Shown one piece after another: positions 1 to 64,000 of a stretch of DNA of 64,000 bases; within the stretch, counting starts at the first letter, position 1, and each line of letters opens with the position of its first letter. The stretch is from Sulfuricurvum sp. (GTDB lineage Bacteria > Campylobacterota > Campylobacteria > Campylobacterales > Sulfurimonadaceae): the NCBI GenBank assembly GCA_030693335.1, contig JAUYAU010000001.1:13796-77795 (forward strand). Reading direction: 5' to 3'. Both the position numbers and the translations under genes were made by a program. The notes under the pieces were generated by a model, which had not been told where the DNA came from, searched no databases, and was given only the letters and a program-made list of their open reading frames with translations.

Positions 1-2
1 CG

Positions 3-563
3 CGTCTGAATCTGACGTTGGATCAGCTGTATGCCAATCGACGCAATAAGGCTTTACGTATTGCCCTTGAAAAAGCGGCAACACATGACTTTTTGACTCA
101 GCTGTACAATCGCAATTTCTTTTTTACCCAGATTCATCACATTACGGCGGATGCAATCCGTCAAAAAAAGCCTTATGGTATTTTGATGATCGATATCGAT
201 CATTTCAAACGTATTAATGATACCTACGGGCATCATGCAGGCGATACGGCGATCATTCATCTAGCCTCCATACTAAAAAATACAGCTCGAACGTCTGATT
301 ATTGTATACGCTGGGGCGGAGAAGAATTTTTGATTTTAATTCCGCATGTCAGTACGAAAGAATTAGCTCAATTTGCTGAGCGTTTGCGTACTGTAGTTGA
401 AAAATCGCCCGTTTGTGTTGTTGAGGAAAAGTTGACTTTTAATATTACGATTAGTATCGGTGGATCGGTTGGTTTGAGTGAAAATTCTCAAACTATGATT
501 TCACAGGCGGATGCATTGCTTTATGACGCAAAGAACTCAGGGCGTAATTGCGTTAAGATATGA
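3..563 (+). CDS. Diguanylate cyclase (GGDEF domain), 5'-truncated by the window edge
   Basis: Contains DIDHFKRINDTYGH and RTSDYCIRWGGEEF (RxxD I-site plus GGEEF). The frame is open from position 3, so the TTG at 18 is probably not the true start. Confidence 0.9.
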   Translation, partial: RLNLTLDQLYANRRNKALRIALEKAATHDFLTQLYNRNFFFTQIHHITADAIRQKKPYGILMIDIDHFKRINDTYGHHAGDTAIIHLASILKNTARTSDYCIRWGGEEFLILIPHVSTKELAQFAERLRTVVEKSPVCVVEEKLTFNITISIGGSVGLSENSQTMISQADALLYDAKNSGRNCVKI

Positions 564-605
564 TGGAAAATCTATGCTAAAATACGAAAAAATGATGGAG
601 GCCTC

Positions 606-989
606 GTGAAAGTAGCCGTTGCGTGCGAGTCTCCGTTATTACAGCGTTCATTGGAACTTTTTTTGGAAGGGCGTTTAAGCTCACAGCGCCATTGTGATAT
701 CGTAGTGCGGGATCGTGAAGTATATAATGATGAGCATCTGTGTTTACTTGTTGGGACATCCGAGAATGCCGATTTGCAAAAACCGTTTTCCAAAGCGCAG
801 TTGTTTCATGCGCTTGGACAAAAACTGGAGATCGTTAAACAGGAGACAGCTCCCAGTACTTCATCTTTAATCATGGATGAAGAAGAAACTCAAGTGAGTT
901 TTGACATACTGGAACGGCATATTGAAAAATTAACGCGAGAATATCAAGCAAATATTCTAAAGGCAGTACGGGCATTTTATGAAAAGTGA
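606..989 (+). CDS. Conserved Campylobacterota hypothetical protein upstream of rsmD (possible pseudo-receiver fold)
   Basis: GGAG RBS upstream of GTG; overlaps the rsmD start; same position as Cj1460-like genes; DIVVRD and KPFS motifs. Confidence 0.7.
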   Translation: MKVAVACESPLLQRSLELFLEGRLSSQRHCDIVVRDREVYNDEHLCLLVGTSENADLQKPFSKAQLFHALGQKLEIVKQETAPSTSSLIMDEEETQVSFDILERHIEKLTREYQANILKAVRAFYEK

Positions 990-1566
990 TGCACTCTTGA
1001 CGAAACGTATCATTGCGGGTAAATACAAGGGAAAAGTTCTAAAACTTCCTTCAAAAGAGACTACCCGCAGCTCCAAAGCGATTGTTCTGGAATCTTTTTT
1101 TAATACGCTGCAATTTGATGTTATTGACTCGATAATGGTTGAAGTGTTTTCGGGAAGCGGTTCGATAGGTTTGGAAGCACTCAGCCGGGGAGCCAAGAAA
1201 ATTATCTTTATGGAAAAAGATCGTGATGCCATCAAAGCACTTCGCAGTAACATAGAACAAACGGACAAAAGTGCGTGTGAAGTTTATGAAGGTGACAGTT
1301 TTACCAATATCACGCAGGTCGTAAAACGGCTCGGGTCTTTAGGAGAAAGTGCCTTTATTTATGTTGACCCTCCTTTTGCATTTCGAGAGGGGATGGAAGA
1401 AATTTATGAAAAAATGCTGCTGATGATCGCTTCTTTGCCTTTGAATGTGGTTCAACTCATTACTATTGAGCATATGAGTATGTTGGAACTACCTGATTCC
1501 ATAGGTGAATTTAACCGTATTAAGTCCAAACGCTTTGGAAAAACTTCTCTTACCTATTACGCCTGA
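979..1566 (+). CDS. rsmD: 16S rRNA (guanine966-N2)-methyltransferase
   Basis: IIAGKYKG N-terminus, EVFSGSGSIGLEALSRGA SAM-binding motif, YVDPPF motif. Confidence 0.92.
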   Translation: MKSDALLTKRIIAGKYKGKVLKLPSKETTRSSKAIVLESFFNTLQFDVIDSIMVEVFSGSGSIGLEALSRGAKKIIFMEKDRDAIKALRSNIEQTDKSACEVYEGDSFTNITQVVKRLGSLGESAFIYVDPPFAFREGMEEIYEKMLLMIASLPLNVVQLITIEHMSMLELPDSIGEFNRIKSKRFGKTSLTYYA

Positions 1567-1591
1567 TTTTCTTCTCACAAGCCTTTAAAAC

Positions 1592-1608
1592 TTGGAACAA
1601 TGTTTGCT
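1592..1608 (+). promoter_or_regulatory. Sigma-54 (RpoN) promoter of the flgI operon
   Basis: TTGGAACAATGTTTGCT gives GG(1594-95)-N10-GC(1606-07), matching the Campylobacter/Helicobacter -24/-12 consensus, about 30 nt before the flgI ATG. Confidence 0.85.
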
Positions 1609-1636
1609 ATATCTTTGCATATAGTAAAGGATATCG

Positions 1637-2683
1637 ATGAAATTACTGGCTCTTTTTTTCCTCTTATTTAGCTCATTACACGCAACACGTATCAGTGAAG
1701 TAGCCAATATAGTGGGCGTTCGCGATAATCAAATTATTGGTTATTCTCTGGTCGTTGGTTTGAAAAAAACCGGTGACGGTACGACGTCTAGATTTACTCT
1801 TCAATCTATTGCGAATATGCTTAGGGCTATGAATATCGATATGAATCCTAGAGATATCATGTCTAAAAACGTTGCGGCGGTTGTGGTGACAGCGAAGCTT
1901 GCCCCTTTTGCTCGGCAAGGTGATGCGCTTGATGTTACGGTTTCTTCAATCGGTGATGCGAAATCTTTAGAGGGTGGTACATTGCTGATGGCTCCTCTCA
2001 AAGGGGTAGACGGCAAAATTTATGCATTGGCACAAGGTCCTATTAGTATTGGTGGTATGAATGTAAGAGGGGCTGGGGCTCAATCGCATCCAACTGCTGG
2101 AGTGGTGTATGGCGGTGGTTTGGTCGAGCGTGAAATTGCTCAAGATCTTGCCCATCAAGAAAGTGCCACTCTTTCACTTAAAACGTCCAATTTTGCTAAC
2201 GCGATTGCGATTCAAAATGCGGTAAATTCTCGCTTTAACACTGATGCTGCAAATGCGCTTGATTCACGTACGGTTCTTATTAAGCGTCCAACAAATAAAA
2301 GTATGGTGGAGTTTATTGCTGAGGTTGAAAATCTTTCTATTGATTATGCGCTGGAGCAAAAAATTATTATCAATGAGCGTACGGGTACGATTGTTGCTGG
2401 TGTGGATGTAGAGGTCAAGCCGGTGGTTATTACGCAAGGTGAGATTACCGTTAAGATTCTTGCCCAAGATACGGTCTCAAAACCAAGTGGAAGCGTTACT
2501 ATGGATCAATCACTGGTTATCGGACTTAATGAAAATGAGGTCTATACTCAAAAAGGGACAACGACTGTGGCTAATATTGTCCGCTCTTTGCAAAAATTGG
2601 GAGCCAGTCCGAAAGCGATGATTTCTATTTTGCAGGCAATGAAAAGTGCCGGGGCTATCTCGGTTGAGTTGGAAGTGATCTAA
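1637..2683 (+). CDS. flgI: Flagellar basal-body P-ring protein
   Basis: Signal peptide; GVRDNQIIGYSLVVGLKKTGD, DAKSLEGGTLL and SILQAMKSAGAI motifs. Confidence 0.97.
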   Translation: MKLLALFFLLFSSLHATRISEVANIVGVRDNQIIGYSLVVGLKKTGDGTTSRFTLQSIANMLRAMNIDMNPRDIMSKNVAAVVVTAKLAPFARQGDALDVTVSSIGDAKSLEGGTLLMAPLKGVDGKIYALAQGPISIGGMNVRGAGAQSHPTAGVVYGGGLVEREIAQDLAHQESATLSLKTSNFANAIAIQNAVNSRFNTDAANALDSRTVLIKRPTNKSMVEFIAEVENLSIDYALEQKIIINERTGTIVAGVDVEVKPVVITQGEITVKILAQDTVSKPSGSVTMDQSLVIGLNENEVYTQKGTTTVANIVRSLQKLGASPKAMISILQAMKSAGAISVELEVI

Positions 2684-2967
2684 TGGATATTGCAAACGTT
2701 AATAGTCAAAAAACACTTCCGGTTATTGGCTCAAAAGATGGGGATAAAGCACTCCGAGAAAAGACCGATCAGTTTGAATCCATCATTGTAAAAATGATGT
2801 TGGATGAGGCGATGAAAGATGAAAAAAATCTTTTCAGTACGAATGATCCTGGTGATAAAATTTTTAAATCGATGTATCGCGAAGAGCTATCCAATGCGAG
2901 TGCGGGAGGATTTGGATTTTCACAAATGCTTTTTGAACACCTGACACAAAAAGGGGTGAAACATTAA
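2683..2967 (+). CDS. flgJ: Rod-binding FlgJ-like protein (single domain, no muramidase)
   Basis: QFESIIVKMML...IFKSMYREELS...GFGFSQML rod-binding signature; lies between flgI and flgM. Confidence 0.8.
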   Translation: MDIANVNSQKTLPVIGSKDGDKALREKTDQFESIIVKMMLDEAMKDEKNLFSTNDPGDKIFKSMYREELSNASAGGFGFSQMLFEHLTQKGVKH

Positions 2968-2991
2968 ATTTTTTGCAACTTTTGCCGATAT
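2965..2991 (+). promoter_or_regulatory. Sigma-28 (FliA) promoter of flgM-flgN-flgK
   Basis: TAAA(2965-68)-N15-GCCGATAT(2984-91), near-perfect sigma-28 consensus with canonical spacing. Confidence 0.85.
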
Positions 2992-3032
2992 GATGAATAG
3001 ACATCATAAACGTAAAAAAATAAGGATTTAAC

Positions 3033-3239
3033 ATGATTTCAAGCGTTAACGGCTCTCTCATCCGAGGAGCTTATCCGGAAGCAACATTGAAAAGTAAAGA
3101 GCAGGAGAAGTCTGCTCAAACTGTTACAAAACAAGGTGATACAAGCCGAATTGATGAGCTTAAGGCTCACATCGAAAAAGGGGAGTATCGGGTGGATATA
3201 GAAGCGTTGGCTAAGCGTATTGCGCACGAGCTAACCTGA
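3033..3239 (+). CDS. flgM: Anti-sigma-28 factor
   Basis: C-terminal RIDELKAHIEKGEYRVDIEALA motif; AAGGA RBS; synteny. Confidence 0.88.
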   Translation: MISSVNGSLIRGAYPEATLKSKEQEKSAQTVTKQGDTSRIDELKAHIEKGEYRVDIEALAKRIAHELT

Positions 3240-3253
3240 ATCTTTAGGAGTTT

Positions 3254-3685
3254 ATGATGTTGTCTTTCCAATTACAAAGTGCGATCAAAGAGCTAGATAC
3301 TTTGATTGCACTCTCGCTCGAAGATATTGAAAATATAAAAGAAGCTAAACATAATCCTCAGTTTGATAGGCTCTCAATAAAAGAAGAAAAAATTAAAAGT
3401 TTTGAACATAAAAAAGCGATGATTGATCACGAGATTTCAAAATTGATGACACAAGAACCTATTAAGCCTTTGAGCGAACTTTTGGACGAGGAACAACATC
3501 AGCAATTGGAGACTCTAAAATTACGTCTTAACACACTGCGTACGGTTAATCAACAATACGCAAAAATGGTTTTGAGTGTAGGGGCATTTTTCAATACGCT
3601 ATTGGAACGGATAATGCCTACACAAATGCACGGCTATAAAAGTGTGGCAACAAGAGATTCTGCATTTTTGGAAGTGAGAGCATAA
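3254..3685 (+). CDS. flgN: Flagellar export chaperone FlgN-like
   Basis: Helical 143-aa protein between flgM and flgK; AGGAG RBS. Confidence 0.7.
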   Translation: MMLSFQLQSAIKELDTLIALSLEDIENIKEAKHNPQFDRLSIKEEKIKSFEHKKAMIDHEISKLMTQEPIKPLSELLDEEQHQQLETLKLRLNTLRTVNQQYAKMVLSVGAFFNTLLERIMPTQMHGYKSVATRDSAFLEVRA

Positions 3686-3686
3686 C

Positions 3687-5561
3687 ATGGCATCTATATT
3701 TAATTCGCTTCATATTGGTTACAGTGGGCTTAAGGCTGCTCAAATCGGTATCGATACTACGGGTCATAACATCGCGAATGCTGAAACAGAAGGGTATAGC
3801 CGTCAAAGAGTTGTTACATCAGCATCTACTCCTATTAATATTACTCCAGGTGCCAGAGGCAATGGTACAACAATAACTGAAATTGTTCGTGTATTTGATT
3901 CATTTGTCAATAATCGTTACAGTGCAGCGGCACAAAACAAAGAGTATTCAGACACATTAAAAAAGAATCTAGTAGAGCTGTCTAGCTATTTTCCTGATAT
4001 TGACAATGTCGGTATTAAAGAAGATTTGAAAAATTATTTTGATTTGTGGCAATCGCTTGCATCAAATCCAAGTAATACAGCAGTAAAAGTTGCACTGGCA
4101 CAGCAAGCGCAGACTTTGACTCAGCATATTTCACAAACACAAGCAAGAATCCAAGCTTTGCAACGATCAACAGATGATCAGCTGCTGGTTAATGTTGAAG
4201 AAGTGAATCGTATTGGAGCTCAGATTGCAGAGCTGAATAGATCTATTGATGTGGCGGAGAGTGATGGTGTCAGTAATGCCAATGATTTACGAGATCAACG
4301 TGAAATGCTTTCGATGTCATTGAACAAACTTATTGGTGCTACGGTATTTTCTGGAAATTTACAAACTAATATGCCAGTTGACAGTAACATAGCAACTAAA
4401 ACAGGAAGCTATACCATACAAGTAGGCGGGTTTAATATTGTTGACGGCTCATTTTTTCATCCTATCGGTATTAACGCTAAAAGCAATGCAGGGCAATTTA
4501 ATGATATCTATTATGAGCGTCAAGACGGTGTTCAATTTCCGTTTGCCGATAAAATAACCGGTGGAAAAATCGGGGCGTTAATCGAATTACGCGGTAGTTT
4601 GATAAGCAAGGACGGTACATTCAAAGATGGTTTTTTACAAGAAACAATGAACACGTTTAACGTATTTTCAAAAGGGTTGATTGAAGCTACTAACAATCTT
4701 TATGCACAAACTGCAACCGATTCAATGCAGTCTAATGCATTGTCTTTCGGTGATACGCAAACATTGCTCAGTACAGATGAAAACTTCAAGGCCGGAACCT
4801 TTGATTTAGTAGCGTATGATATTAATGGAAATGAAGTTGCCCGAAGAAGTGTAACTATCAATGCGAGTACGGTTATCGCCAATGCGGGTGCAACAAATTT
4901 GATGAGTGATGGTGTAACACCTAACAGTATTGCACAGCAGTTACAGGCTCAAAAAGACGACACGGGCGATAACAATGCACTCAATGATATTGATGATATG
5001 ATTACGGCTACTTTTGCGAAGCCAAGCAATATTTTTACTCTTTCGATGAAAGGCAATTACGCTTCTGCCGGGTTCACTTTTTCGATTGAAGACCATGGTA
5101 CTAATTTTGCAGGCGTTACAGGAGTAAATCGTTTTTTTGATGGTAACAGTGCCAAGAACATAGAGTTGACTGCTCCTTTGCAAAAGAATGCATCTGCTAT
5201 TCGTGCATTTAAAGCTCCATCAGCGGGTGAAAATCAAACGGCATTGGATATGGTGCAGTTGCAATTTTCTTCTTTTAATTTTAAAGAAGGCTATAACAAG
5301 TCAACATCCACCACAATATATGGTTATTTTGATCTGGCAGTTACACGAGTAGGAACACGGACCAACTCAGTTATTGCTTCCAATGATACGATAACCGCAC
5401 AATTTAATGCGATTAAGCAAGAACATGACTCGATCAGTAAAGTAAGTATTGATGAAGAGATGGCGAATCTTATCCGTTACCAAACCTCATACGGGGCTGC
5501 TGCAAAAGTCATTACAACTATTGACCAGATGATGACGACCCTTTTAGGACTAAAGCAGTAA
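3687..5561 (+). CDS. flgK: Flagellar hook-associated protein 1
   Basis: GHNIANAETEGYSRQRV N-terminus; SKVSIDEEMANLIRYQTSYGAAAKVI C-terminus. Confidence 0.97.
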   Translation: MASIFNSLHIGYSGLKAAQIGIDTTGHNIANAETEGYSRQRVVTSASTPINITPGARGNGTTITEIVRVFDSFVNNRYSAAAQNKEYSDTLKKNLVELSSYFPDIDNVGIKEDLKNYFDLWQSLASNPSNTAVKVALAQQAQTLTQHISQTQARIQALQRSTDDQLLVNVEEVNRIGAQIAELNRSIDVAESDGVSNANDLRDQREMLSMSLNKLIGATVFSGNLQTNMPVDSNIATKTGSYTIQVGGFNIVDGSFFHPIGINAKSNAGQFNDIYYERQDGVQFPFADKITGGKIGALIELRGSLISKDGTFKDGFLQETMNTFNVFSKGLIEATNNLYAQTATDSMQSNALSFGDTQTLLSTDENFKAGTFDLVAYDINGNEVARRSVTINASTVIANAGATNLMSDGVTPNSIAQQLQAQKDDTGDNNALNDIDDMITATFAKPSNIFTLSMKGNYASAGFTFSIEDHGTNFAGVTGVNRFFDGNSAKNIELTAPLQKNASAIRAFKAPSAGENQTALDMVQLQFSSFNFKEGYNKSTSTTIYGYFDLAVTRVGTRTNSVIASNDTITAQFNAIKQEHDSISKVSIDEEMANLIRYQTSYGAAAKVITTIDQMMTTLLGLKQ

Positions 5562-6355
5562 TGTTCTATAGCAGTGTCGTTCTGCTCTCAGGCGTCATCC
5601 TTTTTTCTTTTTTTGGCAATTATTTTTATTCTTTAGACCCCTCTCATCTTGATAAAAACAGTATTTTGCTTTCCCCATCATGGGAACATTGGCTTGGTAC
5701 GGATAGATTAGGACGCGATTTACTTGCTCGTTTGCTAGAAGGGGGGAAAGTTTCGTTAATTATTGGATTTGTCAGTGCATTGCTGTCTACATTTATTGGT
5801 CTTTTGTACGGGGTTAGTGCGGCATTGCTGCGAGGTGGTTTTGATAAGTTTTTTATTGTCATTGTGGACTTGTTTTTAACTTTTCCAACGCTCTTTTTAC
5901 TCCTTACCCTTGTTAGCTACGTAAATGCCTCTGTATGGGTATTGATACTTATCATATCAATTACGGGATGGATGGGGACAGCACGTTTGATCCGATCAGA
6001 GAGTTTTGCGATTGCCTCCAAGCCATTTATCCGTATTTTGCATATTGCTCATGTGAATCCGTTCAAAATCATCTTCAAGTATTATGCTCCATTACTTGCA
6101 CCAATCGTTTTGGTAAGCTTTACTTTTGCTGTTGGGGGAGCAATTTTGGCAGAATCGGGACTCTCATTTTTAGGGCTTGGGATTGTTGCGCCTCAAATGA
6201 GTTGGGGGAGTATTCTCAGTAATGGAAAAGAGGTCATTGATATCGCCTGGTGGGTGAGTTTCTTCCCAGGGCTTATGATCTTTATTGTTACCTTTTCACT
6301 GATGAACATTTCCAATACTTTGCAAGCACGGTTGAATCAAAAAGAGGTGAGGTAA
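5561..6355 (+). CDS. Oligopeptide/dipeptide ABC transporter permease (OppC/DppC family)
   Basis: PSWEHWLGTDRLGRDLLARLL, EAA-like loop, ESGLSFLGLG...WGSILS; start overlaps the flgK stop (TAATG). Confidence 0.88.
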   Translation: MFYSSVVLLSGVILFSFFGNYFYSLDPSHLDKNSILLSPSWEHWLGTDRLGRDLLARLLEGGKVSLIIGFVSALLSTFIGLLYGVSAALLRGGFDKFFIVIVDLFLTFPTLFLLLTLVSYVNASVWVLILIISITGWMGTARLIRSESFAIASKPFIRILHIAHVNPFKIIFKYYAPLLAPIVLVSFTFAVGGAILAESGLSFLGLGIVAPQMSWGSILSNGKEVIDIAWWVSFFPGLMIFIVTFSLMNISNTLQARLNQKEVR

Positions 6356-6358
6356 AGA

Positions 6359-6562
6359 CTATCGCTGTTTTAACATGGCCTCCGCATTAGCCATTGCATA
6401 GGGCCATGGCAGATCGACAGAGTCGCATGATGTTTCCAAGCATTCTCCGCACCCTTTGCCGATATCTCCCTTTTCTTTGATAACTTCAGGATCATTTCCA
6501 TATTTTTGTACTAAATCAACTATATCATCCAAGGTGACATTTTGGCAGATGCAGACGGTCAT
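6359..6562 (-). CDS. BFD-like (2Fe-2S)-binding protein
   Basis: VCICQNVT...GKGCGEC four-Cys pattern. Confidence 0.8.
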   Translation of the reverse strand: MTVCICQNVTLDDIVDLVQKYGNDPEVIKEKGDIGKGCGECLETSCDSVDLPWPYAMANAEAMLKQR

Positions 6563-7740
6563 CTCAGCACATGTCCCACAAATTTAGACATGTTATTGAG
6601 GATTTTACTGCCACGTCTAAATCCCAAACCACAGGCTTCATAGGCAAAAAAGACACCTGCTTGATAGCTGTTTGCCTGAGCGTCTTTTGGCAGTTCAACG
6701 TACTCTTGATAAATCGCTTTGAAATTGCCGTAGGGCCCGTCATTTTCTTCTACCGTGTTGCCTGATGCATCCAGGATACGTATATTGGCACCTTCACGTC
6801 CAAACACCCTTTTTTCAACATATGCAGTCCCTTTTAATGGCTCAAAGGAAGTTTTGAGAAGATAGGGAGAATCAGGAAAAAGGTCGCAAAGAATTTTCAG
6901 CATCCCTTTGGATTGAAATAACAGGGTATAGGCAGGGTTGATGATAATCGCTTTTTGATTGGTAACAATGGAGCTCAGTAAACCCGCGAGTTCCGGTTCA
7001 TCAATGGCAATGTCTTCCCATGGGAAAAGTTTAAACCAGTATTCATAAGAGTTATCTTCACTGTCGTATATTCCCTCATCATCAAATTTGACACCGCCCA
7101 TAGATTCAAATCCTGTTTCAAATCCTGTATCAATTGCCATTTGCTGTAGTAATCGTACTGTTTGTTCTTCTTCAATGTTATCGTTGATGGAACTAAAAAG
7201 TATCTTCCATCCGTCGTAGTGTTCATCGAAGGTTTGCGTATCATCAAAAAGAGTAACAAGTCTGCGGAAGTTATCACTGATCGCTTCATACACATTGTTG
7301 AACTGACGCTCTTCATCCATTTTATTGTGCTTGAGAATGGCCCATTGCAAAATAGCAGTTTCAAAAAGGGATGTTGGCGTGTCTGCATTGAATTCGATGA
7401 GTTTGATCGGTTTACCGTCAATCCCTCCTGCGAGGTCAAAACGACCATATAAATGCCAATGTACATCGTTGTCCCAGCTTTTTTTGATCAATTCGATGAG
7501 GTTAAATGGGATGCCCAGTTCGAAGAAGAGATTATTGTCGATGACGTGCTGTGCTGCGGCAGTGTACATCTCATACAGCTCGTTAACTGCCTCATAATAG
7601 GCTTCTGCTTCTTGATCCGTTACGAGAACGAGTTCATCGGCTACGTATTTGCTTTGATCGCTGTCGGTGTGCCAATGAAAGCCAATGGTTTCCAGCACGG
7701 TATCGTTGATGGGTTGTATTTTTTGCAGGGTTACCATCAT
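6559..7740 (-). CDS. Glutathionylspermidine synthase family ATP-grasp ligase (Cj0372/HP0233-like)
   Basis: YGRFDLA, KLIEFNADTPTSLFE, FKLFPWE, FQSKGML and KRVFGREGANI motifs. Confidence 0.9.
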   Translation of the reverse strand: MMVTLQKIQPINDTVLETIGFHWHTDSDQSKYVADELVLVTDQEAEAYYEAVNELYEMYTAAAQHVIDNNLFFELGIPFNLIELIKKSWDNDVHWHLYGRFDLAGGIDGKPIKLIEFNADTPTSLFETAILQWAILKHNKMDEERQFNNVYEAISDNFRRLVTLFDDTQTFDEHYDGWKILFSSINDNIEEEQTVRLLQQMAIDTGFETGFESMGGVKFDDEGIYDSEDNSYEYWFKLFPWEDIAIDEPELAGLLSSIVTNQKAIIINPAYTLLFQSKGMLKILCDLFPDSPYLLKTSFEPLKGTAYVEKRVFGREGANIRILDASGNTVEENDGPYGNFKAIYQEYVELPKDAQANSYQAGVFFAYEACGLGFRRGSKILNNMSKFVGHVLR

Positions 7741-8321
7741 CAGCCTCCAAAGCTGCTGGATGAGCTACTGCTTCTTGAGCCGGAGTTTCCAAAAAAGCTT
7801 TTTTTAGAACTTCCGTTAGAGGCTTTACTTCCGCTTTGATTGGCCGAGCGATGATAGGCTGATTTATTGGAAGCATCTTGATTTTTACGGAAATTGGTGT
7901 TATTCATAAGGCTATTAGCAATCATATTACCCAGTAATGCTCCACCTGCGGCAGCAAGAATGGTTCCGCCAAGGCCAAGTCCTTCACTCTTTGGTTCTGA
8001 GTTCAGTTCTGATTTGCCTTCTTGCATTTTTTTGTACTCTTGATCAGCAAGTGCTTTCATCTCTCCTTCGGTCATAACCCGTTCATGTACGGTACCGTTT
8101 TCGTCTGTTTCATGAATAATAGCTCGGCTTGGACCCGTTGTTGGCATCTCTTCGATAACAACGTATTTACCATTTGGCTGTTGTTCTACAACGAGAAATT
8201 TATTGGGTGCTTCAGCATTTTGGCTCTCTTCTTGTGAGCTTTGGCAACCGCTAAGGGCACTTAAGACAGCTAAACCCGCTGTTCCCATAATAACTTGTTT
8301 GGCACTGACGATATGTTTCAT
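7740..8321 (-). CDS. UPF0323 family lipoprotein (Cj0371/HP0232-like)
   Basis: True start at 8321 (AGGA RBS), not 8582; LSGC lipobox; GLGLGGTILAAAGGALLGNMI segment; Ser/Gly-rich tail ending SSSFGG. Confidence 0.85.
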   Translation of the reverse strand: MKHIVSAKQVIMGTAGLAVLSALSGCQSSQEESQNAEAPNKFLVVEQQPNGKYVVIEEMPTTGPSRAIIHETDENGTVHERVMTEGEMKALADQEYKKMQEGKSELNSEPKSEGLGLGGTILAAAGGALLGNMIANSLMNNTNFRKNQDASNKSAYHRSANQSGSKASNGSSKKSFFGNSGSRSSSSSSSFGG

Positions 8322-8331
8322 TGAAATTTTC

Positions 8332-8760
8332 CTAACGTAATTTTTTAATTTTAGAGGTTGAAAGGTAATAAATAGAAGAAGGTGAAGCCTCATAGAGACC
8401 TGCATCGTCTTCGATAATAAGATCGCTTTTTTCTTTACAATAATTCGGGTCATACCCTTTGCCACTCTCATTGGCCGAAGTAGAATAGAGCCATCCGTAC
8501 CGCTCAATGAACCGTGCATGTTCGGACTCTCCAACATATCGAAATGCCTGATTTTTGATAACAAAAGTGGTTCTGCGTGCATGACGGACCCAAGTTCGAT
8601 GCTTTAAAGGGATACGTGTATGTTGTGTCATCTGCTTAAATGAAGAGAAAACTTTTAAAAATGGTTTATTTTCCGGTCGCCCTTTTGCGCGGGCGAGAAG
8701 GGATTCATCTTGAGAGAGAAATCCGACAGTGGTGTCAGTTTGCGCAAGAATAAGGTGCAT
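8332..8760 (-). CDS. Short Sua5/YrdC (TsaC-like) family protein
   Basis: LAQTDTTVGF, KGRPENKP, LYSTSANESG and PSSIY motifs of the YrdC fold. Confidence 0.8.
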   Translation of the reverse strand: MHLILAQTDTTVGFLSQDESLLARAKGRPENKPFLKVFSSFKQMTQHTRIPLKHRTWVRHARRTTFVIKNQAFRYVGESEHARFIERYGWLYSTSANESGKGYDPNYCKEKSDLIIEDDAGLYEASPSSIYYLSTSKIKKLR

Positions 8761-8764
8761 GGAT

Positions 8765-11700
8765 TTATTGGATTAGATAATCTTGCAATGCTTGGGGTTT
8801 CATCCACGTATCGTCGTGCATTTGTGCCATAGCTTCAATTGCAGCACGTGCAGCGCTCAAGGTTGTGAAATAAGGGATTCCCATGCGCAATACAATTTGG
8901 CGTATTTGTTCTGCATCTTTTTTAGCCGTTTGGTTATCTGACGTATTGATGGCCAAAGAAATATCACTGTTTTTCATGATATCTTCGATGTTTGGGCGAC
9001 CTTCAGAAATTTTGAGAACTTTTTCGCATGCAATACCGGCTTCAGCAATAATTTTTTGCGTACCGCCTGTCGCAACAAGGGTAAATCCTTGATTTGTCAA
9101 CCCGCGTGCAATTTCAACCGCATGTTTTTTATCGGCATCAATAAAAGAAAGAAAACACGTACCTGAAGTCGGTATTTTATTTCCTGCAGCCAATTGGCTT
9201 TTTGCGAAACTTACACCAAAATTTTGGCTGATACCCATGACTTCACCTGTCGATTTCATCTCAGGTGAGAGGACCAAATCGGCACCGTAAAGTTTGTTAA
9301 ACGGAAATACCGCTTCTTTGATGGCTACGTGCCCTTTTAGACGAGGCTTGAGCAAATCGTCCTCTTCCATCACAACATCGTAGTTATCATAGTATTTAAG
9401 GGCATTGCGTAAGGTGTCACCCAGCATGACACGGGTCGCAATTTTAGCCAATGGCATACCCGTAGCCTTGGAGACAAACGGCACGGTACGTGAGGCTCTT
9501 GGGTTGACTTCGATGATGTAAATTTCATTTTTGTAAATTGCATATTGAATGTTCAGCAATCCGATGACACCCAGTCCCAATGCAATAACTTTTGTTTGCT
9601 GTTCTACTTGGTATTTGAGTTCATCGCTTAGTCCTACAGGAGGGAGTGAACAGGCACTGTCGCCCGAATGAATCCCAGCTTCTTCGATGTGCTGCATAAC
9701 AGAACCGATATAAACTTCGCTGCCGTCACTGATGGCATCGACATCGAGTTCTACTGCTTGATCGAGAAATTTATCAACAAGGACAGGTGAATCGTTGCTC
9801 ACCGATACGGCTACATCCATGTAGGTACGCAGATCATCTTCATTGTAAACGATACGCATAGCGCGCCCGCCCAAAACATAGGATGGACGTACCAGTACGG
9901 GATAGCCCAATTCTTCAGCAACAATAAATGCCTGTTCTTTAGTCATCGCAATACCGTTTTCTGGTTGCTTAAGACCTTGTTCAACGACAAATGCAGAGAA
10001 TTTTTCACGATTTTCCGCCAAGTCAATAACCGCAGCAGACGTTCCGGCAATAATAGCCCCCATTTCTTCCAAAGCATTGGCCAATTTCAACGGTGTTTGA
10101 CCTCCGAAATGGACAATTATGCCATTTGGCTGTTCCGATTCGACTACTGCACGGACGTGCTCAAAATCAATCGGTTCAAAATAGAGTACATCAGAAGTAT
10201 CATAGTCGGTAGAAACGGTTTCAGGATTACAGTTGTACATGATCGTTTCAATACCCATCTCTTTTAGAGCAAAGGCGGCATGGACACAGCAATAGTCAAA
10301 TTCAATCCCCTGACCGATACGGTTTGGTCCGCCACCTAGTATAAGAACTTTTTTCTTATCGCTTTTGCGCGGGGCTTGAAGACCAAGAGCAGAGATATTG
10401 GTCGTTGAATACAAATACGGGGTAAGTGCTCCAAACTCTGCAGCACAAGTGTCTACTTCATTGTATTCAAAAGCTATTTTGAGTGATTTTCTAGCATTGT
10501 ATACGTCATTTTCTTTTGCACTTCCGCCATTTTGAGTGATAAGGCGTGCAATGTTTTTATCTGAGAATCCTTCGGTTTTAAGACGTCGCAGTTGGACTTC
10601 ATCTTTGAGTGTTGCAGCGGTAATATGGGATTCTTGAGCTACCAATTCTTCCAATTGGGTCAGGAACCACGGATCAATTTTGGAAAGTTCAAAAATTTCG
10701 CCAAGACTTAGACCCATGCGGAACCCTTGGGCAACGTAGAGAATGCGCTCCGCATTGGGACGGCGGATTTCATGTTTGACAAACTCTAAATCACCTGCAA
10801 TCGGATCAAATCCGCTAAGACCTGTTTCGAGAGAGCAGAGTGCTTTTTGGACTGATTCTTTGAAAGTACGGCCAATCGCCATGACTTCTCCAACCGATTT
10901 CATGCTCGTAGTGAGGGTTGATTCGGCTTCCGGAAATTTTTCAAAGGTAAAGCGAGGAATTTTGGTGACGATATAGTCAATGACCGGTTCAAAGCTCGCC
11001 GGTGTTCCGGTAATGTCATTGGTCAGTTCATCAAGGGTAAATCCAACTGCAAGCAAGGTGGCAATTTTTGCAATAGGATAACCCGTTGCTTTTGAAGCCA
11101 ATGCAGATGAACGTGAAACACGAGGATTCATTTCGATAACAATCATACGTCCTGTTTTCGGGTCAACTGAAAATTGAACGTTTGATCCTCCTGTATCAAC
11201 GCCAACTTCACGTAAAATAGCAAAAGAAGCATCACGCATACGCTGATATTCTTTGTCTGTAAGTGTTAGTGCAGGAGCTACGGTGATAGAATCACCTGTG
11301 TGAACACCCATCGGGTCAAAGTTTTCAATGGAACAAATAATGATACAGTTATCGTTACGGTCACGTATGACTTCCATCTCATATTCTTTCCATCCAAGGA
11401 GTGATTCCTCAATCAAAATCTCAGTAACCGGGCTTTCGTCCAAGCCCCTTTGCGCCAAGAGTTTGAACTCATCGATGTTGTAAGCAACGCCGCTTCCACC
11501 ACCTGCAAGAGTGTAAGAGGCTCGAATAATGAGAGGGAACCCTATGTTATTAGCGGCATTAAGTGCTTCGTCCATATTGTAAGCATATTGAGAGATTGGA
11601 AGGTCCATGCCGATTTTGATCATGCACTCTTTAAAGGCTTGGCGGTCTTCCCCTTTTTTAATGGCGGCAGGACTGGCGCCCAAAAATTCAACACCCTCCA

Positions 11701-12022
11701 GCATTCCGGCGTCATGCATCAGCATTGCCGCGTTTAAAGCTGTTTGCCCTCCCATGGTTGGAAGGACGGCATCGACATTTTCTTGTTTGATAATTTGAGC
11801 AATAATTTCAGGTTTAATAGGTTCGATATAAGTGCGATCTGCAAATTCAGGATCGGTCATAATGGTTGCTGGATTCGAGTTGATCAAAACAACGCGGTAG
11901 CCTAACTCTTTAAGCGTTTTAACCGCTTGTGTTCCAGAGTAGTCAAACTCACACGCCTGACCGATGACAATCGGGCCTGATCCGATAAGGAGTATGGTTT
12001 TGATGTCGTCGCGTTTTGGCAT
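8765..12022 (-). CDS. carB: Carbamoyl-phosphate synthase large subunit
   Basis: [33 protein letters not shown]; duplicated ATP-grasp domains; C-terminal MGS domain. Confidence 0.99.
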
Positions 12023-12081
12023 TAATGTCCCTCATAATCAATAAATTTGCTAATTATAGGGCGAAAGCACTTAAAATCGGA

Positions 12082-12849
12082 TTATCTGACCTTGGTGATT
12101 ATGTGAAAATAAGCGGGTTTTTTTGCGTAAAAATAGGGCTCTACTACGGCGCTTTGGTAACCGCTTGCTCGTGAGATAGAAATGACTTTTCCAACTTGCA
12201 AGCCTGAAAGAAATATTTGGTCTAATCCAGAGGTTATGACTTCATCTCCGATAGCAATAGGGACCCATGTGGGGATAAAATCGACGATCAACTTACGTTC
12301 ATTATTTCCTCGGACAATACCCGGTGCCTGTGAGCTTCCTACTGAAACAGCATAGGTACTTTTAAGATCTCCGTTGAGCAGTGCCATAGGGCGTTTGTTG
12401 TTAGCAACCACAATGCCTGCCGCGTATCCGCGATACAAAAGGCCGTAAACCTGTTTGGGATCAAAATGATCCATTTCTATCCACAGTTTATGAGGATCCC
12501 CCATCCGAACGTAGGATATGCTTCGCACAAGTCCAATCGAAGGCAGGGTTTTAATCGAACTGTTTTGTTCACGCAGCATATTGCTGTACTCATCTGCTAT
12601 TTGGTGCATGGTTAAGAGCTCACGCTCATAATAGCGATTTTCACGCTGCAGTCGAAGGATGGTGTTCTTTTGATTGAAATGTTCTGTAACCGTTTGGTTA
12701 AAACTATGAACTTGATTCAGATAGATGAGTTTGATGGAGTGTGATAATTTTAAAAAAGGGGATTGAAGAAACGGGCTGAAATAAAGAGCTCCGCTCACGC
12801 ATCCTACAAAGAAAAGTGTGAGCGAGATATGCTGTTTATTCATTATCAA
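12082..12849 (-). CDS. mreC: Rod shape-determining protein MreC
   Basis: N-terminal TM, coiled coil, GDEVITSGLDQIF motif; directly after mreB. Confidence 0.9.
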   Translation of the reverse strand: MIMNKQHISLTLFFVGCVSGALYFSPFLQSPFLKLSHSIKLIYLNQVHSFNQTVTEHFNQKNTILRLQRENRYYERELLTMHQIADEYSNMLREQNSSIKTLPSIGLVRSISYVRMGDPHKLWIEMDHFDPKQVYGLLYRGYAAGIVVANNKRPMALLNGDLKSTYAVSVGSSQAPGIVRGNNERKLIVDFIPTWVPIAIGDEVITSGLDQIFLSGLQVGKVISISRASGYQSAVVEPYFYAKKPAYFHIITKVR

Positions 12850-13873
12850 AAAGTTCGTGAAGCTGATCGATTTCTTCTAAGGCACGTCCGGTTCCGCGGG
12901 CAACACATAAAAGTGGCTCATCGGCTACGTATACAGGGATTTTAATGGTTTCTGAGAGGAACTTATCGAGCTGACGGATTAAGGCTCCGCCACCGGTTAA
13001 GATAACACCGTTGTTGACAATATCGCCTGCAAGGTCAGGCGGCATGTTTTCCAATACGTCACGAACCGCTTCTAAAATTTCTTTGAGAGGATCGCGCATC
13101 GCTTCACGCGCATCTTCGCTGCTGAGTTCCAGTGAGGTTAACAAACCCTCAACCTGATCGCGGCCATTGACAATCATTTTGAGTTCTTGGGCTAAGGGCA
13201 TTGCAGTACCGATGTTGATTTTGATGTCTTCAGCAATACGTTCACCAATGAGAAGATTGTATTTGCGTTTAACGTAATCCATGATCGCACGGTCAATTTT
13301 ATCCCCTGCTACACGGATTGAGCGGCACAGTACCAAGCCGCCCAAGGAGATAACACCGATTTCAGTAGTTCCACCTCCGATATCAACAATGATATTTCCT
13401 TTTGGCTCGCGTATATCGATCCCTGCACCGATAGCTGCGGCCATCGGCTCATCAATGAGATAGACTTCACGTGCTCCGGCACTCATAGCAGACTCACGTA
13501 CGGCTTTACGTTCAACTTGAGTCAAACCGTAAGGGATACAGATAATGATGCGAGGACTGATAAGGCTGCTGCGTCCGTGTGCTTTTTCGATAAATTTACG
13601 GATCATTTTTTCAGTCATATCAAAGTCGGCGATAACTCCGTCTTTCATCGGACGAATGGCTTTGATATTACCAGGTGTTTTACCCACCATCTCTTTGGCT
13701 TCACGGCCTACTGCCAGCACTCTTTGATGGCCGTTTTTTTCGGTTTTAACAGCAACAACCGAAGGCTCATTGATAACAATCCCTTTTCCTTTTACAATGA
13801 CGAGGGTATTTGCGGTCCCCAAATCGATGGAGAGATCATTGGAAAACATACCGATAAATTTATTAAATAACAT
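12836..13873 (-). CDS. mreB: Rod shape-determining protein MreB
   Basis: IDLGTANT, PMKDGVIADF and VDIGGGTTE actin-like motifs. Confidence 0.98.
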   Translation of the reverse strand: MLFNKFIGMFSNDLSIDLGTANTLVIVKGKGIVINEPSVVAVKTEKNGHQRVLAVGREAKEMVGKTPGNIKAIRPMKDGVIADFDMTEKMIRKFIEKAHGRSSLISPRIIICIPYGLTQVERKAVRESAMSAGAREVYLIDEPMAAAIGAGIDIREPKGNIIVDIGGGTTEIGVISLGGLVLCRSIRVAGDKIDRAIMDYVKRKYNLLIGERIAEDIKINIGTAMPLAQELKMIVNGRDQVEGLLTSLELSSEDAREAMRDPLKEILEAVRDVLENMPPDLAGDIVNNGVILTGGGALIRQLDKFLSETIKIPVYVADEPLLCVARGTGRALEEIDQLHELFDNE

Positions 13874-13882
13874 TATTGTGTC

Positions 13883-15115
13883 CTATGCGCTTTTTTTAGT
13901 AGTTTTTTTGATATACACGGGTTTAGTCCCCTCTTCGACCACTTCTTTGGTGATGAGAACTTCGTATCCAGGGTATTCCGGAAGTTCATACATAATATCA
14001 CCCATGATTTCTTCAAGAATGGCACGTAATCCGCGTGCGCCTGTTTTGCGTGCTAGGGCTTTTGCTCCGATAGCAATGAGCGCTTCTTTTTCAAAAGAGA
14101 GTTCAACGCCATCTATTGCAAAGAGTTTGGTATATTGTTTTATCAACGAGTTTTTAGGTTCTGTAAGGATTCGAACCATCTCTTCTTCGCTGATTTTGTT
14201 TAGGGAAGCAATAATTGGAAGACGTCCGATAAGCTCCGGAATAAGTCCATAGCTGACCAAATCATCGGGTTCAACGTTTTCAAAACTGTCATCAATTAGA
14301 GTTGTAGAGCGTTTATCATGGCCAAATCCCATGATGTTGTTTCCCCGTTTACGTTCTAATATTTGACCAAGACCATCAAAAGCTCCTCCGCAGATAAAGA
14401 GAATTCCTGAGGTATCCATTTGGATAAAATCTTGGTTAGGGTGCTTACGTCCCCCCTTGGGAGGAATATTGACGATTGCCCCTTCGATGATTTTAAGAAG
14501 TGCCTGCTGCACCCCTTCACCTGAAACATCGCGGGTAATGGAACGGTTCTCACTCATACGTGAAATCTTATCAATTTCATCAATGAAGACGATTCCCTGC
14601 TGCGCACGTTCAATATCGCCATCGGCTGCTTGTAAAAGCTTTGTGAGGATATTTTCAACATCCTCCCCTACATAGCCGGCTTCGGTGAGGCTAGTGGCAT
14701 CTGCAATAGCAATGGGAACATTAAGGACACGTGCAATGGTTTGCGCCATAAGTGTTTTACCGCTACCTGTTGGTCCAATGAGTAGAACATTGGATTTTGC
14801 AATCTCGGTTTCATCATCAACTAAATGACGTTTAAAAATACGTTTGTAATGGTTGTATACGGCTACCGATAAAAGTTTTCGTGCACGTTCTTGCCCAATG
14901 ATGTATTGTCCTAAAAAGAGATTTAACTCTTTTGGCGTGAGAAGTTCTGCTGTTGTGGTTTCTGACGTTGCAGAGCCTGTGTTCTCACTGTCTCCGAACA
15001 TTATTTTATATGCAGAAAAAACACAATTTTTACAAATATAAACTGCTGTTCCTGCAATCAGCGGATTGTGTTCGCTCTCTTCGGCTTCACAAAAGCTGCA
15101 ATGGCGGTGAATCAT
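13883..15115 (-). CDS. clpX: ATP-dependent Clp protease ATP-binding subunit
   Basis: CSFC...CKNC zinc finger, [33 protein letters not shown]. Confidence 0.98.
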
Positions 15116-15897
15116 CCTTGAGTCCTTTCATAGGGAATGCCCCGTTTGGTATTGATAATAAATGTACACATATTTTTAACATAGTCACTTGCCGTATTCT
15201 CTAATAGTAAAGCAGCAACTTCTTGCAATGGTTTGCCCGATTCAAACAAATCACGGTAAGCACTGCGCAGAGCATCAATGTCTTCGCGCGCTACATGACG
15301 ACGCAAGCCATTGAGATTGAGACCTCTTAAAACTGCACGGTTGCCTTCTACAAGACAGTATGGAGGTACATCTTGAGAGAGGGCAGAAGCACCGGCTACC
15401 ATGGCATAATCACCGATTTTAACAAACTGATGGACCGGTGTCATACCGCCGATTACAGCATGGTTACCCATCTCTACGTGTCCGGCTAAGGTTGCTGCAT
15501 TGGCTAATATACAGTGATCACCGATAATAACATCATGCCCCAAGTGGACGTACCCCATGAACAAATTGTGAGATCCAACAACTGTTTTTCCACCGCCGCC
15601 GGCAGTTCCCGGATTAAAGAGGGTGAATTCACGTATGGTGTTGTGATCACCAATGATTAATTCCACTTCTTCACCTGCGTATTTGAGGTCTTGGGGAATG
15701 GATCCTAAAACAGCATGGGAAAAAATAGTATTGTGTTCACCGATTGTTGTGTTCCCGTAGATGCAAGCACCTTGCGCAATTTTAGTCCCTTTGCCTATTT
15801 TAGACTTACTTGAGATAAAACAAAAAGCACCGATTTCAACATCATCTGCAATGATGGCACCTTCTTCAATGATAGCGTGAGAAGAAATTAAACTCAT
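15112..15897 (-). CDS. lpxA: UDP-N-acetylglucosamine O-acyltransferase
   Basis: Hexapeptide repeats; PQDLKY, HLGHD and ATLAGHV motifs. Confidence 0.97.
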
Positions 15898-15903
15898 TAC
15901 GAT

Positions 15904-16359
15904 CTACTTATCAACGATCATGGCTTTGAGTTCGGCTTGAGCTACAAGGGCATCGTCTACGTATGCTTTGCCTTCCAATACCCAAATAGACCCTTTGTGC
16001 TTGACAACGGTCATACGGTACTCAAGACGATCTCCCGGACGGACAGGGGCGCGAAATTTTGCACCGTCAATGCTCATAAAATAAACAACTTTTTTCGCGG
16101 CCTCTTCCTCGGTCATGTCCATGCTTTGAAATGCCAAGATTCCGCCTGCTTGGGCCATCCCTTCCAATATCATAACACCTGGGTAAATAGGGTGACCTGG
16201 GAAATGTCCCTCGAATATTTGTTCACCGATAGTGACGTTTTTGAATCCGATAAGAGATTCATTGGGGGTAATCTCTGTTACTCTGTCAACAAGAAGAAAT
16301 GGAAAACGGTGTGGTAAAATTTTTTGTATTTGAATAACATCCATCATATGCAAGAACAC
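15904..16359 (-). CDS. fabZ: 3-hydroxyacyl-ACP dehydratase
   Basis: [11 protein letters not shown] and [22 protein letters not shown]; the start may be a few codons downstream. Confidence 0.97.
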
Positions 16360-16398
16360 CTTGGTAAAATTAAGTCGTTTATTTTAGCGTAAAAACGG

Positions 16399-17481
16399 TT
16401 AATTGATAATTATAAGTTGTTCTCTCGTATCTTCGTAGGTTTTTGTTTCTAAGGTCAGAGTGGTTTTGGAAGTTGGAATTTCATCGAGGACGACGATGGC
16501 AGAAGTATTAAAAGCACTTTGTGTTAATTGCGCACGCAATGCAATTTCGGTTTCAATCGCGGGCGCACTGAACATCAGTTCTTGAGTGTTTTTATAACTA
16601 GATGAGGTGAGAGCATTGAAGCTTTCGAGGGTGATAAAACGGACCTCTTCACGATTGAGAAAATGTTGACCATTTAATTCAAAGTCGATTTTCCCTTCCG
16701 TACGTGTACGGTTGATCGTTGAGTAGATGAGTGGATAGGAAGGGATGATGTTTCCTTCAGTTTTTACCGATGCACGCATCAGTCGATAGTTTAAAAAACG
16801 CTCACGTATGATTTTGTACGGAATATTTGCATCTTCGAGATCCATACGTTTGGAGTAGAGTTTAAGCCGTTCTTCGATGGAAGCGGGAAGGATTTGTTTG
16901 GATAGGGGAGAAAACATCTCATCCATCAATTTATGTTGTTGATCACGCTGCATGGAAAGTCCAAAAATACATCCGCAATAGTCTTGTCGATAGAGCTGTT
17001 CAGTTTTACTGACTCGTGATTGGTCGTTCGTGCCACCGTTTTTACGATAATCAAAGGCAATGAATTCAACGCCGTGAGAGGCATGAAAGGCATCGCCGGA
17101 TTTTTTAAGCTGGTCTTGCGATTTTTGAGGGCTGACGAGAAGGGTAGTGGTCATCGAGGTTTCGCCAAGTTCCAGAGCTTTATGGGCGCTTATTTCAAAA
17201 CGGCGATCAAAGCAGACTTCACAACGGGCACCTTTTTCCGGCTCTTTTTCTAGCCCTCGGACGGCATCCATCCAGTTTTCATAATCATAGGGTCCTTCGA
17301 TGAGGTCAATACCCAGTTTTTTACAGCTTCGCTCAACGTCTAAAAGGCGTAAACGGTATTCGCTGTAAGGGTGGATATTGGGATCATAGAAAAACCCTGT
17401 GAGCTTTTCATCGGGGTATTCTTGCTGCAATTTCTCCATAAAAAAATGGGAATCAACGCTGCAGCAGATGTGGACAAGCAT
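16399..17481 (-). CDS. queH: Epoxyqueuosine reductase QueH (DUF208) with C-terminal extension
   Basis: LVHICCSVDS, FYDPNIHPYSEY, RCEVCF and YRQDYCGC motifs. Confidence 0.85.
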   Translation of the reverse strand: MLVHICCSVDSHFFMEKLQQEYPDEKLTGFFYDPNIHPYSEYRLRLLDVERSCKKLGIDLIEGPYDYENWMDAVRGLEKEPEKGARCEVCFDRRFEISAHKALELGETSMTTTLLVSPQKSQDQLKKSGDAFHASHGVEFIAFDYRKNGGTNDQSRVSKTEQLYRQDYCGCIFGLSMQRDQQHKLMDEMFSPLSKQILPASIEERLKLYSKRMDLEDANIPYKIIRERFLNYRLMRASVKTEGNIIPSYPLIYSTINRTRTEGKIDFELNGQHFLNREEVRFITLESFNALTSSSYKNTQELMFSAPAIETEIALRAQLTQSAFNTSAIVVLDEIPTSKTTLTLETKTYEDTREQLIIIN

Positions 17482-17483
17482 AA

Positions 17484-17990
17484 TTAGTCGCGTGCAGCCA
17501 AGATTTCTACTTTCTCAATAACATCGCGCATTTGGATGCTATCAAGGACTGACATAGACTCTTTATCGTCTGCTTCGATACCGCCGAAAACGGTGTGAAC
17601 GCCATCAAGGTGTGGAGTGCTGGCAAAACAGATGAAAAACTGGCTTCCACCCGTGTTTGGTCCTGCGTGTGCCATTGACAATGTTCCTTTAACGTGAGGG
17701 TGCTTGTTAAGTGATGTTTCGCAAGGAATAGCCCATCCCGGTCCGCCTGTACCTGTACCTGTAGGACAACCGCCTTGAGCCATGAACCCTGGAATTACAC
17801 GGTGAAAATTAAGACCATTATAATAGCCATCATTCACAAGCGCTGCAAAGTTAGCAACCGTATTAGGTGTTTCGTCATTATAAAGTTTAATCCACATAAC
17901 CCCTTTTTCAGTGGTCATTTTTGCCCATTGATAGCTTGCCAACTCTTCGGAAGTCGGTGTATACGTTTTAAGTTCTTTGCGTCCGAACAT
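17484..17990 (-). CDS. Cyclophilin-type peptidyl-prolyl cis-trans isomerase
   Basis: FHRVIPGFMAQGG, SMAHAGPNTGGSQFFI, HLDGVHTVFG. Confidence 0.95.
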   Translation of the reverse strand: MFGRKELKTYTPTSEELASYQWAKMTTEKGVMWIKLYNDETPNTVANFAALVNDGYYNGLNFHRVIPGFMAQGGCPTGTGTGGPGWAIPCETSLNKHPHVKGTLSMAHAGPNTGGSQFFICFASTPHLDGVHTVFGGIEADDKESMSVLDSIQMRDVIEKVEILAARD

Positions 17991-18079
17991 AACTTGTCCT
18001 TATTGGAGTATTTTTGAAATTATAGTCGATTTTTCTTAACCAATCGGTGTGTCTCATCAACGAGTTTAAAAATATAATT

Positions 18080-19801
18080 TTATCTGTTCAGTAACAGTAA
18101 AATAATGCCCAACAATATAAAAGAGATACCTTTCCAAATAACGACTGGATGACGTTCGATTAATGGTGGTCTAGTCCTGTTTACAAAGGCACTGTTGGGG
18201 TGGCGAAGATCATAAATGAATTCTGACAATTCACCATAGCGCTCATACGGATCGGGTTGCAAAGCTTTTTTAAGCGCTTCATCTATCCACACCGGTATCT
18301 TGCTATCTTCAGACTCTAAAGAGGCATATTTTAATTTTTTTTGTGCAGCCTTTGTTGTGCACCGTGCTACTTGTACTCCATATGGAAACTCTCCAGATAA
18401 CATTTGGTAAACAATCACACCTAAAGAAAAAAGGTCGGATCGGGATGTGCCTATTTTTCCAAGGAAATATTCCGGTGCAGAGTAAAGAGCCGTTCCTAAA
18501 AGATTCTCTTGATCAAGATAGGTGTTCACATCAACAATTCCTTCAACACGTGTTGAGCCAAAATCGATTATTTTTACCGTCCCGGAATTGTCAATAATAA
18601 TATTATCCGGCCTGAGATCTTGATGTATCATCTCTTGGCGGTGAAAAGCGAGTAAGCCTCTGGCTATTTGTTCTGCGATTTTCCGTACCGTTTCTATGTT
18701 TGGTTTTGGGTTGTCTATCATCCATTGCTTTAGTGTCTGACCCTCAATAAATTCTGTTACAGTATAAAAATAATTGCGTTTACGCGTTTGAAGATAAGAT
18801 TTCGCCACGTGGGGACTGTTTATACGTATTGCTATCCACTCTTCCATCAAAAAGCGTTCAAGATAGGCTTTATCATCTCTTAAATCGATAGAAGGTGTTT
18901 TTAATACCACAGATGTGCCGGTTTCATCATCTCGAGCAAGGTAAACATGGCTTCGACTGCTGGAACTGAGTATACGTATAATGGTATATCCATCAAAAGA
19001 ACTTCTAGATTCAAGGATGGGAGGGAAGGGTTTATGCGTCAATTGTTTATGGATTTCATCGATATTCTTATGGGGCAGAGCGTCTATGCGTACAATTTGA
19101 ATAGTTAAGTTATCGGTACTGCCCTCATCGTAAGCTTTGTCTGCAATGGTTTTTGCCATGGATTCAAATAAATGATTTTTCTCTTGTAACGTTTCGATAA
19201 TAAAGTCAGTACTCACAAACTCGTAAACACCATCCGTCATGAATAGGAAGGTATCGTTTTTTTCTACCGAAAAGCTTTCGTAATCCGTTGCTACTTGAGT
19301 GTCCATGCCCAGAGCTCGGCTGAGGTAACTTTTGTCCCTTGAAATCCAAAGTCGATGGTCTTCAGTCAATTGTTCAAGTCGGTTGTCACGTAATCGATAG
19401 ATACGGGTATCACCTGCATGAAATATATGGGCTGTTGAGGAACGAATGATCATGCCGCTAAAGGTACAGACATAGCCTCTGTCTTTGTCATAATGATATT
19501 GGCCTTGCTTGCTTTGGCTGTATAGCCAAGAATTGGTAGCACTTAAGACACGCTCTGCTGATTTCTTGACAGACCAGGATTCCGGGGTCGAAAAGTAATC
19601 AATTAAAAAAGAGGTAACGGATACCTTGCTGGCAATTTGGCTGACATCACTGCTGCTGATGCCGTCTGCAAGGGCAATAGCAATTCCTTTATTGGTCAGC
19701 TGCGGCTCTTTGGGAATACAGATATCGTGAAAGTCTTGATTGATCTCTTTACGGCCTGAAGTGGAGTATTGGGCTATGGATACTTTTAATTGATTTCGCA
19801 T
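18080..19801 (-). CDS. Bifunctional PP2C-type phosphatase / Hanks-type Ser/Thr kinase with C-terminal TM helix
   Basis: PP2C motifs ALADG, HAGDTR, MTDG, TDN; kinase motifs VVLK, HQDLRPDN, DFG, APE; hydrophobic C-terminus. The start could be 19801 or 19837. Confidence 0.9.
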   Translation of the reverse strand: MRNQLKVSIAQYSTSGRKEINQDFHDICIPKEPQLTNKGIAIALADGISSSDVSQIASKVSVTSFLIDYFSTPESWSVKKSAERVLSATNSWLYSQSKQGQYHYDKDRGYVCTFSGMIIRSSTAHIFHAGDTRIYRLRDNRLEQLTEDHRLWISRDKSYLSRALGMDTQVATDYESFSVEKNDTFLFMTDGVYEFVSTDFIIETLQEKNHLFESMAKTIADKAYDEGSTDNLTIQIVRIDALPHKNIDEIHKQLTHKPFPPILESRSSFDGYTIIRILSSSSRSHVYLARDDETGTSVVLKTPSIDLRDDKAYLERFLMEEWIAIRINSPHVAKSYLQTRKRNYFYTVTEFIEGQTLKQWMIDNPKPNIETVRKIAEQIARGLLAFHRQEMIHQDLRPDNIIIDNSGTVKIIDFGSTRVEGIVDVNTYLDQENLLGTALYSAPEYFLGKIGTSRSDLFSLGVIVYQMLSGEFPYGVQVARCTTKAAQKKLKYASLESEDSKIPVWIDEALKKALQPDPYERYGELSEFIYDLRHPNSAFVNRTRPPLIERHPVVIWKGISFILLGIILLLLNR

Positions 19802-19827
19802 AGTGTTTTGGCAGCCTTGTAGAGATC

Positions 19828-19853
19828 GCCTCAACAATAGATGTTGAGGTTTT
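19828..19853. terminator. Hairpin between cynS and the kinase/phosphatase gene
   Basis: CCTCAACA-ATAGA-TGTTGAGG, 8-bp perfect stem; the T-run lies on the + strand side. Confidence 0.4.
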
Positions 19854-19898
19854 GGTTATCGTTATGAAGTTTACGTTCGATTGGGTTTCTTTTGCGTA

Positions 19899-20339
19899 TT
19901 ACCATGATTTATAAGGTAAAAATTTACCATTCATGGTGATGACGACTCTGTCTCCCAAAGGATTTTCTTCTTTGGCTATGTCCATTGAGAAATCAATGGC
20001 ACTCATGATTCCATCACCGAATTTCTCACCGATAATCTCTTTTATGGTCTCGCCATAAACGCCTATTGCTTCGTAAAAACGGTAGATTAATGGATCGGTT
20101 GGTATGATTTTATCCCAGTTTTTCATAGGATATTCTTGTAAAACCTGAGCAACCTCGGCAGATAATCCAAGAAGATCACACAGTTTTTCTGCCGGCTCTT
20201 TTTTAAGACTGTTCATCCCAAGACAAGCTGAGGTTAGAAAGACTGTCCCAAGTGAGACTTTTTTTGCAATTTCTTCCCAGCTTAAACCGGCACTCTTTTT
20301 AGCGGCTAAAATCTCTTCTGTCATCTCTATTTTTTTCAT
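19899..20339 (-). CDS. cynS: Cyanate hydratase (cyanase)
   Basis: PTDPLIYRFYE, EKFGDGIMSAIDF and GKFLPYKSW cyanase signatures; start at 20339 with AGGA RBS. Confidence 0.97.
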   Translation of the reverse strand: MKKIEMTEEILAAKKSAGLSWEEIAKKVSLGTVFLTSACLGMNSLKKEPAEKLCDLLGLSAEVAQVLQEYPMKNWDKIIPTDPLIYRFYEAIGVYGETIKEIIGEKFGDGIMSAIDFSMDIAKEENPLGDRVVITMNGKFLPYKSW

Positions 20340-20358
20340 AATAACATTCCTTCTATGA

Positions 20359-21171
20359 TTATTGTAAATTTCGTTTTGCACCTGTTTTGATATGCGTTGC
20401 GTAAAGTGTAAGACCTGTAAAGGCTAATCCGCCTACGAGATTACCGAATACTACAGGAAGCTCATTCCAAAGTAGATAATCCCAGATAGTAAAGTTACCA
20501 CCCATAATCATTGAAAACGGAAACAAGAACATATTGACAATAGAGTGTTCAAAGCCCATAAAGAAAAAGAGCATGACAGGCATCCACATAGCCAAAAACT
20601 TCCCACTGACTGTGGTTGAGATCATGGCACCCACGACACCCATAGAGACCATCCAGTTACAAAGCATACCACGGATAAATACGGTCAACCATCCCATCAC
20701 ACCGTGTGCTTGATACCCTAATGTGCGCGCTTCACCGATGCTTCCCAGTTTGTCACCAACAGGACCTCCATCAATGGAATAGCCATAGGTTAAAATAAAC
20801 GACATCATAAATGCAACCGTTAACGCCCCTGCGAAGTTACCAATAAACACAAGACCCCAGTTTCTAAGCATTTGCTTGACAGTAACCCCTGGACGCTTGT
20901 CAATTAAGGCTAGCGGCACTAAAACAAACACGCCCGTTAAGAGATCAAATCCCATAAGGTAAAGCATGATGAAACCAACCGGAAATAAAAGCGCGCCAAT
21001 AAGCGGCACTCCTGTTTGTATGGAGACAGTAATCGCAAATGCCGCCGCCAATCCTAAAATCGCACCTGCCATATAAGCACGAATGAGTGTGTCTTTAGTA
21101 GACATATACACTTTGGACTCACCTGAGTCGACCATTTTGGTAACAAATTCGGTAGGAACTAAATAAGACAT
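20359..21171 (-). CDS. Formate/nitrite transporter (FNT) family channel, probably cyanate uptake
   Basis: LFPVGF...DLLTG, GMLCNWMV and GFEHSIVNM FNT motifs; immediately upstream of cynS. Confidence 0.9.
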   Translation of the reverse strand: MSYLVPTEFVTKMVDSGESKVYMSTKDTLIRAYMAGAILGLAAAFAITVSIQTGVPLIGALLFPVGFIMLYLMGFDLLTGVFVLVPLALIDKRPGVTVKQMLRNWGLVFIGNFAGALTVAFMMSFILTYGYSIDGGPVGDKLGSIGEARTLGYQAHGVMGWLTVFIRGMLCNWMVSMGVVGAMISTTVSGKFLAMWMPVMLFFFMGFEHSIVNMFLFPFSMIMGGNFTIWDYLLWNELPVVFGNLVGGLAFTGLTLYATHIKTGAKRNLQ

Positions 21172-21344
21172 TTGAAACTCCTTAGTTTGAAATCACAACC
21201 GTGATGAAGTATTATTTCATATAATCAAGAGTTTCTAGTCTTAATATTGTATAAAAATTAATCATATTCATTGTACTATTATTAATTAGTACTATTTAAG
21301 ATCTATTTAGCATTGTATGTGGAGTATAATAAGAGACTTTAATT

Positions 21345-22553
21345 TTGGATTACGATGTGGAAAACTGGTTACAGCTTCGTTTGTCTCGACTCTCTTTACG
21401 GGAACTTCATTTCTACACAATTTTTCTTATTTTGATTCTTTTTGTCATTTTTTCATCTTTGCTTATCTATGATGAATATCATAACTTTTTAACAGCAGCG
21501 AGTCATACCATGACTAACACACAGGGGAATCCGATCGCCTTGAAAGGGGGTATGATAAAAATCATTTTGAATATTTCTACTTTGGCACTGATTTTATTTG
21601 GCTTGATTATTGGGATTTCAAAAATTGTCAACAGCATGATTGCCAGAGATATCAAACGGTTTTTAGACTTTTTCGAATCGATTCATGAAAAAGAGATATC
21701 CATTTATCCAGCCGATCTTTATTTTGACGAATTTAAAAAGATGGCCGGATATGCTAATGGCATGGCTATGATGATTTATGAGCAAAAAGAGTCACTGCAA
21801 TCTCTCAACGCCAGTTTGGAAGAACGGGTTAAACAAAAAACCGAGGCGTTGCAACTCAAAAATGAAGCACTTGAAGAGGAGCAAAAATTTTCACAAGGGC
21901 TGCTTGAATCGCATAAACAGTTTATCCGCTATGCGATTCATGAGACCCATACGCCACTGTCGGTGATTATGGCGAATATCGAGTTGTTTAGCATGAATGA
22001 GGGGCGTAATCGTTATTTGGCTAAAATCGAAGCGGCGGTTAAAAATATCTTTAGTATTTACGATGATTTAAGCTATTTGGTCAAAAAAGATCAAATAGAA
22101 TATCCTAAAAAAGCGATGGATTTGCGCGAATACGTTGAAAAAAGGCTTGAATTTTTTGATGAGGTTGCCCATTTTTCAAATCTCTCTTTTGAGTATGAGA
22201 CATCAGAATTTCCGGCATGGATACAGTTTAATGAGACGAAACTTCAGCGGGTTATCGATAATAATCTAACGAATGCGATCAAATATACCAAAAATGGAGA
22301 AAGCATACGAGTAGGGGTCGGTTCGAATCTCGATGAATGTACTTTTTGGGTTGAAAGTCATTCGCAAAAAATTGAAGATGTCAATAAAATTTTTGAAGCG
22401 TACTACCGTGAGCGTAAAAAAACAGATGGGTTTGGATTGGGGCTTAGTTTGGTCAAATCAATTTGTGATGAAGAAGGGGTGAGCATTCGTATTGATTCAA
22501 CGGTTGAATACACCCGTTTTGAGTATCAGTTTCCTAAAAAGGGGCATATTTGA
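21345..22553 (+). CDS. Membrane sensor histidine kinase with only a short periplasmic loop
   Basis: Two TM helices, coiled coil, H-box HETHTPL, N-box NAIKYT, G-box GFGLGLS; start codon uncertain (TTG 21345 or GTG 21357). Confidence 0.9.
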   Translation: MDYDVENWLQLRLSRLSLRELHFYTIFLILILFVIFSSLLIYDEYHNFLTAASHTMTNTQGNPIALKGGMIKIILNISTLALILFGLIIGISKIVNSMIARDIKRFLDFFESIHEKEISIYPADLYFDEFKKMAGYANGMAMMIYEQKESLQSLNASLEERVKQKTEALQLKNEALEEEQKFSQGLLESHKQFIRYAIHETHTPLSVIMANIELFSMNEGRNRYLAKIEAAVKNIFSIYDDLSYLVKKDQIEYPKKAMDLREYVEKRLEFFDEVAHFSNLSFEYETSEFPAWIQFNETKLQRVIDNNLTNAIKYTKNGESIRVGVGSNLDECTFWVESHSQKIEDVNKIFEAYYRERKKTDGFGLGLSLVKSICDEEGVSIRIDSTVEYTRFEYQFPKKGHI

Positions 22554-23212
22554 AAATCTTTCTACTTGAAGATGAACAGATGCTCAGTGATGCTATCAAT
22601 GAGTATTTGCTAGCTTTAGGGCATCGTGTTGTTGTCTGCTACGATGGAAGCGAAGCGCTGGTGTCTATACAAGCAGAGAATTTTGATTTGCTCATATTGG
22701 ATATCAATGTTCCGGGAATCGACGGATTGGATTTGCTCGAACAGCTCCATATTCTTAAAATTCGCCCTCCTGCTATCTATATCAGCGCATTGGCAGATAT
22801 TGAGGGAATCAGTCGGGCGTATGATCTTGGGTGTTATGATTATCTCAAAAAGCCGTTTCACCTTAAAGAACTCTCTTTGCGCATTGATAAAGTAATGCAG
22901 GTATGTGCAGTGCCGCAAAATCATCTTTGCCTCTCAAAAAGTTACAGTTACGATGCCTCCACTTCTACCTTACAGTGTGAAAATACGATACAGCCACTTT
23001 CAAGACGGCAATTGCAGATTATTGACTTATTGGCACGCAATAGGGGAAGGGTAGTCGATTTTGACCAATTTCGCATCTATATATGGGATGATGAATACGT
23101 CGATAATGCTACGATTAGAGCGGAGGTAAGCCGTCTGAAAAAAAGTCTCAAAGAAGATTTCATCCAAAACATTCGGGCATTAGGTTATATGATCGATATT
23201 CCTAAAAGCTAA
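22550..23212 (+). CDS. OmpR-family DNA-binding response regulator
   Basis: LLEDE, LLILD, KKPF receiver motifs; winged helix ending IQNIRALGY; overlaps the kinase stop. Confidence 0.93.
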   Translation: MKIFLLEDEQMLSDAINEYLLALGHRVVVCYDGSEALVSIQAENFDLLILDINVPGIDGLDLLEQLHILKIRPPAIYISALADIEGISRAYDLGCYDYLKKPFHLKELSLRIDKVMQVCAVPQNHLCLSKSYSYDASTSTLQCENTIQPLSRRQLQIIDLLARNRGRVVDFDQFRIYIWDDEYVDNATIRAEVSRLKKSLKEDFIQNIRALGYMIDIPKS

Positions 23213-23284
23213 TCGTGCTACTTTTTTACACACACGTCTCCTAATATTAAAATTTCTGACGATAAATTTTTCTAATTTTACCTT

Positions 23285-23317
23285 TGCTACGTTCATGCTA
23301 CGTTTTGTTTTCATAAT
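23285..23317 (+). promoter_or_regulatory. Tandem direct repeat (OmpR/PhoB-type box) over the -35 region of the porin-actP promoter
   Basis: TGCTACGTT at 23285 and 23296 (11-bp period), then a CATAAT -10 at 23312-17. Confidence 0.65.
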
Positions 23318-23352
23318 GGCACTGTTAAAAACTTTTGGTTTGAGGAGTGTAT

Positions 23353-24708
23353 ATGAGAGGTACAGTATCTCTGTCGCTTTTGGCATCGGCTTTGGTTGTC
23401 AATGCTTTTGGTGCAGACGATTTGGCAGGAATGTTCAAAGAGGGGAAAGCAAGCGGTCAAATCCGGATGTTTTGGGTTGATCGTGAATACCAAGGGACAG
23501 CTGGAAACAAGACGCATAGAGATGCGACAGCCATCGGCGGTTATTTGAAATATGAAACAGGAGATTTCAAAGGACTTACTCTAGGGACTGCATTTTATAC
23601 GACAAATGGTCTTTTTATAGAGTTACCAAGAGAGGATTACTCCCAAAATGATATGACACTGCTGGGACCCAATAATGATAACTACTCAATGGTAGGTGAG
23701 CTTTATGCTCAATATAAAAGAGGAAATACTACATTCAAAGGTGGTCGTCAGAAACTGGATATTCATATGGCAGGAAGCGATGATGTTCGTATGACTCCTA
23801 ACTTGTTTGAAGCCTATTTATTGACAAATAAAGATGTTCCCAATACAACACTTGTAGCAGGACATATCACCAAATTCGCCCAAGGTAGTTTTGGGCGAGT
23901 TTATAATCACACAGAAGCAAGTTCAGAAGCTTCCAAATTACTTTCCGTTACCTCGGGTTATTCTTACGTTAATAGCCTCGATCAAGTAGGTGAATTTGTC
24001 AATATGGGAACGTATACTCTTGGTCAATCAACAAACGGGGTATCGGTTCTCTCAGCAACGTATACGGGAATAGAAAATCTAAAATTACAGTTGTGGGACT
24101 ATTACGCCCACGACATCGCGAATATCATTTACGGTGAAGCAAATCTCAATTGGAAAAGTTTTATCAGTGATAACATAAAACCAAGTGCGGGGCTTCAGAT
24201 CATCAAACAAAATGATGTCGGGGATGCATATGCAGGAGAGCTTGAAGGGTTATATGCCGCTGGAAAAGTTGGATTCCAAATCAATAACTTTGATATAGGA
24301 TTTTCATACTCACAAACAGCAAAAAACAATGCTACAGATTCGAAATTGAAAAATGCCATCATCACGCCATGGGGTGGAATACCGGCATACACGCAGGGGA
24401 TGGTAACACGTCATATGTTTTTGGCTGGAACTAAAGCGTGTAAAGTAAATGGTGGCTACAATTTTAAAGATCTTGGCGCTAGTTTAACAACTTCTGCCTA
24501 TTATACAGCGTTTGATATGGATAAAAACAGTGGATATGGGTTGGAAAGAACTGCAAGTGAGGCTGGATTCGAAGCAATCTATTACCCGGAATATGTCAAA
24601 AACTTACAGCTTCGCTTTCGTGGAAATTTTCCAAGAAATTTTGCAGAAGGTTCTAGCGGAACAACGGGCTGGAGTGAGTATCGCTTCATTGCAAACTATA
24701 ACTTTTAA
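23353..24708 (+). CDS. OprD-family outer-membrane porin
   Basis: GAGGAG RBS; signal peptide; FKGGRQKLD motif; amphipathic beta strands; C-terminal YNF. Confidence 0.85.
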   Translation: MRGTVSLSLLASALVVNAFGADDLAGMFKEGKASGQIRMFWVDREYQGTAGNKTHRDATAIGGYLKYETGDFKGLTLGTAFYTTNGLFIELPREDYSQNDMTLLGPNNDNYSMVGELYAQYKRGNTTFKGGRQKLDIHMAGSDDVRMTPNLFEAYLLTNKDVPNTTLVAGHITKFAQGSFGRVYNHTEASSEASKLLSVTSGYSYVNSLDQVGEFVNMGTYTLGQSTNGVSVLSATYTGIENLKLQLWDYYAHDIANIIYGEANLNWKSFISDNIKPSAGLQIIKQNDVGDAYAGELEGLYAAGKVGFQINNFDIGFSYSQTAKNNATDSKLKNAIITPWGGIPAYTQGMVTRHMFLAGTKACKVNGGYNFKDLGASLTTSAYYTAFDMDKNSGYGLERTASEAGFEAIYYPEYVKNLQLRFRGNFPRNFAEGSSGTTGWSEYRFIANYNF

Positions 24709-24720
24709 GGAGATGCAATT

Positions 24721-25035
24721 ATGAAACAAGAAATGGTTGATCGTATTAAAAACGATCCTGATTTTACACAGCTTGTCCGCGTACGAAGCAAGTTTGCATG
24801 GACATTGACGATTGTAATGCTGGTGATTTATTTTGGATTTGTGCTGACGATCGCATTTGATCCGTCGATTTTGGGTACTCCGCTCTCAAGCGGTTCGGTA
24901 ACAACAGTTGGTATTCCAGTGGGGATAGGTGTTATATTGAGTGCCTTTATTTTAACAGGGATTTATGTTCGACGTGCAAACGGTGAATTTGATGAGCTTA
25001 CTCGTCGTATTAAAGACAAAGCGAAGGGGGAATAA
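24721..25035 (+). CDS. DUF485 (YjcH-like) inner-membrane protein
   Basis: Two TMs, [12 protein letters not shown] motif; directly upstream of actP. Confidence 0.88.
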
Positions 25036-26696
25036 TGAAACCGATAATCTTTTTACTCTTAGGCTCAGCCGGAATATTTGCCGGTGAAGCCATTAGCGGT
25101 GCGGTAGAAAAGCAACCGTTAAATATGTCGGCGATTATCATGTTCTTGATTTTCGTTGGAGCAACACTTGCTATCACCTATTGGGCAGCAAAACGTACCA
25201 AAACAGCAAAAGATTTTTATACCGCAGGCGGTGGAATTACCGGTTTTCAAAACGGTATGGCGATTGCAGGAGACTATATGTCTGCGGCATCGTTTTTAGG
25301 TATTTCAGCGCTTGTTTACGGACAAGGGTATGATGGACTCATCTACTCTATCGGTTTTTTAGTGGGATGGCCGATTATTTTGTTCATGGTAGCAGAGCAG
25401 CTTCGTAACTTGGGTAAATATACATTTGCGGACGTTGCATCGTACCGTTTGCGTCAAATGCCTATTCGTACATTGGCGGCGTTTGGATCAATTTTGACAG
25501 TTGTTTTGTATCTTATCGCTCAAATGGTAGGTGCAGGTAAACTTATCCAGCTTCTTTTTGGATTGGATTATGAAATTGCCGTTATTTTGGTTGGGGTATT
25601 GATGATTCTTTACGTCACTTTTGGCGGAATGCTGGCAACAACATGGGTTCAAATCATCAAAGCCTTCCTGCTCCTCTCAGGTGCGACCTTTATGGCGATT
25701 GCGGTTATGGCACATTATAACTTTAACTTCGAATCGTTGTTTGCAACGGCTGTGCAGATGAAAGACGTTTCTATTATGTCTCCAGGGAAACTTGTCAGTG
25801 ATCCTATCTCGGCTATTTCACTGGGTATTGCTTTGATGTTTGGTACGGCGGGTCTTCCACATATTTTGATGCGTTTTTTCACGGTCAGTGATGCAAAAGA
25901 GGCTCGTAAATCAGTTTTTTATGCGACAGGATTTATCGGATATTTTTACATTCTGACATTCATCATCGGTTTTGGTGCGATTGTTTTGGTTTTCCAAAAC
26001 CCGCAATATCTTGATCTTGCAAAACAAGCTGTTGACGGTGGTTATCCAATCCTTGGGGGTGACAATATGGCGGCAATCCACCTTTCCCATGCAGTAGGGG
26101 GCGATTTCTTCCTCGGATTTATTTCCGCGGTAGCGTTTGCAACAATTCTTGCGGTTGTTTCCGGGTTGACACTCGCTGGTGCTTCGGCAATATCTCATGA
26201 TCTGTACGCCAGTGTTATAAAAAAAGGTAAAACTGATGGATTGATGGAGATGAAAGTTTCAAAAATTGCAACGATTGTTCTGGGTATCGTAGCGATTTTC
26301 CTTGGAATTATTTTCGAAGATCAAAATATTGCGTTTATGGTCGGATTGGCATTCGCTATCGCTGCAAGTGCCAACTTCCCAATTTTGTTTCTTTCTATGT
26401 ATTGGTCAAAACTTACTACAAGAGGAGCGTTGCTTGGTGGTTCATTAGGTCTTCTTACAGCAGCGGTATTGGTTATTCTAGGGCCTACGGTATGGGTTGA
26501 TGTATTGGGCAATGCTCAAGCAATTTTTCCATATAAATATCCGGCACTTTTTTCTGTGAGTGCAGCGTTTATCGGTATTTGGTTCTTCTCTATTACTGAC
26601 AGCAGTGATGAGGCTGCCAAAGAGCGTGAAGCATTTGAAGCACAATATGTCCGGGCTCAAACGGGTATCGGTGCTGAGGGTGCCTTGGAGCATTAA
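25035..26696 (+). CDS. actP: Cation/acetate symporter (SSS/SLC5 family)
   Basis: [32 protein letters not shown] motifs. Confidence 0.93.
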
Positions 26697-26699
26697 CTT

Positions 26700-28523
26700 A
26701 TGAGCCTTTTTGATCAAAAAGCATTATTAATGTCGATTCATCCTTTCGATCTTTTGAGCGAGAGGATGATTGAAAAACTGATGACTCAGATGGATATTGC
26801 TTATTATCCCAAGGAGACAGTTTTAATTGCTCCTAGGGTACGTGCACAGTCTCTCACGATTATCATCAAAGGGGTAGTCAACGAGACCATTGAGGAGGAA
26901 CTTCAAAACGTTTACTCTGAATGTGACAGTTTTGATGCTAACTCCCTTATTTATGGAAATACTGAAAGTACTTTTAGTGTAGCAGAGGATCTTATCTGCT
27001 ACGAACTTCCCAAAGAGTCTTTCCTGAATCTTCTTCAAGACGTTGAACCGTTTCAAAACTATTTTATGCAGGATTTTATTACTAAACATCAAAACTTGAA
27101 AGAGCGTCAGTATCAAAATGAATTGACCCCGTTTATGCTTTCCCGTGTGGATGAAATTTATTTGCATAGACCCTGTTTTGTGGATGCTCACAGATCGATC
27201 AAAGAAGCATTACAAACTATGTCAGATGAAAATGCAAATGTTATTTTGGTTCGTGATGAGCAAAAAACAGGTATCGTGACAGATACCAATTTACGCGAAA
27301 AAGTGTTGTTATCCGAGAAAAGTATTCAAGACTCAATTGGTGAGATTGCAACTTTCGGACTCATTACGATTGAACAAAGTGATTTTCTTTTTAATGCATT
27401 GCTTTTATTTACCAAACACGGTGTTAAACGGTTGGTAGTTATGCATGAGGATAACGTTGTCGGGATCTTAGAACAGCTTGATCTTCTTAGCCATTTTGCA
27501 AACCATACCCACCTAATCGCCGCATCGATCGATCGGGCTCACAGTATTGATGAGCTTCAACATACGCAGCGTTCCCTGACCCATCTTGTCAGTTCGCTAA
27601 CCTCAAAAGGGGTGAAAGTACGGTATATCTCGAAGTTGGTGAGTGAGCTTAATAGCAAAATGTACGTAAAAGTCTTCGAGATGGCTGTTCCCAAAGATCT
27701 TCAAGGCAAGTGTGCTTTGATTGTAATGGGAAGCGAGGGGAGAGGTGAGCAGATATTGCGTACCGATCAAGACAATGCCCTGATTATTCGTGACGGTGAA
27801 AATGAAACACAATTTGAGCCTTACATGATGAGGTTCAATGAGTATTTACTTCAATTGGGTTTTCCCCTATGCAGCGGTAATGTCATGGTGAGCAATCCGT
27901 ATTGGCGACGAAGTGTTTTGGGATACAAAAGCATGATTTCCCAGTGGATTGAGTCTCTCAATGAAGAAGCACTTCTTTCTCTCTCGATCTTTTTGGACGC
28001 TTCATGCGTGGCAGGGGATGAAAATTTGTTGGGTGAGTGCAAAGATTATCTGTCTGAGCATTTTAAGGGGCGCAGCGACGTATTGGCCCATTTGGCAAAA
28101 TCGGCACTGGCTTTTGAGACTCCCTTGAGTCTTTTTTCAGGGTTTGTTTTGGGAACAGCCTTGCATGAAAATGAACTGGACATCAAAAAAGGGGGGATTT
28201 TTGCGATTGTACACGGAGTGCGTGTTTTGGCACTGGAGCATAAAATTGCGTGTACCAATACAACACAGAGAATTAAAGAACTCAATAACATCGGATTGTT
28301 TGACAAACAGTTCGCAAATGAGTTAATCGAGGCGTATGATACCTTGCTGGAGATACGTTTGCGCTCGATGCTTTTACAAAAGAAAATGGATGAAGAACAA
28401 AATTACGTTAATCCAAAACTTTTCAGTAAAACGGATCGCGATTTGCTCAAAGATGCTTTTAGAATTGTGAATATGTTTAAAAAGTTTTTGACCTATCATT
28501 TTCATTTGGGGATGGTAGTCTAA
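26700..28523 (+). CDS. cNMP-binding/CBS/DUF294 putative nucleotidyltransferase
   Basis: N-terminal cNMP-like domain, CBS pair (TGIVTDTNLR, GILEQLDLL), GSEGRGEQ...TDQDN NTase motif, LDIKKGG helical domain. Confidence 0.88.
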   Translation: MSLFDQKALLMSIHPFDLLSERMIEKLMTQMDIAYYPKETVLIAPRVRAQSLTIIIKGVVNETIEEELQNVYSECDSFDANSLIYGNTESTFSVAEDLICYELPKESFLNLLQDVEPFQNYFMQDFITKHQNLKERQYQNELTPFMLSRVDEIYLHRPCFVDAHRSIKEALQTMSDENANVILVRDEQKTGIVTDTNLREKVLLSEKSIQDSIGEIATFGLITIEQSDFLFNALLLFTKHGVKRLVVMHEDNVVGILEQLDLLSHFANHTHLIAASIDRAHSIDELQHTQRSLTHLVSSLTSKGVKVRYISKLVSELNSKMYVKVFEMAVPKDLQGKCALIVMGSEGRGEQILRTDQDNALIIRDGENETQFEPYMMRFNEYLLQLGFPLCSGNVMVSNPYWRRSVLGYKSMISQWIESLNEEALLSLSIFLDASCVAGDENLLGECKDYLSEHFKGRSDVLAHLAKSALAFETPLSLFSGFVLGTALHENELDIKKGGIFAIVHGVRVLALEHKIACTNTTQRIKELNNIGLFDKQFANELIEAYDTLLEIRLRSMLLQKKMDEEQNYVNPKLFSKTDRDLLKDAFRIVNMFKKFLTYHFHLGMVV

Positions 28524-29134
28524 TGTTTGAATCTCTCCTTCTTGGATGGAATCGCAGGAAGTTAAAGGATGAGAATTATGGATGGCTGTTTAATCCTTAT
28601 CAGGGAGATGAAGTCGTCATATTTGATACCGAAACAACGGGACTAAATACAAAAACCGATGTCGTTTTGAGCATCGGAGCGGTAAAAGTTAGAGGGGATA
28701 AAATTCTTACTTCCCAAAGTTTTGAGGTTTTCTTAAAACCTTCAAAAGAGATCAGTGCCCAAAGCATCAAAATTCACCATATTCGGCCATGCGATTTAGA
28801 ACAGGCTTTGGAGCCATTAGAGGGGGTACGAAAATTTTTAGAATTTATTGGAAATCGCCCATTGGTTGGGTATTATCTAGAGTTTGATATGGCAATGATA
28901 AATCGTTTGATTAAACCGTGGCTTGGGATAACGTTGCCCAATAAACAGATTGAAATTTCCGGGATATATTTTGATAAAAAAATTGCGTTGATTCCCCAAG
29001 GAAATATTGATTTACGCTTTGATACTATCCTTCGTGAATTGAATATTCCCAGAATGGGTCAGCACAATGCACTCAATGACGCAATTATGAGCGCAATGAT
29101 CTATATAAAATTACAACATGTACACAGGATTTAG
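28523..29134 (+). CDS. DEDDh 3'-5' exonuclease (DnaQ-like)
   Basis: FDTETTGL, LEFD and HNALND motifs. Confidence 0.9.
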   Translation: MFESLLLGWNRRKLKDENYGWLFNPYQGDEVVIFDTETTGLNTKTDVVLSIGAVKVRGDKILTSQSFEVFLKPSKEISAQSIKIHHIRPCDLEQALEPLEGVRKFLEFIGNRPLVGYYLEFDMAMINRLIKPWLGITLPNKQIEISGIYFDKKIALIPQGNIDLRFDTILRELNIPRMGQHNALNDAIMSAMIYIKLQHVHRI

Positions 29135-29137
29135 AAC

Positions 29138-29206
29138 GCCATCGGGGCAAAGCCCCGTTTGGCTACGCTAGCCGCTATGGCACTAAAGCTTGCCTCATTT
29201 GAGGCA
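29138..29206. repeat. Cluster of GC-rich hairpins (REP-like element or structured acs leader)
   Basis: GCCA-t-CGGGGC-AAA-GCCCCG-tt-TGGC (29138-63); GGCTA-CGC-TAGCC (29161-73); TGCCTC-ATTT-GAGGCA (29191-206). Confidence 0.55.
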
Positions 29207-29238
29207 GATGAATTAAACTGCACTAAGGAGCATTAACA

Positions 29239-31200
29239 ATGAGCGATACTGTAAAACCTATTTTTCAACCAAACCCTGAGTTCGCGGCTGCCGCACGCAT
29301 TAAAAATATGAACGAGTACCTTGAGCTGCAAAAAATGGCTCAGGAAGACTACGAAGGATTTTGGGGTAAATTTGCCAACGAAAAGATTGATTGGTTCAAA
29401 CCCTATACGCAAGTGCTTGATGAGAGCAATGCCCCTTTTTACAAATGGTTTACAGGCGGTAAGCTCAACATTGCACACCAATGCATCGATCGTCATCTCA
29501 ACACCCGTAAAAACAAAGCGGCAATCATTTTTGAAGGGGATCGCGGAGATAAACAAATCGTCACGTATCTTGAACTTTATTACAACGTTAACCGTTTTGC
29601 CAATTTACTCAAAAATGAGTTTGGGGTTAAAAAAGGAGATCGTGTCGTCATTTACATGCCGATGATTCTCGAAGCGGCGTACGCAATGCTCGCCTGTACC
29701 CGTATCGGAGCGATCCACTCAATCGTATTTGGGGGATTTTCCTCCGAAGCGCTTCGCGATCGTATCATTGATGCAGAAGCAAAAGTCGTGATTACCGCCG
29801 ATGGAGCGTTTCGTAAAGACAAACCGTACATGCTTAAGCCTGTCGTCGATGAGGCGTTGAGCCATGGATGTGAATGCGTTGAAAAAGTACTGGTTGTAGA
29901 GCGTAACGGTGAAGACATTACCTGGGTCTCAGGGCGTGATTACTCCTACAATGAACTCATCCAAAACCAATCGCAAGTGTGTGCTTCTGAACCGATGGAT
30001 GCAGAAGATCCGATGTTCCTCCTCTATACTTCAGGCTCAACAGGAAAGCCAAAAGGGGTTCAGCACAATACCGGAGGATACATCCTCTGGGCGCAAATGA
30101 CGATGGAATGGGTTTTTGATGTCAAAGAAAACGATACCTACTGGTGTACGGCGGATATCGGATGGATTACGGGGCATACATATATCGTTTACGGACCTCT
30201 AGCCATGGGTGCTACAACCATAATGTTTGAGGGGGTTCCGACGTATCCCGATGCCGGACGACCGTGGAAAATGGTGGAAGAGTACAAAGTAAACCAGTTT
30301 TATACTGCACCAACCGCGATTCGTGTGTTGCATAAAATGGGGGAAGACGAACCCGCTAAATATGATTTGTCGTCTCTTAAAGTTTTGGGTACGGTAGGCG
30401 AGCCAATTGACCCTCCGGCATGGAAATGGTACTATGAGGCAGTAGGAGGAAGCAAGTGCGCTATTGTGGACACGTATTGGCAAACAGAGACAGGCGGGCA
30501 TATTATCTCTCCTCTTCCAGGGGCAACGCCAATCAAACCAGGCTGTGCTACGTTTCCGCTGCCTGGAATCATGGCAGAGGTTTTAGATCCTCAAACGGGT
30601 GAAAAAGTGGGAGCAGGGGAGAGCGGATACATGTGTATTACCCGTCCTTGGCCATCAATGATTCGCGGTATTTGGGGAGATCCTGAGCGTTTTGTAAAAT
30701 CGTATTTTGGTGATGTGAAAAAAGAGGGACAACCGGTCTACTTCACAGGTGATGGTGCGAACTACGACAACGACGGGTACATTACGATTACCGGACGTAC
30801 CGATGATGTTATCAATGTTTCGGGTCACCGTATGGGTACGGCTGAAGTAGAAGCGGCGTGTAAAAAACACCCCAACGTAGCAGAAGTAGCAGTTGTCGGA
30901 AAACCCCATGAGATCAAAGGGGAAGGGATTTTTGCTTACATCGTTCTCAAAAGCGACGATACCGTGGGTGAAGAGATGGAAATGGTAAAAGAGATCAATA
31001 AAGTGATCATGAAAGAGATTGGCAACATCGCCATCTGTGATGACATCGTGTTTGTCCCAGGCTTACCAAAAACCCGTTCGGGTAAAATCATGCGCCGTAT
31101 TTTGCGTTCGATTGCCAAGGGTGAAGCGATTACCCAAGATATCTCGACACTGGAAGATCCAAGTATTGTTGCGACTATTGAATCGAAGGTTAAGGGGTAA
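29239..31200 (+). CDS. acs: Acetate--CoA ligase (AMP-forming)
   Basis: [32 protein letters not shown]. Confidence 0.98.
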
Positions 31201-31208
31201 ATTTCTCT

Positions 31209-31233
31209 ATATTCTCCATTGTGGGAATATTTT
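31209..31233 (+). terminator. Probable intrinsic terminator of acs
   Basis: ATATTC-t-CCA-TTG-TGG-GAATAT stem followed by TTT. Confidence 0.4.
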
Positions 31234-31294
31234 AAACTTCAAATTGTCCAGCCATACGTTATACTTATGCCTAAAATTATAATAATGGATTTTT

Positions 31295-32017
31295 ATGAGA
31301 TATAAAATTGGACGTTTACAAAACAGCATCTCTGCATTGGAACTCAAAGAGAGAACGCTTTACCAAAATACCTTGATTTTGGGTGAAGAGGGATCAGGTA
31401 AAACGCATTTGGCAAATAAGATTCGTCATTATGTGATGGCAAATGGTATTCCCACTCTTTATCTTGATTTTTCAGATCCTTCGATCGAAAAAATAGAAGA
31501 GAAGTTCAAGGATGCAGATACGTTCTTTTATCTTCGTTTTGAAGAGAGTGACGAATTTGAAGCGGCTTTGGATAAGGCGATTGCAGAGCGTCGAAACATT
31601 TATATGGCGGCTAACCCTTCGTATTTTGCGGCTAAGCGTAATGTAAAAAGCAAGCTTTCTCGGATGATTCAGAAACATGAGTTGTTGGAAAATTATTATT
31701 ACTTTTTCCATGAAATTGAGAGTTTGAATGGATTTTATACCAAATTTGAAGATTTTATTTATTATATTTTCGATCTCGTAAATATGAAAAAATACGGATT
31801 TACCTTTTTGGCACAGCCTAACGAGATATTCGAAGATCCTCGTATCAAGCTTCTTTTTACTTTTCTTTATTTAGGACGCTGCTCGAATGCGCATTATTAC
31901 AATACGTCGGTTTTGCGAAGTTTAAAAACCAATACCTTTTATTATCAGTATCGCATGGACAATCGCTCATTGCTATTTAATCAGATACAAAGTGATATCG
32001 CTATTATTGATGCCTAA
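31295..32017 (+). CDS. Uncharacterised P-loop NTPase-like protein
   Basis: Walker A GEEGSGKT; Walker B candidate is degenerate (YYFFHE). Confidence 0.7.
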   Translation: MRYKIGRLQNSISALELKERTLYQNTLILGEEGSGKTHLANKIRHYVMANGIPTLYLDFSDPSIEKIEEKFKDADTFFYLRFEESDEFEAALDKAIAERRNIYMAANPSYFAAKRNVKSKLSRMIQKHELLENYYYFFHEIESLNGFYTKFEDFIYYIFDLVNMKKYGFTFLAQPNEIFEDPRIKLLFTFLYLGRCSNAHYYNTSVLRSLKTNTFYYQYRMDNRSLLFNQIQSDIAIIDA

Positions 32018-32890
32018 ATGACTGGCTTGAACCCTTTAGCATTATGGATGCTCTTTTCCATGATGTTATGGGGTGCGGGTTGGCCTGTTTTGAAAATTCT
32101 CTCCGAGAGTGTTTCTTGGGAAGTGGCGACTTTTTGGCGATTAGCACTGATGACTCTTGCCTATCTCCCCGTTTTGTGGTGGAATAAAAAACCCTTGTAT
32201 TTAGTCAAATCGGCATGGATTTCTGTCACGATGAGCGGATTATTGTATGCGCTTTTTATGGTTCTCTCCTTTTTAGGTGTTCAGGTCGCCACTGCGGGAG
32301 CAGGGGGGATGATCATCACTACTCTTAGCCCTGTTATGATTGTATTAATTACAATTGTTTTTACTGGTTTTCGTCCTTCAAAGCAACATATTTTTGGATT
32401 AGGATTGGGTTTACTGGGCGGTATTGTTATGATCGAACTTTGGGAGGGGACCATTTTGACCAATGTGGGTAATTTGGTGTTTATCCTTGCTGCGTTAACG
32501 TGGAGTATTTTGAGTGTATTGGCTCAAAACTCACGTCAGTACCTAGACCCTATTCGTTACAGTTTTTTTTTAGGACTGATTGCAACGTTTTGTATGTTTA
32601 TCATAGCTTATGGGCATGGGATTTTGAGCGTATTTGATCAGGGAATACATTTTTGGGGTGCATTGCTGTATTTATCGGTAATGACGCAGACAGTGGCAAC
32701 CACCATCTATTTTGTGGCATCTGGGAAAATGGGATCTGCAAAAGCGAGTTCATATATGCTTTTAGTACCGCTATTTGCTCTTGTAAGCAGTTATGTGTTG
32801 TTGGGTGAGATTCCTTCAGTTTCGTTGCTTGTGGGGGGTGTTATGAGTATTGTGGCGGTGTATTGGATCAATCAGGCGAAAACTGCCTGA
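32018..32890 (+). CDS. EamA/DMT family transporter
   Basis: LWGAGWP start; about 10 TMs in two repeats. Confidence 0.88.
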   Translation: MTGLNPLALWMLFSMMLWGAGWPVLKILSESVSWEVATFWRLALMTLAYLPVLWWNKKPLYLVKSAWISVTMSGLLYALFMVLSFLGVQVATAGAGGMIITTLSPVMIVLITIVFTGFRPSKQHIFGLGLGLLGGIVMIELWEGTILTNVGNLVFILAALTWSILSVLAQNSRQYLDPIRYSFFLGLIATFCMFIIAYGHGILSVFDQGIHFWGALLYLSVMTQTVATTIYFVASGKMGSAKASSYMLLVPLFALVSSYVLLGEIPSVSLLVGGVMSIVAVYWINQAKTA

Positions 32891-32903
32891 AGGGGTAAAT
32901 ATA

Positions 32904-34355
32904 TTAGGCTGGATTTGCTTCTTGAACCATTTTTTCCAATAAGACAAACAGCTGTTTGCTGTTTTCTTCCATCGCCGTCATGTTTTTGATGATAGACTCT
33001 TTGGTTTTGATATTTCGGCAATCTTTACGCGAGATGCATTCAAGGGTTTGGTCAACAAACTTATGAAGAGCCGTATGCGGCGCTTCCATCATTTTATAAG
33101 CCTGAGTATTGGAAAACATCTCTTTGCCTTCACCCTCATAATACCATTTACCCATTCGGCAATTGTGGTGATCTGCCGTAATTATGGCATTGTGATCTGT
33201 TTCATGCATAATGTTTGAATAGGTATTATGTTTGTAGATGATGTGATCTACTTTGACAAGTGCAGTAAAGAGAGAATCGTTAATGTATTTGGCGGCTTTT
33301 GCTGAAGCGTAGGCCGTATTTGCAAAGTTCTCTAAAATGTCTTCAAATTCATGCACATCTGAACGCGATTTCTGGGCAATATCGGTGATGGTGTCTGAAT
33401 TTCCCTGAATATCATTGGCTTCTTGTTGCAGGGTGTTGAGCGTCATTGAGATTTCTTGAGTCGCTTTTTGGGTACGCTCTGCGAGTTTGCGTACTTCATC
33501 GGCTACAACTGCAAATCCGCGGCCATGTTCACCTGCGCGTGCGGCTTCGATTGCAGCATTGAGGGCCAATAGGTTCGTCTGATCAGCGATGTCTTTAATG
33601 AGATTGGCAACGGTACTTATTTCATTGGTTCGTTGGCTCAGAGAAGTGATTGCTTCGCTGGAACCAGAAATTAGCTCCATAAGATTTTCCAAATTGGAAA
33701 CAATGGTGGCTACGCTGGATTGACTTTTGGTTACCTCTTGCGCAGTCTTTGATGACGTTTTGTTAATTTCTCTTGAGTAATCACAATTTTTTTGTATGTC
33801 CGTTTGTATTGTGGATAAAGAGGTCGAAATACCGCCACTCATTCGTTCAAATTCATGACCAAGTTCGCTGCTCATTTTTCCTTTAAAGGAAGCAGCTATT
33901 TCGTCAATGGCATGGTTAAAGACTGATCCTATTTCGGTAAAATCCCCTTTATACCCTTCTTTAAAAAGGATACGGTTCATTTTTCCCTGATTAGCGGAAT
34001 CCAAAGAGGCATGGATGTCTCGCATCATTTGTTCTACTTGATCGAGAAGATCATTAATACTCCATGCGACACCTTGGAGAATATGTTGATCAGAGATACG
34101 TGTAATTCTCTCAGAGAGATTTCCGCTGGATGCTTTGAGCAGTACATCGCGAATTTGACGTATGAGGACATCGTTGAAGATTTTTGCACATGGCTCATCG
34201 TCTTGGGCAATAAACAGACCCCCGATGGCCGCTATGAAAACAACACCGGCAGGTAAAAAAGAGCCCATAGTTGCTAAATACACAGCAGTACCGATCGCTA
34301 GGGCGAGGTAAAAAAGAGTTCTTTTATTGCTGAAGAGAGAGGACGAATTCGTCAT
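32904..34355 (-). CDS. Methyl-accepting chemotaxis protein with a TM hairpin and C-terminal CZB zinc-binding domain
   Basis: [34 protein letters not shown]; CZB residues DH...[10 protein letters not shown]...PH..LH; start at 34355 with AAGGAG RBS. Confidence 0.93.
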
Positions 34356-34833
34356 AGGTGACTCCTTGTTCATTTAATACGGTGTTGAGTAAATTGAGAG
34401 ATGCATCCATGCCGCCCGTTCGTTCAGCTGCAATGAGCTGTGCGTAGATGCCTGGGATCACATCCAGCGCTTTTTTGCTAGGTTTTCGTCGCACGGAGTG
34501 AAAGTCACGGACCGTTCCATTGGGATTGAGGGTTGCAGTCGCATTGGCAAATACCCAGTAATATGAGCCGTCTTTGCATAAGTTTTTGACATAGGCAAAA
34601 ATCTCTTGTTTATTTTGGATTCGATCCCATAAAAGCTTGAAAACAATTTTTGGCATATCGGGATGGCGCAAGATAGAGTGAGGTGCATCTAGCAGTTCGT
34701 GCTCTTCGTATCCTGACATCTTGATAAACGTTTTATTACCGTAGATTATTTTACCGCGGGCATCAGTCTTGGAAACGATGAAATCATTTTCATTGAGCAT
34801 TAATTGATTTTGGGTTGGATTGGGTCGATGCAT
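34324..34833 (-). CDS. Stand-alone Aer-type PAS protein (CetB-like)
   Basis: [51 protein letters not shown] signature. Confidence 0.9.
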
Positions 34834-34835
34834 GT

Positions 34836-37424
34836 TTACTCCTTTGTATTATTGGTTATTTGGTGTGATGCATAAAATTTTTCAAATATATTAGCTAAAA
34901 TAGGCTTAGTGTAATAATATCCCTGTATTTCATCACACCCTTGCTCTTGTAGGAATTGTAGTTGTTCGAGCGTTTCAACCCCTTCTGCAATGGTAACGAG
35001 TTCAAGTGAATGGGCAAGCTGGATGACGGCTTTGACAATGGCTTTGTCTTCAGGATCGGTGCGTATGTCACGTACGAAGGATTGATCGATTTTGAGTTTG
35101 TAGACTTTGAATTGTTTGAGGTAAGATAGAGATGAATAACCTGTACCAAAATCATCGATAGACATACGTATACCGATTTCATTCAAGGTATTCATGACTT
35201 TGATTGCATCTTTCGGATCGTGCATCGCTACACCTTCGGTGAGCTCGATTTCGAGATATTGAGGATCCAGTTTGGCTTCGTCTAAAATATTGACAATGAG
35301 ACTGGGGAGGCTTGGATGGCGAAACTGGACCGCTGAAAGATTGACAGCCATGATTAAAGTGATTCCCTTTTGCTTCCATGCTGCTGCTTGGGAAACAGCT
35401 GTACGCAAAACCCATTCACCCAGAGAAAGGATTATTCCGTTGTCTTCTGCAATGGGGATAAATTCAGCGGGTGATACAGAACCAAACTGCGGGTGTTCCC
35501 AGCGAATGAGTGCTTCAGAACCGATAATTTTTCCATCTGCAGCACTTAGCTGAGGCTGATAGACAAGATGAAATTCATTTCGTTCCAGTGCCGTGTGCAG
35601 GGCATTGCTAAGCTCAAGGTTTCGCTGAGAATTTCTCTGCATTTCATGAGTAAAGAAACAGTAGGCATTACGTCCCTCTTGTTTAGCTCGGTACATTGCG
35701 ACATCGGCATTTTTAGAGAGCGTCTCGATGTCCGTACCATCAGACGGATACAACGCGATACCGATTGAAGCGGTGACGGTAAGCTCATGATCTGCAAGCT
35801 TAAACGGGTTAGCGATAGACGACAACAGTTTTTGGGCTACCTGTGCGGCGCCATTGGCATCCGTTTCAGGCAATAAGAGGATAAATTCGTCTCCTCCCAT
35901 GCGTGAGACGGTATCTTCTTCACGTACGGCAGCACTTAAACGTTTTGAAAGCTCCATGAGCAACAGGTCTCCGATACTGTGACCGAGCGTATCATTAATG
36001 CTCTTGAAATGATCGAGATCGAGGAAAATGAGGGCAAAACTGCCTTCGTTACGTTTTGCGATATTGAGAGTATATTGGAGATGGTCATCCATTTGCATAC
36101 GATTGGGAAGTCCTGTCAGGGGATCAAAATTTGCTAAATAGTGGATTTTTTCTTGGGTCTTTTTTTGTTCGCTTATGTCTTCTTCGATAGCAATGTAATG
36201 CGTCGTTTTTCCCTCTTTATCCAAAACAGGAGCAATATTGATGGAATAGATATAGTTAGTTCCGTCTTTACGTTTGTTGATAAACTCGCCTTGCCATTTT
36301 TCTTGACGGACGAGAGCATCCCACATAGAGTCATACGCATGCGCAGGTGTACTCCCTGATTGTAGAAGGCGCGGATTTTTACCGATCACCTCATCCGATG
36401 TGTATCCTGTAGCGGTAATAAAAGCACTATTGACGTATTCGATGTTGCCTTTAAAATCGGTGATAATGATTGAACTTGGACTTTGTTCCATGGCTTGGGT
36501 AACCATACTCAGTTGACTTTCATTTTTCTTACGTTCGGTATCGATGTAAGAGAGTTTGTTTTTTGTTTCGGATAACCAGCCGAGAATGCTATTTTCCAAG
36601 CCTTCATCGATTTGAATTTCAGAGGATAAATCTCCGCTTCCGATTTTGACAATATGGGAATGAAGATATTGTAATGATCCACCTATAATCAAATGCAATG
36701 TTCGGCGGATACGCCACACTGCCCAGATCAAGATCACTCCAAAGAGAATAAAGATAATACGCATAAGATAAGCTATCTTTACAGCGCGGTCAACTGCCTC
36801 ATGTGTCCGTTGATCCATCATAATATAAGCATCACTAATGGGTTTCATAATCCTATATTTAGCTTGATGATATTTAGCATCATGAAGCATTGTGTAGGCT
36901 ATATACCGATTCTTATCTGTAGTTGGTGTCGTTGACTCGATGATCTTCATGGCCTCGAATTCGATTTTAGTCAGTTCATCAGAATTTTTCTTTGCTTCAG
37001 AGAGTTTTGCAAACTCTTGGGGCGTATAGCCTTCTTCTTTCATTAGATTCAATAAAGAGACAGGTTTTATATTTGATGGGAAAGGGCGTTTATCATCCGA
37101 TAATACAAGATCCCAATAGATCTTTCTATGATAATTTGGACGGGATATTGTTCCATTACGTATATCGAGAATCTCTTGGTAGTGTTGTTTATAGAGCGGA
37201 TCATCGGTGAGGATGTAGGTGCGAACCATGCGCGTTAAATCATCAGAACTTTGACGTAACCTGTCTGCAAGCCTATGCGATTCAAAACGCTGTGTGTTGG
37301 CGGCATCAATCGCTTTTTCAGAACGGATATAAAAAATAAAAGTAATGGAAAAAATGATAAATACAAAAACGGTTGCCCATAAAGAGCGGTTAAGCAGTAT
37401 TAAATGTTTATTTGAAGAGAGCAT
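34836..37424 (-). CDS. Membrane-anchored sensor-PAS-GGDEF-EAL c-di-GMP enzyme
   Basis: Two TMs flanking a periplasmic helical domain; PAS; REEDTVSRMGGDEF; EALIRW; DDFGTGYSSL. Confidence 0.93.
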   Translation of the reverse strand: MLSSNKHLILLNRSLWATVFVFIIFSITFIFYIRSEKAIDAANTQRFESHRLADRLRQSSDDLTRMVRTYILTDDPLYKQHYQEILDIRNGTISRPNYHRKIYWDLVLSDDKRPFPSNIKPVSLLNLMKEEGYTPQEFAKLSEAKKNSDELTKIEFEAMKIIESTTPTTDKNRYIAYTMLHDAKYHQAKYRIMKPISDAYIMMDQRTHEAVDRAVKIAYLMRIIFILFGVILIWAVWRIRRTLHLIIGGSLQYLHSHIVKIGSGDLSSEIQIDEGLENSILGWLSETKNKLSYIDTERKKNESQLSMVTQAMEQSPSSIIITDFKGNIEYVNSAFITATGYTSDEVIGKNPRLLQSGSTPAHAYDSMWDALVRQEKWQGEFINKRKDGTNYIYSINIAPVLDKEGKTTHYIAIEEDISEQKKTQEKIHYLANFDPLTGLPNRMQMDDHLQYTLNIAKRNEGSFALIFLDLDHFKSINDTLGHSIGDLLLMELSKRLSAAVREEDTVSRMGGDEFILLLPETDANGAAQVAQKLLSSIANPFKLADHELTVTASIGIALYPSDGTDIETLSKNADVAMYRAKQEGRNAYCFFTHEMQRNSQRNLELSNALHTALERNEFHLVYQPQLSAADGKIIGSEALIRWEHPQFGSVSPAEFIPIAEDNGIILSLGEWVLRTAVSQAAAWKQKGITLIMAVNLSAVQFRHPSLPSLIVNILDEAKLDPQYLEIELTEGVAMHDPKDAIKVMNTLNEIGIRMSIDDFGTGYSSLSYLKQFKVYKLKIDQSFVRDIRTDPEDKAIVKAVIQLAHSLELVTIAEGVETLEQLQFLQEQGCDEIQGYYYTKPILANIFEKFYASHQITNNTKE

Positions 37425-37470
37425 TTTATTCCGCTTGAATTAAGGATAGTGAATACTATGTATATCGCAA

Positions 37471-39750
37471 TTATAGCGTATTATAAAGGCTTCGGAAAAA
37501 TTTTTCAAACTCTTTGGGGGACAACGGTTTACTGTAATAATACCCCTGTATTTCATCACACCCTTGTTCGCGTAAGTATTCCAGCTGTTCGAGCGTTTCT
37601 ACACCCTCTGCAATCGTTTGAAGATCAAGGCTTCGGGCCATATTGATGATGGCGTTGACGATCGCTTTGTCTTCAGAATTGGTACCGATATCATGAACAA
37701 ACGACTGATCTATTTTGAGCTTGTAGACTTTAAATTTTTTGAGATAACTCAAAGAAGAATAACCAGTGCCAAAATCATCAATGGACATTCGAATCCCGCG
37801 TTCGTGCAGATCGTTCATCGTGTTGATAGCGACTTGAGGATCGTGCATCGCTATGCTTTCGGTTAATTCAATCTCCAAATATTGGGGAGGAAACTCTGCT
37901 TCTTCCAAGATGCTGGTGATTAGATCGGGTAAATTGGGATGACGAAACTGAACTGCGGAGATATTAATGGCAATAATCATGGGAGGCTGTCCATTGTCTA
38001 TCCAGCTTTTTGCTTGAGAAATTGCAGTACGCAATACCCACTCTCCAATGGACAAAATCATTCCGTTTTCTTCAGCGATGGGGATGAATTCGTCCGGAGG
38101 TACGCTGCCAAATTCAGGATGCTGCCAGCGCAGCAATGCCTCTGCTCCTACAATACGTTCTCCTGATGCACTAAGCTGTGGCTGATAAACAAGATGCAGT
38201 TCATGGCGCTCAAGTGCATGATGCAATGCGTTGCTCAATTGAAGAATACGATGAGAATTGGCTTGCATCTCTGGGGTAAAAAAGCAGTAGCTGTTGCGTC
38301 CATCATTCTTGGCCCTGTACATCGCCGTATCGGCGTTTTTGGAGAGCATCTCTATGTCTACACCATCATTAGGGTACAAAGCAATACCGATGGAGGCTGT
38401 AATAGAGAGTTGGTATTCCTCTATCAAGAACGTCTTTGCAATGGAATTCAATAATTTTTGGGCTACTTGAATGGTCCCGTGTGCGTCAGAACTGGGCAAT
38501 AAAATAATGAATTCATCACCCCCCATACGCGATATGGTATCTTGATCACGCAATGAAGCGGTAAGACGTTTGGAAAGCTCAATAAGTAATTTATCTCCAA
38601 TACTGTGCCCAAGCGTATCGTTGATGTTTTTGAAGTGATCGAGATCGAGAAATAAAACGGCAAAAAATCCACCATTTCGCTTTGCCAAGTTCAAGGTATA
38701 TTGCATATGGTCATCCATCTGCAATCGGTTGGGTAATCCCGTAAGAGGATCGAAGTTTACGAGATAGTGGATACGCTCTTCGGCTTGTTTACGTTCAGAT
38801 ATATCCTCTTTTATGGCCATATAGTGCGTTATTTTTCCATCCTTTTGACGTACGGGAGCGATGCGAATAAACTCGATATACTCGGTACCGTCTTTACGCC
38901 GATTGATAAACTCACCCTGCCAATTTTCGCCACGTGTCAGATGTTCCCACATATCGGCATACGTAGCAGACGGGGTTTTCTCTGAATGGAGAAAATTTGG
39001 ATTTTTGCCGATTACTTCCTCCACCGAATATCCTGTCGTTTTAAAAAAAGCGGCATTTGCGTACTCGATGTTTGCATCAAGATCGGTGATAATAATTGTA
39101 TTAGGGCTTTGTTCTACTGCTTGGGAAAGTTTTAGCAGCTGATCTTCACTCTTTTTACGCTGAGTGATGTCACGGGACAAAACAATAAAGCGGGGACTCT
39201 CTTTGTCGGTTTCCAATTTTTTAGATACTGAAAGTTCAAACCAGCTTTTCCCCTGTGGAAGCAATATCTCGATTTGCTTATCGTATGAAAATCCTTTTTC
39301 ATTGGCTTCTTGCAATGCCAAAAGGCACGTTTGGGCAGCTTGCTCAGGGAGGATGTCTCGAACGGTTTTTCCTAAAAGTGTTTCGGCTGGGGCTGCGAGT
39401 AAATGGATACGCGGCGAATGGTAATCATAGTATTTTCCCTCCAAATCCACTTCAAACAATAAATCCGGAATAGCATTGAGGGTTGAGGATATTTGGTTGT
39501 GCACCTTTAGGAGTTGTTTACGCCATCTTTTCAGCAATACATATAATATGCTGCCAGTAACGATAACAAAAAGTGCCCCTTTACCCACTTCAAATTGATT
39601 TGCGATAACGGAGTCGCCAATCGTGATGGCCAATACATAATCAGACCCAAAAATCCATAAAAGGCCGAAGAAAATATAGAATAAGGTTAAGCTAAGAGGA
39701 GTCAACCAGCATGTACGACAAAAATGCAAAAGAGTGTTAACAAAGAACAT
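37471..39750 (-). CDS. TM-PAS-PAS-GGDEF-EAL c-di-GMP enzyme, paralog of the downstream gene
   Basis: N-terminal TMs, two PAS domains, RDQDTISRMGGDEF, EALLRW, DDFGTGYSSL. Confidence 0.93.
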   Translation of the reverse strand: MFFVNTLLHFCRTCWLTPLSLTLFYIFFGLLWIFGSDYVLAITIGDSVIANQFEVGKGALFVIVTGSILYVLLKRWRKQLLKVHNQISSTLNAIPDLLFEVDLEGKYYDYHSPRIHLLAAPAETLLGKTVRDILPEQAAQTCLLALQEANEKGFSYDKQIEILLPQGKSWFELSVSKKLETDKESPRFIVLSRDITQRKKSEDQLLKLSQAVEQSPNTIIITDLDANIEYANAAFFKTTGYSVEEVIGKNPNFLHSEKTPSATYADMWEHLTRGENWQGEFINRRKDGTEYIEFIRIAPVRQKDGKITHYMAIKEDISERKQAEERIHYLVNFDPLTGLPNRLQMDDHMQYTLNLAKRNGGFFAVLFLDLDHFKNINDTLGHSIGDKLLIELSKRLTASLRDQDTISRMGGDEFIILLPSSDAHGTIQVAQKLLNSIAKTFLIEEYQLSITASIGIALYPNDGVDIEMLSKNADTAMYRAKNDGRNSYCFFTPEMQANSHRILQLSNALHHALERHELHLVYQPQLSASGERIVGAEALLRWQHPEFGSVPPDEFIPIAEENGMILSIGEWVLRTAISQAKSWIDNGQPPMIIAINISAVQFRHPNLPDLITSILEEAEFPPQYLEIELTESIAMHDPQVAINTMNDLHERGIRMSIDDFGTGYSSLSYLKKFKVYKLKIDQSFVHDIGTNSEDKAIVNAIINMARSLDLQTIAEGVETLEQLEYLREQGCDEIQGYYYSKPLSPKEFEKFFRSLYNTL

Positions 39751-39898
39751 ATATGCTCCAATAAATAAAAAAAGTTGAAAGAAGTTTGAGATTGGTTGTA
39801 TTTTAACACAAACTACCTCATTTAAGAGGAGTGCTTGAGGATTGGTTTTTAACCATTAAACGGCTACAATTTCATTAATTTTTCATGGGAGTCTGTGT

Positions 39899-40606
39899 AT
39901 GGGTAGAGCGTTCGAATATCGTAAAGCCGCAAAAATGAAACGCTGGGGAAATATGTCCCGCGTATTTCCAAAGCTTGGAAAAATCATTACGATGGCAGCA
40001 AAAGAGGGGGGTGACGATCCCGACATGAATCCGAAGCTTCGATCAGCAATTATGACAGCAAAAGCGCAAAATATGCCAAAAGACAATATTGACGCGGCGA
40101 TTAAACGGGCATCGGGGAAAGATGCTATTTCGCTTGCTGAGATGAATATCGAGGGCAAAGGGCCTCATGGTGTTTTGTTTTTCGTCGAGTGTGCAACGGA
40201 CAACAATGCCCGTACCATCTCCAATGTTCGTACGATTTTTGGACGTGCCAAGGGTGAGACGCTGAACAATGGCTCGCTGGAATTTATGTTTAGCCGCAAA
40301 GCGGTATTTCGTTTTCCAAAACCCGATATGGATTTGGATGAACTCGAATTTGCACTCATCGATGCAGGGATAGAGAGTTTGGAAGAAGAAGAGGGTGAAG
40401 TGAGCGTGTTTGGCGAGTACACCGCATTTGGTGCATTGTCTGCTGAACTCGAAAAGATGGGGATCACTCCTGACAGTGCGGCGTTAGAGCGTATTGCTAA
40501 CAGTCCTATCGAATTTACCGATGAACAAATGGCTGATGTTGAAAAGCTGATCGACAAACTCGAAGATGACGAAGATGTCCAAGCCGTTTACACCAATATG
40601 GGTTAA
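39899..40606 (+). CDS. YebC/PmpR family protein
   Basis: [36 protein letters not shown]. Confidence 0.95.
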
Positions 40607-40618
40607 GTAAAACAGCTT

Positions 40619-41833
40619 TTAATCTGCCAGTCGCCGTGCGGCGACCATCCCTCCACATAACATCATGATCGTAAAACCAATCAACACCGAAAATCCGTAC
40701 ATTTCCAAAATCACCGCCCCAGGAATCGCAAAAAACAATCCGATCGAAGTAATATTGGATTGCAACGCGAGATAAACAGGACGCAAATGCTCGGGGGCAA
40801 TGATAAGGATGTTGTTGGAAAAAGCCAGACGCATTCCATCCATTCCAGCACCCAATAAAAAGAACAGTAGTGCATAATGCCATAGAGTGTCGGCGAACAG
40901 CGTGAGGGCATTGGCACTGATGTAGGCGATGAAAGAAACGGTGATGATCAGACGTATTTTACCGTTGGAGGAGAGTTTGCCCCACAGCAGATTGCTCAGC
41001 ATCCCTCCGATGACTTGCGCGGTGAGGAGATAGCCGATCTGAACCCCGCCTAGATGCAAAAGTGTTTGGGCGTGCAAGATGATAAAAGGGAGCGAAAAAA
41101 GGTGGCTGTAGGCGAGTAAATAGGTACGAATTTGGCGTCTTAACTGTCCGTCACTGCGTAAAAGGGAGAAAGAATTGAATAAAAAAGTACGAAAGTGGGA
41201 CTCTTTTACGGAAATGTTTTCTTTGATCGGCTCTTGGATGAGGGCATAGGGGATAACGCCCAACAACATGACAAAAGAACTGAAGAGAAACAAATACGCA
41301 AAGCTGTAGGGTGCAGGGGTGTATTCTAAAATGATTCCGGCACTGACACCGCTGATGAGTGCACCGACACCTGCGGCAAACTGACGTTGTGCAAAAACCC
41401 GTCCACGATAGCGATGGGAAAATACTTTACCCAATATCTCGTTAAAATAAATGGAGCCGAATCCTGCGGCAAATGAGAAGATAAAAAGCCCGATTCCAAT
41501 GCACCATAACACATAGACGTGGTTAGTCGTTCCAAAAAGATAGATCCCAACGCCGATTCCAAACCATGAGAGAAAGCGGGCTAAGAAAACAAAACGCAAA
41601 TAAGGCATAACACGCGTATAGCTTTGTGCACTGAAGGCGGCAAAAAGCTGAACGATGATTGCTCCCCCTTTTAGCAGTGAGGAAAGCAGTCCGATAATGA
41701 GTGAACTTGCACCAAAAAAATGGAGAATCAGCGGCAAAATAATGGCGGGTTCGGCTATTGTCGTAGTAATAGAGAGAAAAAAACCATGAGTAACCGCTTT
41801 TAAGCGTGAGGATTTGGAATCAATGAGAGACAT
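40619..41833 (-). CDS. MFS transporter
   Basis: About 12 TMs; GKVFSHRYRGR loop. Confidence 0.85.
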   Translation of the reverse strand: MSLIDSKSSRLKAVTHGFFLSITTTIAEPAIILPLILHFFGASSLIIGLLSSLLKGGAIIVQLFAAFSAQSYTRVMPYLRFVFLARFLSWFGIGVGIYLFGTTNHVYVLWCIGIGLFIFSFAAGFGSIYFNEILGKVFSHRYRGRVFAQRQFAAGVGALISGVSAGIILEYTPAPYSFAYLFLFSSFVMLLGVIPYALIQEPIKENISVKESHFRTFLFNSFSLLRSDGQLRRQIRTYLLAYSHLFSLPFIILHAQTLLHLGGVQIGYLLTAQVIGGMLSNLLWGKLSSNGKIRLIITVSFIAYISANALTLFADTLWHYALLFFLLGAGMDGMRLAFSNNILIIAPEHLRPVYLALQSNITSIGLFFAIPGAVILEMYGFSVLIGFTIMMLCGGMVAARRLAD

Positions 41834-42489
41834 CAGGGGGTATCACTGTCCGATTTTGTATGATGTATCGCGGCATCCAGCAAAAGGGTTTTGGCAAAAT
41901 GGTTTTTGGTTCCTTTTTGAAATTCAGGGTCTTTGAGCAAAACGGAGATTTTTTTACTGCCGTTTCTTTTGATAATACGCTGCAGTTTGAGCTCGCCCAT
42001 GCCGTAGGCAAAATCAACGAGATACCACTCTTTGAAGATACTTTTGAGGTCTTTGATGTAACGGATGGCAGCATCGGTGGAGAGACAGACATCGGTACGC
42101 TCATCGTTTCCTTTTTCGATTTTTAGTCCGTAGGTACGTCCTGACTGCGCCATAAACTGCCATAGACCAGCCGTTCCGCGTCCATGTGAATCGGGATTAA
42201 AGTTGGATTCGCAATAGGGGATGAGGGAAAAAAAGAGTGGAATTCCCGCTTCTTCAAACTTCTTTGCAATTTTTTGATGTTCCTCTTTTGTATTTTGGTA
42301 ACGGCTGTAGAGGGACTTGTAGCCTGTTTTATAATCTTCCTTGATATTTGAGAGAGCGTGTATCTCATTCAAAGATTCAGAAGATCCTATGGATGAGAGT
42401 GATTTATTGATCGCAGATTCAGATGGCTGTGCAGATGCATAGGTCATTCCTAAGTATATGAGTATTACAACCGTTCGCAATGTATTCAT
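41833..42489 (-). CDS. Lytic transglycosylase (SLT domain, MltD-like, no LysM)
   Basis: Signal peptide; PYCESNFNP catalytic Glu; AGLWQFM; YGMGE. Confidence 0.85.
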   Translation of the reverse strand: MNTLRTVVILIYLGMTYASAQPSESAINKSLSSIGSSESLNEIHALSNIKEDYKTGYKSLYSRYQNTKEEHQKIAKKFEEAGIPLFFSLIPYCESNFNPDSHGRGTAGLWQFMAQSGRTYGLKIEKGNDERTDVCLSTDAAIRYIKDLKSIFKEWYLVDFAYGMGELKLQRIIKRNGSKKISVLLKDPEFQKGTKNHFAKTLLLDAAIHHTKSDSDTP

Positions 42490-43721
42490 TAGGCTTCGAT
42501 GTAGTCCAGATCTTTGTGAAACGTTTCACGGGTGTAATACAAAGCCATCAGAGCAAGAGCAAAACAGACAGAACCTACAATAGCTGCGGATGCGAGAAAA
42601 CCGTAATGCTCTTTGAGTGCCATAAAAGACAAGGTGATCGGAACCACAGAACCGCGAACGAAATTGGGGACAGTAGTGGCAACGGTTGCACGGATATTGG
42701 TTCCGAACTGCTCTGCCGCCATTGTAATGAAAAGAGCCCAGTAGCCGCAAAACACACCCAATGAAAAACAAGACCAATAGAAGTCCTGGACGCTTGCACC
42801 TTTGAGTGTATACATCCATGCAACACTAAAGAGAGACAAGAGCATAAAGAAGGTGTATGCTTTTTTACGACTTTTGAGTTTTTGTGAGAGGTATCCGCTG
42901 GCAAAGTCACCGACGGATAGACCGATGTAGCAGTACATTAGTGCTTGACCCGCCGTTACTTCACCTGCGATCTCCAATGATTTGGCAAATTCAGGGGAGA
43001 ACATGACCAATATCCCAACCACAAACCACAGAGGAATCCCGATGGCGATGGCTTTGAGGTATTTTGTTAAAAGACGCCGATGCTTAAAGAGTGAGAAAAA
43101 ATCACCGCGATGGATGTTTTCACTCAGATTGTGTTCAAACATACCCGATTCACGTACTTTAAGTCGTAATATAAGTAGCGAAAAACCTAGAAGTCCGCCC
43201 AAAATATAGGCATTGCGCCAGTCGAAATGCTGTGCCACGAGATTGGCCGCCACAACACCCAAGACACCGACACCTGCAATGGTCATGACACCATATCCTC
43301 TCAGATGTTTCGGTAGGATTTCAGCTACGAGAGTGACTCCTGCACCCAGTTCACCCGCCAAACCGATACCGGCGATAAAACGAAGCGCGGCGTATTGCTC
43401 GACGTTGGTGACAAAGGCATTGAGAAAATTGGCAACCGAATAGAGGATAATCGAGGCAAACAGAACCGATAGACGCCCTTTTTTATCTCCCAGCATCCCC
43501 CATAAAATTCCTCCGATAAGCATACCGCCCATTTGCATATTCAAAATGGTTGTTCCCCATGATGTGACCTGATCAGGATTGAGACCAAGCTCGGTGAGAC
43601 TGGCAACACGGACAACGCCAAACAAAATCAAATCATAAATGTCCACAAAATAGCCCATCGAAATCACGATGACAGGAAGTGTGAGGACTTGGCGAATAAT
43701 AGCAAGGGATGAGGTCGGCAT
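42489..43721 (-). CDS. MFS transporter (sugar/aromatic acid-like)
   Basis: GMLGDKKGR motif A, RFIAGIGLAGE, EQFGTNIRAT; start at 43721 with GGAG RBS. Confidence 0.88.
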   Translation of the reverse strand: MPTSSLAIIRQVLTLPVIVISMGYFVDIYDLILFGVVRVASLTELGLNPDQVTSWGTTILNMQMGGMLIGGILWGMLGDKKGRLSVLFASIILYSVANFLNAFVTNVEQYAALRFIAGIGLAGELGAGVTLVAEILPKHLRGYGVMTIAGVGVLGVVAANLVAQHFDWRNAYILGGLLGFSLLILRLKVRESGMFEHNLSENIHRGDFFSLFKHRRLLTKYLKAIAIGIPLWFVVGILVMFSPEFAKSLEIAGEVTAGQALMYCYIGLSVGDFASGYLSQKLKSRKKAYTFFMLLSLFSVAWMYTLKGASVQDFYWSCFSLGVFCGYWALFITMAAEQFGTNIRATVATTVPNFVRGSVVPITLSFMALKEHYGFLASAAIVGSVCFALALMALYYTRETFHKDLDYIEA

Positions 43722-43820
43722 TAAAACTCCATAAAAAATGTTTTTTATTATATAGGGTTTGTGCTTAGGAGAGCTTATAAGTGCTGTTATGTCATAGTTA
43801 CGCAACTACAAGGAGCTATA

Positions 43821-44351
43821 ATGGCCGCGGGTTCAACGATTTGCAAAGCACAGCTCGGTATGGCTGACATGGATAGAAATTATTACGAAACGCATGATAT
43901 TACCATCGCGCAACACCCCTCTGAAACCCAACAGCGTCTTATGATTCGATTAGCGGCTTTTGCCCTCAATGCTGCGGATCGACTGATGATTAGCAAGGGG
44001 ATCGGCGGAGATGATGAAGAACCAGAGTTATGGGAGAAAAACTACGGCGGCGATATCGTACTGTGGATTGATTTGGGGCAAGTGGATGAAAAGCGGTTAC
44101 GCAAAGCATGCGGCAGAGCCGATAAAGTGATCGTCTATACCTATAATACCAAAAGTGCAGAGGCATGGTGGAGGCAAAACAGCGCAACCTATGCACGGTT
44201 TAAAAATCTGAGTGTCAGACATTTGTATGCCGAGGGGATCGAAAAACTGTGTGCAAGGACGATGCGGCTACAGTGCAATATCAGTGATGGAGAATTGACG
44301 ATGCACAGTGAGCTTGGTGACGTAGCTATTCGCCAAGAAATATGGCAGTAA
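43821..44351 (+). CDS. yaeQ: YaeQ family protein
   Basis: AQHPSET..RLMIRL, LWIDLGQVDEKRL; AAGGAG RBS before the ATG at 43821. Confidence 0.9.
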   Translation: MAAGSTICKAQLGMADMDRNYYETHDITIAQHPSETQQRLMIRLAAFALNAADRLMISKGIGGDDEEPELWEKNYGGDIVLWIDLGQVDEKRLRKACGRADKVIVYTYNTKSAEAWWRQNSATYARFKNLSVRHLYAEGIEKLCARTMRLQCNISDGELTMHSELGDVAIRQEIWQ

Positions 44352-44413
44352 TATTACTTTTAGGTATAATTTACTATTATTAAACAAGTTGGTCTGCTCG
44401 AAAAGGATTATTC

Positions 44414-44728
44414 ATGCAAGAAGAGCGAAAAAAAATCATCCGATATGCACTCGATCACGACATTATAGATGTCCATACCTATAATGGGTATAAGGGTGAT
44501 TTGGTTGTCCGAATCACGATAAAAGACAAGGATGCGATGCTGGCAATACGCAAGTACGCCCTTGCCAGTGGGATCAAGGAAGTCGTTATCAAAGAAAATA
44601 AAGATGTTATACAGTATGAAATTTATTGTATTACCGAAGATGAAGGAGCGTATCACATTAAAGAAGTAAAAGCTCTGGATGAAGTACATGCTAAACACAT
44701 CACAGATGTATGGAATAAACAAGAATAA
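44414..44728 (+). CDS. Hypothetical protein
   Basis: 104-aa ORF with AGGA RBS and an upstream TATAAT; no recognisable motif. Confidence 0.65.
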   Translation: MQEERKKIIRYALDHDIIDVHTYNGYKGDLVVRITIKDKDAMLAIRKYALASGIKEVVIKENKDVIQYEIYCITEDEGAYHIKEVKALDEVHAKHITDVWNKQE

Positions 44729-44734
44729 TAGGGA

Positions 44735-45670
44735 CTAGGAGATGGAATGAATTTTTGTCCCCGTTAAAAACACATAGTCTTTTCCCGTTAGGGTTACCCG
44801 AAACTTTTTTTGCTGTAAATATTTTTTGCAGTAGTAAACGTCTTTATAGAGTAAGGTCATCTCTGAATAGGGATAATTGGGCGCTTTGGCTCCATAAATC
44901 ATCTCCCCTCCCATCCATCGGCAATTCGGAAATCCTAAAATCAGTGCACCATTTGGTGTTAAGTATTCCTGAACTAACTTCATAAACAGCGGTTTGAACT
45001 CAATACCAGGGCTTTGAAGAGTTCCTATCGTGATGATGAGGTCAAAGCGCCCTAACTCTAAAGATGCAAGATCATTGATATCATGGACATAGAAGGTTGC
45101 ATTTCCCTCGTCAAAGCGCTCACGTGCCTTCTCAATCGCGGAAATTGAGTGATCAATGCCTATGAGTTCGATGTTATGATATTCTTCTTGTGAGAGGATA
45201 CTGCGTATGAGATCAAACTCATCCCCCGTATTGATTCCCAAATTTAAAATCCGTTTTCTAGTCCCTACTTTGACACTGCGCAATGCACGCAGATACGAGG
45301 AAAGAAAAGCAGGTTCCTCATTTTTATGGATAGCGGAAAAACGTGAAGCAGTCCCGTATTTTTCCTCTTTCGCATCACTGTGATGAAACGAGTCGCCCAG
45401 ATCGAGTTTTTCATACGTGATCTGGACGGTATGTTCGGTAAGGATTTTGGGAGTGAGCATACGGCAAAAGAGGATTTCACCGAGGTCACTCCATGCTTTA
45501 TAACTGCGATAGACATAGGTAATATCATCAACGGTTACTGACTCTCCGGCATAGTTCCCGCGACCGATATCGGGATTGAGGACTTCAAAAGTGAGGGTAT
45601 TATTTTCCTTGAGCGTTTCGTATGCCCATGCAAGGATATCACTAAGAGGTTGGGAGGTGAAGATTTTCAT
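44735..45670 (-). CDS. Class I SAM-dependent methyltransferase with N-terminal extension
   Basis: ILNLGINTGDE, GIDHS, VHDIN, FDLIITIGTLQ. Confidence 0.8.
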   Translation of the reverse strand: MKIFTSQPLSDILAWAYETLKENNTLTFEVLNPDIGRGNYAGESVTVDDITYVYRSYKAWSDLGEILFCRMLTPKILTEHTVQITYEKLDLGDSFHHSDAKEEKYGTASRFSAIHKNEEPAFLSSYLRALRSVKVGTRKRILNLGINTGDEFDLIRSILSQEEYHNIELIGIDHSISAIEKARERFDEGNATFYVHDINDLASLELGRFDLIITIGTLQSPGIEFKPLFMKLVQEYLTPNGALILGFPNCRWMGGEMIYGAKAPNYPYSEMTLLYKDVYYCKKYLQQKKFRVTLTGKDYVFLTGTKIHSIS

Positions 45671-45701
45671 GATGCGATTTTATCATAGAGGAGAACGATT
45701 T

Positions 45702-46229
45702 TCACCACGAGTCGATACTCTTAAGGTTTTTACTCATAACGGCTAATTCCAGTGAATCGACTTTTTTGTTCCAGAGGTCTGATTCAGGAAATGGAATCAT
45801 TTTTCCCGTTCTTTGATAGCCTCTGCGTTCATAATAATGGATCAACTCCGCACGGTAGGCGATGACTTCCATAATGGCAGTGTTTATGCCCCATGTATGG
45901 TGAGCTTCAGATTCCGCATAGGATAACAGCGCTTTACCGATTTCGTTTCCCTGCAGGGTTGGTTCGACGGCGAACAGTCCGAAATGTACAGTATCGTTCT
46001 CACGATGTGCATGGATGGTGGCGATAATGACATCATTGATTTGGGCGATTAAAATGCGTGAATCAGGGTCATTGAACAGTTGAAGCATTCCTGCTTCATC
46101 GATGCGTTTACCGCTTAGCAGATCCGCTTCGCTTGTCCATCCTGCGCGGGAACTTTCACCACGATAAGAGCGGTTTAGCAGGGAGATTAGAACTGAAATA
46201 TCGTTTATCGTGGCGTGTCGGAAGATCAT
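45702..46229 (-). CDS. GNAT family N-acetyltransferase
   Basis: FAVEPTLQGNEIGKALL acetyl-CoA loop; YYERRGY. Confidence 0.9.
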   Translation of the reverse strand: MIFRHATINDISVLISLLNRSYRGESSRAGWTSEADLLSGKRIDEAGMLQLFNDPDSRILIAQINDVIIATIHAHRENDTVHFGLFAVEPTLQGNEIGKALLSYAESEAHHTWGINTAIMEVIAYRAELIHYYERRGYQRTGKMIPFPESDLWNKKVDSLELAVMSKNLKSIDSW

Positions 46230-46411
46230 GACGGGATTGTAGCACATCGCGAGTGCAGTTTTAAAATTAGGGTTTGAATGTTAAAATTAAACTATTAATA
46301 CGAGGAGATAAACGGTGAACCAAAAAAAGTGATCCGTGTGTGGTGGGAATATACTGCAAAGCGTAAGAGAATATACAAGATTTAAGAGTAATACTTTAAG
46401 AAAGGAATAGA

Positions 46412-47017
46412 GTGGTTTTTGAACGTATTATCGATAATATGGACGTATTCGCCGAGAAATTCGAGGGGATTGATCTGCACGGAAAAAAGATTACCAAAGC
46501 GGAGTTCGAGGATTGTACTTTTGTCTCCTGCGATTTTAGTGAAACCTTTTTTTCTTCGTGCAAGTTTGTCGAATGCCGTTTTGAAAACTGCAATCTGAGC
46601 GTGATGAAGCTGACCAATACGAAAATGAGCGATGTCGATTTTGTGTCATGCAAAATGATTGGGATCGATTGGACGATGGCGGATTGGAAAAGTTTACTCA
46701 ATGCCGATCCGTTGCGATTTCGCGAGTGTATCCTTAACGACAGCAATTTTTTTGGCCTGACATTGGAGGGGATGGTGATGAGGGAGTGCCGAGCCAAAGA
46801 GGTTGATTTTCGTAACGCTTCAATGCAAAATGGTAATTTTAAAGGGAGTGATTTCAAGGGGGCGTTGTTTGCCAATACTCATCTTGAAAATGCTAATTTT
46901 ACGGACTCAAATAACACCATAATCGATGTACGTGTTAACCATCTCAAAGGGGCTATTTTTAACCGCTACGAGGCACTTTTTTTACTTGAAACGATGGGCA
47001 TTGTATTAGCGGATTAA
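46412..47017 (+). CDS. Pentapeptide-repeat protein (Qnr/MfpA-like fold)
   Basis: Continuous (A/C/S)-(D/N/K/T)-(F/L)-x-x repeats such as AEFED CTFVS CDFSE; AAGGA RBS before GTG. Confidence 0.9.
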   Translation: MVFERIIDNMDVFAEKFEGIDLHGKKITKAEFEDCTFVSCDFSETFFSSCKFVECRFENCNLSVMKLTNTKMSDVDFVSCKMIGIDWTMADWKSLLNADPLRFRECILNDSNFFGLTLEGMVMRECRAKEVDFRNASMQNGNFKGSDFKGALFANTHLENANFTDSNNTIIDVRVNHLKGAIFNRYEALFLLETMGIVLAD

Positions 47018-47031
47018 GTTTGCTTTATTTT

Positions 47032-47310
47032 CTAAAGATCCATTTTTCCAATAGCACAGGAAACGAAACTCTTGGCATTGGTTGTTAGTGTCTGCAGGGT
47101 ATTGAGTTCATCGGTTGTCAGTGGATAGCCTAAACTTCTGAGTTTGAGTTTGAGTTTTTCCATTTGATCGTCTTGGATATCCAACGTGATCTTGCGCGGT
47201 TCACACTCAAGATCGACGTTTACGTCGCCAAAATCATCCGCCAGGCTTTTTTTAAGCGTATTGGCGCATCCTCCGCATTTGACATTCAGAACTTCAAACG
47301 TTTGTAGCAT
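47032..47310 (-). CDS. Heavy-metal-associated (HMA) domain protein
   Basis: NVKCGGCAN CxxC motif; SLGYP; C-terminal SCAIG. Confidence 0.85.
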   Translation of the reverse strand: MLQTFEVLNVKCGGCANTLKKSLADDFGDVNVDLECEPRKITLDIQDDQMEKLKLKLRSLGYPLTTDELNTLQTLTTNAKSFVSCAIGKMDL

Positions 47311-47325
47311 GATAAATCCTTTTTA

Positions 47326-47916
47326 TTATAACGATACCACATCGGTTGAGAGAAGGATGCGCATCGTCTCATAGGCATTTCCGACTTCGCCTACTTGCAA
47401 AGAAGCAGGGTCGATGCCAAGAGCTTCAAGGCACAGCCCGCAGCTGTAGATGGTGACACCGCGAGATGCAAGAACTTGTAATGATGCAATAATTTCACTG
47501 TTTTCTTGCTTTGTTGTAAGAAGTACCCCTTCGTTGACGAAGATGATGTATCGAGGAAGTGATTCAAACTCCAGTGTCGTTTTCAAAAAACCGTTCATCA
47601 GTTTTTTCCCAAGCTCCCCATTGCCGATACGATCCGTTTTGACAAAAATGGTGCGATTTAAAAGAATATTTTCGCTTTTATCAACAACGACATCGCATCC
47701 GAATCCCTTGACAATTTTCATCACAGTGACTCCGTCAGAGCGTTTGGCTTCGGTAGCGGTGCATCCTTGTGAAAGTGCAAATCTACGGCAGTTTTCGATC
47801 GAGGAGACGCTGTTTAGCTCTATATCGATGATGGCGTCTTCGCTCAGAGCCTCGAGTGCTTTTTTGAGTTCGAGTACGGGCTTGGGACAGTCTAAGTCTT
47901 TGCAGTCTAGGTTCAT
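47326..47916 (-). CDS. yedF: YedF-like sulfur/selenium transferase (TusA + DsrE domains)
   Basis: LDCKDLDCPKPV TusA CPxP motif; FVNEGV and SCGLCL DsrE motifs. Confidence 0.82.
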   Translation of the reverse strand: MNLDCKDLDCPKPVLELKKALEALSEDAIIDIELNSVSSIENCRRFALSQGCTATEAKRSDGVTVMKIVKGFGCDVVVDKSENILLNRTIFVKTDRIGNGELGKKLMNGFLKTTLEFESLPRYIIFVNEGVLLTTKQENSEIIASLQVLASRGVTIYSCGLCLEALGIDPASLQVGEVGNAYETMRILLSTDVVSL

Positions 47917-48845
47917 GAAATAGTTCCTTTTTTATATATCAGATTTTTGAGACTTCGTTCATCATCGCTTGTCGGGAAACTCTCTAAATTATCCAGCCTC
48001 TTAATATAGCTAAATTCAGGGGCGTTTTCATGAAAAAGGTTTTTGATAAATGCCGTATCCAGTTCGGGTGCATTGAGTGCGGCCAAAACGGTGCACTCTG
48101 GTGCCGCAAACTCGTGGAGTCTTCGGATGATCTTGGCATAGTCGCTTGTTGCCGCAAAGGAGCCTTTTTGAAAACTAGGGGGATCGATGATGATGAGGTC
48201 ATACGGTCCCGCTTTGCGGATACGGCTCCATGATTTGAGAATATTGTAGGGCATGAAGTGTACTTTTTTGGTATCAAGATTGTTTAGGCGGTGATTTTCT
48301 CGTCCGGTGGTGAGGACGTTTTTGTTCATATCGACGTTGACGACCGATGTTGCCCCTCCGTCGATCGCCGCAACAGAAAACGAGCAAGTATAGGAAAAAA
48401 GATTGAGGACGTTTTTGCCTTTTGCATTCTCGTGGATAAAGGAGCGTCCGATTTTCATATCGGGAAAAAATCCGATGTTTTGGGCATTGAGGAAGCTGAT
48501 ATGGTATTTAAGGCCGTCTTCGATGGCAAATATTTGCGCTGGCATTTGTCCTTCAATAATCGTTGATGGAGCATCTTTGAGATAGCGTTGCTGAACTATT
48601 AATGCTTCCCATTTTTTTTCAGCTGTATAGAAATCACGTAACATGGAGACAATAGCATCTTCCTCATTACACGATTCAAAGAAGACGGCAAAGAGAACCA
48701 TGTCTATACTGTCTACGGTGAGAAAATGGTATCCCCCATAGGTATTTCCGCGTCCATGAAATAATCGAGTGTATTCCTGCATTTTGTTTTGTGCATTTGT
48801 AATGAGTAGTTGTTGCAGCTGGCTTAAGTTCAAAACAGCTCCCAT
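47913..48845 (-). CDS. SAM-dependent rRNA methyltransferase (RlmI/RlmK-like)
   Basis: GFFPD, VLNLFSYTCSFS, LIIIDPPSF. Confidence 0.85.
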   Translation of the reverse strand: MGAVLNLSQLQQLLITNAQNKMQEYTRLFHGRGNTYGGYHFLTVDSIDMVLFAVFFESCNEEDAIVSMLRDFYTAEKKWEALIVQQRYLKDAPSTIIEGQMPAQIFAIEDGLKYHISFLNAQNIGFFPDMKIGRSFIHENAKGKNVLNLFSYTCSFSVAAIDGGATSVVNVDMNKNVLTTGRENHRLNNLDTKKVHFMPYNILKSWSRIRKAGPYDLIIIDPPSFQKGSFAATSDYAKIIRRLHEFAAPECTVLAALNAPELDTAFIKNLFHENAPEFSYIKRLDNLESFPTSDDERSLKNLIYKKGTIS

Positions 48846-49492
48846 GGATTATTCCATATTGTTAGTTGGTCTCTACACTCAGAGCTTATAAAACGCTCTC
48901 CCTCATCGGGTGTTGAAACGAAGCTGAACGTTTCACCCTTGAGAACAAAGCGCAGTGCATAGGCGTGCAGATAGCCGCGATCTTCTTTACGGGCTTCATC
49001 AGAGGCCGCATAGCGTTCATCTCCGGCACAGGGAGAGCCGAGGCTTTTGAGGGCGACACGGATTTGATGGGTTTTACCCGTATGGGGTTTGATGAGAAAA
49101 AAACGTTCATGGGTACGCAGGGCGCAGCTAATGAATTGTGTTATGGCGGGATTGTCCATGGTAGGCAGGAGTTTATAGTCTCCGCGTCGGGCGTTTCCCA
49201 TATCTGCTTTGACCCAGCCCATCTTTTTTTTCGGTTTGCGCATACTGATGGCGAGGTAGTATTTCTCCACTTCACGGTTTTCAAACATTTTGCCAAACAG
49301 TGCGGCAACTTCAGAAGTTTTGGCAAGGATGACTAAGCCAGAGGTCATTTTATCGAGGCGGTGGACGGGAAAGAGCGCAATGCCTGTTTGTTGACTCACT
49401 TGCACTACAAATCCTGCTGCTTCTTCTGAGTGAAAATTGACACCTGCGGGCTTGAGGGCGATAATGAATGAATCATTTTCATGGAAGATCAT
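48830..49492 (-). CDS. RluA-family pseudouridine synthase (TIGR01621-like)
   Basis: KPAGV, VHRLDKMTSG, TGKTHQIRV, GDERY, LHAY; likely start 49492. Confidence 0.9.
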   Translation of the reverse strand: MIFHENDSFIIALKPAGVNFHSEEAAGFVVQVSQQTGIALFPVHRLDKMTSGLVILAKTSEVAALFGKMFENREVEKYYLAISMRKPKKKMGWVKADMGNARRGDYKLLPTMDNPAITQFISCALRTHERFFLIKPHTGKTHQIRVALKSLGSPCAGDERYAASDEARKEDRGYLHAYALRFVLKGETFSFVSTPDEGERFISSECRDQLTIWNNPWELF

Positions 49493-49652
49493 GGAGTTTA
49501 TGATTAAGCCTTTTAAGTGAAGAGGTTTATGAGTCAAGTACAGCTTTAAAGGTTGGATAAGCTTTGGAAACTATTTTAAAAAAATTATACACTATCGAAA
49601 TATAAATGCTACAATCTAACAAAATAGATGCGCTAATAAGATTGAGGAAGAT

Positions 49653-50465
49653 ATGAATATTATCAAGCGAAATAATGTACATGTAATAGGTGATAAAGGT
49701 TCCGTAATCCTCTATGCTCATGGGTTTGGTTGCAGCCAGAGAATGTGGGATCGAATTACCCCTGCTTTTAGTTCTACTCACCGACAAGTTTTATTTGATT
49801 ATGTTGGCAGTGGAAAATCCGATTTGGCCTCGTTTGACAGTAAACGATATTCCAGCTTACAAGGCTATGCTCAGGATATCCTGGATGTATGTGATGCACT
49901 TGATTTACATAGCGGTGTCATATTTGTCGGCCATTCGGTCAGCTGCAGTGCAGGATTACTGGCTTCGATTGCACGTCATGAACTGTTTGATCGTATGGTT
50001 CTCATAGGGCCCTCTCCGTGTTTTTTGAATCATCCGCCTGAGTATTTGGGAGGTTTTGAGCGTGAAGACCTGGAGGGATTGCTCTCTCTAATGGATCAAA
50101 ACTACATAGGCTGGGCTAACTATTTGGCTCCTGTGGTATCGGGTGAAGGCGGCGGAGAAAAAGTATCGCGTGAATTGTCCGAGAGTTTTTGCTCTACGGA
50201 CCCGCAGGTAGCACGAGTATTTGCCAAAACCACTTTTTTCTCTGACAATCGTGCTGACTTGCCATTGGTTACTTGCCCTTCGTTAATTCTTCAACACAGC
50301 AGAGATACGCTGGCACCACTAGGAGTAGGCGATCATATGCATAAAACCTTGAAAAATAGTACCTATAAAGTAATTGATGTAGCTGGTCATTGTGGGCACA
50401 TGAGTCATCCAGAGTTGGTTATAGAAGCTATGAGAGAATATTTTGATACTGCTTCTTTGGGCTAA
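49653..50465 (+). CDS. RsbQ/KAI2-like alpha/beta hydrolase
   Basis: RNNVHVIG, HGFGCSQRMW, FDYVGSG, GHSV (Ser), SRD (Asp), GHCGHMSHP (His); collinear with B. subtilis RsbQ as recalled. Confidence 0.92.
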   Translation: MNIIKRNNVHVIGDKGSVILYAHGFGCSQRMWDRITPAFSSTHRQVLFDYVGSGKSDLASFDSKRYSSLQGYAQDILDVCDALDLHSGVIFVGHSVSCSAGLLASIARHELFDRMVLIGPSPCFLNHPPEYLGGFEREDLEGLLSLMDQNYIGWANYLAPVVSGEGGGEKVSRELSESFCSTDPQVARVFAKTTFFSDNRADLPLVTCPSLILQHSRDTLAPLGVGDHMHKTLKNSTYKVIDVAGHCGHMSHPELVIEAMREYFDTASLG

Positions 50466-50474
50466 CAAGGCAAT

Positions 50475-52664
50475 TTGAACTATATGAACAATTTGATTGA
50501 TCAACTGCCTTGTCCTGTATTGATTACTGATGCCATGGGTCATATATTTATGGCTAATACTAATTTATTGCAATTAGCGGGAGGGAGTGCTGAAGAATGG
50601 GATAAAAAGTCTCTAAATGATTTATTACCCCCTGCGAGCCGTATTTTTTTACAGACACACCTTTGGCCAATTTTATATCATGAAGCGCAAGTTCAAGAAA
50701 TCCACATGCAAATCTATGACAGCCAAAAACAATCTGTTCCCGTATTGGTCAACTGTCAGAGAAGTTTTTATAATGGCCAAGAAAGCTACTCTTGGGTATT
50801 TTTTGTCGCACATGAACGCAGTCGGTTTGAGGCTGAGCTACTGAAAGCCAAAGAAAATGCCCAAGCATCCGAACGCGCTAAATCACAATTTTTAGCTGCC
50901 ATGAGTCATGAGATACGAACTCCCATGAACGGCGTATTGGGAATGCTGGGACTACTGGATAAAACTCAACTTAACCCATCTCAAAAACACAAAGTGGCTG
51001 TTGCAACTTCCAGTGCTACCTCATTGCTGGGACTTATCAATGATATTCTCGATTTTTCCAAGATTGAAGCAGGGAAGATGGATTTGGAAATGCTCGAGTT
51101 TGATCTAAGAAATGAGTTGGAAGATTTCACACACTCCATTGCATTTAAAGTCCAAGAAAAAGGTTTAAAACTCATTCTAGACACCGATAAAATCAGTTAT
51201 TCAAACATTATCACCGATCCGGGACGTTTGCGTCAGATTCTCACCAACCTCGTAGGAAATGCAGTGAAGTTTACTCATGAGGGGAAAATCACCATTAAAA
51301 CTTCTCTTTACAAAGAGGATGAAAAGCGTGGACGTCTGCATATTGATGTTATTGATACAGGTATTGGGATACCGCATGAAAAGATAGAAACGCTGTTTGA
51401 AGCATTTACCCAAGCCGATGGGTCAACAACCCGTAAATACGGAGGAACGGGGCTAGGACTCTCGATCGTCAAGAAATTGTGTGCGCTTATGGGGGGCTTC
51501 GTTAGTGCTACGAGTATTCCAGGAGAGGGAAGTACCTTTAGTGTGGATTTAAAGGTTGGGCTTGGAAGTGACCAAGTTATTGTTCAAAGCACTGAAGAAG
51601 AATTCAAGGAAGATAGTATCTCTTGGCCATCAGATATCCGAATTCTTCTTGTTGAAGACAACACTACCAATCAGCTTGTAGCACAAGGAATGCTTAATAG
51701 TTTAGGGCTCTACGCAGATATCGCATCTAACGGCTTAGAAGCGCTAGAAGCCATCCAAATCTCCACTGACAGTCAACCATATTCTATCGTTTTGATGGAC
51801 TGCCAGATGCCTGAAATGGATGGATACGATGCAACACATGCTATACGTGAGGGAAAAGCAGGCGAAGAGAACAAACAGCTCCACATCATTGCCATGACTG
51901 CCAATGCCATGCAAGGGGATCGTGAGAAATGCACGCTTGCCGGAATGGACGATTACATGACCAAACCGATCAATCTCTCTGTCTTAAAATCAGCACTGAT
52001 AAAATGGATTTTAAAGGGAGAAAAACCTGTTCAATCAAACCATAAACAAGCTGTCATAAAGAAAGCAGCATCAGCCGATCTTTCTTTGTGGGATGAAGCA
52101 GATGCTTTACATCGTTTAGGAAACAATGGTGTTTTATTGAACAAGATTATAAAATCGTTTATGAATGATGGACCTAACGCTCTCTCAGCACTGGTAAAAT
52201 CTTTGAAAGAAAACAACAGCCAAGATGCGCAACTGCATACACATTCGCTCAAAGGTGCCGCAGGAAATGTAGGTGCACTTAAACTACAAGAATTTGCAAG
52301 ACAGCTGGAGGAAGCGGCAAAAGATGAAAATCTCTCCAAAGTAGAAACAGGATTTGCAAAGTGTGAAACCATACTCAATGAGACGCTAAAAATATTCGAA
52401 ATTCATTTGGCAAAAGAGGTTAAACCAACCGTTCGAAAAAAACGTCTCGACTCTGTACAAATGGCCATCAAGCTCCAAAACCTCAAAAAAGAGCTGAAGA
52501 ATGGAATGATGATCGATACTGAAGAAACTGGGATATTTGTGGAGTATACCAATGAAATATTTAGTGAGAAGATAAGTAAACTCAAAGAACATGTTGAGAA
52601 GCTTGAGACGAATAAAGGGATTACCCTTATCGAGACCATTATGAGTGAACTGGAATCTTTTTAG
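50475..52664 (+). CDS. Cytoplasmic hybrid histidine kinase: RsbP-type PAS, HisKA, HATPase, REC, HPt
   Basis: DQLPC...ERSRFEAELLKAKENAQ PAS-coil; SHEIRTPMNG; NAVKFT; GGTGLGL; LMDCQMPEMDG; HSLKGAAGN; no TM. The start may be the ATG at 50484. Confidence 0.93.
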   Translation: MNYMNNLIDQLPCPVLITDAMGHIFMANTNLLQLAGGSAEEWDKKSLNDLLPPASRIFLQTHLWPILYHEAQVQEIHMQIYDSQKQSVPVLVNCQRSFYNGQESYSWVFFVAHERSRFEAELLKAKENAQASERAKSQFLAAMSHEIRTPMNGVLGMLGLLDKTQLNPSQKHKVAVATSSATSLLGLINDILDFSKIEAGKMDLEMLEFDLRNELEDFTHSIAFKVQEKGLKLILDTDKISYSNIITDPGRLRQILTNLVGNAVKFTHEGKITIKTSLYKEDEKRGRLHIDVIDTGIGIPHEKIETLFEAFTQADGSTTRKYGGTGLGLSIVKKLCALMGGFVSATSIPGEGSTFSVDLKVGLGSDQVIVQSTEEEFKEDSISWPSDIRILLVEDNTTNQLVAQGMLNSLGLYADIASNGLEALEAIQISTDSQPYSIVLMDCQMPEMDGYDATHAIREGKAGEENKQLHIIAMTANAMQGDREKCTLAGMDDYMTKPINLSVLKSALIKWILKGEKPVQSNHKQAVIKKAASADLSLWDEADALHRLGNNGVLLNKIIKSFMNDGPNALSALVKSLKENNSQDAQLHTHSLKGAAGNVGALKLQEFARQLEEAAKDENLSKVETGFAKCETILNETLKIFEIHLAKEVKPTVRKKRLDSVQMAIKLQNLKKELKNGMMIDTEETGIFVEYTNEIFSEKISKLKEHVEKLETNKGITLIETIMSELESF

Positions 52665-52667
52665 TGG

Positions 52668-53384
52668 TTAAATCGGTAGTTCATCCAGTTGTATAATACG
52701 GTATTCACCGCTCTTCAAATCCCTGAGTGTTAAGTCCCCAATACGAGAACGGTGTAATGCTGTGACATGATTCCCCACTGCCGCGAACATACGGCGTACT
52801 TGGTGATAACGTCCCTCGGTGATCTCTAGTGTGACATGAGTCGCACCAATAATCTTTAGTTTTGCAGGGAGGCATGGGCTTTTTTCACCTTTGAGCATCA
52901 AAGTACCCGATGCAAAAATTTCCGCTTCATCTCCTCGTAATGGACGATCAAGGGTCACTTCATAAAGTTTAGGTACATGATATTTAGGGGAGGTGAGGCG
53001 ATGAAGCAGTTGCCCGTCATCGGTAAGCAGCAACAGTCCACTGGTATCTTTGTCCAAACGTCCGATGGTGGAGAGCTTGGGATCACGATTACGCCATCGT
53101 TGGGGAAGCAGATCATAAACGAGCTGCCCCTCTCCGTCATCATGCGAGCAGACTAGACCTGTAGGTTTGTGCATCAAGATGACCATCCCCTGTTGCGGAT
53201 CGAGAGGAACGCCCTCAAAGAGTACTTCGTGATGAAAGGCTTTAACATCACTTTTGGTGATTTGTTTTCCCTCGACCGTGACAACTCCTGAGGCGATGAG
53301 TTTTTTGGACTCGCTTCGACTTGCGTATCCTAGACTAGTGAGAAGCTGATCGAGTCGTTGTTTAGAGGGCTTCGAGTTTTTCAT
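52668..53384 (-). CDS. RsuA-family pseudouridine synthase
   Basis: S4 domain RLDQLL..LGYASR, IGRLDKDTSGLLL, EGRYHQVRRM; likely start 53384. Confidence 0.9.
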   Translation of the reverse strand: MKNSKPSKQRLDQLLTSLGYASRSESKKLIASGVVTVEGKQITKSDVKAFHHEVLFEGVPLDPQQGMVILMHKPTGLVCSHDDGEGQLVYDLLPQRWRNRDPKLSTIGRLDKDTSGLLLLTDDGQLLHRLTSPKYHVPKLYEVTLDRPLRGDEAEIFASGTLMLKGEKSPCLPAKLKIIGATHVTLEITEGRYHQVRRMFAAVGNHVTALHRSRIGDLTLRDLKSGEYRIIQLDELPI

Positions 53385-55194
53385 CGGTCTCTTTGGTGAT
53401 ACGTTCGAACTCATGACTGGCAACTTCGAGCCGCTCAAACAGCTCTTCAATCATTTTTTCATCCGCAGCGACATTCTTGGAAAGTTCCATGAGTTGACTG
53501 CTGTCCCCACTGTTGGAATGTACGATGAGCTGTTCGTGGGAAATTTTGAGCTTGTCTTCGAGCTGCATGATGGTGTTTTCACAGTAATCAATCTCTTTTT
53601 TAAGAGGATTTAGGAGTTTTGAACGCTCCTGAATCAATGCAGAGCGCACTTGTTTGTTCTCTTTTTTAGATCCTTGCTGGATTGGCTTTTGGGCTTTTGG
53701 TGCGTCACTGATGTCGTCTTCCCAGCCGATTTTTTCCAAAAATTCATCGTAGCTACCGTTAAAAAACTCCGCACCGCCTTCACGAAAGACGATCAGCTGA
53801 TCAGCCAGCTCACGCAACAGCATTTCAGAGTGAGTGACAATGACCGTAGAACCCTCAAAACGTTTCACCGCATCGCATAGCGAATCGATCGATTGCATGT
53901 CGAGGTGGTTGGTCGGTTCATCCAAAAAGAGGAGATTGGCAGGGGTGGCGATAATTTTACCCAACATGACACGGCTGCGCTCTCCCCCTGAGAGAATGCT
54001 GATCTTTTTCTCTCCATCATCACCGCTGAACATCATCGTTCCGCAGATACCGCGCACTTTTACATTGGGTAGGGTATTATCGGCGCTTTGGATTTCGTCG
54101 ATGATGGTACTGTTTGTATTGAGACGCTCAATATTGGTTTGACCAAAATGGGCAATTTTTGTGGAGGGGTGCATAATGATTTCACCCTGTGGGGTCAGCA
54201 CGCCTGCAAGGGTATTGAGAAGGGTTGATTTCCCTTTGCCGTTTTTCCCGATGATGGCAAGGCATTTGTCCTTTTCCAAATTAAAAGAGAGGTTTTGAAA
54301 GAGCAATTCATTAGGATTGTATCCAAAGGAGAGATCCTTGACGCTCATGATCACTTTTGCAGGAATCACAGAATAGGAAAATGAAAACGACAAATCACTG
54401 TCGGATTCCAGGTTTTCCATAATTCCCATTTTATCCAGCTCTTTTTGTTTGGATTGCGCCATTACCGCCGTGGAAGCACGGGCTTTGTTGCGAGCGATAA
54501 AATCGATGAGTTCCGCGCGTTTTTTGTCGTGATTGATTTTGCTTTTTTCGTACAGTTCGTCTTCTTGGGCGATGTGGGCATAGTATTTGACACTGTTGCC
54601 TTTGATGATCGAAACATTTTTACGGCGAAGACCCATTGTATGAGTACTTACAGAGTCCATGAAATCGCGATCATGGGTGATGAGGATGACTTCACCCTCA
54701 AAGGCACGTATAAAGGCTCCCAGCCATCGTAAAGAAACGATATCGAGGTAGTTGGTCGGTTCGTCCAGCAGCAGGAGATTGGGTTCGGTGACGAGGAGCT
54801 TGACGAGATTCATGCGGATCTGATACCCTCCTGAAAAACTCAAAGGGTCTTTGTCCAAATCGTCTTGGGTAAATCCTAAACCAAACAGGATTTTTTCGAC
54901 TTTATAGACATCGTGCACCGCATCACCCTCAAGTACAGAGGCACACTCATCGCGTACGGTTTTATGGGTGAAGTGCAAATGTTGGCGCAGTGTCCCTAAT
55001 CGATAGTTTTTAGGGAGGATGATCTCACCGCTGTCGTACGGTTCTTCGCCCAAGATGATTTTAAAAAGAGTCGATTTTCCGCTCCCGTTGCGCCCGACGA
55101 AACCGAGCTTATTGCCTGAAAAGAGCTTGAGATTGAGATCTTGAAAAAGAACTCTCCCCCCGTAGCTTTTGGTGAGGTTGTTGATTTGGATCAT
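53362..55194 (-). CDS. ABC-F family ATP-binding protein (Uup-like)
   Basis: Two NBDs (GRNGSGKS / FSGG / DEPTN; GKNGKGKS / LSGGE / DEPTN), C-terminal coiled coil, no TM. Confidence 0.92.
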   Translation of the reverse strand: MIQINNLTKSYGGRVLFQDLNLKLFSGNKLGFVGRNGSGKSTLFKIILGEEPYDSGEIILPKNYRLGTLRQHLHFTHKTVRDECASVLEGDAVHDVYKVEKILFGLGFTQDDLDKDPLSFSGGYQIRMNLVKLLVTEPNLLLLDEPTNYLDIVSLRWLGAFIRAFEGEVILITHDRDFMDSVSTHTMGLRRKNVSIIKGNSVKYYAHIAQEDELYEKSKINHDKKRAELIDFIARNKARASTAVMAQSKQKELDKMGIMENLESDSDLSFSFSYSVIPAKVIMSVKDLSFGYNPNELLFQNLSFNLEKDKCLAIIGKNGKGKSTLLNTLAGVLTPQGEIIMHPSTKIAHFGQTNIERLNTNSTIIDEIQSADNTLPNVKVRGICGTMMFSGDDGEKKISILSGGERSRVMLGKIIATPANLLFLDEPTNHLDMQSIDSLCDAVKRFEGSTVIVTHSEMLLRELADQLIVFREGGAEFFNGSYDEFLEKIGWEDDISDAPKAQKPIQQGSKKENKQVRSALIQERSKLLNPLKKEIDYCENTIMQLEDKLKISHEQLIVHSNSGDSSQLMELSKNVAADEKMIEELFERLEVASHEFERITKETDEKLEAL

Positions 55195-56270
55195 TAGTCT
55201 TCTATTTTATGAGGAAGTTTACCGGGCATTGCCTCTTTAGTGGAGAGCATATTCTCAATTTGCAGTTTTACTTTGTCATAACGAAACTGCTCTTTGAATC
55301 CCTGAATTCTACCACCTGCTGCATTGGGGTGTCCGCCGCCGCCAACCCATTCGCCCGACATCATCGCAACATCCACACGGTTATGTCCACGCAGACTCAT
55401 CGTACCGCGAGTTCCCACATCGAGAAAGAAATCAAATTCGCCATAGGTAGTCAAAAAGCCGTTTCCGATGATCGAGGTATTGCCCAAGCCGTAGCTCAAA
55501 AATCCGCGCCATCCTTTGTAATAGATGGTCATGGTTGAGCGTTTCGTTCCCAGCAGTCCGACAATATGTTTGGTAGAAAGATTATCCAGCGTATTGTCCA
55601 CACCGTCTTTGAAGAAATCTTTTTTCATTTTGTGCAGCGCTTCGTCCAATGCGATGTTGGCATTAGGCTCAAAGCGCACAAGTGCAGCTTGTTCGAGCAT
55701 CGCGAGTTTATAGGTACGATCATCCGAGGAAAACATAACACGGTTGATCTCTTTGGCATCGCTGATGAGGCGCATACATACTTTGCCGTATTCAAAATCT
55801 TCTACTTCGTCTTGGTGCCACAAATCCACTGCATTGACCACTTTGACAAAAGCCTCGAGCCATCCGCCCCCTTGGAGGCCGTAATTTTCAAGCGCATATT
55901 CATAGACGATCTTGGTTGCACAACGTTCGGTATCTAAAAAATACCATGCATATTGAGCCGCAGTATCTTTCCCGCTTCCGTGGTGATCGAGTAAATTAAT
56001 AGTGATTTTCCAGCCCGTATCGTTGAGACGATTGACTTCATTGTTTAACCATTTTGCTTCTTCAGGATAAAGGTTGAGGTCTGTGATCAAAATCGTCGCT
56101 TCTTGCTTTTCTTTTTTGAGAATCTCGACAATTTCAGTAAGTCTTTCCATCACTTCTGCGCCGTAGTTGGCATTGTAGCTGATCATGTTGTGGGTCGTTT
56201 GAGCCATAACGAGCTGACAGCTGTAGCCGTCTAGATCGATGTGGGAAAGATGGTAAATGGTTTTGTTCAT
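55194..56270 (-). CDS. DHH family phosphoesterase
   Basis: SHIDLDG, ITDL, LDHH and GGGGHPNAAG motifs. Confidence 0.88.
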   Translation of the reverse strand: MNKTIYHLSHIDLDGYSCQLVMAQTTHNMISYNANYGAEVMERLTEIVEILKKEKQEATILITDLNLYPEEAKWLNNEVNRLNDTGWKITINLLDHHGSGKDTAAQYAWYFLDTERCATKIVYEYALENYGLQGGGWLEAFVKVVNAVDLWHQDEVEDFEYGKVCMRLISDAKEINRVMFSSDDRTYKLAMLEQAALVRFEPNANIALDEALHKMKKDFFKDGVDNTLDNLSTKHIVGLLGTKRSTMTIYYKGWRGFLSYGLGNTSIIGNGFLTTYGEFDFFLDVGTRGTMSLRGHNRVDVAMMSGEWVGGGGHPNAAGGRIQGFKEQFRYDKVKLQIENMLSTKEAMPGKLPHKIED

Positions 56271-56277
56271 GAATATC

Positions 56278-58473
56278 CTATTTGTCTAAAGTTATGGAGC
56301 CCAGTACTTCAAATTTGGCACTGGAATCGATTTCGGCATGCGAGAGGACGACAATTTCAAGATTGAAACGTTCGTAAATCTCTGCCAACGGTCGGCGAAG
56401 TTTTGGATCAACGATAATGACGATGGGTGATACCCCTTTTTGTAGTAATTCGCTTGCTTTTTCACTGGTCGCTTGAATGAGAGCATTAATTTCTCCGACA
56501 TTGAGCATGAGCTGTTTAATGCCGTCATGTTCTTGGGATTTCTCAAGAAGACGTTGTTCGCTCATAGCGTCAAAGGTTAATAGTTTAATGACCCCATCCG
56601 AACCTGTATAGGCTTGAGTAATGATACGGGAGAGTTTTGCTCTGACGTGTTCGGTGATGACATCCACGCTTTTGGTATATTCGGCTACGTCGGCGACGGT
56701 TTCGAGAATGGTGATCATGTCTTTGAGAGGAACACGCTCATGCAGAAGCGCTTTGAATACGCGTTGAATCAAGCCGATATTTGCCACTTTGAGCAAGTCG
56801 TCAATCACTACAGGATAATCATTCTTGATTTTATCAATGAGGATTTGGGTTTCTTGACGGGTCAGAAGTTCTTCCGCGTGTTTCTTAATCAACTCACTCA
56901 TATGGGTGGAGATGACGGTTGCAGGGTCAACAACTGTGTAGCCATTGATAATCGCATCTTCTTTGTGTTCTGGAGCAATCCAAAATGCATCGAGTCCAAA
57001 CGCCGGCTCTTTTGTCGGCTCTCCACCTTCAAGCTCTCCAATCGCCATTCCGCTGTCCATAGCAAGATAGCGATCGGGCTGGATCATGCCATCACCGATG
57101 GAAACTCCCTTGAGTAAAATCGAGTATTGGTTTGGTTTGAGATGCAGATTATCACGGATACGCACCTGTGGCATTAGAAAGCCAAAATCGGAAGCAATTT
57201 TGCGGCGCATAGAGCGGATACGCTCTAATAAATCTCCCCCCTGTGTCCCATCTGCAAGACGTATGAGCTGATAGCCAAGAGTGAGCTCCAGCATCTCAAT
57301 TTTTAGAATGTCTTCCAGTGCTGCCTCTTCTTCTTTGGCTATCTCTTCATTGGATCGTTTGCGTGTACTTGACAAAGTGGAAGCACCAGCATTTACACTC
57401 TCATCACTTGAAATGGCGGTATTTCCTGATTCACCGATCGAGGGAGATTTTGTGAGAATAAAGTCCCCTTTTTCAAATTTATACAGCGCATACCCAAGCC
57501 CTAAAAAAACCAAACCGACAAAGCCCATAGAAATGGCTGGAAGGCCAGGAACAGCAGCAAACATCAGCATAATTACACCGACGATAATCATAACTTTGGC
57601 ATTACCCATAAGTTGATTGATACTTCCTTCGGCAAAATTGCCTTCATCATTGGAAGCACGGGTGATCATGATACCCGTTGCTGTGGAAATAATTAATGCA
57701 GGAATTTGGGAAACAAGACCATCTCCAATGGTGAGAATGGTATAGGTTTGTGCACTGGCAGAAACATCGAGATCAAATTGAAAGATACCGATAAGAAAAC
57801 CGCCGATGATGTTGATCGTGGTGATGATAATCCCCGCAATCGCATCCCCTTTGATAAATTTACCCGATCCGTCCATAGCCCCATAAAAATTGGCATCTTG
57901 CAAGATTTCGGCACGACGGCGTTTTGCCTCTGCTTCTTCGATGAGTCCGCTGTTGAGATCGGCGTCAATCGCCATTTGTTTACCCGGCATTGCATCGAGG
58001 GTGAATCTTGCCGCAACTTCAGCAACGCGGTTCGAACCCTTTGTAATGACCATAAAGTTGATCAAAACGATGATACTGAAAATAATGACCCCGATAACGT
58101 AGTTACCGCCGATAACGAAATTTCCAAAACTTGTAACAATGTCACTGACGGCTTCAGGCCCCTCATGACCATGGCTGAGAATCATTCTTGTCGTGGCAAT
58201 GTTCAAGGAGAGACGAAAGAGGGTGATAATCAGCAAAAGAGTTGGAAAGGTTGTCAAATCCGTAGGTCGCGGAATGTAAAGAGAGATAAGCAAAACGAGA
58301 ACCGAAATTGCGATAACCACTGCGAGAAGCATATCGAGCATTCCGCTGGGCAAAGGGACGATGATGATCGCCAAAATGGCCATAACAAAAACGACCATAC
58401 TAAGGTCACGGGATGCAAAGATTGCCGAAAGGATGGTGCTGGCGTTAACGACTCTCTTTTTTGCTTTTGCCAA
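56278..58473 (-). CDS. flhA: Flagellar biosynthesis protein FlhA
   Basis: RVAEVAARFTLDAMPGKQMAID, FYGAMDGSGKFIKGDA. Confidence 0.98.
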   Translation of the reverse strand: MAKAKKRVVNASTILSAIFASRDLSMVVFVMAILAIIIVPLPSGMLDMLLAVVIAISVLVLLISLYIPRPTDLTTFPTLLLIITLFRLSLNIATTRMILSHGHEGPEAVSDIVTSFGNFVIGGNYVIGVIIFSIIVLINFMVITKGSNRVAEVAARFTLDAMPGKQMAIDADLNSGLIEEAEAKRRRAEILQDANFYGAMDGSGKFIKGDAIAGIIITTINIIGGFLIGIFQFDLDVSASAQTYTILTIGDGLVSQIPALIISTATGIMITRASNDEGNFAEGSINQLMGNAKVMIIVGVIMLMFAAVPGLPAISMGFVGLVFLGLGYALYKFEKGDFILTKSPSIGESGNTAISSDESVNAGASTLSSTRKRSNEEIAKEEEAALEDILKIEMLELTLGYQLIRLADGTQGGDLLERIRSMRRKIASDFGFLMPQVRIRDNLHLKPNQYSILLKGVSIGDGMIQPDRYLAMDSGMAIGELEGGEPTKEPAFGLDAFWIAPEHKEDAIINGYTVVDPATVISTHMSELIKKHAEELLTRQETQILIDKIKNDYPVVIDDLLKVANIGLIQRVFKALLHERVPLKDMITILETVADVAEYTKSVDVITEHVRAKLSRIITQAYTGSDGVIKLLTFDAMSEQRLLEKSQEHDGIKQLMLNVGEINALIQATSEKASELLQKGVSPIVIIVDPKLRRPLAEIYERFNLEIVVLSHAEIDSSAKFEVLGSITLDK

Positions 58474-58476
58474 GTA

Positions 58477-58881
58477 TTACTCTTCTAAAATAGCTTCGAG
58501 AGTGAGGATGCCTAAAAATGCATCTACTTTTCCCTGTAATCGGTTTAAAAAAGGCCATAAACCACACGTATTTGCCCGATCTGAAGGACAACTTTCTTTG
58601 GATGGAGCGCAGTTAAATACGGCGGGCATTTTTCCCTCCGCGGCTTCCATGACGTTGAGCAAGGTGATTTCACTGGTTTTACGGGCCAATTCAAATCCGC
58701 CGTTAACCCCTTTAAAAGACTTCAAAATGCCTTTTCGAGCCAATGACTGAAGAATTTTTGCCAAAAAACTTTTGGAGATGTCGAGCTCACGAGACAGAGT
58801 ATCGGCATCCAACGGTTTTTGCGCTTTCGCTAAAGCGATCAGTGACAATAGAGCATATTCACTGGCTTTTGTCATCAACAT
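58477..58881 (-). CDS. Rrf2 family transcriptional regulator with three Cys
   Basis: SEYAL, GVNGGFEL, C...C.......C cluster-ligand region; GGAGG RBS. Confidence 0.9.
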   Translation of the reverse strand: MLMTKASEYALLSLIALAKAQKPLDADTLSRELDISKSFLAKILQSLARKGILKSFKGVNGGFELARKTSEITLLNVMEAAEGKMPAVFNCAPSKESCPSDRANTCGLWPFLNRLQGKVDAFLGILTLEAILEE

Positions 58882-58979
58882 CGCTTTACCTCCAGTATTT
58901 CATTTATGAAAGTTATTATAGCAAAAAACTATTAGAGCTTACTTTGTGAAGTTTTACAGTAAATAGAGAGTTTTTTAGC

Positions 58980-59047
58980 TATAATTTCGGCCTGCTTTGA
59001 GAAAATGATTTTTCAAAAGTAAATTAACTACCCATCAGGAGGCTATT
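58980..59047 (+). promoter_or_regulatory. rpsO promoter (-10 TATAAT) and structured 5' leader
   Basis: TATAAT at 58980-85; hairpin TTTGAGAAA-ATGA-TTTTTCAAA; 5' GGCCTGCT can pair with the SD region AGGAGGCT. Confidence 0.5.
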
Positions 59048-59323
59048 ATGGCTTTAGATACGGCTAAAAAAATGGAAATTATCAAAGAATTTCAACGAAC
59101 AGAGGGTGATACCGGTTCAAGTGAAGTTCAAATCGCATTGCTTTCAAAGCGTATCGGTGATCTTACAGAGCACCTTAAAATTTTCAAAAAAGATCACTCT
59201 TCACGTTTGGGTCTTTTGAAATTGGTTGGACAGCGTCGTCGTTTGATGCGTTATTTGAAGCGTACAAACCGTGCAAGCTACATCAAATTAATTGCTGAGC
59301 TTAACATCCGCGACAATATCTAA
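59048..59323 (+). CDS. rpsO: 30S ribosomal protein S15
   Basis: [29 protein letters not shown]. Confidence 0.99.
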
Positions 59324-59336
59324 AACCTTCTCGATA

Positions 59337-59358
59337 AACTGTCTCTTTTGAGGCGGTT
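59337..59358 (+). terminator. Hairpin after rpsO, probable terminator
   Basis: AACTGTCTC-TTTT-GAGGCGGTT, 9-bp stem with two G-U pairs. Confidence 0.45.
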
Positions 59359-59493
59359 ATCTCTCACTTATTTATTTTTACCTATCTTATTCTTATCAAT
59401 CTCTATTCTGCCCGCATTAAACTTCCTGCAAAGATCCCTTTTTTATCTATGACCAAAGAGGCAATATCACTGTCCATGCTTTCAGCTCTTTTT

Positions 59494-59652
59494 ATGGCTA
59501 AATCAAGAAAAGTGAATGTTGATTTCCCCGAATGGATTGTTAATGCACTTGATATTGAAGCCAAAAGAATTGGTGTAACACGACAATCTATAATTAAAGT
59601 ATGGATTTCTGAACGTCTTAAATCAGAACAAATGACTCATAACGCGAGCTAA
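59494..59652 (+). pseudogene. N-terminally truncated CopG/RHH antitoxin (BrnA-like), orphan
   Basis: KVNVDFPEWIVNALDIEAKRIGVTRQSIIKVWISERL ribbon-helix-helix; lacks the acidic N-terminus I expect for this family, no clear RBS, no toxin gene nearby. Confidence 0.6.
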
Positions 59653-59656
59653 AAAG

Positions 59657-60376
59657 TTAGATTCCGAAAATCTTTTTTGCTCTCTCCAAGTCTTCTACCG
59701 TATCAATTCCAAATCCGCTGCTTGCCACTTTGATCATGGATATTTTTTTGCCGTGATAGAGTGCTCTAAGTTGTTCGAGTTTTTCGATGTCTTCAAGTGG
59801 CGCTTCCCCCAGTGCGCAGAAATCGTGGAGAGATTTTTTGGTAAACCCGTAAATACCGATATGCCCGAAATAAGAAGCTTCTCCACTGCGGTTAAACGGG
59901 ATAGGGGAACGGGAAAAATAGATGGCATTGTGGGCATCATCCGTAATCACTTTGACCATATTAGGGTCATTCGCCGATTCGGTATTGATGGCATTGTAAC
60001 AGCTTGCCATGATGAAAGGTGTATTTTGAGCTTTTAGAGTATTCAGACGTTCAATGAGCTGTGTTAAAACTTCGGTTTCGATAAACGGCTCATCGGCTTG
60101 GACGTTGATGATGAGTTCATCATCAGGAATATCAAGAAGCTGGGCACATTCATTGATACGGTCGGTTCCGCTTTTATGCGTTGTGGAGGTAAGACGTGCT
60201 TCAACGTCGTGAGCCGCACAGATTTCGAGGATTTTTTCATCGTCACACGCGACTACAACGCGGTCAATGGACTTGACCCGTTTGGCGGTACGAATCACCA
60301 TCGGTAAACCGCCGATGTCGGCTAAAACTTTTTGAGGAAAACGGGTTGAGGCGAGACGGGCAGGGATGATAATCAT
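59657..60376 (-). CDS. kdsB: 3-deoxy-manno-octulosonate cytidylyltransferase
   Basis: IIPARLASTRFPQKVL, SGTDRI, NVQADEPF, YFSRSPIP, EKLEQLRAL. Confidence 0.97.
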   Translation of the reverse strand: MIIIPARLASTRFPQKVLADIGGLPMVIRTAKRVKSIDRVVVACDDEKILEICAAHDVEARLTSTTHKSGTDRINECAQLLDIPDDELIINVQADEPFIETEVLTQLIERLNTLKAQNTPFIMASCYNAINTESANDPNMVKVITDDAHNAIYFSRSPIPFNRSGEASYFGHIGIYGFTKKSLHDFCALGEAPLEDIEKLEQLRALYHGKKISMIKVASSGFGIDTVEDLERAKKIFGI

Positions 60377-60393
60377 GATTTGACCTAGTAAAA

Positions 60394-60415
60394 GATATAA
60401 TAAAGCAATTATATC
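60394..60415. promoter_or_regulatory. Palindrome holding opposing TATAAT -10 boxes for fic (+) and kdsB (-)
   Basis: GATATAAT-AAAGCA-ATTATATC, perfect 8-bp inverted repeat. Confidence 0.55.
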
Positions 60416-60529
60416 CCAAAGGGTGATAGATTGGGTGTCTTTTAGAGGTTGTTAGTTCGGAGAAAAGTTCGAAAAACGTCGATAAAGCAATCATTAAATG
60501 AAAAATAAAGATGAAGGGAGGAGCGAGAA

Positions 60530-61597
60530 ATGAAAGAATTTATCCTACAAACTTTACCCCTTCAAAAAGAGATAGAAACCACCAAAATTCTCAAAAAATC
60601 GATCAGTGCAAACCGTGCTTTAGCACGTCTGAACGGTGTGGCGAAGATTATCCCGAACAGTGCGGTTCTCATCAATTCTTTGGTACTACAAGAGGCAAAA
60701 GACAGTTCCGAGATCGAAAATATCATCACGACACATGATGAACTGTACCGTGCCGGTTTGGATATTTCAAGTGTCACTAATGAAGCCAAAGAAGTACAAA
60801 ACTACCGAGAAGCACTGTTACGAGGGTTTTCTCTCGTGCAAGATAATCGTCTGTTGTTAAAAAAGTACATCATAGAGATTCAGCAGATCTTAGAGCAAAA
60901 CAATGCGGGTGTGCGCCGTCAAAGCGGTACGATTCTGAAAAATGTTCAAACGGGGGAGGTCGTTTTTACGCCACCGCAAGAGTATGAGGTCATACAGGCA
61001 CTTTTGGATAATCTCGAAACGTATATCAATGAACCCAACGAGATAGACGATCTCATCAATATGGCGATTATCCATTATCAGTTTGAGTCTATTCATCCGT
61101 TTTATGACGGAAATGGGCGAACGGGGCGAATTATAAATATCTTGTATCTGATTTTAAAAGATTTACTCGATATTCCTATCCTCTATCTGAGCCGCTATAT
61201 CATCACCCATAAGGCGGATTATTATAGACTTCTCCAAGAGGTTAGAACCAAAGATAATTGGGAAGAGTGGATTTTGTATATGCTCGATAGTGTTGAACAA
61301 ACGTCGATTGAGACGATTGAACTGATTGAGGGGATTAATGATTTAATGATAGCTACACAAGATAAAATATCTACCGAACTTCCGAAGATTTACAGTAAAG
61401 ATTTGGTTGAGGTGCTTTTTATGCATCCATATACGAAGATAGAGTTTTTGGTGGATAGGCTACATATCACGAGAAAAACGGCTTCAAAATATCTCAATGA
61501 GCTAGAAATGTTAGGTATATTAAAAACGATACAAATCAAAAATAGTAAATTTTTTATCAATGTTGATTTATTTGAAATATTACGCAAAGGGATATAG
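60530..61597 (+). CDS. Fic family adenylyltransferase (class II, SoFic-like)
   Basis: HPFYDGNGRTGR catalytic motif; SSEIEN inhibitory (S/T)xxxE(G/N) motif; C-terminal HTH-like region. Confidence 0.93.
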   Translation: MKEFILQTLPLQKEIETTKILKKSISANRALARLNGVAKIIPNSAVLINSLVLQEAKDSSEIENIITTHDELYRAGLDISSVTNEAKEVQNYREALLRGFSLVQDNRLLLKKYIIEIQQILEQNNAGVRRQSGTILKNVQTGEVVFTPPQEYEVIQALLDNLETYINEPNEIDDLINMAIIHYQFESIHPFYDGNGRTGRIINILYLILKDLLDIPILYLSRYIITHKADYYRLLQEVRTKDNWEEWILYMLDSVEQTSIETIELIEGINDLMIATQDKISTELPKIYSKDLVEVLFMHPYTKIEFLVDRLHITRKTASKYLNELEMLGILKTIQIKNSKFFINVDLFEILRKGI

Positions 61598-61717
61598 GTA
61601 AAAAAACAGCAAAATTTACGCATAGGATATAAGCTATGGGTAAAAAATCTATAAATTTACCCGTAGGTCTAAACCTATGTTAAAAAAACCGTAAAATTTA
61701 CACATGACTAAAAAAGG
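61592..61717. repeat. Three degenerate palindromic direct repeats with a 41-bp period
   Basis: AAATTTAC core at 61612, 61653 and 61694; unit 2 is CTATGGGTAAA-N11-TTTACCCGTAG. Confidence 0.7.
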
Positions 61718-61724
61718 TATCTAA

Positions 61725-62417
61725 ATGCTCCTTTATCAGCCCGATGGCGGCTATTGTTACAACAGCGATTCGATACTGCTGTACGGATTCATCACACACT
61801 TAAATCCCAAGGGGCGCATGCTTGATGTGGGTGCTGGATGCGGTATTGTGGGACTGCTCACAGGGCGTGATTGTGAGGTACAGCTCGAAGCGGTGGAAAA
61901 ACAGGGTGTTTATGCCGAATTTTCCAGACGCAATGCACAGATTAACCGTATAGAGTATGTTTTGCATGAGTGTGATTTTTTGGAGTATGAGGACAAAGAG
62001 GGGTTTGATTGGATTGTCTCTAATCCCCCATTTTATCATGAAGGTTCCGCACGTTCAGAAAATGCGATGATCCATCAAGCCCGTTACAATGTTCATATGC
62101 CCATAGAGGCATATGCCCGAAAAATCGCGAAGCTTTTACGACCGCAGGGCTCTGCCGTCATCTGTTATGATGCACGACAATTTGCCCAAATTTGCAGTGC
62201 GTTTGAAGCTGTCAAATTAAGAGTCGTTGATGTACAATTCGTCCATTCTAAAAGCGATCGTCCCAGCACGCTGGTGATGTTTCGCGTGAAAAAAAACAGC
62301 AAGTCGGCAATGAACGTATGGGCACCTCTAATTACGTTTGAAAACGATCAATACACTCCCGCCGTACAGGCGATTTATGACAAGGCAAAGGCGCACAGTA
62401 TCAAATGTCCGATTTAA
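61725..62417 (+). CDS. tRNA1(Val) (adenine37-N6)-methyltransferase (YfiC/TrmN6 family)
   Basis: YQPDGGYCYNSDS, LDVGAGCG, IVSNPPFY. Confidence 0.88.
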   Translation: MLLYQPDGGYCYNSDSILLYGFITHLNPKGRMLDVGAGCGIVGLLTGRDCEVQLEAVEKQGVYAEFSRRNAQINRIEYVLHECDFLEYEDKEGFDWIVSNPPFYHEGSARSENAMIHQARYNVHMPIEAYARKIAKLLRPQGSAVICYDARQFAQICSAFEAVKLRVVDVQFVHSKSDRPSTLVMFRVKKNSKSAMNVWAPLITFENDQYTPAVQAIYDKAKAHSIKCPI

Positions 62418-62782
62418 TGAAGCAAGAAGGATTTAGCTACGCATTTGACCCAAGCGCGTGTGCCTCATGCGGCGGAAATTGCTGTACGGGAGAGAGCGGT
62501 AATATTTTTGTTTCCGTAACAGAGATAGCCGGTATCGCAAAGCTGCTGGAGATGGAGGAGGGTGAGTTTCGCCGTACTTATTTACGCAAGGAAGCTTATC
62601 GCTATTCGCTCAAAGAAAAAATGGTAAACGGGTCTCATGACTGTGTGTTTTTCAGTCGTTCACAAAATGGGTGTACTATATATCAAGCACGACCCCTTCA
62701 GTGTCGAACTTTTCCTTTTTGGGACTATTTTCGTCACCGTGTGGATGAGCTTAAAGCCGAATGCCCAGGGATAACTGAATGA
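62405..62782 (+). CDS. YkgJ family cysteine-cluster (Fe-S/Zn) protein
   Basis: CASCGGNCC...CVFF...CTIYQARPLQCRTFPFW...CPG. Confidence 0.9.
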   Translation: MSDLMKQEGFSYAFDPSACASCGGNCCTGESGNIFVSVTEIAGIAKLLEMEEGEFRRTYLRKEAYRYSLKEKMVNGSHDCVFFSRSQNGCTIYQARPLQCRTFPFWDYFRHRVDELKAECPGITE

Positions 62783-64000
62783 TGAAATATGTAATGACTT
62801 TTGTGACTTTTTCAATGATACTTCATGGAACTATTTTGGCTAAAGTGCCGAATGAAATAACCGAAGAGACGTGTGTACTGGCGGCAATGGATGCCCAAAT
62901 GCGACAAAAGCCTGAGATAGCATCCGCGTATTATAAACATTTATATGAAAAAACGGAACAAAAAGAGTATTTGTACAATTCGTTACGTATGTATGAAGGC
63001 GTTAAAGAGACAGCATTATTCTCAAAGGCAGTAAAAGAGGCACTGGCTAAAGATCCTGAGGATAAAATACTGTTGCGCTTTCAGCTTATTTCTTTGCTTA
63101 AAGAGGGACATTATTCAGAAGCTTACCACGAGGCGTTTATTTTGTCTCGACAAACGAAAGAAAGTTCGGATTATCTTTTAAGTGCGGAAGCATTATTGAA
63201 ACTTGGCAATTACCAAAGCGGTTACAATGAGTTAAAAAAAGCTTATGAGATTACCTATGATGAAGAAACAGCTGATCGTATGTCACTTATTATGTATACA
63301 CAGTTAGGCCAAAAAGAAGAAGCTATCCGTTTTTTAAAAGAGCATATTGGTGCCCATGGAAATTCGAAGATAATAGGCAAACGGCTGGGGAGTTTATATG
63401 CCGATAGCGGTGCATTGGAAGACGCCGTGCAAATGTATGAGGCTGCGTACGAAATCAGCAATGATCCTCTCATAGCACAAGAAGCAGTGAAAATTTACGT
63501 ATATCGGCAGGAATCGCAGAAATTACGTATTTTGCTTGAAAAATCAGAGGTGAATGACCCTTTGCTCTTGGAGCTGTATGTACGGGAGAAAGAATTTAAA
63601 AAAGCATCCGTTTTGGCACATAAGCTTTTTAAACGTGATGGAAATCCTCTGTATTTAGCGCAAAGCTCGGTATTTGAATATGAGGCTGCGACGGATCACA
63701 ATGACAGCGGATTATTAAAAAAAGTCATTGAGGGGCTGAAGCAGGCCAATGAACAAATGGAGGATCCGCTGTATCTCAATTATTTGGGCTATCTAATGAT
63801 TGATCATGATTTAGGTGTTGATGAGGGGATGAAATATGTGCAAAAAGCGCTTGACAAACATCCTGATTCTCCCTTTTATCTTGATTCGCTCGCATGGGGA
63901 AAATACAAATTAGGTGAATGTGCTGAGGCATTGCGTTTAATAAGACAAGTGAAGTCAATGATCGGCACCGATGAGCAAGAAGTAAAAGAACATCTAAAAG
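62779..64000 (+). CDS. Exported tetratricopeptide-repeat protein, 3'-truncated by the window (absent from the ORF track)
   Basis: ATGATG overlapping the upstream stop; MMKYVMTFVTFSMILHG signal-like N-terminus; TPR motifs such as YLNYLGYLMIDHD and YLDSLAWGKYKLG; frame runs to the window end. Confidence 0.85.
   Translation, partial: MMKYVMTFVTFSMILHGTILAKVPNEITEETCVLAAMDAQMRQKPEIASAYYKHLYEKTEQKEYLYNSLRMYEGVKETALFSKAVKEALAKDPEDKILLRFQLISLLKEGHYSEAYHEAFILSRQTKESSDYLLSAEALLKLGNYQSGYNELKKAYEITYDEETADRMSLIMYTQLGQKEEAIRFLKEHIGAHGNSKIIGKRLGSLYADSGALEDAVQMYEAAYEISNDPLIAQEAVKIYVYRQESQKLRILLEKSEVNDPLLLELYVREKEFKKASVLAHKLFKRDGNPLYLAQSSVFEYEAATDHNDSGLLKKVIEGLKQANEQMEDPLYLNYLGYLMIDHDLGVDEGMKYVQKALDKHPDSPFYLDSLAWGKYKLGECAEALRLIRQVKSMIGTDEQEVKEHLK

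Follow-up and report, generated by a model that had tools for sequence, protein, structure and literature searches.

A tail-anchored phosphatase/kinase fusion consistently paired with an FNT channel gene in Sulfuricurvum and in related loci: a candidate phospho-switch for nitrogen-anion uptake

Why should a membrane-anchored protein that carries both a Ser/Thr phosphatase and a Ser/Thr kinase be encoded together with an anion channel and a cyanase? The question is raised by the window, the whole 64,000-nucleotide stretch of Sulfuricurvum sp. DNA analysed here, in which an FNT-family channel gene, cynS and a PP2C/kinase fusion gene follow one another in this order on the minus strand (Table 1). 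The first-pass annotation had seen in this co-oriented run a cyanate module under phosphorylation control; the run of three minus-strand ORFs is confirmed, and it reads as one operon. Useful as nitrogen sources, nitrite and cyanate are also toxic, and weak acids could leak through FNT channels. Profile matches in the window identify a cyclophilin, QueH and a divergent two-component system as further neighbours; carbonic anhydrase, MFS and LysR genes were looked for near cynS in the window and not found, and no defence genes were found adjoining the fusion gene.

Table 1. Features of the FNT-cynS-fusion operon (positions in the window; residue numbers of the fusion refer to its 573-aa form)
Feature	Position	Strand	Basis
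FNT-family anion channel, 270 aa	20359..21171	-	PF01226
Cyanase CynS, 146 aa	19899..20339	-	NF002773, TIGR00673
Tail-anchored PP2C phosphatase / Hanks-type Ser/Thr kinase, 573 aa	18080..19801	-	Pfam, homologs, AF2
PP2C domain, residues 1-245	19067..19801	-	Invariant metal-binding columns, Foldseek
Kinase domain, residues 271-540	18182..18991	-	Catalytic residues, Foldseek
P-loop ILSSSSRSHVY, residues 277-287, Gly-free, Ser-rich	18941..18973	-	Motif, clade conservation
Catalytic loop HQDLRPDN, residues 393-400	18602..18625	-	Motif, clade comparison
C-terminal TM helix, residues 552-572	18086..18148	-	AF2 helix
FNT cytoplasmic N-terminal helix (part)	21088..21147	-	Conservation, 71 fusion-linked FNTs
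FNT TM2-TM3 cytoplasmic loop DKRPGVT	20881..20901	-	Conservation, two-residue insertion
9-bp stem-loop between cynS and fusion gene	19828..19850	-	
Promoter/operator region, common to FNT and divergent histidine-kinase gene	21172..21344	-	

The channel is a clear member of its family (PF01226, E 3.6e-65, 220.1 bits against a cutoff of 34.6), with the central His in GFEHS (residues 206-210) and the omega-loop Thr in DLLTG (residues 76-80). Assignment as a FocA equivalog (TIGR04060, 130.6 against a cutoff of 290; NF008069, 70.2 against 440) or as a NirC equivalog (NF008595, 54.8 against 293) was rejected, and the nearest solved chain is LCIA 9v2a (E 1.3e-26), with FocA structures ranking behind. 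CynS matches both cyanase domains (PF21291 and PF02560) and exceeds the cutoffs of both cyanase models (NF002773, 207.6 bits against 150; TIGR00673, 164.7 against 113.3). Its longest ORF, of 160 aa from a GTG start, overlaps the FNT gene; because homologs have 146 aa and the model match begins at residue 15, the true start is placed at the ATG at 20339. The catalytic-type Arg and Glu in YRFYE and Ser in IMSAI are all there, on what we take to be their correspondence to R96, E99 and S122 of E. coli CynS.

The fusion ORF extends over 18080-19837 (585 aa), and homologs have 573 aa; the ATG at 19801 is the more probable start, because the TTG at 19837 sits within a hairpin. Both halves are recognised by Pfam (PP2C_2, E 1e-12; Pkinase, E 8.5e-37; PF13672, 48.5 against 24; PF00481, 29.5 against 20.3; PF00069, 127.4 bits against 31.7), and a 96%-identical cluster carries the NCBI/RefSeq family name bifunctional protein-serine/threonine kinase/phosphatase, and homologs of the fusion share the 573-aa length and the Pfam set. 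The motifs that had been quoted for the metal-binding sites, the Ser-rich P-loop and the catalytic loop were all found, the series reading NQD23, D46G47, GDTR131, D190G191, D230N231, VVLK301, DFG413-415, APE and a hydrophobic tail at 559-571. The phosphatase half has the PP2C fold, the metal-binding Asp motifs 1, 2, 8 and 11 (D23, D46, D190, D230) and the GDxR motif, and D23, D46-G47, G130-D131-R133, D190-G191 and D230 are invariant; the FNT-linked clade has NQD where NED is canonical, DGISSS where DGxGG is canonical, and an insertion, QxQYxYDKD, at about residues 98-108. Foldseek places this half with PppA (6jkv), STP (2pk0) and tPphA (2y09) at a target-normalised TM-score of about 0.8, and the kinase half with S. 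aureus PknB/Stk1 and M. tuberculosis PknB at 0.8-0.86.

In the kinase half K301, E320, H393, D395, N400, D413 and the APE motif are present, and across 73 sequences, including paralogs of 27-30% identity, K301, E320, N400 and D413 do not vary, with conservation of D395 at 90% or more. Other parts of the Hanks canon (GxGxxGxV, the Arg of RD and the catalytic-loop Lys of HRDLKPxN) are all replaced. The P-loop has none of its three Gly, with S281, R283, S284 and Y287 at least 90% conserved, and the catalytic loop is non-RD with Arg at the place of the Lys; loops of the SSSSRSHVY and HQDLRPDN types are both at least 90% conserved in the FNT-linked clade. The retention of both domains' catalytic residues between paralogs only 27-30% identical supports the view that both catalytic centres are intact. 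The C-terminal anchor that had been proposed is rendered by the AF2 model (pLDDT 86.7, pTM 0.81) as a terminal helix, in support of a tail-anchored protein. Only one residue follows this helix, and both catalytic domains are therefore placed in the cytoplasm. The helix is preceded by a juxtamembrane motif, P-L-x-E-R-x-P-x3-W (P546, L547, R550, P552 and W556 conserved), and in the model the linker from kinase to anchor is short, about 10 residues. Neither a sensor domain nor an extracytoplasmic domain was evident in the domain search and the AF2 model.

What, then, does this protein go with? Among 81 related loci from Campylobacterota and Alpha-, Beta- and Gammaproteobacteria, an FNT gene lies directly upstream on the same strand in all 80 that could be assessed (80/81 overall, the sole exception being cut by a contig end), an order recurring far beyond chance, and the enrichment beside nitrogen-anion transporters that the first-pass annotation had predicted is thus borne out. 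Its label of a cyanate module does not survive the same survey. A cynS gene, between or just after FNT and fusion, occurs in only 31 of the 81 loci (50 are without it) and shows no fewer than 14 gains or losses along the fusion tree; what is conserved is the FNT-fusion pair, with cynS as an accessory passenger. Some of the loci without cynS have nirBD, nirA, nas or nrt genes, and 12 of 52 long loci have neither cynS nor nitrate/nitrite genes; the invariable partner of the fusion is the transporter, not an enzyme. Among 151 genomes of the same taxonomic order, just four besides that of the window have an FNT ortholog (76-87% identity), and in each of them the fusion ortholog is the next gene downstream. 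Of the genomes lacking this FNT, the four that were sampled have only a fusion of about 30% identity that resembles the NarK-linked paralog described below, and FNTs of 46% and 36% identity have no fusion. FNT and fusion distances are correlated at r = 0.49, a value that carries no species-tree control. One locus (L093) has a cynS-FNT pair without a fusion.

The same genome contains a second pair, in which a fusion paralog of 29% identity comes after a NarK-type MFS transporter gene; this pair is near the genome's nitrate and nitrite reductase genes, at 7 kb from genes of nasA/nirA/cobA type. Several other loci likewise have both the FNT and the NarK pair. Each transporter, of either of two unrelated folds, therefore has a regulator of its own, and the tie of the fusion's family to N-oxyanion transporters is supported. 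The kinship with PA1782-type fusions of nitrate-assimilation operons, suggested in the first-pass annotation, holds: the family is already catalogued and its NarK-linked branch noted in print, the nasA-ppkB arrangement of Pseudomonas sp. UW4 being mentioned with an analogy to plant NRT (PMC3596284) and PA1782 being listed as a putative kinase (PMC8560001). No experimental study of an FNT-linked or NarK-linked fusion was found in the literature searched.

Upstream of the FNT gene the window has the motif TTTATACA at 21248-21255 and a direct repeat, ATAGTAC, at 21273-21279 and 21289-21295. A TTTATACA-like motif stands upstream of FNT in 18 of 27 Campylobacterota loci (1.7 expected), and sigma-54-type promoters lie about 80 nt upstream of FNT in 14 of 40 Pseudomonadota loci (0.12 expected), which agrees with nitrogen control of the unit in these relatives. 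Across the family, the gap that precedes the fusion gene often has stable RNA structure (median z -3.1 against mononucleotide shuffles, 63% of 62 gaps scoring below -2); the window's own cynS-fusion gap reaches a z of only -1.9, and no U-tract follows its stem-loop on the mRNA strand.

We propose that the fusion acts on the channel beside which it is encoded. Channel and fusion occur together in every related locus examined, which makes the fusion a probable on/off switch dedicated to this channel. At the centre of the locus stands a two-gene unit, a nitrite/cyanate-type FNT channel and what would be its dedicated regulator, PP2C and Hanks-type kinase in one chain, with a tail anchor that holds both catalytic domains at the cytoplasmic membrane face beside the channel. 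The kinase would add, and the phosphatase remove, phosphate on Ser/Thr of the cytoplasmic parts of the FNT pentamer, with the N-terminal helix, the TM2-TM3 loop and the C-tail as candidate target regions, and the pore would open or shut with the phosphorylation state on a scale of seconds, so that toxic weak-acid anions (nitrite, cyanate) would enter in amounts suited to nitrogen status and to what the downstream enzyme can process. The downstream enzyme is here a cyanase, so the unit probably controls the entry of cyanate, and possibly of nitrite, as a nitrogen source. What we observe is the order of the genes, the integrity of the domains, a strict co-occurrence, one paralog per transporter and, in relatives, nitrogen-type promoters; we infer the channel as substrate, the phospho-sites, the direction of the effect and the signal, and we judge reversible phosphorylation of the channel's cytoplasmic face, gating nitrite/cyanate flux, to be evenly poised between right and wrong.

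The channel itself offers candidate sites. FNT orthologs from the four classes have a mean identity of 77%, and among 71 fusion-linked FNTs the cytoplasmic segments hardly vary and contain many conserved Ser/Thr. In the N-terminal helix Thr11, Ser24, Thr25 and Thr28 are invariant in this clade and may be phospho-acceptors, as may the conserved Thr97 of the TM2-TM3 loop with its two-residue insertion. This insertion is missing from most FNT representatives of 33-47% identity, yet P0121 has it although its next downstream gene is not a fusion; an FNT of 61% identity that lacks a fusion directly downstream has both the insertion and the C-tail Thr. At the Thr11 column three unlinked FNTs have Asp or Glu, and 24 diverse representatives have many other residues.

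Alternatively, the channel might serve as sensor or scaffold, the fusion reading anion flux or channel conformation and phosphorylating a soluble nitrogen-assimilation component, as a transceptor-like pair; we consider this rather unlikely, if a serious contender. It draws on the same FNT-fusion co-occurrence, and adjacency alone fits it equally well; the fusion itself lacks a sensor domain, comparison with unlinked FNTs did not establish a fusion-specific phospho-site on the channel, and the PP2C fold resembles that of tPphA, a phosphatase that acts in PII signalling. Possible substrates would be nitrite reductase, cyanase, a PII-type protein, or a factor for transcription or antitermination. 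However, no soluble neighbour is conserved (cynS, nirBD, nirA and nas are all variable), the anchor and short linker keep the kinase at the membrane, and the paralog-per-transporter pattern is simplest if each fusion acts on its own transporter. That the fusion should instead regulate CynS, as a cyanate-specific control module, is suggested by the position of cynS between the two genes in the window, and between or just after them wherever it occurs, yet we regard it as very improbable given its absence from most orthologous pairs and its repeated changes of state. Pairs without cynS have fusions 62-79% identical to that of the window, so the conserved function cannot need cyanase, and since two thirds of the pairs are without cyanase, the enzyme, one of the two targets that had been proposed, is unlikely to be the conserved substrate.

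The substitutions in the fusion (a Gly-free P-loop, HRD changed to HQD, Arg for the catalytic-loop Lys, DGISSS as PP2C motif 2) might also mark a pseudo-kinase, catalytically crippled and serving the channel as a subunit for structure or assembly; either the phosphatase alone or neither domain would then be active. We find this improbable, as K301, E320, D395, N400, D413 and all PP2C metal ligands are kept in deep paralogs, and the odd residues are themselves at least 90% conserved, which suggests chemistry that is tuned rather than lost. Least credible to us is a generic or phage-defence Ser/Thr kinase of PD-T4-6-like type that stands in the operon by chance: PADLOC PD-T4-6 models do match the kinase domain (E 1e-51), as does MADS6 with 120.6 bits, but these matches span the generic kinase domain only, the MADS6 score compares with a curated cutoff of 460, and the fusion has a constant metabolic neighbourhood in 80 of 80 loci, nitrogen-type promoters and no adjoining defence genes.

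Direct control of the channel would have counterparts elsewhere. Reversible Ser/Thr phospho-switching operates on the plant aquaporin SoPIP2;1 (loop B and C-tail Ser) and on Arabidopsis NRT1.1 at Thr101 (CIPK23 / PP2C), and FNTs have an aquaporin-like fold; these eukaryotic systems use separate, shared kinases and phosphatases, and their likeness to the window is functional only, with no homology implied. The pairs PknB-PstP, Stk1-Stp1, PrkC-PrpC and PpkA-PppA combine the same two antagonistic folds and include the best structural matches to the fusion. Pairs of the PknB-PstP type consist of two proteins, the kinase with an extracellular sensor (PASTA and others) and a mid-chain TM, and serve many substrates, whereas the window's fusion is a single chain, sensor-less, tail-anchored and genetically tied to one transporter. 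The PA1782/ppkB-type fusion of Pseudomonas nas clusters resembles that of the window in its PP2C, Hanks kinase and C-terminal TM and in following an N-oxyanion transporter gene directly; it differs in being only 27-30% identical and in having an MFS porter, not an FNT, as partner, and the NarK-linked type keeps NED, DGxGG and HRD/K where the FNT-linked clade has NQD, DGISSS, the Ser-rich P-loop, HQD and DLRPxN. E. coli cynTSX with CynR likewise joins a cyanase to a dedicated membrane transporter; the window has no carbonic anhydrase CynT, MFS CynX or LysR CynR, and has an FNT and a kinase/phosphatase instead. In the nitrifiers Nitrososphaera gargensis and Nitrospira lenta/defluvii an FNT adjoins cynS and has been hypothesised to be a low-affinity cyanate channel (PMC10753782); unlike the window these pairs come without kinase or phosphatase, and cyanate transport is so far a hypothesis for any FNT. 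NitM of marine cyanobacteria, an assimilatory FNT nitrite transporter whose uptake cyanate does not inhibit, is controlled post-translationally via a C-terminal auto-inhibitory region (PMC4390861); this control lies in its own C-terminal extension, with no dedicated kinase known, while the window's FNT has its paired fusion.

Tentatively, and with more doubt than belief, we extend the proposal: across Proteobacteria and Campylobacterota such fusions may form a general class of modular phospho-switches, each private to its transporter, with one PP2C/kinase paralog per nitrogen-anion importer (FNT channels, NarK porters) and gating within seconds. If this were true, two opposed activities in one chain would determine how far the cytoplasmic face of the transporter is phosphorylated, the P-loop with Ser for Gly and the DGISSS motif would be adaptations for transporter-switch duty, and the class would supply both the missing mechanism for the classical rapid, reversible ammonium inhibition of nitrite/nitrate uptake in non-cyanobacterial bacteria and the first prokaryotic phospho-gating of an aquaporin-fold FNT channel. 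The kinase/phosphatase encoded with the FNT is in any case a concrete candidate for post-translational control of uptake outside cyanobacteria, in a pair strictly co-inherited over four classes and found in environmentally important autotrophs, namely sulfur oxidisers, methanotrophs and iron oxidisers. Ser/Thr phospho-gating of channels is well known in plants and animals; confirmation of the switch would extend it to bacterial nitrogen uptake and would give a function to a large catalogued family of kinase/phosphatase proteins.

The first-pass annotation had expected the tail-anchored PP2C phosphatase/Hanks-type Ser/Thr kinase fusion to be enriched next to N-anion transporters, and a neighbourhood survey bore this out. 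One genome per species was scanned, and of the 372 relatives returned the 80 best loci were retained; in these and the window, analyzed by crude gene calling, clustering and then tblastn, a gene for a formate/nitrite transporter-family channel (FNT) lies directly upstream of the fusion on the same strand in 80 of 81 loci, the sole remaining locus having just 449 nt of contig before the fusion. Campylobacterota and Gamma-, Beta- and Alphaproteobacteria are all represented among the loci, and in the fusion tree a Campylobacterota side is cleanly separated from a Pseudomonadota side. One of the gammaproteobacterial carriers is Methylotuvimicrobium buryatense 5G (L035), with the order FNT, fusion, cynS. 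The channel is the more conserved partner (mean pairwise identity 77% vs 65% for the fusion), and the FNT-fusion distance correlation of a mirror-tree comparison, which ignores species kinship, is weak (r = 0.49). Among 151 evenly sampled genomes of the window's order, only four other than the window's own have an FNT ortholog (76-87% identical), followed in each case by a fusion ortholog whose start is 14-550 nt away. Four of the sampled genomes that lack an FNT ortholog carry only a fusion of about 30% identity, resembling the paralog that follows a NarK-type transporter in the window's genome, and no fusion accompanies the more distant FNTs of this sample (46% and 36% identical).

Single-chain FNT-fusion proteins were considered and rejected: in P0186 and P0238, both metagenome proteins, FNT and fusion genes that lie side by side, as elsewhere, are read through with a frameshift, and chimeric assembly accounts for the other long FNT representatives. 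We also note that one FNT-fusion locus (L025) comes from a record titled Candidatus Paceibacteria, groups at 99% support within the Arcobacter clade and has typical Arcobacter-like flanking genes; its contig is probably mis-binned rather than derived from a CPR bacterium with the module.

In the window itself the three-gene co-oriented run described in the first-pass annotation was recovered, tightly spaced, on the minus strand, with a good AAGGAG ribosome-binding site upstream of the FNT start. The listed cynS (cyanase) ORF of 160 aa has a GTG start and overlaps the FNT gene; because homologs are 146 aa long and the family model begins at residue 15, we place the start most likely at 20339, 20 nt downstream of the FNT stop. 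Similarly, the longest fusion ORF (585 aa) begins at a TTG at 19837, and the ATG at 19801 is preferred because homologs are 573 aa long and the TTG lies within a 9-bp hairpin. Housekeeping genes for cyclophilin, QueH, FabZ, LpxA and ClpX follow 3' of the fusion, a neighbourhood common only to the two nearest relatives, Sulfuricurvum-like Campylobacterota of 96% and 90% identity. QueH (epoxyqueuosine reductase) accounts for only residues 1-175 of its 360-aa ORF, the C-terminal half of which had no Pfam or NCBIfam match. Divergent from the FNT gene is a run that looks like an acetate/monocarboxylate uptake cluster and is common to the window and the related loci L001 and L002; the histidine kinase of this run has a very short periplasmic loop. 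A different histidine kinase/response regulator pair lies divergently upstream of FNT in four Arcobacter and Sulfurovum loci (L025, L051, L058, L067), and the kinase of L058, their representative, has a CxxCH motif.

Features of the channel-fusion locus in the window, with candidate phosphorylation sites given as FNT residues
Feature	Position	Strand	Evidence or remark
QueH ORF	16399-17481	-	
PP2C/Hanks-kinase fusion	18080-19801 (ATG at 19801)	-	homolog length
9-bp hairpin without U-tract	19828-19850		between cynS and fusion gene; modest, z -1.9
Cyanase CynS	most likely 19899-20339	-	NF002773, 207.6 bits vs cutoff 150
FNT-family channel, 270 aa	20359-21171	-	PF01226, E 3.6e-65
TTTATACA-like motif	21248-21255		upstream of FNT
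Direct repeat ATAGTAC-N9-ATAGTAC	21273-21295		beside TTTATACA-like motif
Histidine kinase, OmpR-family regulator, OprD-like porin, DUF485, SSF (ActP-like) permease	21345-26696	+	divergent from FNT
Candidate sites, FNT N-terminal helix	T11, S24, T25, T28		
Candidate sites, FNT elsewhere	T97; T259/T263		TM2-TM3 loop; tail

Upstream signals differ between the two sides of the fusion tree. A sigma-54-type element (TGGCAT-N5-TTGCT) some 80 nt ahead of the FNT gene occurs in 14 of 40 Pseudomonadota loci vs 0.12 expected, which fits predicted NtrC-type nitrogen control there; no such element was found upstream of FNT in the Campylobacterota loci, 18 of 27 of which carry a TTTATACA-like motif (1.7 expected). 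The divergent OmpR-type regulator could bind at the ATAGTAC repeat. Stable folding is frequent in the interval that precedes the fusion gene (median z -3.1 against mononucleotide shuffles, n = 62 loci), and a putative stem-loop there may plausibly keep the fusion less expressed than the channel; an Rfam scan of window positions 16000-24000 returned no RNA family.

The annotation had read the run as a cyanate module with a phosphorylation switch, and this interpretation is partly supported once re-centred: the channel with its kinase/phosphatase is constant, and the cyanate specificity is not, cynS being present, between FNT and fusion or just after the fusion, in 31 of the 81 loci (window plus best 80 of 372). 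Along the fusion tree its presence switches no fewer than 14 times. Of the loci, 52 span 12 kb or more: cynS alone accompanies the unit in 14 of these, nitrate/nitrite genes alone (nirBD, nirA, nasC, narK, nrtABD) in 18, both in 8 and neither in 12. Cyanase is thus optional cargo of the channel-fusion unit. A separate cynS-FNT pair (L093:3538-4807) comprises an 83-aa, possibly truncated cyanate-lyase-domain gene followed by a 44%-identical FNT without a fusion, in a mobile context with several transposase genes around it.

With regard to what the channel carries, no FNT residue cleanly separated cynS-positive from cynS-negative operons (top mutual information 0.31 of 0.96 bits), and one channel type probably serves both nitrite and cyanate, as small weak-acid anions. 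In nitrifiers, an FNT adjacent to cynS has been hypothesized to be a low-affinity channel for cyanate (PMC10753782), and nitrite uptake by NitM, a cyanobacterial FNT, was not inhibited by cyanate (PMC4390861). Alternatively, the channel might supply bicarbonate, the co-substrate of cyanase, as its closest solved structure is LCIA, an algal bicarbonate channel; however, we prefer nitrite/cyanate because orthologs of the same FNT also occur in nirBD/nirA contexts.

The case for the transporter as functional partner of the fusion is strongest in that two unrelated transporter folds each have their own deep fusion paralog. The window's genome has a second pair outside the window (G000:C8; L086:13427-16439, minus strand), where a NarK-type MFS transporter of 427 aa is directly followed by a paralogous fusion (560 aa, 29% identical), 7 kb from genes for a molybdopterin nitrate reductase, a NirA-type nitrite reductase and cobA. 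Both pair types also occur together in several methanotroph and Gallionella loci. A third kinase-domain match in this genome, also outside the window (L083; G000:C12:114676-115482, within a 1947-aa open frame), is limited to the kinase domain at 27% identity and is unrelated to the transporter-linked fusions.

The AF2 model of the fusion is confident (pLDDT 86.7, pTM 0.81) and places PP2C at residues 1-245 and the kinase at 271-540, joined by a short disordered linker, with a terminal helix at 552-572 some 10 residues further on. As a single residue follows this helix, the protein is predicted to be tail-anchored with both domains cytoplasmic and without a sensor domain. Domain by domain, Foldseek matched PknB/Stk1-type kinases and the bacterial PP2Cs PppA, STP and tPphA, and no solved structure among its matches spans both domains together. 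All motifs quoted in the first-pass annotation are present. Across 73 aligned members, among them NarK-linked paralogs only 27-30% identical, the invariant positions include, in PP2C, the metal ligands and motifs (D23, D46-G47, G130-D131-R133, D190-G191, D230) and, in the kinase, K301, E320, H393, N400 and D413, while D395 is at least 90% conserved; the retention of these residues across deep paralogs indicates that both predicted activities are under selection.

It might be argued that the fusion is a pseudo-enzyme, since the FNT-linked clade departs from canonical motifs (NQD for NED, DGISSS for DGxGG, a glycine-free P-loop, a-S-s-R-S-H-v-Y, a non-RD HQD, and DLRPxN, all conserved at 90% or more) and has an additional PP2C loop, QxQYxYDKD, at about residues 98-108, which together with the juxtamembrane motif is a candidate for docking to the channel. 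The NarK-linked paralogs lack these departures from canonical motifs. Their conservation argues for chemistry that is tuned, not lost, in a putative enzyme, and the pseudo-enzyme explanation is unlikely. A role as a defence kinase is likewise unlikely and was rejected, as the homology is to kinases in general only. We propose instead that the fusion would sit beside the FNT pentamer and determine how far its cytoplasmic face is phosphorylated, the opposed kinase and phosphatase sharing one polypeptide as they do in other bifunctional kinase/phosphatases, and that this would gate anion or weak-acid flux; we regard such control of the channel as evenly poised. The main rival, somewhat doubtful in our judgement, makes the channel a sensor or scaffold and the fusion's substrate a soluble protein. 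Cyanase, itself optional, is an unlikely target.

The cytoplasmic segments of FNT are near-invariant and contain conserved Ser/Thr. In FocA the N-terminal helix is the gating element. Thr11 in this helix is invariant in 71 linked FNTs, and in three unlinked FNTs its counterpart is acidic, being Asp in the 46%-identical protein of the sampled genome G133 and Glu in LCIA and V. cholerae FocA. This pattern is not general, because the position varies widely (A/K/R/L/S/T/D/Q) across 24 diverse FNT representatives, and Thr11 was rejected as evidence of a phospho-switch and remains a candidate site only. A loop insertion, DKRPGVT, and a C-tail Thr, considered as fusion-specific marks, are also present in P0121, an FNT of 61% identity whose next ORF is not a fusion. 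Comparing linked with unlinked FNTs and the 24 representatives singled out no one fusion-specific phospho-site.

RefSeq names the family 'bifunctional protein-serine/threonine kinase/phosphatase'. For the NarK-linked paralog, what is in print is annotation only: nasA-ppkB of Pseudomonas sp. UW4, speculatively compared there with the phosphorylation of nitrate transporters in plants (PMC3596284), and PA1782, listed as a putative kinase (PMC8560001). In the full-text literature, with subscription journals largely outside it, we found no experimental work on the fusion family and no description of the FNT-linked clade. The system is a variant of the known Hanks kinase/PP2C pair joined to an FNT channel, catalogued and functionally unstudied, and its interpretation, partly supported, shifts from a cyanate module to a channel with its own private kinase/phosphatase, with cyanase as an option.

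Follow-up and report, generated by a model that had tools for sequence, protein, structure and literature searches.

The sensor histidine kinase encoded ahead of the acetate-uptake genes in the window (the whole 64,000-nt stretch of Sulfuricurvum DNA that was analysed) is best described, with strong support from domain remnants and orthologues, as an ordinary carboxylate-sensing-type kinase minus its outward-facing sensor domain. The two-component system (TCS) to which it belongs is likely the Sulfuricurvum version of a Campylobacterota-wide system that switches on the uptake and activation of acetate (C2/C3 carboxylates), with the ancestral sCache_2 sensor excised. Our literature searches returned no paper on a characterised version of this system in Campylobacterota. 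The kinase, an OmpR-type regulator, a GCTAY tandem repeat, an OprD-type porin and DUF485–ActP together make up a previously undescribed putative acetate-uptake regulon across Campylobacterota, which bears on mixotrophy in sulfur-oxidising chemolithoautotrophs.

The kinase and the locus

The kinase gene and its parts were delimited by Pfam, hydropathy, alignment and an AlphaFold2 model as follows.

21345..22553, + strand: sensor histidine kinase, Cache-less form (Pfam: HisKA and HATPase_c only)
21411..21467, + strand: transmembrane helix TM1, residues 23–41 (Kyte–Doolittle 2.81; mean column conservation 0.93 in 117 Sulfuricurvum sequences)
21468..21560, + strand: short extracytoplasmic connector, residues 42–72, remnant of the deleted Cache domain (retained domain ends)
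21561..21617, + strand: transmembrane helix TM2, residues 73–91 (Kyte–Doolittle 2.59; conservation 0.89)
21630..21914, + strand: HAMP-like helix–connector–helix, then coiled coil, residues 96–190 (AlphaFold2 secondary structure)
21915..22538, + strand: DHp (HisKA) and catalytic ATPase (CA) domain, with the phospho-acceptor His199 at 21939–21941 (Pfam, alignment)

The protein is 402 aa long when read from TTG 21345, the longest possible start, and 398 aa from GTG 21357, the start used in database records. Pfam matched HisKA (residues 191–250), HATPase_c (296–398) and nothing else. By hydropathy, TM1 and TM2 are about 31 residues apart, with no Pfam match in the loop, and neither Pfam nor the AlphaFold2 model revealed a PAS or GAF fold in the kinase or any recognisable ligand-binding fold in its cytoplasmic part. 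The architecture given in the preliminary description, some 30 residues between the two helices and no cytoplasmic PAS/GAF, was thus confirmed. In the model (mean pLDDT 79.6), a single helical hairpin (helix 18–57, turn 58–62, helix 63–112) is followed by a 15-residue connector, a long helix (128–201) running into His199, and the DHp/CA core. The HAMP-like region had no Pfam HAMP match; some source records name relatives 'HAMP domain-containing'. Residues T79, L80, I83 and F85 of TM2 are invariant in the Cache-less kinases (short forms), as are H199, the N box and the G2 box in 25 short-form orthologues.

The genes and the putative operator downstream of the kinase gene are:

22550..23212, + strand: OmpR/PhoB-type response regulator (Response_reg and Trans_reg_C)
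23285..23304, + strand: tandem direct repeat TGCTACGTT-ca-TGCTACGTT with an 11-bp period, putative operator
23347..24708, + strand: OprD-family outer-membrane porin, first gene of the putative regulated operon (Pfam, synteny)
24721..25035, + strand: DUF485 (YjcH-like) small membrane protein (Pfam)
25035..26696, + strand: ActP-type solute:sodium symporter (Pfam SSF, E = 1.9e-117)
26700–28523, + strand: DUF294 protein (cNMP/CBS nucleotidyltransferase), co-operonic (Pfam; kept behind actP in syntenic loci)
28523–29134, + strand: RNase_T-type exonuclease, co-operonic (Pfam; kept behind actP in syntenic loci)
29239..31200, + strand: acetyl-CoA synthetase, Acs (Pfam)

Open reading frames and Pfam bear out the earlier placement of the TCS directly upstream of porin–DUF485–actP. 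The kinase and regulator genes overlap by 4 nt. In the regulator, the acidic pocket and the LILD Asp are in place, and its identity to the syntenic regulators is 45–74%. The DUF485 protein is probably an ActP subunit; mutant co-fitness with ActP-like permeases has been reported (bioRxiv 10.1101/072470).

A CATAAT -10 box (23312–23317) follows the tandem repeat after 7 nt, and a third near-copy of TGCTACGTT was found at 23216–23224. In all 35 loci (35/35), with either form of the kinase, the 200 nt ahead of the porin gene contain GCTAY-N6-GCTAY, compared to 0.04% of shuffles. No other intergenic copy of the repeat exists in the genome to which the window belongs; the strict tandem pattern was found once more, inside a 650-aa ORF, which is probably chance. 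Two exact single matches to TGCTACGTT within acs, at 30546 and 30874, were likewise put down to chance, the window having 17 hits where 11 are expected. Where the TCS genes are unlinked from the operon, the repeat stays with the operon. Regulator and repeat fit the OmpR/PhoB pattern of a receiver, a winged-helix Trans_reg_C domain and a tandem direct repeat with a period of ~11 bp; the geometry of the repeat and its adjacency suggest that the regulator is its binder.

Loss of the periplasmic Cache domain

The gene order kinase–regulator–porin–DUF485–actP–DUF294–exonuclease–acs was found at about 40 loci of the family (Sulfurimonadaceae) and in six other Campylobacterales families, and also in named Arcobacteraceae, Sulfurovum, Nitratiruptor and Nitratifractor genomes. 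Over residues 63–400, the window kinase is 36–60% identical to the kinases next to regulator–porin–DUF485–actP in this order, and its core (TM2 to the C-terminus) groups with acetate-locus sCache_2 kinases on the careful tree. In other Campylobacterales, the space between TM1 and TM2 of the syntenic orthologues is occupied precisely by a periplasmic sCache_2 domain (Pfam E = 1e-28 to 1e-33). The solved structures closest to this canonical domain are 2QHK/4EXO, 4K08 and 5G4Y (E = 4e-21 to 2e-13), the ligands of which are pyruvate, acetate and propionate (PMC5062169). In an alignment read by eye, His103 of PscD, one of four hydrogen-bonding residues, appears as Asp in the Campylobacterota domain. 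The Cache-bearing orthologues would control the acetate-uptake genes.

Many genera of Sulfurimonadaceae retain a fast-diverging periplasmic domain (long form). This domain had no Pfam match, and a profile comparison with one canonical sCache_2 sequence matched only the C-terminal G.GxY stretch, so that its homology to Cache is drawn from position and predicted fold: it models as a Cache fold still, and the AlphaFold2 model of a long form (pLDDT 82) resembles the single-Cache domains TlpB, WalK, 2QHK and 5G4Y.

Deletion of the sensor domain, offered in the preliminary description as the alternative to co-sensing, is strongly supported by the syntenic orthologues with sCache_2 and by the flanking residues, all that is left of the domain in the window kinase. 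When the orthologous kinases were aligned, the check that description had proposed, the domain was absent from the window kinase with both flanks retained: the connector keeps DEY..F, the start of the Cache N-terminal helix, and LK..IK before TM2. All Sulfuricurvum searched had the short form. One genus (g23) is mixed, with one short-form genome (G095) and two long-form genomes (G149 and G069), and the edges of the deletion differ from lineage to lineage. The short form requires four changes on the careful tree; a single origin was recovered in none of 200 bootstrap trees, and one short-form clade was rejected by the AU test (p = 9.7e-5). The kinase tree cannot be safely rooted because FIST-domain paralogues nest inside it; loss is preferred over gain because the domain ends are retained and the Cache domain is homologous to chemoreceptor domains. 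It is strongly supported that the Cache domain was lost independently in at least four lineages of the family, Sulfuricurvum included.

Mean pairwise identity was 0.46 (periplasmic domain), 0.26 (TM2), 0.23 (HAMP) and 0.43 (CA) in the canonical forms versus 0.23, 0.63, 0.50 and 0.54, respectively, in the in-family long forms; as the canonical group spans several families, these values are comparable only as within-group ratios. Within the family, the TM helices and the linker have gained the constraint that the periplasmic domain has lost. Among the 117 Sulfuricurvum sequences, conservation was 0.93 for TM1, 0.89 for TM2 and 0.82 for CA, with the minimum of the protein, 0.59, in the loop. The high conservation of the TM helices could instead reflect packing of a dimeric four-helix bundle.

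The locus thus offers a natural series within one regulon, from the canonical carboxylate-type Cache domain through a fast-diverging Cache fold to at least four independent deletions. Swap and deletion experiments should be easily interpreted, because Cache-bearing and Cache-less orthologues share a genus, with the putative operator and the operon unchanged. To our knowledge, perception by kinases without a sensor domain is known for few systems, mostly cell-envelope stress modules of Firmicutes.

Signal input

In the mechanism that we propose, the ancestral kinase would have read the periplasm through an sCache_2 domain of the carboxylate-binding type, and its excision in the window's lineage would have left the TM hairpin, the HAMP-like linker, the coiled coil and an intact catalytic core. 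The kinase would phosphorylate the overlapping OmpR-type regulator, which would bind the TGCTACGTT repeats that lie over the -35 region with 11-bp spacing, and activate porin–DUF485–actP–DUF294–exonuclease. As the periplasmic and cytoplasmic ligand domains are both gone, the signal would enter through the TM hairpin and linker; these are also the site of risen conservation in the family. Our leading guess, a tentative one, is that the input comes from a membrane partner; the DUF485/ActP transporter encoded by the operon itself is the most plausible candidate.

The preliminary description had suggested a split CrbS-like arrangement. Its background, that the acs regulator CrbS has an SLC5 transporter domain fused to the kinase, agrees with the literature, in which the SLC5 domain is joined through a STAC domain (PMC5715377). 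As an account of origin, the suggestion found no support. That a CrbS/CbrA-type SLC5–STAC kinase underwent fission into ActP and a kinase is scarcely credible: the resemblance is thematic only, in that acetate use is linked in both cases to a kinase and to a protein of the SLC5 family, and such a fission is contradicted by phylogeny and domain remnants. By tree and synteny the kinase falls among the sCache_2 kinases, to which it is orthologous and the ends of whose domain it retains. Lacking the fused SLC5 domain of the SLC5/STAC class (CrbS, CbrA, RpuS), it has two TM helices, not 13, and no receiver domain, and it is partnered by an OmpR-type regulator. ActP, encoded by the sole SSF gene of the genome, is 70–88% identical to ordinary ActP beside Cache-bearing kinases, and a Pfam search at E ≤ 0.001, with a library that may lack a STAC model, returned no further domain for the kinase or for the C-terminus of ActP.

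As an account of function, a two-piece analogue of CrbS is possible, and we put it forward with reserve: the kinase would read the transport state of DUF485/ActP by TM–TM or linker contacts, so that flux, not periplasmic acetate, sets expression. Transporters are co-sensors for BceS, DcuS and UhpB, and these precedents, like the fused SLC5 domain of CrbS, favour such a read-out, as do the intramembrane-type architecture of the kinase, the TM helices and linker being its best conserved non-catalytic parts, the loss of the periplasmic domain at least four times with the regulon kept, and the likely role of DUF485 as an ActP subunit. However, Cache-bearing orthologues have the same gene neighbourhood, so the linkage is not specific to the short form and adjacency alone is uninformative on co-sensing; in two short-form genomes, moreover, the TCS genes are unlinked from the operon. 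No change in the length or domains of ActP or DUF485 accompanies Cache loss, and a low-power test for convergent changes tracking the loss found none in the window's lineage; one DUF485 column (V to T) had changed convergently in three of the five short lineages, the window's not among them. Genes inserted between regulator and porin in short-form loci, considered as an alternative co-sensor, were rejected as heterogeneous (efflux pump, TRAP transporter, chemoreceptor, ATPase). More doubtful still is the evolutionary extension of flux sensing, that in Sulfurimonadaceae the input shifted to a membrane-level DUF485/ActP read-out before the deletions, making the Cache domain dispensable and repeatedly deletable; if this is true, the window kinase is a naturally occurring equivalent of CrbS without the fusion, and the adaptor might be DUF485. 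It is similarly doubtful that the kinase senses directly and without a partner, its TM hairpin, linker or catalytic core responding, for example, to membrane-permeant acetic acid, the pH of the cytoplasm or a metabolite in it, or the energisation of the membrane. The raised conservation of the TM helices and linker would fit this, as would the lack of a conserved extra gene beside short-form loci, but the cytoplasmic part has no recognisable ligand-binding fold, and we found no precedent for such input in the kinase's family. Improbable, finally, is a signal-blind kinase, constitutively on or off, with acetate uptake now controlled by something else, such as the DUF294/exonuclease pair or the acs leader. 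The periplasmic domain was evolving fast in the family before its loss, which is compatible with relaxed sensing, and the loop is poorly conserved; yet kinase, regulator and repeat are strongly conserved in every short-form lineage, whereas one would expect an uninformative system to have decayed. The genome (99.99% complete) yielded no acetate kinase, so acetyl phosphate made by AckA is unavailable as an alternative phosphodonor. If the kinase is signal-blind or senses directly, the finding is one of ordinary domain loss.

Comparison with known systems

Intramembrane-sensing kinases (BceS-like and LiaS-like; Mascher's class) have two TM helices, a very short outside linker and about 400 aa, and are linked to transporters; LiaS-like kinases also carry a HAMP linker. 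The window kinase has the architecture of this class, a pair of TM helices between which the extracytoplasmic linker is too short for a folded domain; like the members of the class, it also lacks any other ligand domain, is ~400 aa long and is linked to a transporter in the genome. It differs in being a proteobacterial-type kinase (Campylobacterota) and not one of Firmicutes, in having HisKA and not HisKA_3, in its OmpR-type partner, and in its demonstrable and recent derivation from a Cache kinase.

The DcuS–DctA/DcuB and UhpB–UhpC systems are precedents for a membrane kinase gated by a transporter of carboxylates or sugar phosphates. DcuS retains a periplasmic PAS/Cache domain and contacts DctA via a cytoplasmic PAS domain; the window kinase has no such cytoplasmic domain.

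The sCache_2 sensors of C2/C3 carboxylates (PscD-SD 5G4Y, Adeh_3718 4K08, V. parahaemolyticus 2QHK/4EXO and McpP) have a periplasmic domain homologous to that of the window kinase's orthologues. The window kinase itself has lost the whole domain, and the examples with solved structures are chemoreceptors rather than kinases.

CrbS/CrbR (MxtR/ErdR) of Vibrio and Pseudomonas is likewise a TCS for acetate assimilation genes (acs, actP) in which an SLC5-family module is involved (PMC5715377, PMC8402216). CrbS, however, is a hybrid kinase with SLC5 and STAC fused to it, whereas the window kinase has neither fusion nor receiver, and the two systems differ in the ancestry of their input and in their putative operator.

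The kinase gene and its locus

The locus represents an ordinary but undescribed Campylobacterota two-component regulon for acetate uptake, in a new version whose kinase lacks the Cache domain. The window's genome (2.17 Mb, 99.99% complete) is of Sulfuricurvum type, with every close protein match carrying that name. Gene order, as given by open reading frames (ORFs) and Pfam matches, agreed with the preliminary description in placing the two-component genes directly upstream of the porin, DUF485 and actP genes.

Features of the acetate-uptake locus (window coordinates, strand)
21345-22553, +, histidine kinase
22550-23212, +, OmpR-type response regulator (4-nt overlap with the kinase gene)
134 bp, +, spacer between the regulator and porin genes
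23347-24708, +, OprD-family porin
24721-25035, +, DUF485
25035-26696, +, ActP-type SSF symporter
26700-28523, +, DUF294 nucleotidyltransferase (cNMP/CBS)
28523-29134, +, RNase_T-type exonuclease
29239-31200, +, acetyl-CoA synthetase (104 bp after the exonuclease)

The porin gene and those after it, through the exonuclease gene, overlap or are spaced ≤12 bp apart, and thus probably share a single transcript. The DUF294 and RNase_T exonuclease pair (26700-29134; fetched loci L079-L158) stood behind an SSF transporter in nearly every Campylobacterota locus. Arcobacteraceae loci often have it in duplicate, alongside two DUF485-ActP pairs, with a distant SSF (30% identity) immediately after the regulator. 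Some Sulfurimonas-type loci encoded a 706-707-aa membrane protein between the regulator and porin genes (L047:7083-9206, minus strand; L057:11948-14068, plus strand), which looks like a Cache-type chemoreceptor and could be an acetate chemoreceptor.

Database records start the kinase at GTG 21357 (398 aa), not TTG 21345. By hydropathy, the two membrane helices span residues 23-41 (TM1) and 73-91 (TM2), and HisKA and HATPase_c were the only Pfam matches. An AlphaFold2 model built on 25 orthologues of the short form, i.e., without a Cache domain (mean pLDDT 79.6), showed two helices paired as a hairpin by a turn of five residues (58-62), then a HAMP-like helix-connector-helix and a long coiled coil that reaches His199; the DHp/CA core was normal, and no PAS or GAF fold was present. 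Together, these analyses confirmed the short TM1-TM2 connector and lack of PAS/GAF reported previously. With His199, the N box and the G2 box invariant across short-form orthologues, the kinase looks functional, judging by sequence. Where a G1 box (DxGxG) would stand (residues 336-345, window 22350-22380), it reads ESHSQKI, which aligns with ASPGTKI of HprS; the G1 glycines are missing and the G2 box is intact. This degeneracy is common to the whole kinase orthogroup.

A tandem repeat, TGCTACGTT-N2-TGCTACGTT, was found at 23285-23304, with a CATAAT -10 box beginning 7 nt beyond its end and a third near-copy at 23216. A relaxed pattern, GCTAY-N6-GCTAY, occurred in the 200 nt preceding the porin gene in all 35 porin-bearing loci (18 long-kinase and 17 short-kinase) and in only 0.04% of shuffled sequences. 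The stricter pattern had one copy elsewhere in the window's genome (G000:C8:313658-313674, L077:1501-1517), inside a 650-aa ORF and probably a chance match. Two genomes had the two-component genes unlinked from the operon; in both, the repeat still lay ~1.7 kb upstream of actP, where the porin gene would be expected to start. Tandem-repeat geometry of this kind is classic for OmpR/PhoB-type activators, and the adjacent OmpR-type regulator is the obvious candidate for binding it.

Orthologues with and without a Cache domain

When related genomes were searched, nearly all those of the genus gave full-length kinase matches of ~400 aa. Matches from other families in the order started no earlier than residue 63-77 of the query and lay in open frames of 520-550 aa. 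The 20-kb stretches fetched around these out-of-family matches showed that the longer kinases precede the same genes (response regulator, porin, DUF485, actP, DUF294, exonuclease, acs) and that an sCache_2 domain (PF17200, E = 1e-28 to 1e-33) occupies their periplasmic segment, exactly between TM1 and TM2. When 185,579 species genomes were scanned with a profile built from these canonical forms, 439 relatives emerged. The best 80 of the 439 were all from Campylobacterota (Arcobacter, Halarcobacter, Malaciobacter, Poseidonibacter, Aliarcobacter, Sulfurovum, Nitratiruptor, Nitratifractor, and Sulfurospirillum); where flanking DNA suffices, most of these have an SSF transporter, DUF294-exonuclease and DUF485-ActP downstream. 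The solved sCache_2 structures nearest to the canonical domain (E = 4e-21 to 2e-13) were 2QHK/4EXO, 4K08, and 5G4Y, which bind pyruvate, acetate, and propionate/acetate, respectively (PMC5062169). This likeness makes it very probable that the ancestral system sensed a small periplasmic carboxylate, the ligand itself being predicted. Within the window's own genome, sCache_2 matched only once, at G000:C14:146308-146574, in a 559-aa open frame.

We sampled 150 genomes of Sulfurimonadaceae and fetched 36 loci. Gene order was kept almost everywhere, and the kinase occurred in three forms. Within the family, the canonical form was found in one genus (L069, L075). The in-family long form has a periplasmic stretch of ~150 residues that matched nothing in Pfam even at E = 1 and that, in profile comparison, resembled the canonical domain only at its very end. 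An AlphaFold2 model of this stretch (pLDDT 82, pTM 0.71) combined a sheet of five strands with a long helix at the N-terminus, and its best PDB matches were single-Cache domains (TlpB 3UB7, WalK 4YWZ, 2QHK, 5G4Y); on this predicted structure, it is a Cache fold diverged past sequence recognition. The short form, to which the window's kinase belongs, has a loop of 25-45 residues. Deletion of the sensor domain, an alternative offered in the preliminary description, was upheld by orthologue alignment: short forms retain the start of the Cache N-terminal helix (DEY..F) and the residues before TM2 (LK..IK), and everything between is absent, with gap edges that vary by lineage. An out-of-family orthologue (L038, G037:C1, 9207-10568, minus strand) has an intermediate stretch of ~115 residues without a Pfam match, perhaps a Cache domain that was deleted in part; the locus lacks a porin gene and has acs upstream of the kinase.

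Recurrent loss and shift of constraint

The shared C-terminal 340 residues were used for a careful maximum-likelihood tree, on which the short form required four changes. A single origin was found in none of 200 bootstrap trees, and the AU test rejected the best tree with all short forms together (delta lnL 70, p = 9.7e-5). The window's kinase grouped with a single other short form (support 100/98) within a set of long forms, one large short-form clade covered several genera, and the short form of genome G095 sat among long forms from its own genus. A further short form, outside the family (L037), was excluded because of its long branch. Confident rooting was prevented by FIST-domain paralogues nesting within the tree; therefore, loss rather than gain rests on the retained domain ends and clear homology to old chemoreceptor domains. 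The periplasmic domain proved dispensable at least four times, with the whole regulon kept each time. The paralogues are soluble kinases of 623-634 aa with N-terminal FIST_N/FIST_C domains (L039:8544-10430, L040:8191-10095, L034:5721-7592) and 44-52% identity to the DHp/CA core of the window's kinase; they have their own OmpR-type regulator and do not adjoin actP. Their position inside the acetate-locus family on the tree means that the input domain of this core was exchanged more than once.

Mean pairwise identity by kinase region
Canonical forms: periplasmic 0.46, TM2 0.26, linker 0.23, catalytic domain 0.43
In-family long forms: periplasmic 0.23, TM2 0.63, linker 0.50, catalytic domain 0.54

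In canonical forms, the periplasmic domain is conserved like the catalytic domain, and TM2 and the linker vary freely. In-family long forms, in contrast, show the reverse, and short forms resemble them. Among Sulfuricurvum kinases (n = 117), conservation of TM1 (0.93) and TM2 (0.89) exceeded that of the catalytic domain (0.82), and the loop was lowest (0.59). Since the reversal is already present in in-family long forms, the shift of selection to the membrane helices and linker preceded deletion of the domain.

Signal input and comparison with CrbS

This shift fits an input now entering at the membrane level, and could also reflect packing of a dimeric helix bundle. Co-sensing, in which ActP or DUF485 supplies the signal, is a tentative possibility. 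The intramembrane-type architecture, the conserved membrane helices, the repeated dispensability of the periplasmic domain within an intact regulon, and the probable role of DUF485 as an ActP subunit all speak for it. Several results weigh against it or at best do not favor it: neighbors are identical around Cache-bearing orthologues, ActP and DUF485 keep their length and domains across kinase forms, no conserved additional gene was found at short-form loci, and the single convergent DUF485 substitution is absent from the window's lineage. This substitution, at alignment column 82 (loci L042-L058, L049, L037), replaces a Val invariant in 18 long-kinase loci with Thr in three of five independent short-kinase lineages, and may be due to chance or shared ancestry. 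Slightly less likely than co-sensing is that the membrane and linker module, the part of the protein to which constraint moved, senses directly, and a signal-blind kinase is unlikely; input from other partners takes the remaining probability. Acetyl phosphate from AckA was ruled out as an alternative input because acetate kinase was not found in the window's genome.

The system is useful mainly as a natural experiment in kinase signaling without a sensor domain. As a statement of ancestry, the "split CrbS" reading of the preliminary description was wrong. Unlike CrbS, the acs-regulating kinase of Vibrio and Pseudomonas with its fused SLC5 transporter domain, the window's kinase has neither an SLC5 nor a receiver domain, its partner is OmpR-type, and actP is the sole SSF gene in the genome; descent of the kinase from a CrbS-type fusion was rejected.

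Follow-up and report, generated by a model that had tools for sequence, protein, structure and literature searches.

What does a relative of RsbQ do beside a hybrid histidine kinase in a sulfur-oxidising bacterium? The question is raised by two adjacent genes in a 64,000-nucleotide stretch of DNA from Sulfuricurvum sp. (GCA_030693335.1; the whole stretch is called the window here). The plant hormone receptors KAI2 and D14 have their bacterial relative in RsbQ, hence the interest of the family, and in Bacillus subtilis RsbQ and RsbP form the energy-stress branch of sigma-B activation. An earlier note on this DNA put the pair forward as a strong candidate for an undescribed signalling system, a claim that cannot be upheld since an RsbQ–PAS bipartite module with phosphatase, kinase or hybrid-kinase, or diguanylate-cyclase outputs was defined in 2011 (Nadezhdin, Brody and Price, PLoS One 2011; PMC3183031). 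That study covered histidine-kinase and hybrid-kinase outputs in Gram-negative bacteria, and described direct RsbQ–PAS binding together with the residues on which it depends. The pair adds a new member, from a sulfur-oxidising bacterium, to this known family of sensors. With a probability of about 0.8, we take it to be a two-gene cytoplasmic sensor of the RsbQ–PAS bipartite class of 2011 whose output is a hybrid histidine kinase phosphorelay.

The hydrolase is a close relative of RsbQ

The upstream gene and its catalytic residues are located as follows:

49653–50465, + strand: RsbQ-type alpha/beta hydrolase, 270 aa (Pfam Abhydrolase_6/1, PDB 1WOM match, RsbQ alignment)
49935–49937, + strand: catalytic Ser95 (RsbQ alignment)
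50304–50306, + strand: catalytic Asp218 (RsbQ alignment)
50388–50390, + strand: catalytic His246 (RsbQ alignment)
50463–50465, + strand: stop codon of the hydrolase gene

The hydrolase matched B. subtilis RsbQ (PDB 1WOM) at E 3e-93 and solved KAI2 and D14 structures at about 1e-48 to 1e-55, with the next hydrolase from outside this clade at 4e-12; its full-length similarity to the KAI2/D14/RsbQ clade is clearly above that to other alpha/beta hydrolases. Aligned with Bacillus RsbQ, it is 55% identical over 262 aa with one gap, and S95, D218 and H246 fall on the RsbQ triad positions S96, D219 and H247, which bears out what had been seen earlier: a Ser-Asp-His triad that is kept, collinearity with RsbQ, and kinship with KAI2 and D14. 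Values of dN/dS against relatives were 0.06–0.08. These alignments identify the hydrolase as an RsbQ relative of orthologue grade with an intact triad. The plant karrikin and strigolactone receptors KAI2 and D14 share its hydrolase family, its Ser-Asp-His triad and an enzyme-receptor logic, but their signalling runs through the F-box protein MAX2 and the degradation of SMXL, whereas the partner here would be the PAS domain of a kinase.

A soluble hybrid kinase replaces the RsbP phosphatase

The downstream gene begins 18 nt beyond the hydrolase stop (50465 to the ATG at 50484), with an AAGG at 50467–50470 upstream of this ATG, and comprises the following parts:

50484–52664, + strand: soluble hybrid histidine kinase, 726 aa from ATG (ORF list, Pfam, database gene calls, RsbP alignment)
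50484–50810, + strand: RsbP-class PAS domain, residues 1–109 (BLASTP to RsbP, family HMM, conserved columns, AF2, Foldseek)
50811–50876, + strand: predicted helical (coiled-coil-type) linker, residues 110–131, running into the HisKA helix (AF2, conservation)
50844–50848, + strand: chimera junction, codons 121–122 (blastn boundaries, protein alignment)
50877–51074, + strand: HisKA (DHp), residues 132–197 (Pfam PF00512, E 5e-20)
50907–50909, + strand: phospho-acceptor His142 in SHEIRTP, the H-box (residue located)
51216–51557, + strand: HATPase_c catalytic domain, residues 245–358 (Pfam PF02518, E 8e-31)
51642–51998, + strand: receiver (REC), residues 387–505 (Pfam PF00072, E 1e-20)
51798–51800, + strand: phospho-acceptor Asp439 in LMDCQMP (residue located)
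52146–52364, + strand: HPt domain, residues 555–627 (Pfam PF01627, E 6e-11)
52242–52244, + strand: HPt His587 in HSLKGAAGNVGA (residue located)
52365–52661, + strand: C-terminal tail of 99 residues without a family match (no Pfam hit; 64% identity to a CHASE kinase paralogue, see below)

An alternative in-frame TTG at 50475 would give 50475–52664 (+ strand), 729 aa, three residues more; we favour the ATG at 50484 because the gene callers choose it (726 aa) and because it gives a gap-free alignment with RsbP from Met1 to Met1. In the numbering of the 729-aa ORF, Pfam placed PAS at 4–104, HisKA at 135–200, HATPase_c at 248–361, Response_reg at 390–508 and Hpt at 558–630, so the four domains that the earlier note had read after the PAS domain, instead of PP2C, are all found in that order. 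His142, the HATPase domain, Asp439 and His587 follow one another as in unorthodox hybrid kinases with a BarA/ArcB/TorS-like transmitter, though matches to the NCBIfam BarA and TorS models lie far under their equivalog cut-offs and the kinase is thus not an orthologue of either. A Kyte-Doolittle scan of the kinase in 19-residue windows found no transmembrane segment, as had been claimed, the maximum mean of 1.49 falling inside the ATPase domain. Promoter and terminator scans at the locus returned matches no better than in shuffled sequence. The pair thus resembles B. subtilis RsbQ–RsbP in its triad (hydrolase 55%), in a PAS domain and coil that align gap-free from Met1 (27%), and in gene order with a short intergenic gap, and differs in its output, which is HisKA-HATPase-REC-HPt here and a PPM phosphatase in RsbP.

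The PAS domain belongs to the RsbP class

That the PAS domain groups with RsbP had been set out earlier as a claim open to refutation, and the 2011 class asks for significant similarity to RsbP residues 1–109 that sets the domain apart from other PAS domains; both comparisons place it with RsbP-PAS and with no other PAS. Genuine Bacillus RsbP, which we reached by taking the RsbQ letters from the 1WOM alignment to the Bacillus RsbQ cluster and on to its contig, matched the kinase PAS by BLASTP at E 2e-15 with 27% identity, gap-free from Met1; the RsbP string KRNEYENELLIARNEAQ, which the earlier reader had quoted, is exact in this protein and aligns with ERSRFEAELLKAKENAQ of the kinase. A family HMM built from 68 other RsbQ-linked PAS domains scored the kinase PAS at 190.8 bits and RsbP at 102 and 88 bits, and every other PAS in the genome at 18.7 bits or less. 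When the PAS region served as query in a word-based homologue search, all matches were GGDEF or kinase proteins of Proteobacteria, with no PPM phosphatase among them, and a sequence search of the region against all PDB chains gave nothing at E 1 or better, with no RsbP-PAS structure for comparison.

The class pattern of 2011 consists of C10, L13, L48, a basic residue at 53, an aromatic at 55, a hydrophobic at 56, H or Y at 59, P62, E72 and P86 (PMC3183031). All ten class residues are present in the kinase PAS (C10, L13, L48, R53, F55, L56, H59, P62, E72 and P86). Across 74 aligned sequences, P62 and E72 are invariant, C10, F55, L56 and P86 are conserved in at least 90%, and F55 is nearly invariant. 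No D-I-T motif was found at the PAS C-terminus, which ends ...WVFFVAHERSRFEAELL. Taken together, the scores and residues place the N-terminal domain of the kinase in the RsbP-PAS class. The kinase class of the 2011 module likewise has an upstream RsbQ homologue, the class residues, no DIT, a helical linker and a Gram-negative host.

A predicted continuous helix links PAS and transmitter

The AF2 model gives the PAS domain a PAS fold (pLDDT 92) and predicts one continuous helix over residues 110–144 (pLDDT 73–93), so that the linker between PAS and output, for which the 2011 class calls for at least 21 helical or coiled-coil residues, is modelled as helical throughout. R112 and E116 of the linker are invariant, an ELLKA motif lies within it, and E116 stands 26 residues before the phospho-acceptor His142. 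In the direct GGDEF versions of the module the linker is 52 residues long and strictly conserved.

The best structural matches of the modelled PAS and linker in Foldseek were YF1, FixL and YtvA. YF1 is a chimera in which sensors were swapped at the PAS-DHp helix, an engineered counterpart of the natural swap at codons 121–122 described below. In YF1 and FixL (PDB 4GCZ, 8JS5), the PAS core is joined to DHp by one continuous helix, as is predicted here. Their PAS domains contain FMN or haem as cofactor and have a DIT coupling motif, whereas the PAS domain here has no DIT and would instead be controlled through a partner protein.

The hydrolase and PAS domain travel together

Two pseudouridine synthase genes, which lie outside the system, border the variable slot that holds the two-gene unit:

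48830–49537, − strand: RluA-type pseudouridine synthase, left border of the slot (Pfam PF00849)
52668–53450, − strand: S4-domain pseudouridine synthase, right border of the slot (Pfam PF00849 and S4)

Synteny with a genome of the same genus stops at 49447 and resumes at 52699, and a P-type ATPase occupies the same site there. The hydrolase is present in only 4 of the 151 genomes of the host's family. Such a setting, with other cargo in the sister genome, would suit chance neighbours, the hydrolase being a metabolic esterase or lactonase and the kinase PAS sensing something else, as would five Hydrogenophaga loci where the hydrolase stands without a PAS partner and which indicate that it can exist outside the module. 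In 73 of the 80 hydrolase loci, however, a PAS gene of this class directly follows the hydrolase gene, and in one further locus it lies upstream (74/80), an adjacency that spans Campylobacterota, Gamma- and Betaproteobacteria and also Bacillus; blocks of DNA homology keep the hydrolase and PAS together while the output changes, and the family HMM finds the PAS class nowhere else in the genome. Because the adjacency is conserved, the chance reading is already contradicted, and we regard it as extremely unlikely.

A survey of outputs beside rsbQ homologues had been proposed as a check, and among the 72 downstream PAS proteins scanned Pfam found GGDEF in 56, HisKA/HATPase in 12, REC in 10, HPt in 8 and EAL in 3. 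With the DNA blocks and the PAS tree, this tally agrees with the notion of a portable module in which hydrolase and PAS travel together and outputs vary. The 2011 account mentions kinases with a C-terminal receiver but makes no mention of an HPt (PMC3183031), whereas an HPt follows the receiver here.

The kinase gene is a natural chimera

Boundaries of DNA and protein homology point to the origin of this kinase. A hydrolase-PAS-GGDEF module of Sulfurimonas (L004) covers 49653–50848 at 81% in blastn, where its homology ends, and a 967-aa CHASE hybrid kinase of the same genome (G000 C14:172519–175422) covers 50844–52563 at 76%, its homology beginning at 50844. At the protein level, the kinase and the CHASE paralogue share 72% identity from the coil through HisKA, HATPase, REC and HPt to the C-terminal tail, with best matches in 30 other genomes of the genus reaching only 53–60%. 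DNA homology with another locus, L003, is limited to 49575–52661. In the PAS tree, the four Campylobacterota kinases nest in a GGDEF clade with support of 100/99, and L012 and L015 form another, independent swap pair whose junction lies at the same position. We read the gene from these boundaries as a natural chimera joined at codons 121–122, in which the hydrolase, the PAS and the first half of the coil derive from a horizontally spread hydrolase-PAS-GGDEF lineage, with its closest member in Sulfurimonas sp. CS5, and codon 122 onward is a diverged copy of the resident CHASE-HisKA-HATPase-REC-HPt kinase. The sensor of that paralogue is a membrane-anchored, extracytoplasmic CHASE domain, replaced here by a cytoplasmic RsbQ–PAS; the traceability of the output part to a resident paralogue further distinguishes the pair from the 2011 module.

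A chimera of this kind may be a recent, non-functional recombination product, an open frame with no signalling role, and the patchy distribution (4/151 family genomes), the lack of a linked regulator and a truncated module remnant in a Sulfurimonas MAG (L005) are in keeping with that. Against it, four Campylobacterota genomes retain this chimeric architecture despite a divergence of dS 0.5–0.77, with dN/dS of 0.06–0.17 on the hydrolase, PAS and kinase parts, and all catalytic and phospho-acceptor residues are intact. Over all parts dN/dS was 0.06–0.18, indicating that purifying selection acts on every part of the two-gene unit, and we consider a non-functional product very unlikely.

The output does not lead to a sigma-B partner switch

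We found no receiver domain within about 27 kb on either side of the pair, in line with the earlier claim that no cognate response regulator lies nearby. A wider search beside the pair, the CHASE paralogue and eight other RsbQ–PAS kinase loci detected receiver genes only at an Azoarcus locus (L030). The genome encodes 76 REC and 15 HPt domains in total. The HPt domains of the kinase and the CHASE paralogue are 67% identical with the same His-helix, which suggests that the two kinases probably pass their phosphate to a common regulator or set of regulators. Chemotaxis, c-di-GMP and flagellar targets had also been suggested, for which we saw no support in the sequence.

The combination that marks sigma-B partner switching, a PPM output with an RsbV-type STAS protein and an RsbW-type kinase, is not present. 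No HATPase_c_2 match above cut-off was found in the genome in a search for an RsbW-type kinase, and no free-standing STAS protein was found either, STAS occurring only inside ORFs of 501 and 740 aa. Given these two results and the kinase output, the target cannot be a sigma-B partner switch, which agrees with the earlier remark that Campylobacterota are not known to have sigma-B. The genome has two PPM genes, one of them in the window; SpoIIE-type PPM genes were considered as a sigma-B-like route and rejected, as the window's copy encodes a PP2C-Ser/Thr-kinase fusion and the genome has no RsbW/RsbV-type partners.

Proposed mechanism

The mechanism that we propose is carried over by homology from B. 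subtilis RsbQ–RsbP, across 27% PAS identity. In that system, RsbP-PAS binds RsbQ, the PAS domain by itself suffices for binding, both binding and signalling are lost in the F55A variant, and the catalytic triad is needed (PMC3183031). B. subtilis RsbQ hydrolyses butenolides with covalent modification of its catalytic His (bioRxiv 10.1101/2023.12.05.570042); butenolide/ester hydrolysis of this type has been shown for the B. subtilis and Stenotrophomonas enzymes only, and the butenolides tried in B. subtilis acted as inhibitors of signalling, not as activators. The earlier description of the RsbQ signal as an unidentified small molecule is partly dated in this respect, but holds for the native ligand. 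By analogy, the hydrolase here would bind, and probably hydrolyse, a small butenolide-like or lactone/ester ligand and contact the outer face of the PAS F-alpha helix through F55 and H59, which may alter the PAS dimer and coiled-coil register and so set kinase autophosphorylation. From His142, phosphate would then move by way of Asp439 and His587 to a response regulator that is not linked to the locus.

The same module could also be coupled differently, with the hydrolase making or destroying a diffusible ligand for the PAS pocket and forming no stable contact with the PAS domain. This model is one of the two kept by Nadezhdin et al. (PMC3183031), the triad that is required in B. subtilis is intact in this hydrolase, and many PAS domains bind small ligands, the closest structures (FixL, LOV) being cofactor-binding. 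It is less easily reconciled with PAS alone binding RsbQ and with the loss of binding and signalling in the outer-helix F55A variant (PMC3183031), and the near-invariance of F55 in 74 sequences is in keeping with a protein interface under conservation; the strict gene adjacency (73 of 80 loci) also exceeds what a diffusible product would need. We judge the diffusible model to be unlikely and favour direct contact between hydrolase and PAS.

Implications for the RsbQ family

New here are the chemolithoautotrophic Sulfuricurvum host and the natural chimera gene. The latter is a base-resolved natural sensor swap at the PAS-DHp helix, and two independent swaps at one place, together with the 52-residue GGDEF linker, are useful for understanding and engineering the coupling of PAS domains to outputs. 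As a soluble 726-aa protein with a direct PAS-coil-DHp link, the kinase may allow ligands to be screened in vitro by a simple read-out, autophosphorylation, with an easier assay than the Bacillus phosphatase pathway permits.

The 45 hosts of the 2011 module were all organo-heterotrophs (PMC3183031), whereas the host here is a chemolithoautotrophic member of the Campylobacterota, and hosts of the close module clade include chemolithoautotrophs and methanotrophs without plant association (Sulfuricurvum, Sulfurimonas, Thiomicrospira, Nitrotoga, Gallionellaceae, Thiobacillus and Methylococcales). This occurrence contradicts the 2011 statement that only organo-heterotrophs are hosts, and makes an endogenous or ubiquitous ligand a better candidate than a plant signal. 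A broader scheme, which we offer as speculation and think rather doubtful as a whole, is that RsbQ–PAS and CHASE sensors were grafted on duplicate transmitters that converge on one response regulator in a two-input phosphorelay, and that the native RsbQ ligand, given hosts without plant association, would be an endogenous metabolite of universal occurrence instead of a butenolide from plants. If true, the search for the long-sought ligand of RsbQ and KAI2 would narrow.

An RsbQ-type hydrolase and a sensor kinase with an RsbP-class PAS

The module under study consists of two neighboring genes:

49653-50465, same orientation as the kinase ORF: hydrolase, 270 aa, alpha/beta-hydrolase fold (Pfam)
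50475/50484-52664, same orientation as the hydrolase ORF: hybrid kinase, 729/726 aa depending on start

Pfam placed the kinase domains in the order PAS, HisKA, HATPase_c, Response_reg, Hpt, no membrane segment was found in either the hydrolase or the kinase, and receiver domains in the genome containing the window (G000) came no closer than ~27 kb on either side of the module; the earlier note, made from sequence, had described the locus accurately on each of these points. Pseudouridine synthase genes (Pfam) flank the module on both sides, on the opposite strand. The window belongs to a Sulfuricurvum genome, and the closest match in public records, a Sulfuricurvum sp. MAG, has a ~100% identical hydrolase and a 96% identical PAS region. 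At 2.17 Mb, G000 totals 76 receiver (REC) and 15 HPt domains, which for a genome of that size is a very dense complement of phosphorelay parts, and many hybrid kinases are clustered on its contig C14.

Among all PDB sequences, the hydrolase best matched B. subtilis RsbQ (1WOM, E 3e-93), followed by an Oleispira homologue (3QVM, 1.6e-80) and about fifty KAI2/D14/DAD2 structures (1e-48 to 1e-55), with unrelated hydrolases appearing from about 1e-12. It is 55% identical to Bacillus RsbQ over 262 residues with one gap of one residue, and Ser95/Asp218/His246 align to the RsbQ triad S96/D219/H247. The enzyme is thus RsbQ-like at the level of sequence, collinear and with its Ser-Asp-His triad kept, as had been claimed.

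There is no RsbP-PAS structure in the PDB. From the RsbQ letters of the 1WOM alignment, we reached a B. subtilis-group RsbQ cluster and through it a Bacillus contig on which a 403-aa PAS-SpoIIE gene, encoding RsbP, lies directly downstream of rsbQ; the RsbP string quoted in the earlier note is exact in this genuine protein. BLASTP aligned the kinase with RsbP in a single gap-free stretch (135 residues, 27% identity, E 2e-15), in which the kinase ATG at 50484 falls on RsbP Met1, so that the residue numbers of both coincide. All class positions fit the consensus of Nadezhdin et al.: C10, L13, L48, R53 (basic), F55 (aromatic), L56 (hydrophobic), H59 (H/Y), P62, E72, and P86; the DIT motif is absent from the kinase PAS. 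An HMM of 68 RsbQ-adjacent PAS domains from Proteobacteria, leaving out the window kinase and its two closest relatives, was run against six-frame ORFs of G000 and two Bacillus RsbP proteins, and scored the kinase PAS at 190.8 bits, the two RsbP at 102 and 88 bits (E 3e-30 and 5e-26), and every other G000 PAS domain at ≤18.7 bits. The gap-free alignment and these scores group the domain with RsbP, as proposed, and make it an RsbP-class PAS. An AlphaFold2 model of residues 1-145 (mean pLDDT 92) folds as a canonical PAS with five strands and a long F-alpha helix at 50-67, and a single continuous helix (110-144) leads from the PAS into the HisKA (DHp) domain; the model's top structural matches were YF1, FixL, and YtvA, at ≤19% identity.

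Conserved adjacency and diverse outputs

This pairing belongs to an already described kind: 45 adjacent RsbQ and RsbP-PAS pairs have been reported (Nadezhdin, Brody and Price, PLoS One 2011; PMC3183031), with the PAS always N-terminal, usually linked by a coiled coil, and followed by one of three output types: phosphatase, kinase or hybrid kinase, and diguanylate cyclase. In that work RsbQ was bound by the PAS domain alone, and F55A in the F-alpha helix abolished both binding and signalling (PMC3183031). The observation made from the window is therefore confirmed and its interpretation partly supported: a portable enzyme-receptor module it is, an undescribed signalling system it is not. In later work, RsbQ of B. 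subtilis was shown to cleave the butenolides GR24 and dGR24 and to acquire a covalent modification on its catalytic His, and these butenolides inhibit signalling (bioRxiv 10.1101/2023.12.05.570042); strigolactones are likewise hydrolysed by an RsbQ from a proteobacterium (bioRxiv 10.1101/2025.03.14.642314).

The survey of outputs that the earlier note had suggested covered 80 fetched genome loci with hydrolases 59-100% identical to that of the window. A PAS homologue begins immediately downstream of the hydrolase at 73 of the 80 (including one 41-aa PAS remnant and several cut by contig ends), the PAS gene is upstream at one, and at one the contig ends at the PAS start. The other five, all Hydrogenophaga (L044, L045, L046, L049, L051), have a hydrolase without PAS; this orphan RsbQ lineage has 67-69% identical hydrolases and no RsbP-class PAS nearby. 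Outputs of 72 downstream proteins were mostly GGDEF (56) and sometimes kinase (HisKA/HATPase 12), with Response_reg in 10, Hpt in 8, and EAL in 3 (Pfam; the two SpoIIE in the tally are added RsbP controls). Searching databases with the PAS region returned many PAS-HK-REC-HPt proteins of 940-1050 aa from Rhodoferax and relatives, annotated merely as hybrid sensor kinases. L005 5001-5944 (Sulfurimonas sp. MAG SI060_bin9) has an 87% identical hydrolase beside a PAS gene reduced to a 41-residue remnant, and unrelated opposite-strand genes follow; this looks like a decayed module copy that retained its hydrolase.

In a maximum-likelihood PAS tree, kinase outputs were polyphyletic, and its well-supported branches require HK-REC-HPt to have arisen no fewer than three times. 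The four Campylobacterota kinases are nested, with support 100/99, within an otherwise GGDEF clade whose GGDEF members are Sulfurimonas sp. CS5 and Thiomicrospira cyclica. Direct PAS-GGDEF partners show no variation in linker length: invariant E116 lies exactly 52 residues from the DxLTGLxNR cyclase start in 12/12 PAS-coil-GGDEF proteins (L004, L008, L016, L018, L021, L034, L050, L059, L061, L062, L073, L075), despite 40-70% sequence divergence. In the window kinase, 26 residues separate E116 from phospho-His142; all other kinase-type partners sampled have 170-305 residues between, with extra PAS domains.

Mapping the junction of a natural chimera

The sole finding here beyond the literature is that the kinase gene is a natural chimera, whose junction could be mapped. 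On the sensor side, 81% DNA homology to the Sulfurimonas CS5 locus (L004) spans window 49653-50848 and then ends, a block that takes in the hydrolase and the PAS and reaches halfway along the linker helix; the two proteins follow an identical pattern through ...ERSRFEAELLKA(K/R)..AQ, beyond which they are unrelated, kinase versus GGDEF. The output side resembles another G000 gene:

C14:172519-175422, outside the window: CHASE paralogue, 967 aa, TM-CHASE-TM-HisKA-HATPase-REC-HPt (Pfam)

Kinase residues 122-726 are 72% identical to this protein (DNA 76% over window 50844-52563), by segment 88% in HisKA, 75% in HATPase, 77% in REC, 67% in HPt, and 64% in an unannotated 99-residue C-terminal tail common to both, and the two homology blocks meet at codons 121-122. 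Because top matches to the kinase part in 30 other genus genomes reach just 53-60%, the transmitter is a local duplicate. No response regulator is adjacent to the CHASE paralogue; downstream of it are putative selenouridine synthase-like and selD-like genes, assigned by eye. We detected a second, independent swap pair in Cellvibrionaceae, L012 (PAS-PAS-GGDEF) versus L015 (kinase-REC), whose hydrolases share 83% identity and whose partner proteins share 73% over their first 139 residues; homology stops just past the ELL(V/I)ARKR coil.

The hydrolase was found in 4/151 family genomes and in two of the sampled same-genus genomes. Homology with a Campylobacterales MAG locus (L003) is confined to window 49575-52661, where nucleotide identity is 82%, and the surroundings there are wholly different; the corresponding slot of a same-genus genome (G035; L090 3356-5524, equivalent to window 49448-52698) keeps both pseudouridine synthase flanks in synteny around a 722-aa heavy-metal P-type ATPase; the two-gene module is therefore cargo in a slot that is variable within the genus. 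All parts are under purifying selection (dN/dS 0.06-0.18 at dS 0.5-1.1) and no catalytic or phospho-acceptor residue has been lost, which argues that the chimera is old and constrained enough to be functional.

Elsewhere in the window, a 585-aa ORF (18080-19837, minus strand) carries a PP2C/SpoIIE-type phosphatase at its N-terminus and a Hanks-type Ser/Thr protein kinase at its C-terminus (Pfam PP2C_2 1e-12, Pkinase 8.5e-37), a predicted fusion of opposing activities. A 196-aa TusA-DsrE fusion (47326-47916, minus strand; Pfam) and, beside it, a small ORF with a CGGC motif and a putative heavy-metal-binding domain (47032-47310, minus strand; by eye) are in keeping with a sulfur-oxidiser background and have no connection with the module. 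A 358-aa ORF (55194-56270, minus strand), between an ABC-F ATPase gene and an flhA-like large membrane-protein gene (by eye), had no Pfam match at E 0.001.

Proposed signalling route

[quoted passage not shown] From His142, phosphate would be relayed via Asp439 and then His587 to an unlinked regulator, a target that, from their paralogy, the window and CHASE kinases probably have in common. No RsbW-type kinase was found in G000 and STAS domains there occur only inside large proteins, and a sigma-B-like route is therefore excluded.

Hosts in the 2011 paper were all organo-heterotrophs (PMC3183031), whereas the host here is a chemolithoautotrophic Sulfuricurvum. The value of the locus lies in this unusual host physiology, set against that earlier statement, and in a cleanly mapped natural sensor swap.

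Follow-up and report, generated by a model that had tools for sequence, protein, structure and literature searches.

Directly behind a fic gene of Sulfuricurvum sp., and overlapping its stop codon, lie three imperfect palindromes that are very probably cognate binding sites for the winged-helix (wHTH) tail of the adjoining Fic protein. The wider reading, in which these repeats form an operator array for the Fic wHTH, has in our estimate a probability of about 0.75. The array would then most likely be a 3' variant of the self-operators of CccR and SoFic, with a known principle of self-regulation placed behind the gene and not before it. Comparison of the sequences shows that the candidate sites belong to fic and that their half-sites follow the recognition helix of the protein; the roles that we infer for the array at the 3' end are roadblock feedback, methyltransferase gating or docking. 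The window referred to below is the whole stretch of DNA analysed, 64,000 nucleotides in length.

The fic locus

The features of the locus are as follows, with positions given in the window.

59657-60376, minus strand: kdsB, left flank of the insertion (Pfam CTP_transf_3 and synteny)
60394-60401, plus strand: -10-like box GATATAAT, left junction of the ~1.3-kb insertion, 130 nt upstream of fic
60530-61597, plus strand: fic, 355 aa, SoFic-type class II Fic (open reading frame list, Pfam, PADLOC and PDB)
61466-61504, plus strand: codons of the wHTH recognition helix, ITRKTASKYLNEL, residues 313-325 (alignment mapping)
61592-61625, no strand: unit 1, ATATAGGTAAA-N12-TTTACGCATAG, 8 of 11 arm pairs, near-cognate palindrome
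61626-61633, no strand: linker 1, GATATAAG
61634-61666, no strand: unit 2, CTATGGGTAAA-N11-TTTACCCGTAG, 10 of 11 arm pairs, sole mismatch T:G
61667-61674, no strand: linker 2, GTCTAAAC
61675-61706, no strand: unit 3, CTATGTTAAAA...TTTACACATG, left arm with a one-base deletion
61707-61724, plus strand: ribosome-binding region ACTAAAAAAGGTATCTAA, serving the downstream gene and kept with unit 3 in all occupied alleles
61725-62417, plus strand: methyltransferase, core gene and right flank of the insertion (MTS domain, TrmN-like, under the equivalog cut-off)

The fic product carries Fic_N, Fic and SoFic-like C-terminal wHTH domains (PF13784, PF02661 and PF21248, all above their cut-offs), matches the PADLOC SoFic model over its full length (E = 5e-118) and has SoFic as its nearest solved structures (3EQX/9TCH; phmmer E ~1e-88 to SoFic PDB chains). 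The catalytic motif HPFYDGNGR, of the form HPFx[D/E]GNGR, occupies residues 189-197 with the catalytic histidine at H189, and its columns are invariant in alignment A1. The inhibitory motif SSEIEN at residues 59-64 fits the N-terminal (S/T)xxxE(G/N) pattern, as defined in the class I-III scheme cited in PMC12249575. Against the NCBIfam equivalog NF046030 the protein scores 401 bits, below the cut-off of 550, and on these matches we class it as a SoFic family member and not as an equivalog of the Shewanella/E. coli enzyme. SoFic itself is an anti-phage system that consists of one gene and occurs widely; an anti-phage or toxin role for the present protein would follow from its family alone.

Three palindromic units at the stop codon

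Read directly from the sequence, positions 61592-61706 contain three imperfect palindromes whose AAATTTAC cores start at 61612, 61653 and 61694, giving an exact 41-bp period. The fic stop TAG (61595-61597) falls within the left arm of unit 1, which is made up of the last codon ATA, the stop TAG and GTAAA, and the same -2 register with a TAG stop is found in relatives of the TRK class described below (L003, L004, L061, L062, L157 and L158). Unit 2 is the best cognate site, with a GGGTA core and a length of 31 bp from TAT to its mirror triplet, which is GTA here and ATA in relatives; it is kept in G025, G027, G003, L062-L065 and many metagenome relatives. Unit 3 is a non-cognate hybrid with a left arm of the TRQ type and a decayed right arm, and it sits beside the methyltransferase start even in relatives that have no fic (G022, G020, G024, G014, G025 and G033 were compared). 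These coordinates and unit sequences, together with a repeat search of the window that recovers the three copies and their inverted arms, agree with the original prediction, which had described three palindromes on an exact 41-bp core period, arms of ~11 bp around an 11-12-nt centre, 10 of 11 pairs in unit 2 and the fic TAG inside unit 1. Tandem Repeats Finder did not report the array because its copies are too diverged. As palindromes the units are uneven, which sits less comfortably with an operator: unit 2 alone is a good palindrome here, unit 1 pairing at 8 of 11 positions and unit 3 carrying an indel.

When the palindrome pattern was sought with up to three mismatches, unit 2 was the sole match in the window, against 0 expected from shuffles, and a looser scan of the whole 2.17-Mb Sulfuricurvum genome returned the three units at the fic locus and no match elsewhere. 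Further copies of the motif, for which a genome scan had been proposed, are therefore absent from this genome and the units are not a REP-like family; dispersed palindromes of the REP/BIME type were rejected because the fuzzy genome-wide scan matches the fic locus alone. A CRISPR array was likewise rejected, as the original prediction had held, since the units are 71-75% alike, are separated by 8-bp linkers and are each palindromic with a variable centre. A 15-codon open reading frame that begins at the ATG in unit 2 (61636) occurs only in the four nearest relatives, and was rejected as a gene because it lacks a Shine-Dalgarno sequence and is interrupted in L064 and L065. What we regard as decisive against chance is the appearance of the same architecture beside related fic genes.

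Arrays beside fic homologues

A search of the DNA downstream of homologues, as originally suggested, revealed tandem palindromes at or after the fic stop in relatives whose Fic proteins are 93-96% (G025, G027, G003, G033), 68% (G026), 55%, 47% and 35% identical, and over this whole range of 35-96% the arrays are built from 31-bp units that repeat every 40-41 bp. The side on which the array stands differs between lineages: Campylobacterota have it 3' of fic, frequently with its start within the last codons, and E. coli, Salmonella, Flavobacterium and others have it 5' of the gene. Units of matching type and period were found upstream of fic in L088, L111, E. coli, Salmonella and a Francisella plasmid. 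A generic 11-bp-arm palindrome detector proved noisy, with many false units, and was replaced by a strict definition (TAT-N5...N5-ATA, 31 bp). By this definition, 59 of 84 non-identical relative loci from metagenome and genome contigs contain at least one unit, 95 of 109 units are exactly 31 bp, and adjacent units are spaced by 40-41 bp in 65 of 74 pairs, in keeping with the spacing of about four helical turns that had been proposed.

The position of the array relative to the gene is also patterned. The first unit starts at -19 with respect to the stop codon in 18 loci and at -4/-2 in seven, and in many others it starts 3' of the stop codon. At 31 of 65 loci the fic start overlaps a same-strand upstream gene or lies within 30 nt of it, which leaves no space for a 5' operator. 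The gene after the array is co-oriented in 38 of 46 loci, where it is often hsdM, and convergent in the remaining 8. The spacer within the units is directional, its sense strand containing 60% A against 23% T, whereas in the linkers the values are 32% and 35%, with no A/T strand bias in the linkers of the clade. Such an A-rich directional spacer is not explained by a symmetric dimer site, and in that respect it counts against the operator reading.

Half-site and recognition helix

Whichever side of fic carries the array, the core of the half-site tracks the recognition helix. The correspondence is as follows, the counts being those for perfectly symmetric proximal units.

TRK helix: GGGTA, 10 of 12
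TRQ helix: GTTAA, 11 of 11
HRD helix: ACCGA, 7 of 9
YRD helix: GTTGT, 4 of 4
HRE helix: GTCGA, 2 of 2
[AK]RQ helix: GTCGA

In the present protein the helix element that tracks the GGGTA half-site is the triplet T314-R315-K316, as read from the tables of helix against half-site. The TRK/ATGGGTA pairing recurs in a Bacillota MAG with an upstream array, TRQ/GTTAAC is found in Flavivirga, a gammaproteobacterium and Francisella, and A[KQ]RQ/ATGTCGA accompanies upstream as well as downstream arrays. Helix identity correlates with the sets of repeated palindromic words (Mantel r = 0.29); with identity of the Fic core controlled, the partial Mantel correlation is 0.19, a value reached in 0 of 2000 permutations, and for pairs whose arrays lie on opposite sides r rises to 0.52. 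Shared ancestry partly confounds this covariation, but the recurrence of the same code across phyla and on both sides of the gene argues against it as the explanation. The suggestion that the repeats are an operator array for the Fic HTH is thus borne out to the extent that the half-sites co-vary with the helix across phyla and on either side. No such backing was obtained for the accompanying suggestion of control over the downstream tRNA-methyltransferase operon: it is fic, and not that gene, which the array accompanies, G003 differs in what lies downstream, and a convergent gene follows in 8 of 46 loci.

A natural pair of alleles makes the same point on a finer scale. The Fic proteins of G003 and G033 are 96% identical and differ in the helix by K/Q, in a small patch where substitutions cluster; further differences are in the C-terminal codons and in the array half-sites (GGGTAAA against GTTAA), and the 60 nt that separate the two patches are 100% identical.

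Distal units, by comparison with proximal ones, are non-cognate in 6 of 7 cases. This is one argument for viewing the array as a relic with no function at the 3' end, either a 5' operator array that was moved when an [array-fic] unit was duplicated or permuted, or an undecayed leftover of earlier alleles. Unit 3 remains where fic has been lost, and tandem fic genes and bracketing arrays occur at other loci, both of which would suit such an origin. In dozens of diverged loci, however, the proximal units are cognate and of perfect symmetry, and they have changed together with the helix, which requires selection on the 3' sites themselves, and we consider it improbable that the array as a whole is a relic.

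Flanking genes and insertion site

Comparison with empty-site alleles (G011, G023, G016, G009, G003, G018 and G001), another of the checks first proposed, shows that fic and its array form an insertion of ~1.3 kb between kdsB and the methyltransferase. In these relatives the GATATAAT box lies ~30 nt upstream of the methyltransferase start. The methyltransferase is present in 40 of 41 relatives, and the interval between it and kdsB is a hot spot whose cargo differs among Sulfuricurvum genomes. The 153 bp upstream of fic contain no palindromic unit, no terminator-like site was found between 61400 and 61730, and consensus promoter and terminator scans performed no better than shuffles.

This arrangement raises the prospect that the array is a portable, Fic-controlled promoter/operator for whichever gene follows the cassette, here the TrmN-like methyltransferase. 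The native promoter, separated from its gene by the insertion, would have been replaced, and Fic would repress the downstream gene and not itself. Between the last unit and the methyltransferase ATG lie 18 nt, a geometry like that of 5' arrays before fic, and unit 3 is kept with the ribosome-binding region in eight genomes of differing cargo, some without fic. A TAAAAT within the unit 3 spacer lies 27 nt before the ATG, comparable with TATAAT at 29 nt in the empty site, and the frequent co-orientation of the next gene, often hsdM, points the same way. Set against this, 83% co-orientation barely exceeds the usual genome background, convergent genes follow 8 of 46 arrays and G003 has no co-oriented neighbour. 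The promoter scan gives no support beyond shuffles, and a -10 box in every spacer was rejected because the -10-like T, at -12, is present in only ~14-17% of units. On balance, we think it unlikely that the array serves as a promoter for its neighbour.

The variable cargo also bears on whether the units could be attC-like or Xer-like recombination sites that bound mobile cassettes at the hot spot. Near-identical fic alleles are homologous only from about codon 7, and unit 3 is common to different cargoes. No recombinase-like open reading frame was found in 56-64 kb of the window or in the inserts, though; the other cargo genes of the hot spot are not each flanked by such units, the same units occur in promoters elsewhere, and the sequence of the arms changes with the Fic helix. 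G000 and G025 have almost the same first ~85 nt in the methyltransferase gene although their methyltransferase proteins are only ~70% identical, which fits exchange by homologous recombination. Recombination sites, the second option of the original prediction, are thus very unlikely, although its notion of sequences left behind survives in altered form, in that distal units are often non-cognate relics of earlier alleles.

An RNA function is a further reading, with tandem 3' UTR hairpins that act as a type III-like antitoxin or a processing signal, the third option of the original prediction, or as an mRNA stabiliser. The array is probably co-transcribed with fic, no terminator having been found between them, the plus strand folds better than shuffles (z = -3.5) and the A-rich spacer is a property of the sense strand alone. 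But a stable local hairpin is formed by unit 2 alone, folding of the opposite strand is nearly as good (z = -2.6), and G.U-compatible mismatches are not significantly in excess over A.C mismatches (53 against 38, p = 0.14). The arms are conserved in sequence, beyond what pairing would need, and track a helix that reads DNA; other lineages have identical units upstream of fic, and an Rfam scan at permissive E-values gave chance-level matches only. Nor is Fic an RNase, with only Fic_N, Fic and wHTH/HTH domains in Pfam, and the Pfam, PADLOC and PDB matches identify it as an AMP-transferase and no endoribonuclease. The type III toxin-antitoxin systems ToxIN, CptIN and TenpIN share with this locus short fixed-length tandem repeats that adjoin a toxin gene in a defence context. 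Their repeats precede the toxin, however, with a terminator between, and the RNA is processed by an endoRNase toxin, none of which holds here. An RNA role is, on our assessment, very unlikely.

Comparison with known systems

As to self-regulation, the literature searched describes no more than promoter binding by CccR and SoFic, each at its own gene. CccR of Yersinia pseudotuberculosis uses its HTH to bind an inverted repeat in the promoter of its gene (PMC9755527), and the resemblance is close: this class II Fic toxin likewise has its HTH at the C terminus, and its dimer acts on an inverted repeat beside its own gene in negative autoregulation. CccR has a single site of two 10-bp half-sites, 26 bp apart, in the promoter over the -35/-10 boxes (PMC9755527), whereas here there are three units with an 11-12 bp spacer and a 41-bp period, located 3' of fic over the stop codon and not over the -35/-10 boxes of its own promoter. 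The SoFic dimer (mloA, SO_4266, Shewanella oneidensis) binds DNA of its own gene, the 100 bp before the start (bioRxiv 10.64898/2026.07.09.737422). It belongs to the same family, and its DNA binding is dimer-dependent and sequence-specific. The bound fragment contains ATGTCGAT palindromes that fit the helix/half-site code and includes ACATGTCGAT..ATCGACAT, as that code predicts for the AKRQTAS helix of SoFic. It differs from the present case in that the bound DNA is 5' of the gene, with boxes left unmapped in the paper, while here a TRK helix is paired with GGGTA sites. Proven Fic operators are in promoters and none is 3' of its gene, which is a further point against the operator reading.

DNA may also regulate the enzyme itself, and for this the wHTH Fic protein CbFic2 of Coxiella burnetii offers a precedent, DNA binding altering both its oligomeric state and its activity according to the available text of PMC10628234; this text describes no cognate array, and the protein acts in the context of a eukaryotic host. 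The array could by analogy be a docking or sequestration platform that acts on the enzyme and not on transcription, holding DNA-bound Fic dimers in one activity state (AMPylase or deAMPylase) and harmless until infection disturbs the complex. The same text reports that HTH-DNA binding dimerises CbFic2 and switches it from AMPylase to deAMPylase, and the activities of SoFic and EcSofic are dimerisation-dependent. A region downstream of EcSofic is reported to neutralise toxicity, and its 47-aa product resisted purification (PMC12249575). Two or three sites per chromosome could nevertheless accommodate few dimers, CbFic2 is activated by synthetic dsDNA of 10-60 bp for which the available text states no particular sequence as required (PMC10628234), and at the E. 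coli and Salmonella loci inspected the arrays are upstream of the gene, with none downstream. A docking role is accordingly quite unlikely. That 47-aa open reading frame, the 'AS1' antitoxin 3' of E. coli Sofic (PMC12249575), was also considered as such an array, but no link was found because the E. coli and Salmonella loci inspected have 5' arrays and no 3' array.

Proposed mechanism

Under the operator reading, each 31-bp unit would comprise two inverted half-sites (TAT plus a 5-nt core) with 22 bp from centre to centre, about two helical turns (~75 Å), and would therefore suit one Fic dimer; the 41-bp period, about four turns, would place successive dimers on the same face of the DNA. Units 1 and 2, with GGGTA-type cores, would fit the T-R-K helix (unit 1 being near-cognate), and unit 3 may be a non-cognate relic retained beside the downstream gene. 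Since fic in this clade is often a promoter-less cassette in foreign operons, a 3' array with its start at or within the last codons could give it negative feedback that is independent of the promoter. Once made, Fic would attach to the DNA adjoining fic and halt RNA polymerase where the open reading frame ends, a block that would also gate read-through into the methyltransferase.

Intragenic roadblock operators are known, for example PurR at purB and lac O2, where bound repressor halts elongating RNA polymerase. Those are single sites with dedicated repressors, whereas the block postulated here would involve a phased multi-site array bound by the product of the transcribed gene. As a specific mechanism the roadblock is possible, though we would not back it at even odds. 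The first units that start ahead of the stop codon, and the fic starts that leave no space for a 5' operator, speak in its favour. With the first unit past the stop codon in many loci, a block within the open reading frame is not universal. Expression of the housekeeping methyltransferase would drop too under a roadblock, which looks costly.

More tentatively still, the SoFic genes of this clade may be portable, promoter-independent and self-limiting toxin cassettes. The array would start in the last codons, so that C-terminal codons and stop double as a half-site, and fresh Fic, binding in cis, would stop RNA polymerase short of the end of the open reading frame under any foreign promoter, with the downstream host gene insulated or gated. 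Matched exchanges of helix patch and array would create orthogonal specificities (TRK/GGGTA, TRQ/GTTAA, HRD/ACCGA, YRD/GTTGT and others), the non-cognate distal units would preserve, as fossils, the succession of allele replacements, and the conserved A-rich spacer of the sense strand would be a second, directional signal.

What these comparisons add for the family is a set of predicted cognate sites in the form of a strictly phased array (31-bp units on a 41-bp period), the observation that such an array may sit 3' of the gene over the stop codon, and a simple, readable helix/half-site code that predicts the site of each protein. Feedback by a 3' roadblock in a mobile toxin cassette becomes a directly testable hypothesis. 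Reading the repeats as an array would also explain why palindromic relics last at a defence hot spot after fic has been lost. Natural allele pairs that exchange helix and sites jointly are likewise new here, and provide ready-made orthogonal protein-DNA pairs for experiments; in one genome of such a pair, G003, the array has accompanied fic into a different genomic context.

Results

The palindromic array at the fic stop codon

Judged from its sequence, the array is genuine and conserved, and most likely represents a form of the self-operators known from winged-helix (wHTH) Fic toxins that lies 3' of the gene and overlaps its stop codon. Its parts, with the units as read from the sequence, are:

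60530-61597, + strand: fic ORF, 355 codons
61592-61625: unit 1, ATATAGGTAAA-N12-TTTACGCATAG, centre 61603-61614
61634-61666: unit 2, CTATGGGTAAA-N11-TTTACCCGTAG, centre 61645-61655
61675-61706: unit 3, CTATGTTAAAA...TTTACACATG, centre 61686-61696

The starts of AAATTTAC at 61612, 61653 and 61694 give a period of exactly 41 bp, and the fic stop codon TAG (61595-61597) lies within the left arm of unit 1, which reads ATA-TAG-GTAAA. Between the end of the fic ORF and the start of the next gene, a TrmN-like methyltransferase, at 61725 there are 127 non-coding bases. A repeat search recovered the three copies and their inverted arms; the array was undetected by Tandem Repeats Finder, no such palindrome is expected by chance in the window, and the whole 2.17-Mb genome holds no further copies of the units. 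The original prediction of three palindromic units, with a 41-bp period and the fic TAG inside the first, was correct.

The protein has Fic_N, Fic and SoFic-like C-terminal winged-helix domains (Pfam), with the catalytic HPFYDGNGR and inhibitory SSEIEN motifs intact, and its nearest solved structures are those of Shewanella SoFic. PADLOC assigns it to the SoFic defence family (E = 5e-118), and the NCBIfam SoFic equivalog model gives 401 bits, under its cut-off of 550. Sulfuricurvum sp. STA_65 has a fic locus 96% identical to the window's. A 15-codon ORF, MGKKSINLPVGLNLC, opens at the ATG of unit 2 (61636-61683) and is intact in three related genomes (G025, G027 and G003); it is broken in more distant arrays, has no Shine-Dalgarno sequence and was rejected as a gene, and it probably arises incidentally from the palindrome.

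Recurrence beside other fic genes

In related genomes, fic homologues sharing 68%, 55%, 47% and roughly 35% identity also have palindromes in tandem that begin at the stop codon or beyond it, as do many of 80 loci drawn from 185,579 species genomes. By a generic detector, 21 of 86 regions downstream of the gene and 36 of 85 upstream of it contained at least two palindromic units, against 3/89 control regions inside the gene and 5/86 shuffles. A survey of 84 non-identical loci of relatives, on metagenome and genome contigs, used the strict unit TAT-N5...N5-ATA and found at least one in 59; unit length was exactly 31 bp in 95 of 109 units, and 65 of 74 pairs were spaced 40-41 bp from start to start. 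Most commonly, in 18 loci, the first unit begins 19 nt ahead of the stop codon, its left arm forming the ...MLKKGI codons, and in seven loci, the window's included, it starts 2-4 nt before. In other lineages an array of this unit type and period lies immediately upstream of fic, for example at loci L088 and L111 (the latter with three units at a 41-bp period), in E. coli and Salmonella, and on a Francisella plasmid.

Enterobacterial SoFic genes (L153-L155 and L151; E. coli and Salmonella) with the helix A[KR]RQTAS have long upstream arrays of ATGTCGAT boxes, extending into the start codon (AAACATATG). The SoFic copy of E. coli S10 is annotated as frameshifted, and a second Fic gene comes after it.

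Half-site sequence and recognition helix

The 5-nt core that follows TAT tracks the start of the wHTH recognition helix.

Table. Helix and core pairs in perfectly symmetric units no more than 70 nt from the stop
Helix T-R-K: core GGGTA, 10/12
Helix T-R-Q: core GTTAA, 11/11
Helix H-R-D: core ACCGA, 7/9
Helix Y-R-D: core GTTGT, 4/4
Helix H-R-E: core GTCGA, 2/2

The same pairs are found across phyla, whether the array is 5' or 3' of fic: TRK with ATGGGTA upstream of fic in a Bacillota MAG, TRQ with GTTAAC in Flavivirga, a gammaproteobacterium and Francisella, and A[KQ]RQ with ATGTCGA, 3' of the gene in five loci but 5' of it in E. coli and two MAGs. Helix identity correlates with shared repeated palindromic words (Mantel r = 0.29), a covariation that is partly confounded by ancestry; controlling for Fic-core identity leaves 0.19, matched in 0/2000 permutations, the converse partial correlation is 0.06, and r is 0.52 when only pairs whose arrays lie on opposite sides are compared. 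The clearest case in which helix and array appear to differ together is a natural swap between two related genomes, G003 and G033, whose Fic proteins are 96% identical with a K/Q difference in the helix and whose arrays are of the GGGTAAA and GTTAA types, respectively. The K/Q change belongs to a small patch of substitutions, most of them synonymous; the genes are then identical for 60 nt, and a second patch of differences opens 22 nt ahead of the stop codon.

By this code units 1 and 2 of the window are cognate (TRK), and unit 3, whose left arm is of the TRQ type, is a hybrid. Since distal units in other loci are mostly non-cognate (6/7), the pattern suggests that they may be relics of earlier alleles. 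Among metagenome relatives, L177, L182, L167 and L178 have arrays of up to eight units in which several classes of specificity follow one another, as in the order ACCGA, GTTGA/GTCGA, GTTAA and finally GGGTA; such arrays look as if they recorded one fic allele replacing another in turn.

Discussion

Self-binding is known for related proteins. Through its HTH, CccR represses its own promoter by binding to an inverted repeat there, and its reported helix separation is 70 Å (PMC9755527); the half-site centres of our units are 22 bp, about 75 Å, apart. Dimeric SoFic binds within the 100 bp that precede its own start, and the bound fragment (supplementary Table S2) contains ACATGTCGAT..ATCGACAT, the site expected from the code for the SoFic helix AKRQTAS (bioRxiv 10.64898/2026.07.09.737422). 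Whereas CccR and SoFic bind their own upstream or promoter DNA, the array here is 3' and overlaps the stop codon; we found no mention of 3' arrays in the papers on CccR and SoFic self-binding.

The next gene differs widely between loci (hsdM is frequent) and faces the array convergently in 8 of 46, so the array is best assigned to fic rather than to that gene. For 31 of 65 fic genes, an upstream gene on the same strand overlaps the start or ends no more than 30 nt before it, which leaves no room for a 5' operator. Because the array goes with fic and such loci lack 5' space, we favour promoter-independent feedback by Fic, in which one dimer would bind per unit; sitting where their own ORF ends, the dimers would get in the way of RNA polymerase and might also gate read-through into the methyltransferase. 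Alternatively, the array could be a Fic-controlled outward promoter, a relic, or, by analogy with CbFic2, whose dimer state is set by DNA (PMC10628234), a docking platform that fixes the dimer state of Fic.

The units are unlikely to act as RNA hairpins: unit 2 alone forms a local hairpin that is stable, folding is almost as good on the opposite strand (z = -3.5 on + and -2.6 on -), mismatches in 128 distinct units are G.U-compatible in 53 cases vs A.C in 38 (p = 0.14), and no Rfam family matches. A role as recombination sites is similarly doubtful, with no recombinase-like ORF among those at 56-64 kb or in the inserts and an arm sequence that depends on the cargo protein. A symmetric dimer site leaves one feature unexplained, as it needs no directional A-rich spacer: across units of L156-L235 the sense strand of fic has 60% A against 23% T in the spacer, where runs of A at the centre (AAAAAA-NNN-AAAAA) are near-invariant, and the 8-10 bp linkers between units show no A/T bias.

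Insertion site

Seven relatives have an empty site, at which only about 55 bp separate kdsB from the divergently oriented methyltransferase gene; here about 1.3 kb (fic and array) lies between the two, inserted just downstream of a GATATAAT box that in empty sites precedes the methyltransferase start by about 30 nt. This intergenic site (60377-61724; loci L141-L149) is a Sulfuricurvum defence-gene hot spot, with varied cargo of 0.8-5 kb in other genomes which, named by sequence resemblance rather than family models, includes Abi-like, AAA/RloB-like, MNT-HEPN-like, DUF1016-like and MazF-like genes, an ABC-3C-like set and a different Fic. Several genomes with other cargo retain unit 3 and the ribosome-binding region adjoining the methyltransferase start. 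Genomes whose methyltransferases share only about 70% identity have a fic-array block that is 93-96% identical, and in G003 this block lies elsewhere, directly behind an MNT-HEPN-like pair. As the 93-96%-identical alleles (L001, L061, L003, L004, L005) share no similarity in the first ~7 codons (60530-60550) and upstream DNA, the 5' junction of the mobile block is placed inside fic; the fic start overlaps the upstream gene in G003 and G033 and falls within about 12 nt after it in G025.

Upstream of rpsO, an S15-leader-like match (58991-59104, +) scores 31.5 bits (E = 2e-4), below the Rfam gathering score of 39.5. A GC-rich element of about 25 nt, CCTTCGACAGGCTCAGGGTGAACGG (reading PFDRLRVNG), adjoins relic units left of the last unit in L032, L041 and L048 (genomes G022, G014 and G024). 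It has seven copies in the window's own genome (contigs C5, C7, C8, C12:221436 and C18) and none in the window, stands beside an inverted copy in at least three places, and looks REP- or MITE-like.
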